64,000 nucleotides of DNA from contig NC_086097.1 of assembly GCF_963921235.1 (NCBI RefSeq), forward strand, positions 66,900,001 through 66,964,000. Reading direction: 5' to 3'. Positions 1 through 64,000 of this stretch are shown piece after piece. Below the pieces are notes generated by a model, which was given only the letters and a program-made list of their open reading frames with translations, searched no databases and had not been told where the DNA came from. The first letter of the stretch is position 1, and each line of letters starts with the position of its first letter. Origin of the DNA: Mobula hypostoma. Its lineage: Eukaryota. A program made the position numbers and the translations under genes.

Positions 1-2285
1 ATTTGACAGGGGGATGGGAAACTGAGTGAGAGAGCTGAGAATGGGGTAGTTGGTTTACAAGCAGCGGCAGTGTGTAGTGAGACTGTCAGGAAGGACAGGC
101 AGATGATAAGGCAAAATTGGAAGTCAGTGGGACAAGATGCAGTGTAACAAGGGTAAAATTGAAAAGGGTGAAGAATACGGGACTGAAGGTATTATATTTG
201 AATGCACACAGTATATGGAATAAGGTAGATGATCTTGTAATGCAATTCGAGATTGACAAGACTGAAGTTGTGGGCATCACGGAACTGTGGCTGAAAGAAG
301 CTTATAGTTGGGAGCTTAACATCCAATGAAATACTATGTTGGAAAGTGTATGGTGCAAGAAATAAACGGGCAGATTATTACTTAGATGGGGAGAGAATTC
401 AAAATGCAGAGATGCAAAGGGACTTGGGAGTCCTTGCGCACGATACCCTAAAGGTTAACCTCCAGGTTGAGTCTGTGGTGCAGAAGGTGAATGCAATGTT
501 GGCATTCATTTCTAGAGGTATATAATACAAGAGCAGGGATGTGATGTTGGGGCCCTATAAGGCACTCATGAGACCACACTTAAAAGTATTGTGTGCAGTT
601 TTGGGCTCCTTATTTTAGACATTGGAGAGGGTTCAGAGAAGATACACAAGAATGATTCCTGGAATGAAAAGGTTACTATATGAGGAACATCTGGCAGCGC
701 TTGGGCTGTATTCCCTGGAGTTCAGGAGAATAAGGGGGAATCTCATAGAAACATTCCAAATGTTAAAATGCCTGAACAGATTAAATATGGCAAAGTTATT
801 TCCCATGGTAGGGGAGCCTAGGACAAGAGGGCACAACTTCAGGATTGAAGGACTTCCATTTAGAACAGAGTTGCGGAGAAATTACTTCAGTCAGAGGGTG
901 GTAAATCTGTGGAATTTGTTGCCACGAGCAGCTGTGGAGGCCAAGTCATTGGGTGCATTTAAGGCAGAGATAGATAGGTTCTTGATTAGACAGGGCATCA
1001 GATGATATGGGCAGAAGGCAGGGGAGTGGGGATGACTGAAAGAATTGGATCAGCCCATGACTGAATGGCGGAGCAGACTCGATGGGCCAAATGGCCAACT
1101 TCTGCTCCTATATCTTATGGTCTTATGGATACACACAGTTTTGAAAGGACAGGCAGGTAGGAAGAGGGGCTAGCGTGGCTCTTCAGGTACAAAATGAAAT
1201 CAAATCCTTAGAAAGAGGTGACATAGGATTGGAAGATATGGAATCTTTGTGGGGAGAGTTAAGGAACTGCAAGGGCATAAACACCCTGATGGGAGTTATA
1301 TACAGGCCTCCGAACAGTAGCCAGGATGTGGGCTAGAAATTACAATAGGGATTTCAATATGCACATAGATTGGGAAAATCAGGTTAGTGCTGAATTTGGA
1401 CCCCAAGTGAGAGAATTTGTAGAATGCATGCAAGATGGCTTTTTAGAGCAGCTTGTGGGTGAACCCACTAGAGGATCAGCTGTTCTGGATTGGGTGTTTG
1501 TAATGAACCAGATTTGGTGAGGGAGCTTAAGGTAAAGGAACCTTTCGGAGACAGTGATCATAGTATGTTAGAATTCACCCTGCAATTTGAGAAGGAGAAG
1601 TTAAAGTCAATTGTATCAGTACTACAGTGGAGTAAAGGGAATTAAAGAGGCATGAGAGAGGAACTGGCCAAAGTTGACTGGAAGGGAACAGGGTTGAAGG
1701 CAGAGCAGCAATGGCTGGAGTTTATCCCAAGGTAGTAGTAGTATTCTAAAGGCAGGATGATGCAACCATGGCTGTCAAAGAAAGTCAAATCCAACATAAA
1801 AGCAAAAGAGAGGGCATATAACAGAGAAAAAAAAATTAGTGGGAAGCTTTTAAAAACCAACAGAAGGCAACTAAAAAAAATTAAGGAAGGAAAAGATTAA
1901 ATATGAAGGTAAGCTAGTAAATAATATCAAAGCAGATACCAAACTTTTTTTTGAGATGTATAAAGAGTAAAAGATAGGCAAGTGTATATATCGAATGACT
2001 GGAAAATGATGCTGGAGAGAAAATAATGGGGGAACAAGGAGGAACTGAATAAGTATTTTCCTTCAGTGGAAGACACTAGCAGTATCTTGGCGGTTCGAGA
2101 GTGTCAGATAGCAGAAGTGAGTGTATTTGCTATTACTAGGGAGAAGGTGCTTGGGAAGCTGAAAGATCTGAAGATCTGAGAGGTAGCTGAAGGGATTGTG
2201 GAGGCATTAATAATGATCCTTCAAGAATCAGCAGATTCTGTCATGGTTGCAGAGTACTGGAAAATTGCAATTGTCACTCCACTTC
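1..2285 (+). mobile_element. Degraded CR1 LINE (ORF2 endonuclease region onward), interrupted at ~327-1125 by another CR1
   Basis: ORF 117..329 TGLKVLYLNAHSIWNKVDDL...VVGITELWLKE is an APE endonuclease start; homology resumes at ~1126 (ggatacaca...); many stops and deletions. Confidence 0.85.
327..1125 (+). mobile_element. 5'-truncated CR1 LINE 3' end nested in the older CR1
   Basis: ORF 622..1005 (ERVQRRYTRMIPGM...FSQRVVNLWNLLP) is the CR1 ORF2 C-terminus; ends in an octamer tail tcttatggtcttatgg. Confidence 0.9.
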
Positions 2286-2317
2286 CCAGTAAGAAACAAT
2301 GTGTACAACAACCCTAC

Positions 2318-2450
2318 TTCCAAAGGAAGTTGTTCAGCAAAATTATCCATTTGCTGAAGGCAATAATCAACCATAGAACTGTGATCATTAACATCACTGC
2401 CTCGTTAAATTCTACATGCCTGATTCTTTCCAAGGTGAAAATGACGATAT
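2318..2450 (-). other. Candidate exon of the downstream minus-strand gene, possibly the first coding exon (MVDYCLQQMDNFAEQLPLE from ATG 2374)
   Basis: Non-repeat island bounded by tatag| and GAA|gtaggg; weak splice sites; identity not recognisable from the peptide. Confidence 0.3.
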
Positions 2451-2937
2451 CTATATATCACAAGTTATTTCTAATAATGAACATGGGATGACACCTATTC
2501 AAAAGTTAACTACATTTCATATTCTTTTGTCAGAGATCCATAGATGGTGATACGTTAGGATTTTGCTGTGACTGCAGTCTTTCCCATGAGCTAAGTGCAG
2601 TTGACTGCAACTCAGAAAGGTCCTTTGTAAACAACAACCACTCTTAAGTTATTTTTTGAAATCTGTTTGAAGCATAGATTGCTATGAAAGCCCACATGCC
2701 ATTTTGCACCTTGTAGTGCATGATGAGAACAGTTTAAACTTGCTTAAATTAAGCTGACCTTTCTCAACTGGATTTCCATTGCTGGACACAGCTGATGTCT
2801 GCACTACGTGAGACTATGTAAGTTGCAATAATGGCTATTTACACCAGGGGTCCCCAACCTTTTCTGCACCGCGGACCGGTTTAATATTGACAATATTCTT
2901 GCGGACCAGACGACCTGGGGTGGGGGAGGTGTTCGAG

Positions 2938-4342
2938 TAGGGTTAAATTCACCTCAACATGTCTTTTACAGTTAAGGTTGCCAACTTTCTCACTCCCAAA
3001 TAAGGGACAAAAGTAGCAGTCAAATCCTGGGACAATTCACCTCAGGAAAGACTACCATGACCATGAAGCCTTGCGCGGGCACCTGTGTGCGCATGCGTGA
3101 TGTGCGCATGCACGTACCTGCCGATTTTTTCCCCCACACATCGGTTTTCCCTTCATCTTCCCGACTATACTGTACATACATTATTTCCACTTTATATAGG
3201 CTGTGTATTTATTGTGACGAGAATACACATAAATTAAGATGTTTGCTGGCCTGGGCTAGCATCAGTGGCATCAACAGTTGGTCTGCCACCTGTCCTCAGG
3301 GGAAGGAGAGATAAGGAACAATGAAGCAGCATCTGGAGATGTGTAATGAAGGGACGGGAGAGACAGCTGTCTGGAGCGGCTCCCCCTTTGAACCCTGAAC
3401 TGTTTGAAGTGATGGACAGACGATACCCCAGCAGGGGGATAAAAAGGGACAGGTTCACTAAGGCAGGACACACGACACCCGAGGTAACGAGACCCTGGAA
3501 GTGGTGCGCCTCTCAAGAGTCGGTGGGAAGTACCGGACCTTAAACACACAGGGTGGAAAGGTACGATCAGCGGGAACCCGGTGTGTGTCCACCCTCGCTT
3601 GGGTGCCGGGTTCACTGCAGAGGATCGACCGCATCTGGAGGAGGGGTCACAGTCGGTGACCTCAGGTGACATCACAAAGGACCCGCCTGAAAGCTGCTTA
3701 TGAGCAATATCGTCGGTCTGTGAGTGGAAGCCGTTTTGAATGATCAGTCGTTCCCGTTCTCTCTCTCCACCCCCCCACGTTGTCCATCGTCATGGCAACG
3801 ATTACTGCGCACTGAACTAAATTGGACTGAACTTTGTGTCACTTTGAAATTGGTCATTTACCCCTAGACAACGATAGAGCTTGATTGATGCTGTTATCTT
3901 AATTCTGTGCACATGTGTGTTTATCATTGCTGAACTGTTGCATTTATTATCCTTTCGATTATTGTGTTGCTTGTTTCTTCAATAAAACTTTCTTAGTTCT
4001 AGTAATTCAGGCTCCAACTGAGTGATCCATTTCTGCTGGTTTGGCAACCCAGTTACGGGGTACGTAACATTATCATATCATTCCTGCTTTTACTATATGT
4101 TTGTGTTATTTATTTTCAGTTTTATGTGCTATTTGGTATGATTTGTTAGGTTATTTTTTGGGTCTGGGAACGCACAAAAATTTTTCCCATATAAATTAAT
4201 GGTAATTGCTTCTTCACTTCACGCCATTTCGGCACGAAAGGTTTCATAGGAACGCTCTACCTTAGCAGGGGAAATACGGGACAAACCAATTTAGCCCAAT
4301 ATACGGGATGTCCCGGCAAATACAGGACAGTTGGCAAACCTA
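2938..4342. mobile_element. hAT (Blackjack-like) non-autonomous element nested in the Charlie MITE
   Basis: Termini tagggtt... / ...gttggcaaaccta; 8-bp TSD tgttcgag (2930-2937) / tgttcaag (4343-4350); absent from the empty copy at 30200. Confidence 0.8.
3213..4069 (+). mobile_element. Solo LTR (Gypsy- or ERV-type)
   Basis: TGTGACG...CGTAACA termini; exact 4-bp TSD ttat/ttat; AATAAA at 3981; no internal coding region. Confidence 0.88.
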
Positions 4343-4747
4343 TGTTCAAGTTCAACAGTGCGTGACAGGGAATGAGGAAAGGTGCAGCTGACTCATATCG
4401 TTTCCTCACGGCCCGGTAGCACATGCTTTGGGGACCGCTGATTTGCACTATATGTTGCTTGGTTCTACGAATGCACTATTGTAGCTGTCTACTACCACCA
4501 TACCTGCATGATGTTCCATAGCAGTTTATGCAATACATTCTCATTCTTATTTGATGCTGATTAGAAGCTTCCATGTAGGCCTCCCAACATACTAAAGATT
4601 TCATTACTCATGCTAATCAGTCTTCTTTCATGGCGTCCACAGAGCGGAGCTCAGCAAAGTTATCTGCAGCAACCTGCAATACAACCTCTTCCTTTGGTGA
4701 GATCATACAACTTTCACAAATCTCATTCATGTCCTTCAGAACATGAC

Positions 4748-5600
4748 TTCAAAGTTCAAAGTACATTTATTATCAAAGTACATGTACTATATACAACCTT
4801 GAGATTCATCTCCTTACAGGCAGCCACAAAACAAAGAAACCCAGTAGAGCTCATTAGAAGACAGAAGACTGTCAAAAACCCAATGTGCAGGAAAAGAAAC
4901 AAATTGTGCAATCAACAAAGGCAAGCAAACAACTGAAGTTCACAAAAGTCAGTCCACAGCCGTGAAGCGAATCATCCCTGCAGCTGATCCAGTAACCAGT
5001 TATTTGCAGGCCACAGCCTCAGTTCATTGCAGAGATGAGTAAACCTTTCGGAGCAGTGAGCTGAACCAGTCCATTCCTCACCTCCGACCCCAATACCCTG
5101 ACCCTTTCAAACTGGCTCAGTGCTTAAATCGCCCAAACCTTAGGTTGTGACTCACTCTCAGACACAGACCCAGGCCTTGCCACCTAAATTCAGCCTGGTT
5201 CTTAAATCGATCAAACCTTGAGTCCTTCTTCACTCTCAGGCCCATGCCCCACCACCTCGCCTCACTGCGGTTCTGCCACATTGAATTTCCTCCAAGTCCG
5301 CTCCAGCAACGGCCAAACATTGGCTCATTCCCCACTCCTGGGCCCAGGTCCTGCCACTTTGATTCAGCTCATACATGCTTCACCACACCAGTCCCGCCCC
5401 TTCAACACTTCAGTTTACACTCCAAAAATGCCACGTCGTCAAGGTGGTTCAAAAGATCAACTCTGAAAGGGAAATTGCAGGCTATTGATTGCAGTGATTG
5501 TTTACCAGAAAAACTGCGACTAATAAAGTAGTTAATAGTTTTGTTTGCCACTGACAAGAAGTCGCTGTGCTTAACCAATGCCATCTTAAACCAGATTTCT
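4748..5600 (-). mobile_element. Non-autonomous non-LTR element (Rex1/L2-type 3' tail)
   Basis: Begins ttcaaagttcaaagtacatttattatcaaagtacatg; the same tail motif recurs at ~17915 and ~38760. Confidence 0.55.
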
Positions 5601-5619
5601 GGCACTGATATCCTGGCTA

Positions 5620-6580
5620 TCTGGCTAACTAGTGGGGTACCACAGAGATCAGTGATGGATCTTCAACTATTTTTCATGCACACTTATGATTTGGAATGAA
5701 GGGACCCAGTGCAATGTGGCTAAATTTTCTGAAGATACAAAGACAGGTGGGGTTAGCAAATTGTGAGAAGGATACTAAAAACCTACAAAAGAATACAGAT
5801 AAGTTAAATAAATTGGTGAGAATTTGGCAGATGGAGTAAATAGTGGAAAATGCAAAGTTATTCACTTTGGAAGTAAGAATGAAAGGCAAATTTTGAGACC
5901 TCAGTGTTCTGGGCACCTCAAGCAAGTGCAGCACAAGAAATTAAAAGGCATGAGCACAAATAATTAGGAAAACTAAGGAAATGTTAGCTTTTATTGCAAG
6001 ATTCATAAATTATAAATCTATAGGCAGTTTTGATGAACCTTACACATCAACAGTAATGTATAGCTTTAGTCTCCGTATTTAAAAATTGACAACTAAGCTC
6101 TGAAGGAAGTGAAGATTCTGAAGAGATTAACATACAAAGCAGGGATGAGCAGATTGAATCAACACACACTGGAGTTTAGAAAAAGAAATAATGATCCTAT
6201 ACATCAGATTCTTAAAGGGATTGACAAGGTGGCTACTTGAAGGATGTTTCAACCAGATGGATTATCTGAAACAAGGTGGCATAGTTTCAGAATAAGGATT
6301 TGTTCATTTGAAACCCTTCTCTGAAGCTGACACAAGGAATTCTGCAGATGCTGGAAATTCAAGCAAAACACATCAAAATTGCTGGTGAACGCAGCAGCAA
6401 CTAGAGATGCTGCCTGGCCTGCTGTGTTCACCAGCAACTTTGATGTCTGAAGCTGACACTTGTTTGGAATGTAGTATCCCAGAAAATTATGGAAGTTGAA
6501 TGAAGTATGGGAGTCAGAATCAAAACGGTTTTGAGGCTAATATTAGATCAGCCATGATCTTTTCAAATAGATGAGCAGGT
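5620..6580 (+). mobile_element. Old degraded CR1 3' fragment
   Basis: Remnants of the SGVPQGSV and KFADDTK motifs; CR1-like 3' end gatcagccatgatct. Confidence 0.7.
6334..6445. mobile_element. Mini fold-back Penelope-derived insertion
   Basis: Inverted pLTR-end pieces; 14-bp TSD tctgaagctgacac (6320-6333 / 6446-6459). Confidence 0.85.
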
Positions 6581-7309
6581 TGAAGGGGTGATTGGAGAAC
6601 TCAAGCTGAGAGACCAAAAGCCAGGGGCTTATAGCATACGCTACATTTGAAAGGGATCACCAACTTATTTAATATATTCAAAAATAATTAAAATAAAGCG
6701 AAAATATGTACAGTATGTTAAATAAACTTATTACAGTGATTATTTTAATTTTGATTACTTATGTCTTCACCATCATAGGTACTAAAGGACTGCAAGGATG
6801 ACCTGGGGACTCAGATTCTACCACCTGAAGTCTGCCTGTAATTTATGGGTGAGGATCTCCTGCACGGGTACCACAAAAATCAAGGATGGGAGGCCTGGGT
6901 GTGGTTCAGGCATGATTCTCCCAATAAAGTTTACACACATTCATAACTCAATTTTTGTCTACAAGTTAGAAAATACACAAAAATAATTTGATGTAACCAT
7001 ACTTCCACAGTATTGTAATGAGTGACATCAGAGTCACACAAAGATTGATTAGAAAGAATAACTAAAAGTGGAGAAAAAGATTTAACAATTTCTGCCAATC
7101 GCAGGAACAAGCATATGTGTGTCTGTTTCATCTCTGAATTTAATAATATTGTAGGAGTTTATTCTAACATAGAGGTGTCCATGAATCGGCCATTCATAAT
7201 CCAGTGACAGCTTGAAATGGCAGACAACCGAAGTTTTGTCTCAGTTTCACATAGACTTAGCTCTGTTCTGCAAAAACATGTTTGTTAGTAAATTGAAATT
7301 TCTACTCAC

Positions 7310-7455
7310 CTGAGACTTCAAATGGAAATATCTTATTAAACAACTGTAACCTGTTGGGAATTTCCTTTTCTAAACTTGCTCTGGCCAAGAAGTGTATTAT
7401 TTTTATTCCATGCCGCTTTTGTTGATTCACAGATGAGCATAAGCCAATGTTCATC
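7310..7455 (-). other. Candidate internal 5' exon of the downstream minus-strand gene
   Basis: Strong donor CAG|gtgagt at 7310; weak acceptor tgtag|; non-repetitive sequence. Confidence 0.3.
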
Positions 7456-8459
7456 CTACATTTTATAAGTTTTTATATCAAACATAGCAGTACAAGCCCT
7501 TATTCTTTAGCACATGTTCATTTAGTTGATTGGCAAACATTGTCCTTGAAATGTTTATAATTTGTTTTCACAAGGAAGATACAGCACAAAAACAAGTCGG
7601 TCATTCCAACCCCACTGCGCCACTATTCAACTCCATTCAACCCTTCTGTGATCCTTTCTTATAACCCTAACACTCTTCCACATGGCAGTCTAAGTTGTCT
7701 TTCAATGTGTCTGCATTATCTGCCTCAAGTAGCCTTTGTGGGAGAGTTCAATATTTTCATCATCTGCCAAATCGCCTTTCTTCCAAGAGGAACAATTCAA
7801 ACTTCTTCAGTCTAATCTTGGAGCTGAAGTCCCCCATCCACAGATACATTCAATTGAATCTTTCTGCACCTTCTCTATGATCTTCACTTCCATCCAAAAA
7901 TATGGATACAATACTCCATTTGTGACCCAGACACCAAATTCACCATAACTTCTCTACTTTTCTTCTCTAATGCCTTTCTGAGGTGTGGAATCCTATCTAA
8001 GTAAAAACTGCTTTGTCACTTTCATATATTTTTAAATGAGCATACTAAGTAAATAAACATGTACATTTTTAAAAAATCTTTTAGTCTATACAAGTCCACA
8101 ATCACTTATCCAAAATCCTTGGGGCCAGTAGCATTTTGGAACTCAGAATTTTTCAGATTTCAAAATCCCTCCTTATTGGTTCCGGGACCCCCCTGCAGAT
8201 ACCAAAAAACACACATGCTCAAGTCACTTATTTAACCTGTCTCAGTACGGGTGGACTGTAGGACCCAGCGAGCTCCGGACATATGCACATCCTCCTGTAT
8301 ACTTTAAATCATCTCTAGATTACTTGTAATACCTAATACAAAGTAAATACTATGTAAATACAAACAACAGGAATTCTGCAGATGCTGGAAATTCAAGCAA
8401 CATACATCAAAGTTGCTGGTGAACGCAGCAGGCCAGGCAGCATCTATAGGAAGAGGCGC

Positions 8460-8495
8460 AGTCGACGTTTCAGGCCGAGACCCTTCGTCAGGACT
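8460..8495 (-). ncRNA. Minimal hammerhead ribozyme motif in Penelope pLTR
   Basis: Minus strand reads agtc-CTGACGA-agggtctcggcct-GAAAC-GTC-gact: intact core, stem I agtc/gact, helix III essentially absent. Confidence 0.75.
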
Positions 8496-10154
8496 AACTG
8501 AAGGAAGAGTGAGTAAGGGATTTGAAAGCTGGAGGGGGAGGGGGAGATGCAAAATGATAGGAGAAGACAGGAGGGGGAGGGATGGAGCCGAGAGCTGGAC
8601 AGGTGATAGGCAGAAGGGGATACGAGAGGATCATGGGACAGGAGGTCCGGGAAGAAAGACGGGGGGGGGGTGACCCAGAGGATGGGCAAGAGGTATATTC
8701 AGAGGGACAGAGGGAGAAAAAGGAGAGTGAGAGAAAGAATGTGTGCATTAAAAAGAGTAACAGATGGGGTACGAGGGGGAGGTGGGGCCTAGCGGAAGTT
8801 AGAGAAGTCAATGTTCATGCCATCAGGTTGGAGGCTACCCATACGGAATATAAGGTGTTGTTCCTCCAACCTGAGTGTGGCTTCATCTTTACAGTAGAGG
8901 AGGCCGTGGATAGACATGTCTATCTTTCTGTCTCTGTCTCTGGAGACAGCTTATCCACTGATGTCTACTATAAGCCTACTGACTCTCACAACTATCTGGA
9001 CTATTCCTCTTCTCACCCTGTCTCTTGCAAAAATGCCATCCCCTTCTCGCAATTCCTCCGTCTCCGCCGCATCTGCTCTCAGGATGAGGCTTTTCATTCT
9101 AGGACGAGGGAGATGTCTTCATTTTTTAAAGAAAGGGGCTTCCCTTCCTCCACTATCAACTCTGCTCTTAAACGCATCTCCCCCATTTCACGTACATCTG
9201 CTCTCACTCCATCCTCCCACCACCCCACTAGGAATAGGGTTCCCCTGGTCCTCACCTACCACCCCACCAGCCTCCGGGTCCAACATATTATTCTCCGTAA
9301 CTTCCGCCACCTCCAATGGGATCCCACCACTAAGCATATCTTTCCCTCCCCCCCCTCTGCATTCCGCAGGGATCGCTCCCTACACAACTCCCTTGTCCAT
9401 TCGTCCCCCCCATCCCTCCCCACTGATCTCCCTCCTGGCACTTATCCGTGTAAGCGGAACAAGTGCTACACATGCCCTTACACTTCCTCCCTTACCACCA
9501 TTCAGGGCCCCAAACAGTCCTCCCAGGTGAGGCATCACTTCACCTGTGAGTCGACTGGGGTGATATACTGCGTCCGGTGCTCCCGATGTGGCCTTTTATA
9601 TATTGGTGAGACCCAACACAGACTGGGAGACCGCTTTGCTGAACATCTACGCTCTGTCCGCCAGAGAAAGCAGGATCTCCCAGTGGCCACACATTTTAAT
9701 TCCACATCCCATTCCCATTCTGACATGTCTATCCACGGCCTCCTCTACTGTAAAGATGAAGCCACACTCAGGTTGGAGGAACAACACCTTATATTCCGTA
9801 TGGGTAGCCTCCAACCTGATGGCATGAACATTGACTTCTCTAACTTCCGCTAGGCCCCACCTCCCCCTCGTACCCCATCTGTTACTCTTTTTAATGCACA
9901 CATTCTTTCTCTCACTCTCCTTTTTCTCCCTCTGTCCCTCTGAATATACCTCTTGCCCATCCTCTGGGTCCCCCCCACCCCCACTCCTTGTCTTTCTTCC
10001 CGGACCTCCTGTCCCATGATCCTCTCGTATCCCCTTTTGCCTGTCACCTGTCCAGCTCTCGGCTCCATCCCTCCCCCTCCTGTCTTCTCCTATCATTTTG
10101 CATCTCCCCCTCCCCCTCCAGCTTTCAAATCCCTTACTCACTCTTCCTTCAGTT

Positions 10155-10190
10155 AGTCCTGACGAAGGGTCTCGGCCTGAAACATCGACT
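10155..10190 (+). ncRNA. Minimal hammerhead ribozyme motif (one core substitution)
   Basis: agtc-CTGACGA-agggtctcggcct-GAAAC-ATC-gact; GTC>ATC change, consistent with CpG decay. Confidence 0.6.
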
Positions 10191-11409
10191 GCGCCTCTTC
10201 CTATAGATGCTGCCTGGCCTGCTGCGTTCACCAGCAACTTTGATGTATGTTACTATGTAAATAGTTGTTATACTGTATTGTTTAGGGAATAATGACAAGA
10301 AAAAAACATTCAATAAAACATAAAACTATATAGCTTCAAACGAACCGAATCAAACACATGGTAAAATGACTTATTGGAATAAATGCAGAATGTCACTGTC
10401 ACTATAAAACTTGAGCAACTTGTCTTTCTGTTTCTTTAAATCATATACAGTGGTAGTTCCGACGCCATATTCTTCAGTAAAACACCGCACAGACACACCA
10501 CGATCAAGTTTCTGCAATAACTCCACTTTCTGCATTATTGATAATGATAACTGCTTCCTTCCCTTTTTCTCATTGTTACCTATAGGGGTATCTGCAGCTC
10601 TTTTTGACATTTTCACAGTGAAATTAAACACAAAGTCAACAGTGAACACAAAATATCAGCGACCAGCAAATACATGTGTAACTGACGTCCGGCGGCCGCT
10701 GCTAGTGCTGCCACATCACACCTGAGTGCTGGCAGCTGCTGGCGAAAAAAAACTTCGGTTTTTGGAGCTTTCGGGATTTCAGAATTTCAGATAAGGGATT
10801 GTGGACCTGTATTATCTTTTTTCCTTATCTGCCAAAATGTATCAATCCTCACTTCCCTGCATTAATGGGAATCTTGATATAATCTCAATGAATGGAATGA
10901 TCTATCTAAACGACATACAAACAAAAGCTTTTCACTGTAACAATAAACCAATAAACAATAAACCAGTTCCAGATGCATTCCTATCCTCCTTAATGTTTTC
11001 AACATAATAGAAATCCTGCCCTTATCTACTTCCAAGCTATCAACATAAAGTAAAAAGCAGTATTCCCAGCACAGATCCCACTACCCAAACTAAAGCCAAA
11101 TTTAGCTTTGTTTACCAGTCTGACCTATGGTCCAACACCTGCGTCTGGATCAGAAGTTTCCACCCTCTGACCCCTGCCACTAACCGAGGGGACCAAGGAC
11201 CCCAGGCTGGCAACCCTGATTTAAATTCTTTTGCTTCGGAATTCAGGGTATTTTGATTTTAAACTAAGTTAACTTTCACAATTAACTGTAGTCAAATTTA
11301 TTTACAAATTATACATCTGTTGTCCACATTACTAAAAAAATCCACATTTTCTATCCCTCCTAATTTCACAAGGTCTGCAAATAAAGAAATAAATGCAAGG
11401 TATCCATAG

Positions 11410-12565
11410 TTAGAACATAAGAAATAGAAATAGGAGTAGGCCAGTAGGCCACTTGGCCTGATGAGCCTGCTGTGATATTGAATAAAATCATGGCTGATCC
11501 AGCATTGGTCTCAGCTCCACCCACCTGCATTTTCATCATAACCCCAAATTCCCCTGCTATGCAAAAATCTATTTAACTGCGTCTTAAAATATATTTAATG
11601 AGGTAGCTTCTGCTGCATCTCCGGCCAGAAAAAAATCCACTATTCACTGCTCTCTAGGAAAAGCAGTTTCTCATCTCTGTCCAAATTTTATTTCCCCAAA
11701 ACTTGAGACTATATCTGTTATTACTAGTCTTACCAACCAGTAGAAACATCTTTACTGCCTCTACCTTATGTATCCCTTTCCTAATGTTTATGTTTCTATA
11801 ATAATCCATTTGGCTCCTTCATAACCTTCTGCACTTGCAAACCAACCTTATATTGACAATATAAGCTCTAAGGAGCTGAATGATGAGTTCATCTAGGTAC
11901 AGGGAAAAAAATCACTAGTGGGAGTTACCTATACGTCACTGAATAATAACATTATAGTGGCATGGCCAATAAAACAAGACATAACCCAATGAATCTGATG
12001 CATGTAAGAGTCTATAGGTCACTGAATAATGACACAGTGGCCTGGGCAATAAAGTAAGAAATAACCTGATTTATGTAGGAATGGAACAACATTTGTCATG
12101 GGGGATTTTAAGTTACACGTAGATTGGGTGAAGTTGTTCAAAGCAGTCATGAGGACTTCATAGGATGTATCCATGTTAGCTTTCTTGAACAACTGCTAAT
12201 GAATCTACACAAGGAAAAATGCTATCTGGCCCTGTGCAATGATACAAGTAAAAGTAATGATCTTGTAGTTACAGATCCTCTTGTAAAGAGTGATCACAGT
12301 AAGTCTGAACTTCTCATAAAAATGGATGGTTCAACAGTTTGATATAAAACCAGTATATAATGCCTAAACAAGGGAGTCTACAATGAGATGAGGAAGAAGT
12401 TGGCCAGCACAGACTGGCAACACAGACTGTATGGTGGAACAGTGGAATACTTTTGAAAAAGTTTTTCACCATGCTCAAAAAAAGTATATTCCAGTTAAAA
12501 GCTAGGACAGTAAGGATGGAGAGAGCCAGCCTTGGATAACTAAGGAAATAAAAGAAGGCATCAAT
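11410..12565. mobile_element. Old CR1 fragments (minus-strand 3' end ~11410-11830; plus-strand endonuclease remnants ~11860-12565)
   Basis: CR1 3' UTR motif and degraded ORF2 remnants. Confidence 0.6.
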
Positions 12566-12589
12566 GACCACTCTTAAAGAACAAAACTT

Positions 12590-13997
12590 AATTGTGAAAA
12601 TAGATGGGATTCCCATTGTTTATTTGGGACACTATGCCACATTATTGGACAGGAGACTGTCACTGAAGTTTCTCACTAGCGTCAGTCATGTGCACTTGTG
12701 TAGCCGTTAGACACTACACCATGTTTAGAGTGAACAGTCTTTAAATAGCATCAGTTGTGTATATTTGTGTTCAAAAAGCAGTGATTACTGATAGTTCGTG
12801 AGAAAAAGCAGTAAGACAATTCAGAGTTTTCCTTACAGCAGTTTCAACCATTCAGGCCTGAAGATACCAGAAACAGCCAGGAATGAAAATAAAATGACTT
12901 CACTACTTTAACAAGTTAGGAACTATGAAAATGAAAGATTACCATGAAAATGAAGATTTTGAGGTTGCAATCATTGTATGAAGGTAATCTATTATCTGCA
13001 CTAGGTGTCTGCACCGATTTTGTTCATTTTGTCAATCAAAAGAACATGCAGCATACGCTAGATGAATTTCTCTGTCAATAATTATTAGGAACTAATACAT
13101 AGTTTTACTGTAGTAATATTGGTAGTGTTCTAATTTATTTTGTATTTTATTTAAGTCATATTTTTTAGTCATAGTCATACTTTATTGATCCCGGGGGAAA
13201 TTGGTTTTCGTTACAGTTGCACCATAAATAATTAAATAGTAATAAAATCATAAATGGTTAAATAGTAATATGTAAATTATGCCAGTAAATTATGAAATAA
13301 GTCCAGGACCAGCCTATTGGCTCAGCGTGTCTGACCCTCCAAGGGAGGAGTTGTAAAGTTTGATGGCCACAGGCAGGAATGACTTCCTATGACGCTCTGT
13401 GTTGCATCTCGGTGGAATGAGTCTCTGTCTGAATGTACTCCTGTGCCCAACCAGTACATTATGTAGTGGATGGGAGACATTGTCCAAGATGGCATGCAAC
13501 TTGAACAGCATCCTCTTTTCAGACACCACCATCAGAGAGTCCAGTTCCATCCCCACATCACTGGCCTTACGAATGAGTTTGTTGATTCTGTTTGTGTCTG
13601 CTACCCTCAGCCTGCTGCCCCAGCACACAACAGCAAACATGATCGCACTGGCCACCACAGACTCATAGAACATCCTCAGCATCGTCCGACAGATGTTAAA
13701 GGACCTCAGTCTCCTCAGGAAATAGAGACGGCTCTGACCCTTCTTGTAGACAGCCGCAGTGTTCTTTGACCAGTCCAGTTTATTGTCAATTCGTATCCCC
13801 AGGTATTTGTAGTCCTCCACCAGTTCACATCCCCAGGTATTTGTAACCCTCCACCTATTTACTCAGTTAAATATTAGCTTGTCATTCTTACACTTTTTTT
13901 TAACCTTTCCATGAAATTTCAGCTAATTGGGTCAGCCACTTAAGTTGTCCAAAGTGTACTGGCCCCGGTTTATTCCAATTAACTGAAATCCACTGTA
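12590..13997. mobile_element. Degraded Tigger-like DNA transposon remnant split by a Rex1 insertion
   Basis: Right end ...ccaattaactgaaatccactg-ta resembles a Tigger TIR followed by TA. Confidence 0.45.
13165..13855 (-). mobile_element. Rex1/Babar non-LTR retrotransposon 3' end, young
   Basis: Open ORF 13314..13820 (YKYLGIRIDNKLDWSKNTAAVYKKGQSRLYFLRRLRSF); 3' end aatttcccccgggatcaataaagta followed by a (tgacta)n tail. Confidence 0.9.
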
Positions 13998-15149
13998 CTT
14001 AAAGGGATACAGGCAAATAAGATTAACTCAGGTAGGCACATGGATGAATTAGGCTAAAGAGCTTGTTTCCATGCTGTAAAACTTCATGACTCATTACCTT
14101 TGCTGTTCGACATACATGTAACAATATTATGTCATTTGATTTTCTCCAAGTTATATTCTCACACCCTCAAAATCAATCATTTTCCCAACCTTTGTCACAT
14201 TCGAGACCCTTTCCATTTATTATCCTACATTTTTGGCACGATTACTTGTAGGTTTCTCTATTTATACCTACCCTAGCTCATGTTCTATTACTAGATACAC
14301 TGACAATTCCTCCTTTATTCTTGCATTCTGGGTTAGAAAGGTGTCTTCTGCACAACTTGTTGATCTCCTTTATTTTGCTAGCAAATTAATTTTGAAGTAA
14401 ATTTCTAATATTATTCCATGTCTGTTACTCATTCTCATAATTTGCTTGGATTAGGCACTATTTATAAGGAAGGTATTCGGCACTATTCATAAGCAAAGAA
14501 ATGAGAAGGGTGTTGGGGTTCATCAGAGCAGTTGCTGTGCATTTGGGAAGTTGTATAGCCATAACCAAGTGTAGAAAATTGAAGTTAATGACAACCCCAC
14601 ATCACTTTGGAGGGATAGTGTAAATGTATTACATTAAGAGAATGAGCAAGATACTGTATTTTGAAAGTTTTGAAAGCACATTTAAAACGTCATTGGATTA
14701 CAGGTACTTAACAATCTGCTACTTAAAGTATACCTCAGTGAGCTTCCCTTGGGACAACTGTACATTTTCACTCCTAACACGTTACAACTAACAACTTGCT
14801 AACATGCAAAGCAAGGCACTTAAAGCAAACATGTGAAGCTGCAAAACCACAAACCTTTCAATCCCAAACCATAATTTATTCCAACAATAAAGCTAACGAA
14901 ACAATCTTGAAGGGCCCAATTAACCGTAGTTAATTAACTTAGTTAAAAATAGTTACTAATTGAATTTCACAACATACAGCAAAGATTTACTAGAAGGTAT
15001 AGTTCCACAACCAGCAATGAAGTAATTAGCCTGATTAATTTCTTTGATGAGGTGAAATGAATGTGGCAAGTGGGATGGATAAACGTCATCTCGGATAACA
15101 AGACCACTTCGTTGTTCAAATGTCTGTAGTGGAACCCTAATCCATGGAG

Positions 15150-15990
15150 CTGTCACGCGTTCACCTACTCGGATTTCTATACAGGTGGTGTAAGGTTCCG
15201 TGCGACCGAATCTGAACGCACACGTCAATACCACAAATTGAGTGGTCCTGCAATTCCATACAACCCAGGCTGGTGCAGGATTCTCCCACACTCCACGGAA
15301 CCCCAACTCGGGATTAGTTATCTCGGGCTCCACGCAGACTCAGAGCCCGGTTATCCCGGGCTCTACGCAGCCATACAGCCGGGTGAGGTGTAGCTTGTCC
15401 CGGGCTCCACTCAGCCCCAGAGCCCGGACTGGGGCTGGGTTATCCAGCATACCACGCAGCCCAAAAGCTCCAAGCCGCTGACAGCTCGGCAACTGCGAGT
15501 CTGCGGCTCTACCGTTGCCTCCATTGATTGACCGCATTAAATGTTGCCGTGAATTAAAGCAGCCACCTACCTGCGACAGTTCCCGACTCGGAGCCCTCTC
15601 GGCCGGCGTTACTGCAGTAACCGGCACCGCTGACGCTGTCAATATGGCGGAAGGCTGTGCCACGTCGAGACAGAGGGCGGCCGCTCCCGGGTCCCGCCCC
15701 AGGAACACCGCAGTGTTTGCCGCCAACTGCCTGCAGAAAGGAGGTCTATTCTCTCCCGAAAAAGCTTGAGTATAAACTTCGCGCACCCTTGAAGTTCAGC
15801 TGAAGGTTAACGAGGGCACTGCCAGCCTCCCGGGAGGTGTCCATTATCTTCAACGTCCTGGCTGAATACGGCGACCCCAAACCGTAGGGCTTCCAAGTCG
15901 TTCCCCGGACCAAAAGGGGCATCCGCCTCTCCATGATCAAAGTTCCCCTCTTGGGGCAGTACTATACAATCTTGTGGCGCATCAAAATAA
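15150..15990 (-). promoter_or_regulatory. CpG-island promoter of the gene downstream of SRP54 (possibly FAM177A1 by synteny); putative non-coding exon 1 ~15571-15660
   Basis: CpG-rich island in a CpG-poor background; YY1-like CCGCCATATT (15641-15650); GC box at ~15693-15700; strong donor CAG|gtaggt at 15571. Confidence 0.6.
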
Positions 15991-16355
15991 AAGCTCAACA
16001 TAAACAACCAGAGGTCCTAATAAAAAATAAAAAGATAAACACAAAAAAATCTGCAGATGCTGGAAATCCAAAACAACATACACAAATTGCTGAAGGAACT
16101 CAGGAACAAACAGTGGACGTTACGGGCTAAGACACTTCAGGACCCTATTTCAAGGTAAACAGAACCTCCCTACCTAAGTCATCGTGTTATCCATGTCGAT
16201 GCCTAAAGGTCACAGTAGTCTTAAAATAAAACAAAACAAAGAGCTAAATCGCAGTGTCCACGTAATTAAATCATCCTTGCTTAGATAATTCAAAGATGAT
16301 GAATGTAAAAAATTAAAGAGTAAGCCAAAGCCTTTGCTTTACATTCCAACCTCTC

Positions 16356-16400
16356 ACCCTCGCCCCCCCCCCGACCCTCGCCCCCCCCGGACCCTCGCCC
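16356..16400. repeat. C-rich tandem repeat (accctcgccccccccg)x~2.5, G-quadruplex-forming on the minus strand
   Basis: Direct reading; six runs of three or more G on the minus strand. Confidence 0.8.
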
Positions 16401-17355
16401 GTAACTAACAAGGGAAATGTACAGTTGAGCAATTTATATCAACAAGATATAATTAAAAACATAACTACCTATTTTGGAAATCAAACAATTACATGGCTGA
16501 TATCAGCAAGTGTGAATATAAAACTATTTTAAACCGAAAAAAATCCTAGGTAGATTCTTCCTCCCAATTAAAAGGTGGTTAAGTAAATAATATACTGGGA
16601 TTTCTTATTTTTAATTCATACCCTTCTCATTTTGTCATGTACATTTAATGCTGATACAATATTTGTGAATGTTTTTGAAAAATTAAGGGTACCTTATATC
16701 ATTATAATAGTTTCAGTTGGATCAGACTTTCAATTACATAGTTGTGTTATACACAAAATATAACTAAGAATTGCTGTTTGGCATTAGTTTATAAACGTCA
16801 ATGTTATGGATAATTACATAATCTAGAACCCCAACATGTAATTAGACCTCAACTAGGATAGCAAGGTGGTACCATAAATAACCTCAGTGTCTCAGGGGGT
16901 AAGGAAAAGAAACACAGGAGGATGAATAAACCCCTTTTTGAGAAGTGTATACTGTATCTGAAACTAAACTCTAAAGAAATACAAATAAAAGCAGTATCAG
17001 CTGATTGTTTTCATGACTTACTAGCTTTGAAAAACTGATAAAAGATCAAATCTATTTACATAGCTGCTGCTTTCTACCAGAATAACCAATGTGCTTTGAA
17101 TAAAGTTACTTAAGTAAAGTCATTTATGCAGGCAAACAATAGTGCTGATTAACACAGTAATGCTAGATTTGAAAAAAAAGCAACTTTCCATGGTTTTTAA
17201 ATCCCAGACTCCTTGTGGACTAAGAGTCAACAAAGAGTTAAAAGAATCCAATAATTACTCATCCCACACTTGAATTCTGAAAATATATAGCAATGGAAAT
17301 CACTACACAGGAACAAGATCAATGAAAAGTTCACCCAACCTGGATTTAATTTTAA

Positions 17356-17570
17356 AAACGCAAACAACAGGAATTCTGCAGGTGCTGGAAATTCAAGCAA
17401 CACACATCAAAGTTGCTGGTGAACGCAGCAGGCCAGGCAGCATCTCTAGGAAGAGGTATAGTCGATGTTTCAGGCTGAGACCCTTCATCAGGACCTGAAA
17501 CGTCGACTGTACCTCTTCCTAGAGATGCTGCCTGGCCTGCGGCGTTCACCAGCAACTTTGATGTGTGTTG
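17356..17570. mobile_element. Mini fold-back Penelope insertion whose inversion point lies in the hammerhead
   Basis: Head-to-head pLTR ends; 16-bp TSD ctggatttaattttaa (17340-17355 / 17571-17586). Confidence 0.9.
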
Positions 17571-18806
17571 CTGGATTTAATTTTAAGTCTTTGCTGTCTA
17601 TATTGTAACTCAAACCACTTTCTTTTCACCCATTATCTCCCTAACATTGCTGAGCTTCAGTGGGCTCCCTATCACTATCTCAATGTTAAATACTTTTACA
17701 GCCTCAGCTCTCTTTCTCTTCAAATTCCGTTAAGCCCTATAATTTAACAACAAATCTGTTCCTCTATTTCTGATGTTTTTGGCATTGGCATTGTTAAGTA
17801 AAGGAGGCCATGCTATTTAAGCCCCAAGTCTAAATCAAAATCTCAGCCTCTCCAATATACTTTTATAACTTTGCCTCAAATCTTATGATTTTCTTATGCC
17901 TCTCTTTTTTACTCAAAGTTCAAGGTAAATTTATTAACAATATACAACCATATACAACCCTGAGATTTGTATTCTTGCAGGATGTAGTTTATAATATTTT
18001 ATGTTAAAAGATGCTCCAGAAGGAATGTTGTTATTTAGTTAAAAGGGCCACATTTCCCCCTTATGCTATTGATTTTTCTCACTCCATTTATTGCAACTGT
18101 GTTATCCATATTTTTCTTCCTACATAGGCAGAACCAATTCTTAATCTATTAGCAGAATTAAATTATTTCACTAACAATGGAAAAAAAATTCCTGCAACTT
18201 TCTTGTCCTCCATGAGAATGCCAAACCTCTTTGTTGTCTTTTTTACTTCTTCTCTATACCTCCCAGCCTAGCCAGGTACTTGTCAACAGAATTATGGTTT
18301 TCAAACCATCAACATTCATATTAAGCATGTTTAGGCATATGAATTTCATAATGACACTAAAATAAAGACAACATAATATTTGTAAGAAGCAATTCATTTA
18401 TGAAAATCTTCATTTCATTTTGAACAAAGCACTGCATTTACAAATTATACATTGTTTGCTTATCTGTGCAAACAATTAAGTAAATTAATGTAATTCTAAT
18501 TTTACATGATTGTTTTATTTGTACTTTACAGCATAAAGTGAGAAACATACTTGAAAATATTGGCTAAAGGAATATTTTATTTCACCCAATATTATTTGAG
18601 CAATGAATCTTCAGCAGTTACATTAAATGATTTTACTTTTTCCTGTTCAACATATCCAAATAGAATACAATGAAATCAATCATATAACAATATTATTCAA
18701 TAATTTTAAGGTTTAAAAACTCTATTTCCTCCCTCCCCCTTCCAAAGGAAAAAAGGTTTATATTTTTCATCTTCCAAATTTGCCAAGTTTATTTATGGCA
18801 CTTGTT

Positions 18807-18992
<186 letters not shown>

Positions 18993-19110
18993 TCACCTAG
19001 ATGGACTGTTTGGGGCCTTGAATGATGATGAGGGAGGTGCAGGGGCAAGTGTAGCACTTGTCCTGGCACCTATCCCTACAAGTATGAAAAAATGCACTAC
19101 AGTTTTATCT

Positions 19111-19242
19111 CCGCAAACATGAGTTCTTACTAGCTCTTCTTTGTTAGTTCTGACGAAGGGTCTCAGCCTGAAACGCCGACAATACCTCTTCCTAGAGATG
19201 CTGCCTGGCCTGCTGCATTTCACCAGCAACTTTGATGTGTGT
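19111..19242. mobile_element. Mini Penelope insertion in the last SRP54 intron
   Basis: Short inverted terminus cgcaaacatgag, then a pLTR with a degenerate hammerhead; 13-bp TSD tacagttttatct. Confidence 0.85.
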
Positions 19243-19282
19243 TACAGTTTTATCTGATAGGTTTTCTAAACAGGAAAACCTA

Positions 19283-19531
<249 letters not shown>

Positions 19532-19938
19532 TCAAGAGTAAAAGATCAAGTTATATATACTCATATTAAACATAAAAGCTGTAATTCCCTTTTTAAAAAC
19601 TGGCTTTAGTTCACAATGACTCTCTCAATAATTCCTTGTATGCAGTCACCAATCAACTTTTGAGTCTGTGTCAGCTCTCTCAATAATCCTGTCAATTCAG
19701 CTCATTCATATTGCGACTCACAGAGAGGCTACAGGAGGCCACAATTAGACCCGAGTTGGTGGAGCAATGAAGCATGAGCTGCTGAGCCACTGAGCTGTTC
19801 GGATATCGTTTTTGCCTTTCGCAGTTTTCAGTATCATACTGAGAATGCTAAAGCATGTTTAACACCTCTTGTTATTTCGCTGTTGTCAGGATACAGGAAA
19901 CATGGTTATTCTAGAATTCTACAATCCTGCAAAACCTA

Positions 19939-20166
<228 letters not shown>

Positions 20167-21189
20167 TCAGATTTATACTTGTCAATCAAGAAATTTGACA
20201 CTATTAAAGACAGATGCCTATTCCCATCTTAAGCCATGTACTCTCTTTAACAGCAGCATACAATAGTTAATGTACACCATCTACAAGCCACTGAAAACAC
20301 ATTCATGTAGAGCCTTGATCAGATCTGAAACATAACATTGAGCTCTTGGTATCACACAGTCTGATGAGAATGGGACATTGAGAGCTTAGTGTGTATTCAT
20401 CTGCAAAGAAACGATCATCCAGAGGATCACCCAGACGGACTTGAAGCAGATGTCTTTACAGTTGAAAGTTCCAACTTTTGTACTCTAGTCTACTCAGAAT
20501 AAAGAATAACAAGGCAATTAGCCAATTACATTTTATTCCTGGATGCTACATTTTGGGCTTTTGGACCCATTTCCCAAAAATCACTCTCCTCCAGAGATCC
20601 AAATCTGTCAGCATTTCAAAAATATTTGTTCCATCTTTTTCTTCAGATAATGTGAACCAAAGAATTTGATGGGAGACAGTAGTTAGCAAAGAATATATTA
20701 ATAGAACATCGCAGAGAATCGATAGTAAAGTGTTAGTAAAAAGTAGAGAAATAGAATGTAACATAATGAAGTAGTTCAATAAATTTAGGGTAATTTCTTC
20801 AAGATAAATGCACTAAGTAGAGGATAGTATATCATGGAAAGAATATTTTCCTAATAAACAGCTGTGAATAGAAGAATAAGGTGCAAAAATCAATCCCCAT
20901 TTTTATTGCTTTACATTATGAACGTCTTATGCCCCTTTGCAACATTCTGTTCCCAACTACATAATTAAATATAATTTTTTAACTTAGTGCCAACAGCAAA
21001 ATTTCACATACAAACTTTCCCATACAACATTTTCCTATTTCATCCAACTCATTAATGTACATGGTGCGAAGCCAAGGTCCAGTACAGATTTAGACACTCC
21101 TACAAAATATATTTATTTGTTCCTTGTTTCCACCTGCCTATCCTTTATCAGTCTATTGTTACCTTATTATTTCTGGTCTGCTTATTCAT

Positions 21190-24100
21190 GTAGAAACATG
21201 GAAGGCCTACAGCACAATACAGGCCCTTTGGCCCACAATGCTGCGCCAAACATATACTTACTTTAGAAATTACCTAGGGTTACCCATAGCCCTGTAATTT
21301 TCTAAGCTCCATATACCTATCCAAGAGCCTCTTAAAAGACCCTATTATATCCGCCTCCACCACTGTCGCCGGCAACCTATTCCACGCACTCACCACCCTG
21401 CGTAAAAAAACTTACCCCTGACATCTCCTCTGTACCTGCTTCCAAGCACCTTAAAACTGTGCCCTTTCGTGTTAGTCATTTCAGCCCTGGGAAAAAGCCT
21501 CTGACTATCCACACAAGCAATGCCTCTCATCATCTTATACACCTCTATCAAGTTCACTCAACCTATTCTCAAAAGGCTCCCCAATCCAGGCACCATCCTT
21601 GTAAATCTCCTCTTTCTATAGCTTCCATATCCATAGAGGTGACTAGATACTGAGTACAGTACTCCAAGTGGGGTCTGACCAGGGTCCTATGTAGCTGTAT
21701 CACTACCTCCCAGCTCTTAAACTCAATCCCACGGTTGATGAACGCCAATGCACCATATGCTTTCTTAACCACAAAGTCAACCTGCACAGCAGCTTTGAGT
21801 GTCCTATGAACACAGACCCCAAGATCCCGCTATCCTCCACACTGCCAAGCGTCTTGCCATTAATACTACATTATGTCATCATATTTGACCTACCAAAATG
21901 AACCACGTCACACTTATCTGGGTTGAACTCCATCTGCCACTTCTCAGCCCAGTTTTGCATCCTGTCAATGTCCCGCTGTAACCTCTGACAGTCCTCCACA
22001 CTATCCACAACACCCTCAACCTTTCTGTCACCAGCAAATTTACTAGCCCATCCTTCCACCTCCTCATCCAGGTCATTTATAAAAATCATGAAGAGAACGG
22101 GTCCCAGAACAGATCCGAGGCACACCACTGGTCACTGACCTCCATGCAGAATATGACCCATCTACAACCACTCTTTGCCTTCTGTGGGCAAGCCAATTCT
22201 GGATCCACAACGCAAGGTCCCCTTGGATCCCATGCCTCCATACTTTCTCAATAAGCCTTGCATAGGGTACCTTATCAAATGCCTTGCTGAAATCCATATA
22301 CACATCATCTACTGCTCTACCTTCATTAATGTGTTTAGTCACATCTCAAAAAACTCAATCAGGCTCGTAAGGCACAATCTGCCTTTGACAAAACCATGCT
22401 GACTATTCCTAATCATATTATGCCTCTCCAAATGTTCATAAATCCTGCCTTCAGGATTTTTTCCATCAACTTACCAACCACTGAATTAAAACTCACTGGT
22501 CTTTAATGTCCTGGGTTATCTCTACTCCGTTTTTTTGAATAAGTGAACAACATCTGAAACGCTCCAATCCTCCAAAACCTGTCCCATTTAAAGGTTGCAT
22601 GGATGAACTACAACAATTGTTCATCCCAGTTTGGCAAAAGAATAAATCAAGGAAGGTAGTGCACCCGTGGCTGACAAGAGAAATTAGGGATAGTATCAAT
22701 TCCAAAGAAGAAGCATACAAATTAGCCAGAGAAAGTGGCTCACCTGAGGGCTGGGAGAAATTCAGAGTTCAGCAGAGGAGGACAAAGGGCTTAATTAGGA
22801 AGGGGAAAAAAGATTATGAGAGAAAACTGGCAGGGAACATAAAAACGGACTGTAAAAGCTTTTATAGATATGTAAAAAGGAAAAGACTGGTAAAGACAAA
22901 TGTAGGTCCTCGGCAGACAGAAACAGGTGAATTGATTATGGGGAGCAAGGACATGGCAGACCAATTGAATAATTACTTTGGTTCTGTCTTCACTAAGGAG
23001 GACATAAATAATCTTCCAGAAATAGTAAGGGACAGAGGGTCCAGTGAGATGGAGGAACTGAGCGAAATACATGTTAGTAGGGAAGTGGTGTTAGGTAAAT
23101 TGAAGGGATTGAAGGTAGATAAATCCCCAGGGCCAGATGGTCTGCATCCTAGAGTGCTTAAGGAAGTAGCCCAAGAAATAGTGGATGCATTAGTGATAAT
23201 TTTTCAAAACTCGTTAGATTCTGGACTAGGTTCCTGAGGATTGGAGGGTAGCTAATGTAACCCCACTTTTTAAAAAAGGAGGGAGAGAGAAACCAGGGAA
23301 TTATAGACCGGTTAGCCGAACGTCGGTGGTGGGGAAACTGCTGGAGTCAGTTATCAAGGATGTGATAACAGCACATTTGGAAAACGGTGAAATGATCGGA
23401 CAAAGTCAGCATGGATTTGTGAAAGGAAAATCATGTCTGACGAATCTCATAGAATTTTTTGAGGATGTAACTAGTAGAGTGGATAGGGGAGAACCAGTGG
23501 ATGTGGTATATTTGGATTTTCAAAAGGCTTTTGACAAGGTCCCACACAGGAGATTAGTGTGCAAACTTAAAGCACACGGTATTGGGGGTAAGGTATTGGT
23601 GTGGGTGGAGAATTGGTTAGCAGACAGGAAGCAAAGAGTGGGAATAAACGGGACCTTTTCAGAATGGCAGGCGATGACTAGTGGGGTACCGCAAGGCTCA
23701 GTGCTGGGACCCCAGTTGTTTACAATATATATTAATGACTTGGATGAGGGAATTAAATGCAGCATCTCCAAGTCTGCAGATGACACGAAGCTGGGTGGCA
23801 GTGTTAGCAGTGAGGAGGATGCTAAGAGGATGCAGGGTGACTTGGATAGGTTGGGTGAGTGGGCAAATTCATGGCAGATGCAATTTAATGTGGATAAATG
23901 TGAAGTTATCCACTTTGGTGGCAAAAATAGGAAAACAGATTATTATCTGAATGGTGGCCGATTAGGAAAAGGAAGGTGCAACGAGACCTGGGTGTCATTA
24001 TACACCAGTCATTGAAAGTGGGCATGCAGGTACAGCAGGCGGTGAAAAAGGCGAATGGTATGCTGGCATTTATAGCGAGAGGATTCGAGTACAGGAGCAG

Positions 24101-24840
24101 GGAGGTACTACTGCAGTTGTACAAGGCCTTGGTGAGACCACACCTGGAGTATTGTGTGCAGTTTTGGTCCCCTAATCTGAGGAAAGACATCTTTGCCATA
24201 GAGGGAGTACAAAGAAGGTTCACCAGATTGATTCCTGGGATGGCAGGACTTTCATATGAAGAAAGACTGGATGAACTGGGCTTGTACTCGTTGGAATTTA
24301 GAAGATTGAGGGGGGATCTGATTGAAACGTATAAGATCCTAAAGGGATTGGACAGGCTAGATGCAGGAAGATTGTTCCCGATGTTGGGGAAGTCCAGAAC
24401 GAGGGGTCACAGTTTGAGGATAGAGGGGAAGCCTTTTAGGACCGAGATTAGGAAAAACTTCTTCACACAGAGAGTGGTGAATATGTGGAATTCTCTGCCA
24501 CAGGAAACTGTTGAGGCCAGTTCATTGGCTATATTTAAGAGGGAGTTAGATATGGCCCTTGTGGCTACGGGGGTCAGGGGGTATGGAGGGAAGGCTGGGG
24601 CGGGGTTCTGAGTTGGATGATCAGCCATGATAATAAATGGCGGTGCAAGCTCGAAGGGCTGAATGGCCTACTCCTGCACCTATTTTCTATGTTTCTATGT
24701 TTCTATTCTCATTGATGATGCAAAGATTATTGCCAGATGCTCAGCAGTCTCCTCCCTCACCGCCCACAATAACCCGGAGACTTGTCCAACTTGGTGCTTT
24801 CCAAAAGCTCTAGCACATCCTCTTTCTTAATGTCTATATG
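21190..24840 (-). mobile_element. CR1 LINE (minus strand) interrupted by a younger plus-strand CR1
   Basis: RT remnants in ORFs 21569-22342 (YMDFSKAFDKVP, QRLQRDIDRM); homology resumes after 24706. Confidence 0.85.
22587..24706 (+). mobile_element. Young 5'-truncated CR1 LINE (RT nearly intact, few frameshifts)
   Basis: ORFs 22599..23237, 23326..24015 (YLDFQKAFDKVPH, GVPQGSVLGP, SADDTK) and 23976..24611; (tttctatg)n tail. Confidence 0.95.
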
Positions 24841-25429
24841 ATCTCATGCAGAGTATTATTAACATATTATATAACAAAAGATATTCTTGTGTTCAGAGGG
24901 CATTAGAAGTCTCAGGAACTTCTTCTTCACTCCCTCCTACAGTATGCAAATACATTCTTCCCTAAATTTGATGAACTCAGTGGAAGTCATGTAAAGGTCC
25001 CTTGAACAAGTGTGTGGTAAATACATGGATATCAAAAAGATTTTCTTTATTTTTAAAAATTGTTTATTGGGATGGTGGGGTTAAAGTTGAAACAATTTAT
25101 ACAGTGAACATTGGAGGCCTTCAGGGTCATTTTTGATTTTGGATAAAAGGGGCTAAATGGTCAGTCTACTCCTTTATCAGATATGGAAAATGAATAAATT
25201 ACTAGTCCAGTAATTCAGAACTCCAGCTAAAAATTCATTGACATAGATTTAAATCTCATTACAGCTGTGGATGTATATTCAGCTAAATAAATGTGATAAA
25301 TTTTCTACATCAATCATGAGGACATGTGGGAGGAAACCAATCACCTGGTGACATCCACCGTGATACAGATAGAATGTGTAAAAATCCACACAAAACCACC
25401 TCAGATGTACCAGGATCGGTGGAGCTGTG

Positions 25430-25885
25430 GGAGAACAAAGCAATCTACTTGCCAAGTTCCTGTCTAACATAAGGAGGAGACTCTCAGGTTGGAAGAACAT
25501 CATCTCATGTTCCATCTTGGTAGCCTCTAAATCTGACAGCACAAAAATCTATTTCTCTAATTTCTGTCCCTCTCCCCATCTCTTTTTCCATTTCTTCCTA
25601 TTTTGGCACCTATTTCTCTTTTCCTCATCTGCCCATCATCTCCCTCTGTTATGCCTCCTCCAGCACTTTCTCCCATGATGAATTCTCCTCTCAGATTCCT
25701 TTTTCTTCAGCCCTTTACCTCTTCCACCCATCACCTCCATACTTTATCCTCCATCACTCACTCACCAACCTTCCCCTTCACCTAGCACTTGTGAGCTGTA
25801 CTCCTTTCCATAACACACACAAAATGCTCGTGGAAGTCAGCAGGCCAGGCAGCATCAATGGAAGAGTAAACAGTCAATGTTTCCG
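25430..25885 (+). mobile_element. Degraded Penelope fragment
   Basis: GIY-YIG C-terminal remnant (TLRLEEHHLMFHLGSL) plus pyrimidine-rich UTR and an inverted pLTR end. Confidence 0.65.
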
Positions 25886-25889
25886 TAAG

Positions 25890-28120
25890 CTACAGACCAT
25901 AAGACATAGGAGTAGAATTAGGCTATTCAGCTCACCAAACTGCTCCGTCATTCCATTTTGGCTGATTTATTATTCTTCTCAACCCCATTCTCATGCCTGC
26001 TGCTTGTAACTTTAGACACTATTATGAGTTAGTACTAATTAATAATCTATTAAGCTCTGTTTTAAATATACCCAATGATGACCTCCACAGCTGTCTGTGG
26101 CAATGAGTTCATCACCATCTGGCTAAAGAAATTCTTCATCACTGTTCTCAATGGATGTCCTTCTCTAGTCCTAGACTCCACTACTAAAGGAAAAATCTTC
26201 TCCACGTCCACTGTCTAGGCCTTTCAAAATTTGATGGGCTTCAATGAGATACCAACTCATTCTTCTGACTCCAGCAAGTACAGGCCCAAAGCCATCAAAT
26301 GCTCCTCATACGTTAATCCTTTCATTCCCGGGATCATTGTCATGAATGATCTTCTTCCTACTCTGGACCCTCCCCAATGCCAGCACATCCTTTCTGAGAT
26401 AGGAGACTCAATACAGCTCAAAATACTCCAAATGCAGTCTGACCAATGCCTTGCAATGCTGAGGCTTTAAATCCTTGCTCTTATACAATATATAGTTCTC
26501 TTGAAATGAATGAATGCATGCCAATATTGCATTTGCCTTCCTTACCACCAACTTAACCTGCAAATTAATCTTTAAGGAATTCTGCACATGGACTCCCAAG
26601 TCCATTTGCACCTCTGATTTCTGAATTTTCTCCCCATTTAGAAAATAGTCTATGCCTTTATTCCTTCTACCAAAGTGCATAGCCATACACTTCCCTACAC
26701 TATATTCCATCTGCCACTTCTTTGCCCATTCTTTTAATCTGTGCTTCTTAAAAACCTTGCTTCCGCAACACTATATGCCATTCCACCCATCTTCGTATCA
26801 TCTGCAAACTTGACCACAAAGCTATCAATTCCATCACCCAAATCATTGACATACAACCTGAAAAGATATGGTCCCAGCAATAACCCCTACAGAACACTAC
26901 TCGCCACCCAACCAAAAAAAAAGGCCCCATTTCCACTCTTTGCCTCCTGCCAGTCAGCCAGTCTTTTATCCATGCTAGTATCTTTTCTGTAATAACATGA
27001 GCTCTAATTTTGTTTAGCAGCCTCAGGTGCAGCACTTTGTCAAAAGCCTTTTGAAAATCCAAGTAAACAACATCCACTGACTCTCCTTTATCTAACCTGC
27101 CTGTTATTTCATCAGACAAATCTAAGGGATTTGTCAAGCAAAATATTTCCTCAAGTAAACCATGTTGGCTTCAGTCTATTTTATCATGGGTGCCTCCAAG
27201 TACCCTGAAACCTCAATTTTAATAATAGACTCCAACATCTTCCCAACCACTGAAACCAGACTAACTGGCCTGTAATATCCTTTCTTTTGCCTCCGTCCCT
27301 TCTTTGAGGGTAGAGTGACATTTGCGATTTTCTCGTACTCCAGAACCATACTAGGATCTAGTGCTTCTTGAAAGACCATTACCTCCACAATTTCTCAAAC
27401 TACCCCCTTCAGAAGCCTGCCCTGGGGCGTAGTCCTTCAGACCTTTCAGCTTCCCAAGCACCTTCTCCTTAGTAATAGCAACTACACTCATTTCTGCCCT
27501 GATACTCTTGAATTTCTGGCATATTGGTCTTCCACAATGAAGACTGACGCAATATACTGAAGTCCAACCACCATTTCTTTGTCCTTCCACCACACCCCCA
27601 ACCAATATTACCTCTCCAGCATCATTTTTCAGCAATCTAATATTCAGTCTTGCCTCTCTTTTACTCTTCATATATCCAAAAACAACTTTTGGTATCCTCT
27701 TTTATATGATTGGCTAGTTTTCCTTCATTATTTCATCCTTATTGCCGTTTTAGTTTCCTTCTGGTGGTTTTCAAAAGCTTCCCAATCCTCTAAATTCCCA
27801 CTAATTTTTTACTATATTTTATGCCTTTTTTTTTTGCTTTTATGCTGTCTTTGACTTCGCTCGACAGCCATGGTTGCCTCATCCTCCCTTTAGAATACTA
27901 CTTCTTTGGGGTGTATCTAACCTGCGCCTCCCAAATTGGTCCCAGAAATGCCAGCCATTGCGGTTCTGACACCATCCCTGGAAGTGTCCTTTTCCAGTCA
28001 ACTTTGGCCAGTACCTCTCTCATGTCTCTGTAGTTGCCTTTGCTCCATTATAATACTGATATAACTGATTTTAGCCTTTCCCTCTCAAACTGCAGGGTAA
28101 ATTCTATTGTATTATGATCC
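25890..28120 (-). mobile_element. Degraded CR1 LINE
   Basis: ORFs 26408-27671 (VDVVYLDFQKAFDKV, YRPVSLVSVVGKMLESII). Confidence 0.88.
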
Positions 28121-28371
28121 TGCCCCACCTCCTTATTTCAGCTTCTTGCCCCCCTTTTTTTCCCCAGTCCTGATGAAGGGTCTCGGCCCAAATGTTGACT
28201 GTTTATCCCTCTCCACAGATGCTGCCTAACCTGCTGAGTTCCTCCAGCATTTAGGGTGTGATATCCTACACAAAGCAACAATTATCTATTTCCTTTTATA
28301 AATATTTGCTGCGCCTCACACATGGTCATATTTATACATTTGTGTAATATTAACAGGGCAGGTTTGAATTA

Positions 28372-28560
<189 letters not shown>

Positions 28561-29094
28561 TTACAGAAAAATATTTTTGACCCTCCAAAATAAATTTGTT
28601 TGGGGCAGAGCCATTTACATTTGACCTAAATAAACAATGCAAAGTATACATGCAGTTACAAAAGGCAATAAATTCTTGAACACAAGGTTATTATTTCTAG
28701 TATGTGATACAAATCATAGAGCCCATGTTAACTCCCCTCCCCCCCGCCCGGGATGAAATGGCTGACACAAGGGGGCATAGTTTTAAGGTGCTCGGAAGTA
28801 GGTACACAGTAGGTTGTCAGGGGCAAGTTTTTTCAAACAGAGAGTGATGGGTGTGTGGAATGCACTGCCAGCGATGGTGGTGGAGGCAAATAAAATAGGT
28901 GACTCTTAGATAGGCAATGAAGCTTAGAAAATTAGAGGGCTATGCGGCAGGGTATTCTAGTCAGTTTCTAAGAGTAGGTTACACGGTCGGCACAACACTG
29001 TGGGCCGAAGGGCTTGTAATGTGCTGTAGATATCTATGTTCTATGTTTTCTTTACTTTAATACTTACTGTTACAACATGCACTTTACCTAGTTA

Positions 29095-29217
<123 letters not shown>

Positions 29218-29256
29218 TTAAGTCATTTTAGTTTCAAATCCTCCTCTTCTCCCTCA

Positions 29257-29382
<126 letters not shown>

Positions 29383-29405
29383 TTAAAGTTTTAGTATACA
29401 TATTA

Positions 29406-30050
<645 letters not shown>

Positions 30051-30199
30051 GTGCAGTGTATTTCCCATACACTGCACAATTCAGTATCGTAGTTCAGAAA
30101 AATCAAGTAAAATTAGAACGAGATTTACTCTGCCAAGTTGCTAATGTTTACCAGCAATTAGCTGGTACTTTACTTTCTCAAAATCTTAATGTCATAGAA

Positions 30200-30394
30200 C
30201 AGGGGTCCCCAACCTTTTTTGCAACGCGGACCAGTTTAATATTGACAATATTCTTGCAGACCAGCTGACCCGGGGGGGGGGTGCGCGGGTGGTGTTCAGT
30301 TCAACAGTGCGTGGCAGGGAATGAGGAAAGGTGCAGCTGACTCATGTTGCCAAAACATATCATTTCCTCGTGGCCCGGTGGTTGACGACCACTG
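30200..30394. mobile_element. hAT-Charlie MITE (empty form of the 2845 element)
   Basis: TIRs caggggtccccaacc / ggttgacgaccactg; perfect 8-bp TSD tcatagaa. Confidence 0.92.
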
Positions 30395-33300
30395 TCATAG
30401 AAGAAAGACCATCAAGTCTGCTGGTCAAAAGCGGTTCTATCTACCCTTTATTTCCCAGTTACCTATTCATCCCTCGAATTATCTTGCCACGCCTTGCAAT
30501 AGGGTAATTTACAGTTGTTAATTAAAACACTAGCACAACTTTGGAAAAAACATAACAACCAAGTGGAAACAGTGTCACGGGGACAACACACTATTTGATA
30601 CAGAAAGCACCGGAAGTCCTGATCAAAGCTGGTTCCTAGATCTACAAGATAACTGCAGTACCTATGTGTCAATGTACCATTCTCCTCCTTACACACATAC
30701 GTCCCTTAAAGTTTGTGCCATAGCTTTTCTTCAAATAATTTTTAAAAATATCAAGTAAATTTGAACAATTCTGCCATCTGAACTCTGCAATTAGATAACG
30801 CTAAGATTGCACAATTCAATTGCAGTTGATAACTTGGGAAAATCATCAAGTTTGGGACTTGCAGAGATGAGTACATTTACTGAAGGAAATAAAAGATAGA
30901 AGGCAAACTATTGATAAAGCTAATACTTGTTACTGTGAAATGCTTCTGAATTTGTGATTTTTGCAAACTTTAATTTTGCACATCAGCTTTCATCTAATGA
31001 GAAAATGACATGAAAAATGTAGAGCTTGAATATTTTGTAAGGAAATGCTACCTTGTGGCAAGACTGTGCAGATCTAAAGTGATGTTTAAGATCTGAGCAA
31101 TCTTTGGTTGCCATTAATCAAATGTGGAATTCATAAGGCAAGAATGGTGATAGATGATAGTTATAACAGAATGTAAAGAACATAAAACATAGTACAGCAG
31201 AGAAAAATAGATCCTTCAGCCCATGACGTCTGTGCTGACCAATATACCAATTTAAACTTCACAACTGCCTTTACATTCTACGCCGCATTACATCCACTCA
31301 GGTTACAGAAAACTGCCATTACAGAATTCACAAATCACTACCCAAAATTTGAGATGAATAAAATTTTTCATAGAATTTATGTTAAAAAAGTAAATAATCA
31401 ACACTTTTTCCCCCAACTTGCATTTCTTTACACATGCACAGAAAATTGCAATACAGATCATTGTCAAGAAACATAAACCCCTTCCTTTCTGCAGTGGTCA
31501 TCTGTAATTGTTGCTAATATATTAAGATCTAATACGTTTATTAATAATGAAATTTTAAAAAACAAGCTTTTCAATTGAGGCTATATTCACAGAAAAGAAA
31601 AAAAATCACTCTCAAAAAGATCTTCAAAACTAAGCATAATTGAGAACCAATCTAAAAATACAATTTGAAGTCAGACAGCAGATGGACTAACGCTAAAGCT
31701 TTTCACAAAGAATAAATTCTTACCTACTCTGCCATTCCCACAGCATTACGTCTGGAACTTAGTGCAACAGGTGCTGCCATATGTGTCACTGTCTGTACAG
31801 TGCAATGAAAGGGCCCCATTTTGCTTGGATTACCTACCCATTATTATAGGCGAGGGGGACAGAGACAGGATTCAGGACTGGAGCTTCTCCAGTAAAGGAG
31901 CAGACTGAGTTGAATCAGAGCTGTGGAGGGGTAACCCACAAGGCATCAATGCTATGTAGTACAACTGACATGTACTGTTTGAGAAATATAATATACTCCA
32001 GATTATGAATGGAGGTAGTAAGTTGGAAAAAAAAGCACATATATGGAAAAGATCTGACTTAAAGCCTTATAAGAATGTAAAGACAACAGGAGGCAACTAG
32101 AAAAACATGAATCCCATTATTGCAACAAAACTATGACAATTCTAGTTCTGACAAAGGCTCTTTGACCTGAAACATTAACAGCGTTCCTTGGCCCTCAGAT
32201 GCAGTCCAATCTGCTAAATATACTGTATATTAAAACAAATACTGGCAATATATTTTAAAATACACTAAAAATACTGCCACTCATTTGCCAAGCGCACCAT
32301 TTTATCAAAGTCCTCCTCTGGAATCCAGCGTAAACAGTTATTTGCAATGCTACCTGCTTTAGTACCTGCAAATTTAATATTGACTGCTGCAGCCCAATTT
32401 TCAAATATTTCATATATACAAGGAGTAGCAGTACCAAAACAGAAACCTCTTAGATATTTAAATACAAAAAAAATCTTCAATTATTAACATTTCCTGCTAA
32501 TTAATTTTACAACTGAAATTATATGGCTAGCTTATTTCCATAGCTATTAATTTTGTGTACGTGGTAATTTATTTAAGGCTTTCTTAATGTTTATGTACAG
32601 TACATCCACTGCAGCATTTCATCAAACAAATTCTGTATCCTCAAAGCATTCTTCACAACATGGAAATCTTTTCCAAAGGTATGTTGGCTTTTCCTTCATT
32701 TTATAGCTATGTAGTGGTTTTAATTTATTACAGGTTGAAGAAAATAATTTTCTTCATTATTCAACTCACTTGTAATTTTGTAGGTTATGGTAGTTTTTCT
32801 TTATGAAAACAGTTATTGTATGGAACACCCTCTAATCTTACAACTATCAACATAACTAATTAATAGGATTTCTTTTGCCTCTGACTTCTCCCCCACTACC
32901 CCTACCAATTAACAACCCTGACATACATGCTCTCACCCCTATACCCAAGCCACCCCACACACACATTTCATATTGATTCATCAAACTGAGCCAATTCTTG
33001 ATCCAACTCATCTCCGTCATTCTTCCTTTTATACTCTACTAATTTTATCCCAACTTTCAGAAATTCATTCTCACATTTTAGACTTATTTTTACTGATGGA
33101 TCCACTGAATGCTTACATGTCATAGTTATTTTTAGTTTAATTCATCTAGATTTTTCATTACATATTGGGTGTTGGTCTTTTATTTTTACTTTTTTTCTTT
33201 AATTGGGTTCATTTGGGTTTCTTACTTTGTGGCTACTTGGGAGCAAACAAATCTCAAGGTTGATTAATTTACATATTCTTTGATAATAAATGTATTTTGA

Positions 33301-33554
33301 AGCATTTCTGTATTTAAAACTCATACTTATTGCTCTATTTGCCTACTTCAAATTTAGTTCCTAACTTTATTGATATCACTCAAAATGTATTAACTTCCTG
33401 TAAAACTTCCTGTATTTCTCTAATAGGATATTTTAAAAATCTACAAGACAAAACAATGTTAAAATTTACAGTGGTAAATTTTGGAACACACTTAATACAA
33501 AGTTATACTGCACAATACAAAAGTGTCAATACAAACTCTTAATGCAAAGAGTTG

Positions 33555-35460
33555 TATCAGGGGTATCTTTATTGCCACCAAGGCAGTGTATGGCCTAAAC
33601 CCCCTTCTCTCCAAAAATGGACAAAGGCCTCTAAAGGACAATGATACCATCAATTCTCGATGGAAGGAACACTTTCAGGAGCTACTACTGTAGACATTGA
33701 AGTCATCAACCAGCTCCCACGACAACCTATGAATGAAGACACGAGTAAGCCTCCTAGTATCTACGAAGTGAAGGCAGCTTGCAAGAAATTGAGAAACAAG
33801 GCCACTGTACCTGATGGAATTCCAGCAGAAATCCTCAAGAAAGGTGGCACAGAACTTCTAAATTATATTCATGACCTGCTTGTCAAGATCTGGAATCAGA
33901 AGACGATTCCATCTGAATTCAAGGACACCCTGATTGTCAACACTTATCAAAAAAAGTGACAAAGCCAATTGCGAAAATTATAGAGGCATCTCCCTCCTCT
34001 CTACAACAGGAAAAGTACTCAGCCAAATTTTATGTGACTGGCTTTCACCTCTGGCAGAAGATCTCCTGCCTGAGTCTTAGTGTGGCTTTCATCCAGCCAG
34101 AGGAACATCTGATATGTTTTTTTTTAAACAGCACATTAATTGCAGAAGAAAACCTGGGAACAAAATCTCCCACTTTATATGGCCTTCATAGACCTTACAA
34201 AAGCATTTGACTAAATCGTCCTGCCCTTTGGCAGGTACTGTCCAAAACCGGATGCCTGGAGAAATACCTCAAGATCCTGCAGCTCTTGCACTCCTATCAT
34301 TGTTTAACAGTCATCAGCAACAGCAGCTCTGAAACAGCACCTTTTAAAGTTGAGACCAGGGTCAACTAGGGGTGCATCATTGCCCCAACTCTGCTTGCCA
34401 TTTCATTGCAACGATTCTTCACCTCACAGGCCAAGACCTCCCACAAGGAGTCCAGATTCTCTATAGGACAGATGGAGGGCTCTTAAAAGGTTCAAGGTAA
34501 ACAGCAAGGTGTCAACTACTTCTGTCATGGAGTTCCAATATGCAGACAACAACGCCATCACAGCTCACTCTGAGAATCTGCAGTGCATAATGGATGCCTT
34601 TGCCGGAGTATACAAGTTCCTGGGACTTGATCTAAACATCACGAAAACCCAAATCTTGCAACAACCTGCTCCAGATCAAGCTTCTAAACCTCCAACCATC
34701 CAAGTTGACAACATTCCTCTGGAGAACACTGATCATTTCTCATATCTTGGCAACTTTCTTTCTTCAAGAGCCGACATTGACCTTGAAGTAAAATGCAAAA
34801 TAGGCTGTGTGAGTGCAGCTTTTGCCAGGCTGAGAAAGAGGGTTTTTGAAGATTAGGATATCAAAGCCAACACTAAGCTTCTGGTCTATAAAGCTATAGT
34901 CCTCTCTTCCTTGCTATATGGAGTAGAGTCACAGACAACATATAACAGACACATAAACTACCTAGAAACTTCCCATCACAGATGCCTCCAAAATATTCTT
35001 AATTAGCTAGAAGAACAGGCATACTAATTCCAGCATCCTGGAGGAAGCAAACATTAACTCCATAGCCACAATCATGACTCAACACCAATTGCGACAGGTC
35101 AGCCACAGAATCCGTATGCCTGCCTCCTGCCTCCCACCTCCCTAAACAACTCCTGTTCGGCCAACTTATGGATGCAAAGCGAACTCCTAGAGGGCAGAAA
35201 AAGTGGTTCAAGGACAGTATCAAGACCCACCTGAGGAAGTGCCACATCAACCTGAATGGATAGGAGAGCTTAGCACAGGATAGGAAAAGCTGTCTATGAG
35301 GGGACTGCACAGCTCGAAGAATACCTCCACCATGCCGCTGAGACTAAGCAGCTTCAATGTAAGGAGAGACTGGGAAAAGGCCCAACCAGCTACATCCACC
35401 ACCACTTCAATGACTTACACCTGCCAACATTGGAATAGGACTTGTGAATCACGGATCGGC
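33555..35460 (+). mobile_element. Degraded RTE-clade LINE
   Basis: Motif remnants KATVPDGIPAEILKKGG, NYRGISLLSTTGKV, EFQYADNNAITAHSE, FSYLGNFLS. Confidence 0.88.
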
Positions 35461-36474
35461 ATTTTTTAATTCAGGAGGAGGGCTGGGCATGGGGATAGCA
35501 ACCCTATCCCATAAAAAAAAGTGCTACAAGAATGTCAACAGAAGTTCTAAAACCTCATCCCTGGGAGAGGAAGGATACACCAAGAAGATGGGTTACACCT
35601 GGAGACAACATGAAGGACTGGCCCAGCTCATAGAAGTCTGGTGAGCTACTGTCCGCTGTCTATGCCCCAGTAGTGGTGATTGGGCTTAAGTAAGTTCACT
35701 TTCAGACCAATTCTTGTGGAGGGCTGAAGTTGAAGGCCAAGGAACAAGGTCCGTGGCAGGGACTGAAAAGAATACCTATGGTTTGCTCACTATTTTATTG
35801 GGAGAAATTTTATTTTTCATCTTGTCCTGGATGTCAAACGTACCGCTTAACAACTTAAAGGTGGTGGGGGGGTAGAAATCAGAAAGAATGAAGTAGAGAT
35901 GCATCTAATATAGGAAGCCTGAGGTTTTTCAAATAATGTTGCCAAGAAATAGAGGGGTTAATAAAGCACTATTGGGAGACACTACATCCTCTTGTACTAG
36001 TGTACCAAGCAGTCTTTAACTGGAAAGACAAGGATAGGAAAAGCTTCATGTGATCCCATCCAGATGGACTTAGAAAAGCAATGGAGTCATCTAATCAAAT
36101 CTACAATGAACTGCAGACAGGTCAAAAAGGATTTTTTAAAAAAGTAGTCACAAATGATAAAGAATTTCACTCATGATTCATTAGCCATTTTGGTAGTATT
36201 CCAGTTGTGGAAACTCAAAAAAGTCAAAGAAATTCTTCAACATTTGGAAACAAATGACTCCACCACAAAAAATAAACTTGAGTTGAAACCTTGTCAATTC
36301 AACTTCAGTACAAAATTAGATGCAGAACCAAACTTTCCTGATATTTAAGTCAAACCCATTTAATATATGTCTATTAAACAATGTTCTGTATTAGTAAATC
36401 TGAATAGGTCTTTGTAATAAAATGCCATGCAGAAAAATTAGCACTTATTTATAAAACAGAATTCAGAGCACTTA

Positions 36475-37007
<533 letters not shown>

Positions 37008-38687
37008 TCATTGAACTTTATAATAAAACATTCTAATAAATGTGCTAAGGGTCTGTAAACCAATCATTTGTGCAGTTCTGGTTACCACATTATCACATTA
37101 TAGAAAAGATGCAGTGGCAAATAAAGAGTGCAGAAGTGATTCACCAAGATGTTGCCGGGGGGGGGGGGGGGGCGGATTCAGACATAAAGAGATTGGATAG
37201 CCTCACTTATTCTCAGTGAAATGCAGGGGGGCTGAGGGCTGACGTCATAAAAGTGCATAAAATTATGACAGCATACCAGATGTTCAGAATCTTTCTCTCT
37301 AGGGCAGGGAAGTCTGGAACTAGAGGCACAAGTTTAAGGTGAAAGGAGATAAACTGAAGGGATATTTGAGGGTAACACACATGAAGTGCTAGATGAATGC
37401 AGACCATGCAGCATCTATGGAAAAGAGTAAACTGTCGACCTTTCAGGCCAAGATCCTTCATCAAGACTCTTGTCTATAGGTGTTGCCTGGCCTGCTGAGT
37501 TCCTCCAGCATTTTGTGTGTATTATTTTTGATTTCCAGCATCTGCAGGTTTTATTTTGTTTGGGATACTTGAGGGTTAAGTTTTCACATGTAAAGGGTGG
37601 TTATCTGAAACAAACTGCCAGAGGAGGCGGTGGTAGAGGCAGATAACATTACAACGTTTAAAAGCACTTGAACAACCTCCGATCAACGTAGACAGGTCAC
37701 AGGAGCAATATTTGTGCTCTACAATTCTTTCATTCTGTATTTCCCTTCTTTCTAATCAATACAAAGTATAATCACAATAGAGCAGATCTTCTGTAGGAAC
37801 AAACACAATCCCCAAATTCACAACACCAAACACTACCAATAAAGTGAGCCTTCACACAAATCAATTACATACCAATAAGATTGAACAATTTTATTCTCCC
37901 AGTATTACAACCAACACATTTGAAAGGACAATTCCTTGATGATTTGCACATACAATAGGATTTTTACGTTGTACAGTATGGTTATCTAATGCTGCGTCGC
38001 AACCAACAAAATATTAATCAGGTTCATGTTTTTGAAGTTCTACTGAAGTAGCTAAGAAGCCAAAATAACTTGTTTTAAGTTGTTGATAAGAGATCTATTA
38101 GTTAAAGATTGGGCCAAATTGCTTGTGATCACCATGACAGCTCTCAATTTGGCTGTTGACCAGTCCCCAAAAAAGATCAAGCAAAATCACTAATTGCCCT
38201 TTTCACAGGAAGAGCTGCCAGAAAGCCTTTCTGTTTCAAGATGTCTCCAACCATCAGAAACATTTGGTAACAGGTGAAATTTACAGTACACTATAACAAC
38301 ATAGAATGTACTTAACCATTAACAAGTTAATTATGGAAAATAAACACAGTCTGATTTACCTTTTTGAAGAAGGTCTGTATAAATGCAGAACTGAGGAGCC
38401 ACATACAAAGAGCAGATACCCAAAGCACAGTTTTGATCAGAAACTGCCAAGGGCTTTGCTGATTCCATTAACAGAATGCATCATTACTCCAACTCACAGT
38501 ATTCAGTACTTGCATACTGCATTGTGCCTAAAAGTATACTGATGCAGGCACTGCAGCCATCAGCAGTGGTTGCAAAAAATCAAAACAATCTGGCCAACTT
38601 TAATTAATCATAATTACTTGTTGTTTAATTTAAATGCACTATCCCCTTAACATTATTTCCTTCAAATATCTCAATTTGTAAATCTTA

Positions 38688-39710
<1,023 letters not shown>

Positions 39711-39750
39711 AGCCAGCAAATAACGCGACCAACACCGATGTCCTGCAGAC

Positions 39751-42110
39751 CAGGGGTCCCCAACCTTTTTTCGGGGGGGGGGGGTGTTAATCACGACCAG
39801 AAAATAGGTGATAAGTCAACTGTAAGTCACTTATAAGTGGCTAATACTCAATTTCGTTTCTAAAAAGGGTTTATCTAACAAATTTAATATTAAACACACA
39901 GCACATATTTTTCTCCCATGAATCTAGTGATAAGTCAATTAAAAGTCACTTATAAGTCAATAGCATCAAAACATTTTAAGTAACACATATTTTCCTCGTA
40001 TGAACATATAAAATCATTGCAACACACCAATATCGCTAAATCAGTGGGACCCCTGGACTTGCTTCCCTGCAACAAGACGGTCCCATCGAGGGGTGAAGGG
40101 AGACAGCGATATTCGAAGGGGGTTCCTTATGTCCAGTCTATTCCACAATTTAGTTTTCGTTGCATTCATTGCAGAAAACCCCGCTTCGAAGAGATATGAT
40201 GTTGGAAATGGAAGCAACGGTTTCAGTGCTTTTGTGGCTATCTCAGGATATTCAGCCTTGACTTTGATCCAGAATGCCGGCAGAGATGTTATGTCAAACA
40301 TACTTTTCAGCCCACCGTCATTTGCAAGCTTGAGGAGTTGATCTTCTTCCTGCGCTGACATGGATGATTCACCGGGGACATTCACAAATAGGTCACGGAC
40401 CCACTCCTTTGCACATCTTAGGTCATTTGCGGTTGGGAAGTAACACTTGAATTTTGTCGACAGCGAAGTTAGGTGATCACACACCAGTTGTGAAAAGGAC
40501 GGTGCAGCTCAGTCTCTTCCAAAATCCCAGCTAATGTTGGGAACTTGTCAAATATGCCCCTGTCCACTCGCCGTCCCCACAGTTCCAGTTTGACTTTGAA
40601 AGCAGACACTTTATTTGCCAACTTGAAGACAGTTGTTATTCTCCCCTGAAGTGACAAATTGAGTTCATTAAGCAGGTTGAGGATGTCACACAGATAAGCG
40701 AGTTTTGCTATCCACTCCTCGTCACTGAAGTGTGCTGCCAGTGGTGACATTTTTCCTGAAAGAAATCTCTGTAGCTGCTCTCTTAACTCAAAAACCCTGG
40801 CCAGGGCTCTCCCCCTTGATAGCCACCACACTTCAGTGTGTAAGAGAAGGCGTTTGTGCTCTGCATCCATTTCCTCGCAAAACTGCTCAAACAGACGTGA
40901 GTTAAGGGCTTTTGCTTTGATGTGATTGATAACTTCAACAACGTCACTCAATACGCTCTTAAGATCAGGTGACATTTTCCGGCTAGCCAGCAGTTCCCTG
41001 TGTATGACACAGTGTGTAGACTGGCATTCAGGAGCAACCTCTTTGACTCGGGTAGTGAAACCAGACAGCCGTCCAGTCATAGCTGCAGCCCCGTCTATGC
41101 ATATTCCAACACAGAATGACCAGTCCAGTTTGCCTGACATGTAGTCAAAGACTTGAATATTTCTGCCCCAGTTGTGTTAGTTGGCAGCGGCAGTGCGCAC
41201 AACATATCCTCGCGCACATTGTCTTGAAATGTATATCGCACATAAACCAGCAGTATTGCCTTGTTGTCGACATCGGTAGACTCGTCGACCTGGATAGCAT
41301 ACCATGGTGACCTGTTAAGCTGTTCCAACAGCTGTGCTTCGATGTCCTCCACTATGTCCTCCATCGATTCTCCTTGAAACTGTAGTAGCTGAAAGAGAAA
41401 CCTGTGCCATCTTGTTAGCTGCAGCTTCTCCCAACAGTTCACGGCACATGTCCTTGGCAGCAGGCAGAATCAATTCACCACCAACAGTGAAAGGCTCCTT
41501 AGCCTTAGCAATACGGCTAGCCAGTAAGTACGACACTCTCAGAGCAGCAGCGTTTGTGGAGGTGGTGGCTCTCAGCACTTGCTTCTGTTCTGCTTGCTCA
41601 TGTTTTTTCCGCTCAAAAAACCCAACGGGTTTGTCTTTAAGTGCAGGGTGCTTGGACACAAGGTGCCGAAGCAGTTTTGAGGGCTTCACTGCCTCATTAG
41701 ACAGCTTGTCTCCACACATCACACACAGGGGGCTGGGAGCGTGCGAGTCACCTGTCGCAATAAAGCCATATTTTATGTATGACTCATTGTATTTTCTGTT
41801 GAAGGAAGCTTTCTTTTTTTTTTGCAGTCTCAGCCTCAGCTGTCTCTGCATTATCATCATCATTACGCCTTTTATGTCCTCTACCAACTCTTCCAAAGAA
41901 ACTCTCAAGCGACGTTTGTTTTTTTTTTACTCATCGAGTAGTTGTAGGTTATACTGACTGATGACCTCGCGTGCGTTCAAGTTCAACAGTGGGCGTGACA
42001 GGGAATGATGAAAGGTGCAGCTGACTCATATCGTTTCATATCGCCAAATCATACCGTTCCCTCGCAGCCCGGTAGCACATGCTTTGTGGCCCGGTAGTTG
42101 CGGACCACTG
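39751..42110 (-). mobile_element. hAT-Charlie (Charlie3/MER1-like) transposon with a frameshifted transposase (ATG 41934 to TGA 40041)
   Basis: TIRs; zf-BED (PLCVMCGDKLSNEAVKPSKLLRHLVSKH), AIQVDESTD, CIDGAAAM, THCVIHRE, hATC domain ending PRWDRLVAGKQVQGSH; split across 4 frames. Confidence 0.95.
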
Positions 42111-43303
42111 GTCTGGAGAATGAGCACAAGCACTGGTAGACTCCATTACTTCTCTCTGATTGAGGCATTAAGCAAGGCAGAAGTAAACAAGGACAAGAGG
42201 GGAGGACAGGCGGGCGTTCAGCACAGTCTGCCTGTGTTTGACCAGTGTTCTTCTCCCTCTTGCACTTTTCTCCAACAGCAGCTAGCATGAGTCTTGGGAT
42301 CCATGTTGCAAGGATTGATCAGTGTGGCTGTGGACCATTTTGGCGGACGTTGTGGTTCATGTTGGATATTTTCCTGGATTCTGGTTACTCCTTCTGTTTT
42401 GCTGTTTTTGAGTAGGTTGATGGGAACTCAATGGAAAATTTAACATACCAATATATTTTTATAATATACTCTGCAATTAAAAAGCTGAATTTAACCAAAA
42501 GAACTCAAGGAATTGTAAATGGCCATTTTAAGGAATTAATAAAATCTGTCGGTAAACTACAGGAATAGAAAAGATCAGAAACATCAGTACATTGTATTCA
42601 GAAATTAAAGTAGCTACCATTTTCTAACCAATTCTTTCTACCTGGCTTTTAGCTCTAATGTTTCAGATTGTATAATTTTTAACCCAATCTAAGGGCTAAG
42701 AACAGTATCAAGTCGGTATAATAATTATGTGAGATAGTATTTTTTTCATTAGTTATAACTAAGCACTGTAAAACACATTTAAACTGATTTTTCTTTTGCT
42801 GTCTCCAAGTACAAATATCTGCATTTTGTTCGATTCACTCAATGTGGATTAAACATTTTAGTTCTGAAAATCAAATAAGTTCATGTCAAGTAGTTCTCCA
42901 AAACTGAGAAACCGAAAACAAAACTTTGTGACTACACCACTTTAATATACAATTATAATTTGTCACAGAGAACTTACAATTTTCTTACAGTTTCTAGGTA
43001 ATCTTTCTGGATAATCTTTACATTATCGTGATTGCCCCTACTTGAAATCAAAGAATGCTTAATCCATAGAAAAAGGTAGTTTCCTGAAACAGAGATCTAG
43101 TCATTCATATCACATTGAAATTACTGCATTTAAAACTTTAAATCACAGAATATATCAAAATACTGGTTTACTCTTATAAATTATCGATTAAATCTCTACT
43201 GAAGGAAATCCCATTCGCTGAAAATACATTTAATATGAGATTTTTTAATATATATTTTTAAAGGCCCCATTTCCATCAAATCAAGCATTTATAATACACT
43301 CAC

Positions 43304-43370
43304 CTGCTCTAAACGTATCTGCACATATCAAGCAAGTCTTCCAGCCTTTCCTTTGATAGTAGTACGCTAA
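43304..43370 (-). CDS. SRP54: SRP54 coding exon 5: LAYYYQRKGWKTCLICADTFRA
   Basis: 67 nt; ag/gt boundaries; DTFRAGA motif. Confidence 0.97.
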
Positions 43371-43899
43371 CTACAAGAAAAAAAGTGAAACAGCACTGTA
43401 ACTAAAAATGAAGTGAAAAACAAAAGCTCTCTGGCTTACTGCCAGCATTAGGAAAAAGCTTTAATTCTGGAAAGTCACTTCCCATTTAAAGCCTCAATGG
43501 ATGATAGTGCTATCTAAGTATCGAGGCCAAAACCACTGAATTTGGTGTCCATTAAAATTTCATTCTCTGGTCTAGACAATGACCATATTGCTCATCCAGG
43601 AAACTAGCCAAAAGTGAACTGGGCAGTTTGCAATCTTGGTGTTATATATACTCTTGAGAAATGCTTCAAGCTACATCAAAATCTACCACTATGATATTGA
43701 CTAATCAACTACTAATTCAAGCTAATCTGCTGTTGAAACACTTATCTTTTACCTGTAACTGATTCCAAAGCACATCTGGCTGGCTTCCCTGTTTCTGCTC
43801 TGGAAACAGTAAAATATTGCCAAGAATGCCCTAACTTCTATTTCATCTCTCACCACAGTAACATAGTCAAGGAACAGTTTAATATTAAAATACTCAAAT

Positions 43900-46030
43900 C
43901 CAACCCTTCCATCTCTTAAGAAAAGCGGGACCTCCAGGGTAGTAATCTCAGGATTGCTGCCTGTGCCACGTGCTAACAAACCGGAGTGATAGGGCTGAGG
44001 ACGGGGAAAATAGAAATAAATCAAAGATAACGTGCAACAGAGATGATAGAAGAGAAGAGACAGGCAGGAGATGAGCCACAATCACAGCAGTGGGATGAGG
44101 TACAGGGCAATAGTGGCGTGGTGCAGTTAAAACAGAAAGCAACAAGTACTGGACTGAAAATGTTATATTTGAATGGACACAGCATAAGAAATAAAATGGA
44201 CGATCTTGAAATTCAGCTACAGATTGGCAAGTATGACGTTGTGGCCATCTCTGAAACATGGTTAAAGGATGACTACCATTGGGAGCTGAACATCCAAGGA
44301 TATACGGTGTATCAGTAAGATAGGTTAGTAGGCAAAGAGGGTGGTGTGGCCCCATGTATAATAATATTAAATCATAAGAAAGGGATGACATAGGATCGGA
44401 AGATGTAGAGTCTCTATGGTCTTCTAGGCAGTGTCTTTACAAAATGGGTGACCCCAGCCATTACCAATACTCTTCAGAGATTGTCTGCATGGCGTCAGTG
44501 GTCGCATAACCAGGATTCGTAATATGTACCAGCTGCTCATATGACCATCCACCACCAGCTTCCATATGATCATGACTGGGGGGGGCTAAACAGGCGCTAC
44601 ACCTTGCGCAAGGGTGACCTACAGGCTAGTGGAGGGAAGGAGTGCCTTACACCTCTTTTGGTAGAGACACATCTCCACCCCGCCACCCTTGTCTTGTGAT
44701 TAGCCTAGTGCTGAATAGGTGCTTTGCTGGGTGGTGCCAGTTCTTGGGCCAGAAGGGCTGGTTCCACGCTCTGTCTCTAGATAAATAAAAATAAATGTTC
44801 TAGTACTTGGATTGGGCACTGTTTCAGGAGGCCCGATTAAGCCTTTTGCATTTATGTACACGTTGAGGAGGAAGTGTTTAATGAGCATAAAAGAGAAGAA
44901 ATCCCAAAGGCCCAATGAGATGTATCCCAGACTGCTACAGGAAACAAGGATGTAGATACTTTCAGATTCATAAGCTACTGGTTAGGGACCACATAACTGG
45001 AGAATGATAAATATTATTTATTTTGTCAAGAGCTGCATGGCCACGCCAGATGACCACAGGCCAGCATAAGTGGTAGGGAAACGACTGAAAAAAAATCTAG
45101 GGGACAGTATTTATCTATACTTGGAAAAGTGGAAATTAAAGATATTAATCAAATCTTTGTTCGTGGGAAATCCTGTCTCACTAATTTAGCAGTTTTTTTT
45201 AAGATTACAGTCCAGTAGATTTCAGTAACCCTTCTTAAAGGTCCTGCATGATGGGCTGATCCGCAAGGTTAGAGTCCATGGCGTCCAGGACAAGTTGACA
45301 TTACCAATTCAAAATTGCTTCATTATAGGAAGGCAGGAGTTCAAAGTTCAGGGGTCATGGATGGTTACTTTTTGATTAGGAGGCTGTAACTGGTGGCCAA
45401 CCAAAGGGCCAGCGCTGAAACTTCTGACAATTAAGCTATTCATTACTGACTTAGATGTAAAATTAGGAGGTACTATTTGTAAATTTGTTGATGATATGAA
45501 AACTGGACATGCCATAGATAGCTAGGGGGTTGGTCAAGAATAAAAAAAAAAGCCACTTGGCATATTGCACAGAGCAATAGCAGATGCAACTTAATTCTGA
45601 CAAGTGAAAGTCATAAATTTTGAAGATGTCAGAGAAGGATAGGATATACACAATAAATGTCAGGGAACCCAGAGTGTGGAATCTTTGGTATGTCCATAAA
45701 TCCCTGAAAGTGACAGCATGGTGAAGATGGTAAAGGTGACATGTGGGACACTTGCTTTCATCAGCTGTGTCATCGAATATAAGAGTTAGGACATCATAAA
45801 ATGTTGGTTAGACGTCTGGAGCAATTACGATCACCCCTTGCAAGAAAGATCCACCAGGATTGCCTTGTTTAAAGCATTTCAGTTATAGAGACAGAATAGG
45901 CTAGGTTTGTTTTACTTGAACAAACTAACATACTAGATTATGCTGGGGATGAAGTGTCGATACTATGAATCATTTCTCCATGGTGGGGCTGCCTAAGACA
46001 AGAGACATAATTTAAGAGGGAAAATAGTAG
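43900..46030 (+). mobile_element. Patchwork of CR1 fragments (ORF1 end/ORF2 start ~43900-44420; old RT ~44850-46030) with a small RTE-like insert
   Basis: STGLKMLYLNGHSIRNKMDDL...AISETWL; degraded RT motifs. Confidence 0.7.
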
Positions 46031-46137
46031 ATTTAGAGTGACAATTCCTGCCCCACCCCCAGCACGTCGAGAGTCCACCTAATGTATCTCAGTTGTCAGG
46101 ACAACAAAAATGCAGCACATCAAAGAAATGTCCATCA

Positions 46138-46260
<123 letters not shown>

Positions 46261-46307
46261 CTAAATAATAGATTCAAATTTAAATCAACTGAGTTTAAAT
46301 AAGATTA

Positions 46308-46499
<192 letters not shown>

Positions 46500-47188
46500 T
46501 CATACATTCACTGTCAAATTGATCTTTATGTAAATTTAAACCCAAATTAATACCAAAAGGGTATGGGGAGACAGCTGGAGAATGGGGTAGAGAGGGAAAA
46601 TAAATCAATCATGATTGAATGGCAGAGCAGACTGGATGGGCTGGATGGCCTGCTTCTGCTCCAATGTCTTATGGTCAAATGCAGATATTCATGGGTCCCT
46701 CTCAAATAGCAGTATGAATAACACAAAGGCGAATAAAAACGCTCAATAAAAACAAATGGGCATTAACTTCAGCCCTTTATGATATGACAATCAAGAGGAG
46801 CACAACCTTGTCATAGAGTTTGGAGGCTTGCATGCCTCAATGACCCAGAGAGCTATGTTGGCTGGAGTCAGGGCCTTGTGTTTTAACTCTTGATAGTGTC
46901 ACCCATGTCAACCAAACAGATCAAAGGGTAAAGGCCAGATTAAGAGTGGTGCACTGGTCCGCAAGGTTTGGGGTTCAGCACAGGACTAACAACCCTGACT
47001 GGTCAAAGATTGTTACAAAAACAGCAATAAAGAATCCTTCTACATCTGTGTGTGACTGGGGAGCCTGAAGCACGCCAGGGGCACAATTGATAAGATGGTC
47101 AAGGACATAGATGGTGGACCTTCATTGCTGCCCTAAACGCCAGCAGTGTAACAGCCAAAAACCAACTAAAGTTAAAGATTGTTACTTA

Positions 47189-47281
<93 letters not shown>

Positions 47282-48536
47282 CTAAGAGTGAAATATATTT
47301 TAATGTTATACAAGTTACAGTTTTCTTATCCCACCACTATTCACTAAAATTGTAAGCTTCTGGTTCAGTTTGCCTTATTTTGTCATTAGCACAAACAATT
47401 AATCACCCAGCAGTAATTCCAAACTTCAAAACCTATTTCTCATTGCATAATGAAAAATACTGATCCCAATCACCATTTCCTCACCTACACCTGAGACAGG
47501 AGCAACATCATCAGGATGAGGACTATGCCAGAGGCCTCAACTCACATAATACTACGCGTTTCCAACAAAAAAAAGTTTTCAATTGTGGCTTTTCCATTTG
47601 GATAAGCAAAACACAAAACTCTTTTAAAAAGCAAAATATCTTAGATAATATAGTTACTACATATATGGGAAATCAGATATATTGAAAAGGATCTGTTGTT
47701 AATAAATGATCTAATCAAATGTTTCCAGAACAAACATGTCAATCAAATCCAGAACCCAGTTTAATTTGAGCAATACATCAATATTTATTTTTAATTATAC
47801 CATATTAAAGAGTCAAAGTTTCTAGTACTGAACAAAAGGTCAACTTTTGGCAATGGCAAATATAATTGTGACAGCTAGTAATAGCTATTTCAAAGTTAAT
47901 ATAACAACTCATTGTATGGCAACTCATGTAGCTCTGGGAGCCAAATTGTCTGGATTAAAATTAGAAAATGAAATTTAAAGTATTCTATAGTTAGAATTGC
48001 ATTTTGCTCGTGCCCTCCAGAGATGACTTAAAGAGGATGATCACAGACAGGAAAGTACAATGTGTTGGTGATGAGCCAAAAAGAACTTTACTGAATGGAA
48101 TTTGACAAGATGGAACAAAATGCAAGTAGAAATTAGTGAGATGACAAAATATAACATATTGGAACCTATAGACATAGTAATCTGTAGCCAAAAGCAAAAT
48201 GCTGGAGGAATTCAGCAGATCAGTTTTGGAGGGTGGGGAGAGAGGGGAGAATTTCAATCAGGTCCACTGCCCAAGGGTAAAAGGCAACAGTGGGTTGCTA
48301 CAGCAAAAAAAGAGCTTTCACCAGCAACCAGTTAGTGCTTGGGATTGATCAGTAAGAGCAAATTAAAAGAAGGCAGGGGCAAGCGCACCGGCCATCATCG
48401 CAGCAGCCATTGTCTGAGTGGACGTGGTCAGAGGGGTGTTCTTGAGGCTTTAGCTCTTTGAGGCTTCGACGAAGAGAGGCTTCACTCAGAGAAAACAAAA
48501 GAAAAAAAAAGCTTAAGTTCTTTTTCCTTCTCTTCT

Positions 48537-49206
48537 TGTAAGCCTCAGGGTCGCTCAACTCACTGTCGTCTAGGGGGAGCAGCCTTCGGCCCCGCCAAAC
48601 TGGGTAACTAAGTTTGTGTGGATGCTGTGTGATGTACCCCACCCCGCCAAATAACAGACAAAACACCAGATACGATTAAATGATTACAATTTATAGATAT
48701 TACTGGTAATATATAATTAATAGATAAAATATAAAAGGAAAATAAAAGGCGCCAAACTTATCAAAGTTCAATCCCTTCGTGCACAAACAGTTGGAGCTCT
48801 GGTAACGATCCTCTCTTCACCATTCGATCCCCTCTGACCACTTCAACCCGCCGCCTGGGAGCAACCACAGTGGTCAACCAGACGCTCCACACGAGTCTGT
48901 CTCCATCTCCTCTCCTCGCCAAAGACCCTGGACCTCAGACTCCTGCTCGGGGTCTGACCCTGTTAGCCAGCTCACAGGTGCACCGTATCCACTCTCTCTC
49001 TCCCCATTGCACCTTCTGCCCCAAAACCCCACGCATCACAATAGCTTACAGAAAGAATAACATCTATCCCAATTGGTTCGTTCACTCTCTTATCAATAAT
49101 ATAACCCAAACAAGCTGTTAGCGAGAGAACTTTCTCAGCAGTTAACATAACAAAGAAGCCATTTTAATTAGCCTACGCAGTAACATAAAAAAAGAAACCC
49201 CTTACA
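48537..49206 (-). repeat. 3' LTR of the Gypsy element (outer ~12 bp missing)
   Basis: Direct repeat of 52163-52833; the PPT abuts 49207. Confidence 0.92.
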
Positions 49207-49699
49207 CTCTCCCCCAACCAATAAAGTCATGTCCTCTTGACTTCTAAATAACTCCCCAACCATTCCTGCAGACACAAAAACCCAATCCAGGTACAAACAG
49301 TGACATTGCTTCCCAAACAGTTATGCCTGGTCCCATGGGCGCTACATAGACCAACCTATCTGGGAGTTTCCTAATCCTCCGAGACCTCCGTACCCTCCTC
49401 ACCTAAACCCTTAAGGCTCGGGCACTACGGGGCATACCTCGGGTCGGCTTGCCAAATCCTCTCTCAACCTCTCACTCATGCCTCCACTGCAACTCGGAGC
49501 CCCCTGTCCCGTGTCCGGGGCCCCGGTTCTTTGCCTTCCGGATCCTGCTGTAACCCAGGCTGCCCACAGCTAGCCCTCCCCACTACCCTAACTCAGTGGG
49601 AGAAGGGCTAAAAGTCTCTTCCTCAATCAAGGGGAAGTTAGAGAAAGGCAGCATGCACCACATGTCCAGCACATCATCCTTCAAATCCGTATTCTTTAT

Positions 49700-50545
49700 C
49701 ATTTCCTCGATCGATAGCTGCTGTGTGATTTTCTCCAAACTGAAGCACTCGGCCTGGACTGCTTCTGCAGCCTCTTCAGCCTCCTGTAATCGAGATGACA
49801 GCTTCTTCTTGGACTCCTCCAATTCTCGCCATAGTCTCAGCAGCTCTGACTCATGCTTCTTGGCCATCTCAATCTGGGACGCAATTACACCATCAGTTTC
49901 TTCCCCCCGACCGGAAAAGCAGAAGTTAAAGGATGCTCAGCCTCCAGTTTTTCCTTCCTGATGACTTCTTCCAGGTCAACTTTCAGTTTTCCACTTCACT
50001 TAAACGGTCGATGGTCATCTTCAGGTTCCCTTCAAGCATCCGCTTCCCTTTTCCGCGATCTGTCCTCGATTGCTTCACCTCCTCTGAAGTGTAGTCAAGC
50101 TCCCCTCCAGGCTCTCGGTCTTCTGTTGGCCTTAGTCAGACAGCTTCCTTGGTCTTCCCCAACTTTTAAGTCTTCCAATCTTTTCTGGATTAATTCATCA
50201 GTAAGTGGCCACAGTTTCTGCATGAAATTCAGGTTCTCTGTCTCCACGTTGACGAGAGTGGACTCTAAGTCTTCAAAGTTTGTTCCAAAAGTACGGCACT
50301 CAGTCTCCAGCCTGCATGTCTGAACACTCAGTTCAGCGGTGCAAATCCTCTCTCTCCCCAGTGTCTCATTCCAATTGATGACCTGGGTTTCCATCCCCAG
50401 GTCCACCATCGTCTGTTCCAACACCAGGAAGTTCAACTGGTATGTCGGGTCATTTTTCTCAGATTGCACCAAACTGCACCGGCCAAAAGCTACTCCACAT
50501 TTTACACTTCGCTTCGGTCGCTTTTCCCCAAACTGCCTCTTTCTC
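49700..50545 (-). pseudogene. Captured, intronless, internally deleted sarcomeric myosin heavy-chain rod fragment
   Basis: Collinear blocks [118 protein letters not shown]. Confidence 0.88.
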
Positions 50546-52129
50546 CAGACCTGACACTCGTCCAAAGAAAGTTTTAATTCTTTAATTCTTTGTCGCCCAG
50601 GCTTCGCCACTCGCCTTGCATCATAGTCCCCCAAGGCGAATCCAAACTCTTGGCGGTCATCCACATACGCCAAAACTCCGAACACCTCCACATCCCCCAT
50701 GGTCTTCCTCATGCCCCTCGGGAAGGTTGCAGGACCTCCGGATATGCCCTGGGGCATCTTTTCGGATCAAAAGAATCCTAGAGAACCTATAACAGCTGTC
50801 CTCTCCTTATCGGCCTCACTCATTGGGATCTCGCAACATCCACTCCTCAGATCCAGCACATTAAACCACGTCACACCATACAAACAGACCATAGTGTCTT
50901 CGGCCCTCAGGGCCTTATTCTGGTCGATTACAGTGCGCCTGTTCAGAGTCCTATAATCCACTCACACGCCGCCCACGTCTTCCATGGCTACAGGGTCCAG
51001 TCGCTGCACCCTCTCTCTCACCGTCTTCAGCAGTCAACTCCCCTCCCTCGTGGTATTTCGGAGCGTCTACCAAGAAGGTCTCACCGTCAGATACTTCCCC
51101 CAGACCGTACCACAATCGGGTCTCATTTAAATTCAGTACCAGCCCAAGGCTGCTACACACGTCCTCAGAAGCAGCTCAGAACACTGGGTGCCCAGACAAT
51201 GCCCCCATGAACTCCAGGGTCACTAACCAATCATCGTTTTCTGGATAATTACTTGCACTGGTACCCCAAATCTCCAGTGCCCTTAATGTTGTCAAGGGTA
51301 AATGCTTCAGACACCGGTTGTAAAACGAACTGTACAACAACTTGACCTGCGCCCCAGTATCAAGGATGGCTTTAGCATAGCTTCCATCTATCCGTAACGA
51401 CACACTGAGGCGTGGTCCCTCTAAGCCTTTAGGAACATGGTCTTTTCCTTTCGGAAGTTCCTTGGTACATTGCTGGGAACGCGCTCCCCGAGACCCCAAG
51501 CCGATCCCCCACTGGGCCTCCACCAAGTTTCCCGACACCTCTCTGATCAGCTGAACAACTGAAGGAGGGGCTGATCCCCTGAAATGATCCCCCTGGCACT
51601 GCAAGCAATCTAGCTGCCCTCCTAGCCAGAGAAGATACACTGAAAGCTTTTCCTCTGCTTTCAGATAACTGGCAGCTGTCACTACGGTGTAATTGAACCT
51701 GACAGTTCTAACACCATCAACAGCCCGCCTACTCAAACTTTCAACCAATCCGTCGCTCTCCCTCAACCAAGCACTCCCATCTAACAACTGAGAGATCCGC
51801 TCCGCCCATGTCTTCTATGCCTCCACCCCTTTAGGGGTGGACAATATCCCAAAAGCCAGGCGGAGCGTGCCATAGCTGGAACATTTATTCGCAGACACTA
51901 CCTACGAATCAGACCACTCTTTCCCCTCTCTCCTAATAGTATGAACAGCCCCTAGTCCCACCCCCAACTCATCAGCGCTAGTCTGAACTCGAACAAAGAC
52001 CTCACCCAACACGCATGCAGCAATAACCAGCAAATAACCCACAGAGACACACATCACTACGCACAATCCCACAGAGACACAGCAGCACTGATTTAAACAG
52101 GGCAACCATGCAGCACTCCACTGAATCCA

Positions 52130-52148
52130 ATCCCAGACAAAGCCCCCA
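52130..52148 (-). promoter_or_regulatory. Primer-binding site, tRNA-Pro-like
   Basis: Minus strand TGGGGGCTTTGTCTGGGAT versus the canonical Pro PBS TGGGGGCTCGTCCGGGAT; 2 nt from the LTR CA end. Confidence 0.8.
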
Positions 52149-52150
52149 AG

Positions 52151-52833
52151 TGTTGCCCCCCGGTAAGCCTCAGGGTCTCTCAACTCACTGTCGTCTAGGC
52201 GAAGCAGCCTTCGTCCCCGCCAAACTGGGTAGTTAAGTTTACGTGGATGCTGTGTGATGTACCCCACCCCACCAAATAACAGACAGAACACCAGATACGA
52301 TTAATTGATTACAATTTATAGATATTACTGGAACTATATAATTAATAGAGATAAACTATAAAAGGAAAATAAAAGGTGCCAAACTTATCAAAGTTCAATC
52401 TCTTTGTGAACAAACAGTTGGAGCTCTAGTAACGATCCTCTCTTCACCATTCAATCCCCTCTAACCACTTTGACCCGCCACCTGGGACCAACCACGGTGG
52501 TCGACCAGACGCTCCACATGAGTCTGTCTTCATCTCCCCTCCTTGCTGAAGACCCTGGACCTCGGACTCCAGCTTGGGGTCCAACCCCATTAGCCAGTCA
52601 CAGCACTGTGTCCACCCTCTCTCTCCCCATCGCGCCTTCTGCTCCAAAAACCCACGCATCACAATAGCTCACAGACACACAAGAAAGAATAACATCTATC
52701 CTAATTGGTTCGTTCGCTCTCTTATCAACAATATAACCCAAACAAGCTGCTAGCAAGAGAACTTTCTCAGCAGTTAACAAAGAAGCCATTTTAATTAGCC
52801 TACGCAGTAACATAAAAGAAGAAACCCCTTACA
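52151..52833 (-). repeat. 5' LTR of the Gypsy element
   Basis: Minus strand TGTAAGGGG...GGCAACA; followed by the PBS. Confidence 0.92.
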
Positions 52834-55800
52834 GACAATAGAGATGCCAGGCAAGATAGTGAAATGCTCTTCCTGCAGGATGTGTGAAGGCAGGGAGACC
52901 TCCAGCGTCCCTGACAACTACAATTGTGAGAAATGCATCCAGCTGCAACTTCTAACAAACCCCGTTGAGGCTGAGTGGGTGATAGGTAGGACATACAGGG
53001 AGGTAGTTACACACAAGGAGATAGACATAGGAACCTGGGTAACAGTCACGAAGGGGAAAGGGATTAAGGAGCCAGTGCAGAGTACCCCTGTGGCCATTCC
53101 TCTCAACAACAGACATATCATTTTAGATACTGTTGGGGGAGAATGACCCAGAGGAAAATCAAAGTGCTCGGGTCTCTGGGAATGAGTCTGCCTCTGTGAC
53201 TCAGAAGGAAAGGAGGGAGAAGAGTCACACTGTGGTGATAGGGGATTCATTAGTTAGGGAAACGAACAGGAGGTTCTGTGGGCGAAAACGAGATTCCCAG
53301 ATGGTACGTTGCCTCCCGGGTGTCAGGGTCCGGGATATCTCAGATCAAGTCCTCAACATTCTTAAGTGGGAGGGTGTACAGCCAGAAGTTGTGGTCCACG
53401 TAGGTACCAATGACATGGGTAGGACGAGTGACAAGGTTTGCATAGGGAGTTCAGGGAGTTAGGTACTAAGTTAAAGGGCAGAACCTCCAGGGTTATGATC
53501 TCAGGATTGCTATCTATGCCGTGTATTGGTGAGGACAGAACGAAAAAGATTATACAGTTTAATACGTGGCTAAGGAGTTGGTGTTGGGGGAGGACACAAG
53601 ATTTTTGGATCATTGGGCTCTCTTCCAGGGAAGGTGGGACCTGTACAGAAGGGATGGTTTACACCTGAACTGGAAGGGGACTAATATCCTAGTGAGAAGG
53701 TTTGTTAATGCTGCACAGTGAAGTTTAAACTAGAGTTGCAGTGGGATGGGAACCAGAGTGCCAGAACAGTTAGTGGAGAGGTTGTGGAAGCAGATGTTGG
53801 TTAAGGCCTCAGACAAAGTTAGGAATCAAACGGTTGAACATGGTGCAACTAGTGTCCTGCGCTGCGTATATTTCAACGCAAGAAATATCATAGAATTGGC
53901 AGATTATAGTGCTGAAGATGACCTTTATAAACATAGGCAATGTGTAGTGAGGAGAGGATGTTTATAGGGCAAAACTACAGTCAACAAGATGAGTTGTAAT
54001 GTAAAAGGCACACAAAATCGAAAAGGGTGAGTACAGGACTGAAGATGTTTCATTTGTATGCACGCAGTATACCGAATAAGGTAGTTGAACTTGCAGCACA
54101 GTTGCAGATGTTGTAGGCATCACTGAATCATGGTTGAAAGATTATAGCTGAGAGTTTAATGTCCAAGAATAAACATTGTATCGAAAGAACAAACAGGAAG
54201 GCAGAGGGCGCGGTGTTGCTCGGTTGGTAAAAAATGAATTCAAATCATTAGAAAGAGGTGACATATGGTCAGAAGGTGTTGAATCATTGTGGATAGAGGT
54301 AAAGAACTGCAAAGGTAAAAAGACCCTGAAGGGAGTTGCATACAGACCCCTAGACAGTAGTTAAGATGTGGCCTGCAAATTACAACAGGAGATAGAAAAT
54401 GCATGCCAAAAGAAAAATGTTACCATAGTCATGGGGAACTTCAATATGCAGGTAGATTGGGAAAAAATCAGGTTGATACTGGATTCCAGGAGGGGAAATT
54501 CAGGAGTGGATTCCAGGAGATGCTACAAATGCCCACTAGGGGATCAGCTATTCTGGAATAGGTGTTGTACAATGAACTAGAATTGATTAGAAATCTTAAG
54601 GTAAAGGAACCCTAAGGGGTAAGTGATGATAATATGATTGAATTCACCCTGAAATTTGAGAAGGAAAAGCTAAAGTCAGATGCATCAGTATTATAGTGAA
54701 ATAGAGGAAATTACAGGGGCATGAGAGACGAGTTAGCCAGAACTGATTGGAGAAGTACACTGGCAGGGATGATGGCAGAGCAGCAATGCCTGGAATTTCT
54801 AAAATGCAATTCGGAAGGTACAAGATACATAAATCCCAAAGAGGAAGTATTTGAAACGAAAGACTACACATCTGTGGCTAACAAGAGAAGTCAAAGTCAA
54901 CATAACAGCCAAAGAGAGGGCATATAATAGACCACAAGTCAATGGGAAGTTAGAGGTTTGGGAATCGTTTAAAAACCAACAGAAAGCAACCAAAAAGTCA
55001 TTAGATTATGAAGACACACAGTCCTCTTTTATTGTCATTTAGTAATGCATGCATTAAGAAATGATACAATATTTCCTCCGGTGTGATATCACAAAACACA
55101 GGACAGACCAAGATTGAAAAAAACTGACAAAACCACATAATTATAACATATAGTTACACAGTGCAACAATAGCATAACTTGATGAAGAAGTCCATGAGCA
55201 CAATAAAGTTCAAAGTTCCTCAACTAAGGAGGTAAAGATGGAATATGAAAGTAAGCTAGCCAATAATATTAAAGAGGATGCCAAGTTTCTTCAGATACAT
55301 AAAGTGTAAAAGAATCAAGAGTATGGTGGAAGTTCCAGGTGTCAAGGGTTATGAGTGCGTGAAGGCACCATAACTAGAGAGGTTCTTGGGTAACTCAAGG
55401 GTCTGAAGATAGATAAGTCACCTAGACTAGATGGTATACACCACAAAGTTCTGAAAGAGGTGGCTGAAGAGATCATGGAGGCATTAGTAATCTTTCAACA
55501 ATCACTAGATCCTATAGTGGCTCCAGAAAACTGGAAAATTGCAAATATCACTCCACTCAAGGAGAGAGGCAGAAGAAAGGAAACTATAGGCCAATTAGTC
55601 TGACCTCAGTGGTTGGGAAGGTGTTGGAGTCAATTACTAAAGATGAAGTCTCAGGGTACTGGGAGGCACATGATAAAATAGGCTGTAGTCAGTATGGTTT
55701 CCTCAAGGAAAAATCTTGCCTGACAGATCTGTTGGAATTCTTTGAAGAAATAACAAGCAGGATAGACACAGGGAAATCGACTGATGTCTGATGTTGTGTA

Positions 55801-57224
55801 CGTAGATATTCAGAAGTTCTTTGACAAGGTGCCACATGAGGCTACTTAACGAGCTACGAGCCCATGGTATTACAGGCAAGATTCTGGCATGGACAAAGCA
55901 GTGGCTGATTGGCAGGAGACAAAGAGTGGGAAGAAAGGGAGCCGTTTCTGGCTGGCTGCAATGACCAGTGGTGTTCCACAGGGGTCTTTATTGGGACCAA
56001 TTCTTTTTACGTTATATGTCAGTGATTTGGATGATGGAATTGATGGCTTTGTTGCAAAGTTTGCAGATGATATGAAGATAGGTGGAGGGGCAGGTAGTTT
56101 TGTGGAAGTAGAGAAGCTACAGAAGGACTTAGATTAGGAGACTGGGCAAAGAAATGGCAGGTGGAATACAGTAATAGGAAGTGTATGGTTATGCACTTTG
56201 GTAGAAGTTCTAAATGGAGAGAAAATACAAATAACTGAGGTGCAAAGGGACTTACGAGTTCTTGTGCAGGATTCCCTAAAGGTTAATTTGCAGGTTGAGT
56301 CAGTTGTGAGCAAGGCAAATGCAATGTTAGTATTCATTTCAAGAGACCTAGAATATAAAAGCAAGGATGAAATGTTGAAACTTTATAAAGCACTGGTGAG
56401 GCCTCACTTGGAGCATTGTGAGCTGGTTTGGGCACCTCACCTTAGAAAGGATGTGCTGAAACTAGAGAGAATTCAAAGGAGGTTCACAGAAATGATTCCA
56501 GGATTGAATAGCTTGTCATATGAAGCGCGTCTGATGGCTATGGCCTGTATTCACTGAAATTCAGAAGAATGAGGGGTGAAAGGCCTTGATAGAGTGGATA
56601 TGGAGAGGATACTTCCTAAGGTGAGAGAGTCTAAGACCAGAAGAGACAGCCACAGAACAGAGAGATGTCCTTTTAGAACAGAGATAAGGAGGAATTTCTG
56701 TAGCCGGAGTGGTGAATCTGTGTAATATTTTGCCACAGGCAGCTGTGGAGGCCATTTTTACGTACATTTAAGGCAGAGGTTGATAGATTTTTGATTGGTC
56801 AGGGATTGATGGGATATGGGGAGAAGGCAGAGATTGGGGCTGAGAAGAAAATTGGATCAGCCATGATGAAATGGCAAAGCAAACTCAATGGGCCAAATGG
56901 CCTAATTCTGCTCTATATCTTTTGGTCTTATGAGACAACATCTGTGGCACATAGAAGGTAAATTATGAATTCTTTAAAACTATGTCAGGAGACTGGACAT
57001 ATTCCCCCACTATGTTTTTACTAATTAAGGAATGTCCCAAATCTGTATTTTTTAAGTCATTAAACTTTAACAATCTTTTACAAAGGGGATGTACATAAAA
57101 GATGATTTAATCAATTAAGTATAGCAAGCAAATTATAGGAATAAGTCATTCTAATTTCAGCTCAACCGTAATTTGTGCTTGACACAATTCCAATCAATGA
57201 TAATTCTTTGTCCAACCACATATA

Positions 57225-58323
57225 CAGTGCCTTGAAAAAGTATTCAGCCCCCAAACCTTTGTTTACATAAATGAGAAGTACAACCAGGGAATTGGATCAT
57301 TTTAACTGATAAATTTTACTTTTAAATCACAATCCTTTTTTCACAGTAGTGCGAAAACAGGGGAAATTGTAAAGCATGAATAATTACAAATTAAAAATTA
57401 AAAAACTGAAATGTCAGCAATTCAAATGTATTCATACCCCTCTGCTCAGTACTTAGTTGAACCCCTTCCACTAAAAGAAAGGATATCCTTGCCCATTAAG
57501 ACTTTGCAAAGTGTCACCTAGAAGACACTGTAAGGACGTGGAAGAAGGTCTTGTCATCAGATGAGACTAAAGTGAAACTTTTTGGCCTCAACACTAAGCA
57601 GTACATATGCATACATCTAATACTGCACATCAGCCAAGTAACACTATCCCTTCTGTAAAGTATGGTGGAGGTAGTATCATGCTATGGGGATGCTTTTTAG
57701 CAGCAGGTACGGGAAATCTATAGGATTGATGAGAGGATGAATGCTGATAAAAACAGAAAGATCCTGGATTAAAAACCTGCTAGCCTATGCCAAAAAGCTT
57801 AAACTGGGGAAGAAGTTCTTTCAGCAGGGCAATGACCCAAAGCACACTGCCAGAGTAACCATGGAGTGGCTTCAAAATAAAGAAAATTGATGTCCTTGAG
57901 TGGCCCAGAGTCCTGTCATTAACCCAACTGAACATCTCTGGCACAACCTCAAGATTGCTGTTCAACGCAGTCCCCAACTAATCTGCACAGCTTGAGCAAT
58001 TTTGCAAGGAGGAATAGGCAAATCTTGCTACATCACGTAAAAGAGACTTATTCAAAAAGTCTACTGGTTGGAATAACTGTAAGAGGTGGTTCAACTAAGT
58101 ACTGTGCAAAGGGGGATGAATACTTTTGAACTGCTGACATTTCCGTTTTTGAATTTTTAGTTTTTCATGCTTTACAATTTTCCCTTTATTCGAGTTCCAC
58201 TATGAAAAAAGGATCATGTAATTCACAAATTATAACTCTCAGTTAAATTGATCAAAATCCATGGCTCTAATACTCATTTATGTGAATAAATGGTTGGGGC
58301 TGAATACTTTTTCTAAGGCGCTG
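57225..58323 (+). mobile_element. Tc1/mariner transposon, internally deleted, long (~230 bp) TIRs
   Basis: TA-cagtgccttgaaaaagtattcagcccc ... ggggctgaatactttttctaaggcgctg-TA; DDE remnants [34 protein letters not shown]. Confidence 0.93.
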
Positions 58324-58849
58324 TATATCAAAACTGGTTAAGTGCACTGTTATATTGAATATTTGGATTTTCAATAACTGAATTGTAAATATGGACAAAA
58401 GAAAAAAACATCTATAATCTATCCGTCTACATAATTTTATCTTTTTACAACTAAATTTATTACAATTTGGCAAAGCGATACCACAGGATGATCAAGTTGT
58501 CAGAGACAACCAGACTATTGCTCCAATTTTTTCCAACATTAAGTAATTCAAGGTACTGGTAGTAAGATATCTAAAGCTCATTATTAAAAAATGTGAAAAT
58601 ATTCCGGGTTTACAATGAACAACTACCTCAAATAAACACGACTTAACTTTTATAATGTACGCACTTCTTTCGACGACTTAAAATACTCTAATTAAAATTA
58701 GAGAAAATAGCTCTCAATTATCATGAGACAATAAATGGGGAAACATACGATATAGCGATTGTGATAACCTGATGCCTTTGGTAACGGTGTGACGTGTTTC
58801 AAACCACAGAAAAAATTCCAGACTTTACGTTTTCCGTAATCACAAGTTA

Positions 58850-59002
<153 letters not shown>

Positions 59003-59039
59003 TTAAACTCAAAACCATATGGTAGCATTTCAAAGATGA

Positions 59040-59530
59040 ACACAAGTTTGTTTTACCACAGCCAAAGAAAACCAAGCCGGAACGGAGGGCGCCGCCGGTG
59101 AGACGGTTTAGGGTGAGGAGCTGAAACGGGCCACTTGGCTAAAACTGGCCGACTTCACTCCATGGAAACAGAGGCCAGCAGCCGCCTGTCGGAACCCAGT
59201 CACGGTAAGAAACACGTTCGGCCACCACAGCGCTCACGGTTCTGAAACAAAGACACAGAGAGGGGTGTTCGGGCCTCATTTTAAAAAGCAAGGAAAAGAG
59301 GGTGCCGACGATACTCTGAATCCATCCAGCTTACCCCTAAAACAACACAACACGCTCCCTCCTCGATAATCACCGAAACGTCACCATTACTGGTGACCCA
59401 TCCTGCCAGCAGCATTCACATCCGGGATCGCGTCGCTCCGCCCCGTGCCCGATGACACGTCCCGAGGGCAGGCTGAGTGCCCGCTCGAAGGCTGTGGTGT
59501 CGGCGGCCGTCGTGTTCGGGGGTGCAGTTT
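59040..59530 (-). promoter_or_regulatory. SRP54 CpG-rich promoter and probable non-coding first exon (donor G|gtaagc near 59335)
   Basis: CpG cluster; ETS-like CCGGATGT (59417-59424, minus strand); GC box ccgcccc at ~59438-59444. Confidence 0.7.
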
Positions 59531-59989
59531 CGCAGCCAACTTCGAGTTATGTCTCAGCTAAATTTGTGGGGTAGTGATCATTTCAATGGCTTATTCAGTA
59601 CCGTAGAGGTAAAGAAAGGGAGTATGCGAAGATGTAAAGATTAGTGTCCTTAGCTGTGAGGGGCAGGGAAAAATTCTCGACAATGAGGAGGAGGGAAAGG
59701 ACACCTATATATTGGCAAGTGGGGAGAGGTTATGGAAAGGGTATCAATACTATGGGCAATGGGGGGGGGTAGTGATCAAAAGGCCTTATTACCTTAATAC
59801 AGTATTGAGGTGGGGGCGAGGGCTCAGTACCTTGAAGAGGGTGGAGGGAAAACACCGTCAGCGCCTTGATGAGAAGGAGTACTACAATGTTAGGGATAAT
59901 ACACCAAATACCTTGGATAGTAAAAAGCCCCACAATACTGACAACATTGGAGATAGTAAAAGGCCACTCATTCCTAGACTCTTGGTAGT

Positions 59990-60700
59990 GTGGAGGATCA
60001 GAGGGATCTTGGGGTCCGAGTCCATAGGACACACAAAGCAGCTGCGCAGGTTGACTCTGTGGTTAAGAAGGCATACGGTGTAATGGCCTTCATCAATCGT
60101 GGAATTGAATTTAAGAGCTGAGAGGTAATGTTGCAGCTATATAGGACCCTGGTCAGACCCCACTTGGAGTACTGTGCTCAGTTCTGGTCGCTTCACTACA
60201 GGAAGGATGTGGAAACCATAGAAAGAGTGCAGAGGAGATTTACAAGGATGTTGCCTGAACTAGGGAGCATGCCTTATGAGAGTAGGTTGAGTGAACTCGG
60301 CCTTTTCTCCTTGGAGTGACGGAGGATGAGAGGTGACCTGATAGAGGTGTATAAGATGATGAGAGGCATTGATCATGTGGATAGTCAGAGGCTTTTTCCC
60401 CAGGGCTGAAATGGTTGCTACAAGAGGACACAGGTTTAAGATGCTGGGGAGTAGGAACAGAGGAGATGTCGGGTAAGTTTTTTACTCAGAGGGTGGTGAA
60501 TGTGTGGAATGGTCTGCCAGCAACAGTGGTGGAGGTGGATATGATAGGGTCTTTTAAGAGACTTTTGGATAGATACGTGGAGCTTAGAAAAATAAAGGGC
60601 TATAGGTAAGCCTAGTAATTTCTAAGTTAGGGACATGCTTGGCACAACTTTGTGAGCCGAAGGGCCTGTATTGTGCTGTAGGTTTTCTATGGTTCTATGC
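59990..60700 (+). mobile_element. CR1 3' fragment
   Basis: LQLYRTLVRPHLEYCAQFWS...FFTQRVVNVWNGLP; tail ttctatggttctatg. Confidence 0.9.
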
Positions 60701-61084
60701 ACATAGTGTAATGCACTTGGATTTTGTAGCTAATAGGAATTGATGGATCTTATATTGCTAGACAGCTGGTTAATGTAAGTTCTGCTTTAAAAGACCCCAA
60801 GAATCCTGGAGAACAGGAATAAAGAGACACCACCAATAAATGTGCAAAGGCCTACTGAATATCAGGACAAAAAGATGGTTAAAACCTCATCAATATTCTG
60901 GAACATGGGAGAAATGAAAGATATGTCAATACTAGTGATAAGTGGGAGTGGTTAGGGAGCTTTTTAGTACCTCAGGACATGGAGTACTGAAAAGCCTCCA
61001 AATTCCCTGATTCAAGGGTAAATTCCCTTAGTATCCTGACAGCGTGTAAACAGCCCTCAATAACCTAAACACAAAAACATCGAT

Positions 61085-61500
61085 TTTTTTTTCTAACTTT
61101 TGGTAATTTTCCCCCAACCCCTTCCAGCTTCTTCCATTCCCCACTCTGGCTCCCCTCTTACCTCTACTCCTCACCCACCTATCACCTTCCCAAGTGCCTC
61201 TTCTTCTTCCCTTTCTCCCATGGTCCACTCCTATCAGATTCCTTCTTTTCTAGCTCTTCCATCTTTTCCACCCATCACCTCCCAGCTTCTTACTTCTGAC
61301 CTCCTCCCCCCACCCACCTGGCTTTACCTATCACCTTCTGGCTTAAACTTCTTCCCCTCCACCCACCTTCTTATTCTGGTTTCTTCCCCCTCTCTTCCAA
61401 TCCTGATAAAGGGTCTCGGCCAGAAATGTCAACTGTTTATTCTTTTCCATTGATACTACCTGACTTGCTGAGTTCTATGAGCATTTTGTGTGTGTTGCCC
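61085..61500 (+). mobile_element. Older Penelope 3' UTR/pLTR fragment
   Basis: Pyrimidine-rich UTR, then degenerate cctgataaagggtctcggccagaaatgtcaac and the pLTR end. Confidence 0.7.
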
Positions 61501-62916
61501 TTAATAACCTAGGCAGCAGAAATACTTAAAAGGCCCTCAATACACTGGATAATCAGAGTGACGAAAGGTTCTCTAATGCCAAATTGTGTGGGCAGTGAAA
61601 GACCCTCAAAAACCTGGACAGCCTAGGAGTGACCGTTATTGGTGGCATGTCTTGTTCCAACTATGTACATGCCTTGACCAAGAAAGCTGACCAGTGCCTC
61701 TGCTTCCTCAGCTTGGCATGTTCCCTTTGACCCCCAGCAATTTTTATCAATGCACTGTAGAAAGCATCCCATCCAAATGCCTTACAGCTTGGTATGACAA
61801 CTGCTCTGCCCATGAAGTCCCTTAATACTCTGGACCATAGGTATTGTGAGGGGCGATTTCAATCGATACTCCAGGTCATGAAGATCATAAAAGATTCTGC
61901 AATATCCTGGATTGTGGAATCACCAACGGACCATCACAATATCGAGCAAGTCAGTAATTTAGGATTGGTGCAAAGCCGAGAATAGTGGAGGAAAATGAAG
62001 GGTCCGTAGATTTTCTGCAGTGTTTTTTTTTCCTGAAAAATCCCTGGATAACTGAGATAGTGAAGTTAAAGACCCCATAATACAATGGAAAGTGAGAGTA
62101 CTGAAACGTATGCTTTGTATTTTGTTTTATTTATATTTATCCCCAAAGTCTTTATTTTACGAAGAAAATCCTTCATGAGAACTATTAGCAGTGCCTCCTG
62201 CCACTTACTTCTCTTTTCTGAGCCTGAGAAAAGTTGGTTTCTTGATTGGTACCTCAAAAAGATAAAAACCATGGAGGCTCCTTTTTGGTTCAACTTGAGT
62301 TATCGTACTTGAGCAAAAGAGGTAACTAGCTGCACTAATTTCAACATCTAAACGATTGAAGATACTGTAGTTCCTTTCCACTGGACTAGTAATTTGTAAC
62401 CATGTGAAGAAACACTAGCGAGGGGAGTGTTGTTTTTATTTAAGCTGTTCCTGGATGATGTCAACTTTTCTGAAAACAGTTTGGAAATATTGTTCCTCTT
62501 TTTGCACTTGATGCTTGTAATTCTGATAGCCCTTAAAATTCAAAGCTTTATTAAGCTAATGAGATATTTGTAATAAAAAGCAGCATGCTGTAAGAACTCA
62601 AGTCAAGCAGTATCCGTGGAGGCAAACGATGAAAGTCCACAGATTCTTCTTGACTGCTAAGTTCTTCCAATATTCCGTTTTACTTTTGTTCCAGATTCCA
62701 GCATCCACAATGTTTTTTTTTGTCCGACCTTGTGTTTGTAATGAATGCTACCAAGTCTGTAATATACTGCCTCAGCTGATTATAGTTTCTGCTAGCCAAG
62801 AAAGTCATAGAGTTATACAGCATGGAAACAGGCTGTTTAGTCCAACTCATTCATGCCAATCAGTTACCAACCTGAGCTAGTTCCATTTGCCTGTTTTTGG
62901 CCTATATCCTCTAAAC

Positions 62917-63106
62917 CATCGGTCGGCAACCTTTTTGCCTCTGTGGGCCAGATCGCATATTAATGAGCGGATGGTGGGCTAGATAAACGCCATAAAAACT
63001 TGAAATATGGGAATTATCCATTTAAGTGCATCGAGTTATGTTTTGCCTCAAATTAATGAATAACACCTGCTAGAAAATCATTTGTGCTTAAGGTTGCCTA
63101 CCCCTG
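62917..63106. mobile_element. hAT MITE (190 bp)
   Basis: TIRs catcggtcggcaacct / aggttgcctacccctg; perfect 8-bp TSD ctctaaac. Confidence 0.9.
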
Positions 63107-63548
63107 CTCTAAACCTTTTCTATTTGTGTACCTGGCTAAATGTCTTTTAATCTATAATTGTACTCACCTCTACCACTTCCTCTTGCAGTTTGTCCCAAAT
63201 ACCAACCATTCTCTCTGTGAAAAACTTACCTGTCAAAACTCGTACAACTTTTGTAAAATGAGCGATAAATAGGAGTTAGTAAAGAGCCTTGACCTTTATT
63301 TTTCTGTAGTTGTTGCATGTAATGCCATATCAGCTTTCACGCAATTTCTGTGAACAAGTCTTTATTAATCTGTTCCCAGAACATTATGTAAAGGATTTAA
63401 GAGAGACTTGAAGGTTTATGCAAGGCTACATGAGGTAAATGGCATCTTGATTGTAAAAGGTCATACCCATTATTTACAAGTAAACAAGTTCAGTTTTGAA
63501 TTTCAGGTGAGAGTCGCAATCAAACTAAAACCAATTGGCTTTACAATG

Positions 63549-63736
63549 ATCTCTAGGAAGAGGTACAGTCGATGTTTCAGGCTGGGACCCTTCGGCAGGA
63601 CTGTCCTGACGAAGGGTCCCGGCCTGAAACGTTGACTGTACCTCTTCCTAGAGATGCTGCCTGACCTGCTGTGTTCACCAGCAACTTTGATGTGTGTTGC
63701 TTGAATTTCCAGCATCTGCAGAATTCCTCGTGTTTG
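63549..63736. mobile_element. Mini fold-back Penelope insertion with back-to-back hammerhead motifs
   Basis: Inversion centred at ~63600 (caggactgtcctg); 13-bp TSD tggctttacaatg; plus-strand core CTGACGA...GAAACGTT. Confidence 0.9.
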
Positions 63737-64000
63737 TGGCTTTACAATGGTCCATCTGAGCTGATGCGCACATTGCAACTTACACAGTCATATGGGGAAA
63801 TATCACCATCGCTGGAGTGGAATCAAAAAAACAATGACACTAACTTAAAGAAAATTACATTATGTTGCGGACAAAAGCTTGGTCAGGATGGTCTTAACGG
63901 CAAAAAAAAAGGGATTTGGAGCAAGTATAATCATTTTCTCCCAAAATTATAGAAACTGAAAATAAGGAGCCAATGTGTGAATATAGATGAGAACATGAAC

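Follow-up and report, generated by a model that had tools for sequence, protein, structure and literature searches.

Capture of host mRNA by LTR retroelements is a known kind of event. In the acute transforming (v-onc) retroviruses, a spliced host mRNA lies within the LTR pair, in sense orientation and in frame, and replaces element coding sequence, leaving a helper-dependent virus. In plants, non-autonomous LTR elements such as maize Bs1 have picked up and amplified host gene fragments, which lie between the LTRs. Among vertebrates, a report on crocodilian endogenous retroviruses (ERVs) describes captured KIT-ligand and nectin3 mRNAs, with nectin3 replacing an element gene; the nectin3 hybrid spread by retrotransposition and is common to related species, six insertions being named, and the captured ORFs are reported to be under purifying selection (PMC4299795). 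Gypsy-like LTR retrotransposons of bdelloid rotifers are described as carrying extra captured ORFs in otherwise autonomous elements (PMC5408684).

We analyzed a 64,000-nt stretch of the Mobula hypostoma genome (NC_086097.1, positions 66,900,001 to 66,964,000; hereafter the window, in whose positions coordinates are given). The locus is very probably an old, dead, and decayed member of a family of non-autonomous LTR retrotransposons of the Ty3/Gypsy type that carries a captured, spliced MYH16 mRNA. As in v-onc, the host insert is spliced, in sense orientation and in frame, and replaces the element's own coding region, leaving helper dependence. Unlike v-onc, however, the ray backbone is Ty3/Gypsy, fixed in the germ line, and present in hundreds of copies, and its cargo is a structural coiled-coil fragment without sign of protein-sequence selection. 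The family differs from the maize Bs1 type in its vertebrate host and in a single large spliced insert that appears to swap for integrase almost length for length, in the pol frame. It resembles the crocodilian ERVs in that a vertebrate LTR retroelement captured a host mRNA and then spread, but those are few-copy elements, whereas the ray family has at least 448 copies, a replaced integrase, and neutral amino-acid evolution (PMC4299795). Like the rotifer elements, it is an animal element of Gypsy type with foreign coding sequence; there, however, the ORFs are additional, whereas the ray element had a core enzyme replaced (PMC5408684). The literature covered, mostly at the level of titles and abstracts, contains no report of a retrotransposon that captured myosin or MYH16 sequence, nor of this ray family.

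Element anatomy and the missing integrase

The Ty3/Gypsy assignment draws on paired TG...CA LTRs, a primer binding site (PBS) after the 5' LTR, and a polypurine tract before the 3' LTR. The 5' LTR (52163..52833, minus strand, as are all features of the element; 671 bp, with direct-repeat families D1-D5) and the 3' LTR (48538..49206; 669 bp) form a paired direct repeat and differ by a K2P distance of 0.097 across 660 aligned bases. Alignments with other copies end at 48535-48541, at the edge of the 3' LTR. No target-site duplication is visible at the window copy, whose flanks differ; one of 4-6 bp may have been lost by decay, given the 9.7% LTR divergence. The purine-rich polypurine tract (49207..49219) immediately precedes the 3' LTR. 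A decayed PBS-like 19-mer of the tRNA-Pro type (52130..52148) follows the 5' LTR at a distance of about 14 nt. Because this site carries an indel, an ungapped search of the window with the 18-mer that we take to be the tRNA-Pro-type PBS motif gave no matches at up to three mismatches; all 18 bases are intact at the homologous site of another copy (L020). The element sits in an SRP54 intron in the same orientation as the gene, with minus-strand SRP54 exons on both sides (36472-36878, 47186-47281, and 58847-58933, the last of which is presumably an SRP54 exon).

The internal domains were placed by homology to L067, an intact relative in which Pfam recognizes, in order, PNMA-gag (119.7 bits), zf-CCHC, RVT_1, RT_RNaseH, Integrase_H2C2, and rve. 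Integrase comes after RT in this order, as in Ty3/Gypsy and unlike Copia elements, and alignment of the window with L067 preserves the order, minus integrase. A PNMA-like capsid region marks the gag remnant (51425..51868; tblastn with L067 ORF1 188-372, E 0.001), which has lost a large internal segment and keeps traces of a zinc knuckle. In copy L066, gag reaches 24.4 bits against the Pfam PNMA cut-off of 25. The protease region (51209..51542) is 58-68% identical to L067 ORF1 457-568 (E 1e-26), and its aspartyl protease motif lies within ORF 51176-51814. Reverse transcriptase (RT) retains its fingers and palm and extends beyond YVDD (50551..50961; 56% identity to L067 ORF1 878-1014, E 3e-40), with one frameshift or stop near 50767 and the thumb deleted. 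A Pfam scan of the window ORFs gave sub-threshold matches only. Since this copy is decayed and deleted, its protease and RT fall below their cut-offs (RVP, E 0.037, 14.8 bits versus 20.7; RVT_1, E 0.058, 13.5 bits versus 29.6), while RVT_1 passes in copy L062 at 46.4 bits.

Downstream of RT, an RNase H remnant (50401..50493) is 48% identical to L067 ORF2 104-134 and matches, at 78% nucleotide identity, an ORF of copy L061 that passes for Pfam RT_RNaseH at 44 bits. It is followed by the intron-free, MYH16-derived myosin rod cDNA with internal deletions (49697..50400) and by a C-terminal pol tail from downstream of integrase (49221..49696). Homology to L067 covers 49586-49696 of this tail (window ORF residues 81-117 against L067 ORF2 732-768, E 3e-5; the same match in L062, E 2e-7), and 49221-49585 is assigned by position and conservation among copies. 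The stretch right after the myosin part was also considered as a further myosin exon and was rejected, as it matches the C-terminal pol region of L067.

Much of this layout had been read from the letters of the window by a first-pass annotation, and its paired LTRs, polypurine tract, order of gag remnant, protease, and RT with a pol-like tail, and co-orientation within the SRP54 intron all stand. The Pro-type PBS it described is present in decayed form. The coiled-coil stretch, which it put at about 850 nt, contracts to a myosin part of about 704 nt. A stop-to-stop ORF at 50095-50766 (minus strand, 223 aa) does read from RT motifs into foreign sequence, as proposed, but the fusion is to the RNase H remnant and not directly to RT. 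Integrase and RNase H were both thought to be displaced; integrase is indeed missing, whereas RNase H is partly present.

The insert takes the place of integrase. Homology to L067 ORF2 ends at residue 199 and restarts at 732, and neither the window nor any of 45 examined copies shows homology to integrase. Comparison of L067 with the less deleted subfamily, in which L061 keeps its RNase H, shows that integrase rather than RNase H was replaced; judged from the alignments, the loss of ~532 integrase residues against ~533 gained from MYH16 would amount to a near residue-for-residue swap. The family is non-autonomous: integrase is absent, RT has lost its thumb, and RNase H is largely deleted, but LTRs, PBS, and polypurine tract are kept. 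L067 shares only ~70% nucleotide identity with it and is a relative rather than the helper itself. Related autonomous Gypsy elements, possible helpers, are abundant and apparently intact in this genome: an RNase H query returned 188,434 first-look candidates, and among the 150 scored were relatives, 61-73% identical, in frames that stay open for as many as 1,714 aa.

The myosin insert and its donor

Similarity of the insert to sarcomeric myosin rods is collinear, as the first-pass annotation had held. A phmmer search of PDB sequences aligned it with MYH7 at residues 913-983, 1147-1180, and 1371-1428 (E 9e-11 and 8e-8), and all 28 of its 28 long database matches were sarcomeric myosins. Block scores were highest for P0002, a myosin-16-like protein, on which the blocks fall at ~907-975, 996-1083, 1143-1174, and 1381-1420. 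The strongest alignments come from two other copies: L061 matches P0002 882-1109 across 228 ungapped residues (49% identity, E 5e-51), and L062 matches the same span ungapped (46% identity, E 1e-47).

Phylogeny points to one paralogue. In a tree whose Ciona outgroup row was taken from a non-homologous part of the rod, the inserts fall together with MYH16 proteins and with the host's C36 gene, away from fast-skeletal, MYH7, and MYH7B sequences, and the split between the inserts plus four MYH16-type rows and the ten other rows has 100/100 support. The paralogue, for which MYH16 had been suggested but left open, is thereby resolved as being of MYH16 type, a masticatory-type sarcomeric myosin of jaw muscle. 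Within this grouping, the inserts branch outside a clade formed by the host, whale, and teleost MYH16 sequences, as its sister (96/90), and not next to the host gene, a position that singles out no donor species. Their branch is very long (0.63), and long-branch effects in their placement are likely. Nucleotide identity to host MYH16 exons is low, at 69-79% for the inserts (best blocks only) and 75-79% for the window insert, which has a deletion junction at ~49809-49812; the capture is therefore old.

Both the placement of the inserts outside the host, whale, and teleost clade and their low identity to host exons could alternatively mean that the capture took place in another lineage, from a donor other than the rays' own MYH16, and that the hybrid reached rays by horizontal transfer. 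We consider this improbable. A basal placement is the expected artefact of a branch that is both long and unconstrained, autonomous elements closely related to the backbone reside in this genome, and derived junctions shared by two ray families fit vertical descent.

Dispersed copies and the spliced-mRNA origin

The hybrid family has amplified to at least several hundred copies. A 30-mer spanning the RNase H-myosin junction, at up to three mismatches, occurs at 448 sites in the genome versus none for its reversed control, which bears out the non-autonomous LTR family spreading myosin sequence that the first-pass annotation had envisaged and disposes of a single-copy junction. In all 29 of the first 29 other copies fetched, on many contigs, the insert lies within an LTR pair with pol on both sides and both junctions in common, and 12/12 copies chosen solely by the junction 30-mer have the same build. 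The insert's reading frame matches that of pol at both ends. This arrangement, with the insert flanked by element sequence inside the LTRs and identical junctions in many dispersed copies, is that of a transduction. The family also extends beyond M. hypostoma: the protein matches of similar length (12/12) come from Mobula birostris, M. hypostoma, Hypanus sabinus, and Hemitrygon akajei, and the Hypanus proteins carry the same internal and 3' junctions. Public gene sets for Mobula and Hypanus label these products "putative uncharacterized protein MYH16" or "myosin heavy chain, striated muscle-like." Three sequencing runs contain contigs of the family, including an exact 334-nt contig at 50432-50765; as their RNA label is guessed and the window copy lies within an SRP54 intron, these contigs say nothing firm on expression.

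These shared junctions make it very improbable that the insert is a processed myosin pseudogene made by LINE machinery, which by chance lay within or was later flanked by Gypsy fragments with no transduction involved. Intron-free myosin fragments do exist outside the family, such as the non-muscle stretch at C18:48745314-48746731. However, a pseudogene would not account for the same two pol-myosin junctions at 29 of 29 further loci and the additional junction sites, or for their presence in other ray genera. Moreover, the insert is an internal piece of mRNA framed by pol on both sides: its 3' end falls inside a rod exon, at ~P0002 1420, and passes straight into pol sequence with no mRNA 3' end or poly(A).

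We give almost no credence to the idea that the element natively encodes a coiled coil whose likeness to myosin is convergent and reflects generic heptad composition. Its Pfam coiled-coil matches are weak and mixed (Spc29, CdvA, and Myosin_tail_1, 12-14 bits), and Myosin_tail_1 stays far under its cut-off (best 13.8 bits versus 38.1), with the matched profile positions collinear (121-291). Two of the four motif matches quoted in the first-pass annotation were also chance or mis-assigned: "SLVQSEKND" belongs to the RNase H remnant, and "SLEGSL" lies in a frame not used by the family. Generic composition, however, does not predict the long ungapped L061 alignment, the specific grouping with MYH16, or nucleotide matches of 75-79% that start exactly at host exon starts, and L067 has integrase, not a coiled coil, in that place. 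Nor does the family resemble the same genome's non-muscle myosin exons: tblastn of the family ORF against 30 loci collected with the Pfam myosin-tail profile, a wrong comparison set that consisted of genes for non-muscle myosin plus a single non-muscle pseudogene without introns, gave no matches.

The exon structure of the host gene argues for capture of a spliced transcript. The host MYH16-like gene (C36:112716000-112735000) has introns at P0002 ~887, 965, 998, 1028, 1075, and 1155. The five within P0002 882-1109 (0.7-1.9 kb) are missing from L061 and L062, so that the ungapped L061 match runs across their junctions, and the 1.3-kb intron at 1155 is missing from the window copy. The latter is unbroken across the exon junction at ~49876 and crosses at least four junctions in all; no MYH16 intron remnants were seen among the 45 copies examined. 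Myosin homology begins, at its 5' limit, no more than 8 codons from a host exon start. Since exon junctions are crossed without introns, the insert derives from spliced mRNA, in agreement with the earlier reading of several intron-free exons and of a captured cellular mRNA. Capture of genomic MYH16 at the DNA level by recombination or gene conversion, in favor of which no points were found, is next to impossible to reconcile with those absent introns.

History of the family and its open frame

Spliced-mRNA capture by a Gypsy element suggests the following history. In the founder, a stretch of spliced MYH16 mRNA (~residues 888-1420) would have taken the place of the integrase-coding region, inserted in frame and in the sense direction; the region lost corresponds to about residues 200-731 of the intact relative's ORF2. 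This may have happened by copy-choice between co-packaged element RNA and MYH16 mRNA or, alternatively, through a spliced chimera produced by read-through and a single subsequent template switch. Because LTRs, PBS, polypurine tract, and packaging region were kept, the hybrid could still be copied by related autonomous proteins, and we infer that it was mobilized in trans by those of Gypsy relatives. Integrase would have been replaced first, with stepwise deletions after. Later deletions at short repeats are evident among the copies; further internal losses of this kind, which cost the element its RT thumb, the bulk of RNase H, and some of the myosin, would have given rise to the subfamilies. 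The least deleted copies are those of subfamily D and any longer ones, of which C1:175393084-175393827 is a candidate. The window copy is a member of a more deleted subfamily.

Amino-acid evolution of the copies is neutral. The comparison of dN/dS among copies, proposed in the first-pass annotation, gave pairwise values across the protease-RT and myosin regions of 0.62-0.68 in the real frame versus 0.63-0.70 in two shifted frames, and fixed differences between subfamilies are spread over the three codon positions without bias (87/101/80). That the coiled coil was kept for protein function was considered and dropped, as neither dN/dS nor codon positions show protein-level selection.

The frame itself has a different history from its content. 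Only 1 stop codon is fixed by subfamily versus 10.6 expected from the 268 between-subfamily differences (P ~3e-4), whereas private changes make stops at the neutral rate (16/460, or 3.5%, versus 3.9% expected). All six indels of at least 9 bp common to at least four copies are multiples of three, evidence that is weaker than its nominal probability because a deletion between two repeats of an amino-acid motif necessarily preserves the frame; private indels include 95 that shift the frame and 23 that do not. Open frames in copies reach 716 and 677 aa. The near absence of stops between subfamilies indicates that the active lineages kept one long frame open. As to why, a possible explanation, which we offer tentatively, is that master lineages were selected only for an uninterrupted frame from the gag remnant through myosin to the pol tail, and not for its content, with the MYH16 rod serving as in-frame filler. 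An open frame would let ribosomes traverse nearly the whole genomic RNA, for example allowing escape from nonsense-mediated decay or translation-coupled packaging by helper proteins. If true, the need for an open frame would add a hitherto undescribed constraint on non-autonomous retroelements, and it would tie retroelement evolution to RNA surveillance.

This family represents a clear and unusually successful capture of host mRNA by a Gypsy-type retrotransposon in a vertebrate, spanning at least three genera in two ray families, and the persistence of intermediate forms makes the order of events directly readable. Counts of ray myosin genes will be inflated unless the hybrid family is masked, and the pol-myosin junctions provide discrete markers for dating and for batoid phylogeny. 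The copies also offer, as a natural experiment, a view of the minimal requirements of a helper-dependent retroelement, and our data suggest that an open frame, not a protein, is among them.

A spliced myosin segment in place of integrase

The retrotransposon in the SRP54 intron belongs to a Gypsy-derived, helper-dependent family whose integrase gave way to spliced MYH16 mRNA, inserted in frame and in sense; the hybrid then multiplied to hundreds of copies, and deletions at short repeats pared it down step by step. The window copy is bounded by direct repeats, a 3' LTR of 669 bp (48538-49206, minus) and a 5' LTR of 671 bp (52163-52833, minus), which start with TG, end with CA and differ by a K2P distance of 0.097 (46 transitions and 13 transversions over 660 aligned bases), bearing out the paired LTRs of the first-pass annotation. 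The polypurine tract and, in decayed form, the Pro-type primer-binding site proposed with them are also present: a purine-rich tract (49207-49219, minus) lies directly before the 3' LTR, and a decayed primer-binding-site-like 19-mer is at 52130-52148 (minus); an ungapped search of the window for the tRNA-Pro-type motif, allowing up to 3 mismatches, gave no match. Copy L020 has 18 of 18 bases of that motif at the homologous place. No target-site duplication was visible at the flanks of the window copy. The intron holding it spans 11.6 kb between coding exons 58847-58933 and 47186-47281, which confirm that element and SRP54 are co-oriented. Further mobile-element remnants, read by eye from ORF translations, occur in SRP54 intron sequence at 52844-53700, 55400-56560, 57600-57900 and 60128-60610 (LINE-type reverse-transcriptase fragments and one Tc1/mariner-like transposase fragment). 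A short interspersed repeat, probably a SINE-like element of the host genome, is found at 63503-63715 (minus), inside the less deleted family copy L061 between RT and RNase H, and beside copy L066.

For the domain map, we aligned the window to the proteins of L067 (C76:3019400-3027400), apparently an intact autonomous relative in the same genome. Its two long frames (1,065 and 1,327 aa, one stop between) match PNMA-type gag, zinc knuckles, RVT_1, RT_RNaseH, Integrase_H2C2 and rve in Pfam, all well over cut-offs. At the 3' end of its pol (positions 6320-8001), a long tandem-repeat array (period ~84 bp, units 92-96% identical), open in all three frames, lengthens the pol frame by hundreds of residues. 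The alignment placed gag at 51425-51868 (E 0.001), the protease region at 51209-51542 (E 1e-26), RT at 50551-50961 (E 3e-40), an RNase H remnant at 50401-50493 and the pol C-terminal region at 49586-49696 (E 3e-5), all on the minus strand; L067 ORF2 residues 135-731, which hold the remainder of RNase H and all of the integrase, had no counterpart in the window, and the window's own Pfam matches were all under cut-offs. The myosin-derived part occupies 49697-50400 (minus), about 704 nt rather than the ~850 nt of coiled coil first described, and an RT frame does run into this foreign sequence as claimed (stop-to-stop ORF 50095-50766, 223 aa).

The proposed myosin rod origin, with blocks in order, holds. 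Window ORFs are collinear with the human MYH7 rod at residues 913-983 (E 0.003), 1147-1180 and 1371-1428 (E 8e-8; E 9e-11 against the solved MYH7 fragment 1361-1425), and L061 (C5) and L062 (C91), copies from an early-branching subfamily, align to residues 882-1109 of the myosin-16-like protein P0002 with zero gaps (49% identity, E 5e-51, and 46%, E 1e-47, respectively). With the 367-aa open frame of copy L009 as query, all 28 long proteins matched among 7,515 candidates were sarcomeric myosin heavy chains, and non-muscle myosin exons of the same genome gave no match to it; the Pfam Myosin_tail_1 score was far under its cut-off (13.8 versus 38.1 bits). Two of the blocks originally quoted were misread. 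The first, at 50401-50493, is the RNase H remnant, 78% identical in nucleotides to an L061 ORF that scores 44 bits on Pfam RT_RNaseH and also matches L067 RNase H; the 'SLEGSL' match lies in a frame unused by the family's open frames, and MYH16 differs at that place.

The donor paralogue, which the first reading had left unresolved, is of MYH16 type. Block-by-block scores were highest to P0002, and in a maximum-likelihood tree of the 882-1109 region (20 rows, 228 columns; trusted for its unrooted split only, since the stretch of rod used for the Ciona outgroup row is non-homologous) the six element rows cluster with the gene of the host and three MYH16-type proteins (100/100), with fast-skeletal, MYH7 and MYH7B rows outside. 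Inside this cluster the inserts sit on a long branch as sister to a clade of true MYH16 rows (96/90), which identifies the donor by paralogue but not by lineage. Two other myosin loci in the genome deserve mention. L031 (C18:48745314-48746731), an intron-free stretch of non-muscle-type myosin II rod of >470 residues with 6 stops, covering Pfam myosin-tail positions 514-993, is apparently an ordinary processed pseudogene with no connection to the family, and had no blastn match to the element when searched with 1.5-kb flanks. At C68:15310219-15892978, one large sarcomeric rod exon is matched at least 9 times in 0.6 Mb (62-67% identity to the myosin-16-like query); these are apparently sarcomeric myosin heavy-chain genes in a tandem array.

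Splicing, replacement and later loss

The insert came from spliced mRNA, as first suggested. Rod exons of the host MYH16-like gene (C36:112716000-112735000, minus), mapped with P0002, have limits near residues 887, 965, 998, 1028, 1075, 1155, 1237, 1274, 1384 and 1428 and are separated by introns of 0.7-1.9 kb; L061 and L062 are continuous over five of these junctions (887/888, 965, 998, 1028 and 1075) and the window copy over four (965, 1028, 1075 and 1155). Nucleotide identity between copies and host exons is only 69-79%, so the capture is old. A further junction in the window, at ~49809-49812, joins host position 11880, which is mid-exon, to 16656 (the first bases of the exon five further on), with one short acidic motif encoded on either side; it is not a splice but a deletion that arose later in the cDNA, between short repeats.

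In L062, pol homology stops at L067 ORF2 residue 199, the end of RNase H, and myosin homology begins 8 codons further on, exactly where a host exon starts; on the 3' side pol homology picks up again at residue 732. The founder thus had a complete RT-RNase H and lost integrase: by these limits it traded about 532 integrase residues for about 533 of myosin rod (roughly 888-1420). Of the earlier proposal that myosin replaced both RNase H and integrase, only the integrase loss is upheld. In the window's subfamily the RT thumb, most of RNase H, the first ~20 myosin codons and three internal myosin blocks were removed later.

Amplification and the open frame

The suggestion that an LTR family has spread myosin sequence through the genome is supported. 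The myosin segment found 54 genomic matches (40 scored among 1,338 first-look candidates), in each of the 29 other loci retrieved the alignment to the window element runs through both junctions, and, allowing up to 3 mismatches, there are 448 sites (224 per strand) for a 30-mer across the RNase H-myosin junction versus 0 for the reversed 30-mer. All 12 copies picked by this 30-mer alone share the same build and fall in one subfamily (45 copies examined in all). A tree of 33 copies resolves four subfamilies and the lone copy L024, with star-like bursts and end branches of 0.03-0.07, save a near-identical pair, L014 (C96:15371045-15371960) and L017 (C96:15641533-15642448), 270 kb apart in opposite orientation with end branches of 0.005-0.006, suggesting that one recent inverted segmental duplication, and not two transpositions, produced them. 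Other sequences have inserted in or next to some copies: a LINE-type RT frame nested in the tail of L022 (2436-3401), a 1.3-kb unrelated insert in L023 (about 2330-3680), and a different, better preserved Gypsy RT just upstream of the copy in L029 (410-1312).

No protein-level constraint was found among copies by dN/dS or codon-position tests. Pairwise dN/dS over the PR-RT and myosin parts was 0.62-0.68 in the real frame and 0.63-0.70 in the two shifted frames, and differences were spread evenly over codon positions, both those fixed between subfamilies (87/101/80, P 0.28) and private ones (155/148/157). Nonetheless, the frame was kept open on branches between subfamilies without such constraint: 268 fixed differences should have yielded 10.6 stops (3.9% of substitutions) and yielded 1 (P(≤1) about 3e-4), in two-copy subfamily D, versus 16 of 460 private substitutions, the neutral rate. 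The 24 copies of subfamily C have 36 stop columns, none common to more than 4. Of 13 indel events in at least 4 copies, 7 are in frame (3, 9, 27, 60, 75, 78 and 159 bp) and 6 are of 1-2 bp, of which two compensate for each other and one is in effect an insertion private to the reference copy; all shared indels of at least 9 bp are multiples of three, while private indels are 95 frameshifting versus 23 in frame. This indel evidence counts for less because a deletion between repeated amino-acid motifs necessarily keeps the frame, and at least the 60-bp one seems to have recurred. Open frames reach 716 aa (L066) and 677 aa (L073), and the 0-4 stops per 320-660 codons in 12 unselected copies fit neutral decay from an intact master. 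The open frame may reflect escape from nonsense-mediated decay or translation-coupled packaging, the two explanations that we favor.

Origin, mobilization and distribution in rays

Capture may have occurred by copy-choice, if element RNA and MYH16 mRNA were packaged together and reverse transcription switched between them. Alternatively, an element in the MYH16 intron upstream of the first captured exon could have produced a read-through transcript, with a donor at the RNase H end spliced to the exon's acceptor and one template switch then restoring the 3' end. This route is hinted at because the 5' limit falls within 8 codons of the exon start, and we consider it a real but minority possibility as the first step. 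The hybrid would have been mobilized in trans by related autonomous elements, which are abundant: an RNase H query gave 188,434 first-look candidates, and the 150 scored included relatives 61-73% identical, lying in frames open for up to 1,714 aa.

The family spans at least two families of myliobatiform rays, since all 12 proteins of similar length matching its frame, among 4,708 candidates, are ray proteins (Mobula birostris 5, M. hypostoma 4, Hypanus sabinus 2, Hemitrygon akajei 1) and the Hypanus proteins share its junctions. Those of M. birostris are 77-86% identical to subfamily C copies; those of Hypanus are 59-69% identical, with internal deletion junctions and the 3' junction in common, and another RNase H-to-myosin deletion junction occurs in some Mobula and Hypanus proteins. 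Several of the 12 are labelled MYH16 or myosin heavy chain-like by their source. In public protein sets of Hypanus sabinus, Mobula hypostoma and Hemitrygon akajei, such gene models (P0032, P0035, P0037, P0039 and P0040) are products of the retrotransposon family; the Hemitrygon model seems to be chimeric, a family fragment joined to unrelated exons.

Capture of host mRNAs by LTR retroelements is known from transforming retroviruses and plant elements. A study of crocodilian ERVs describes it there as well (PMC4299795). Our search of the paper literature returned no report of myosin capture or of this ray retrotransposon family. An open frame maintained without protein constraint is possibly a new property.
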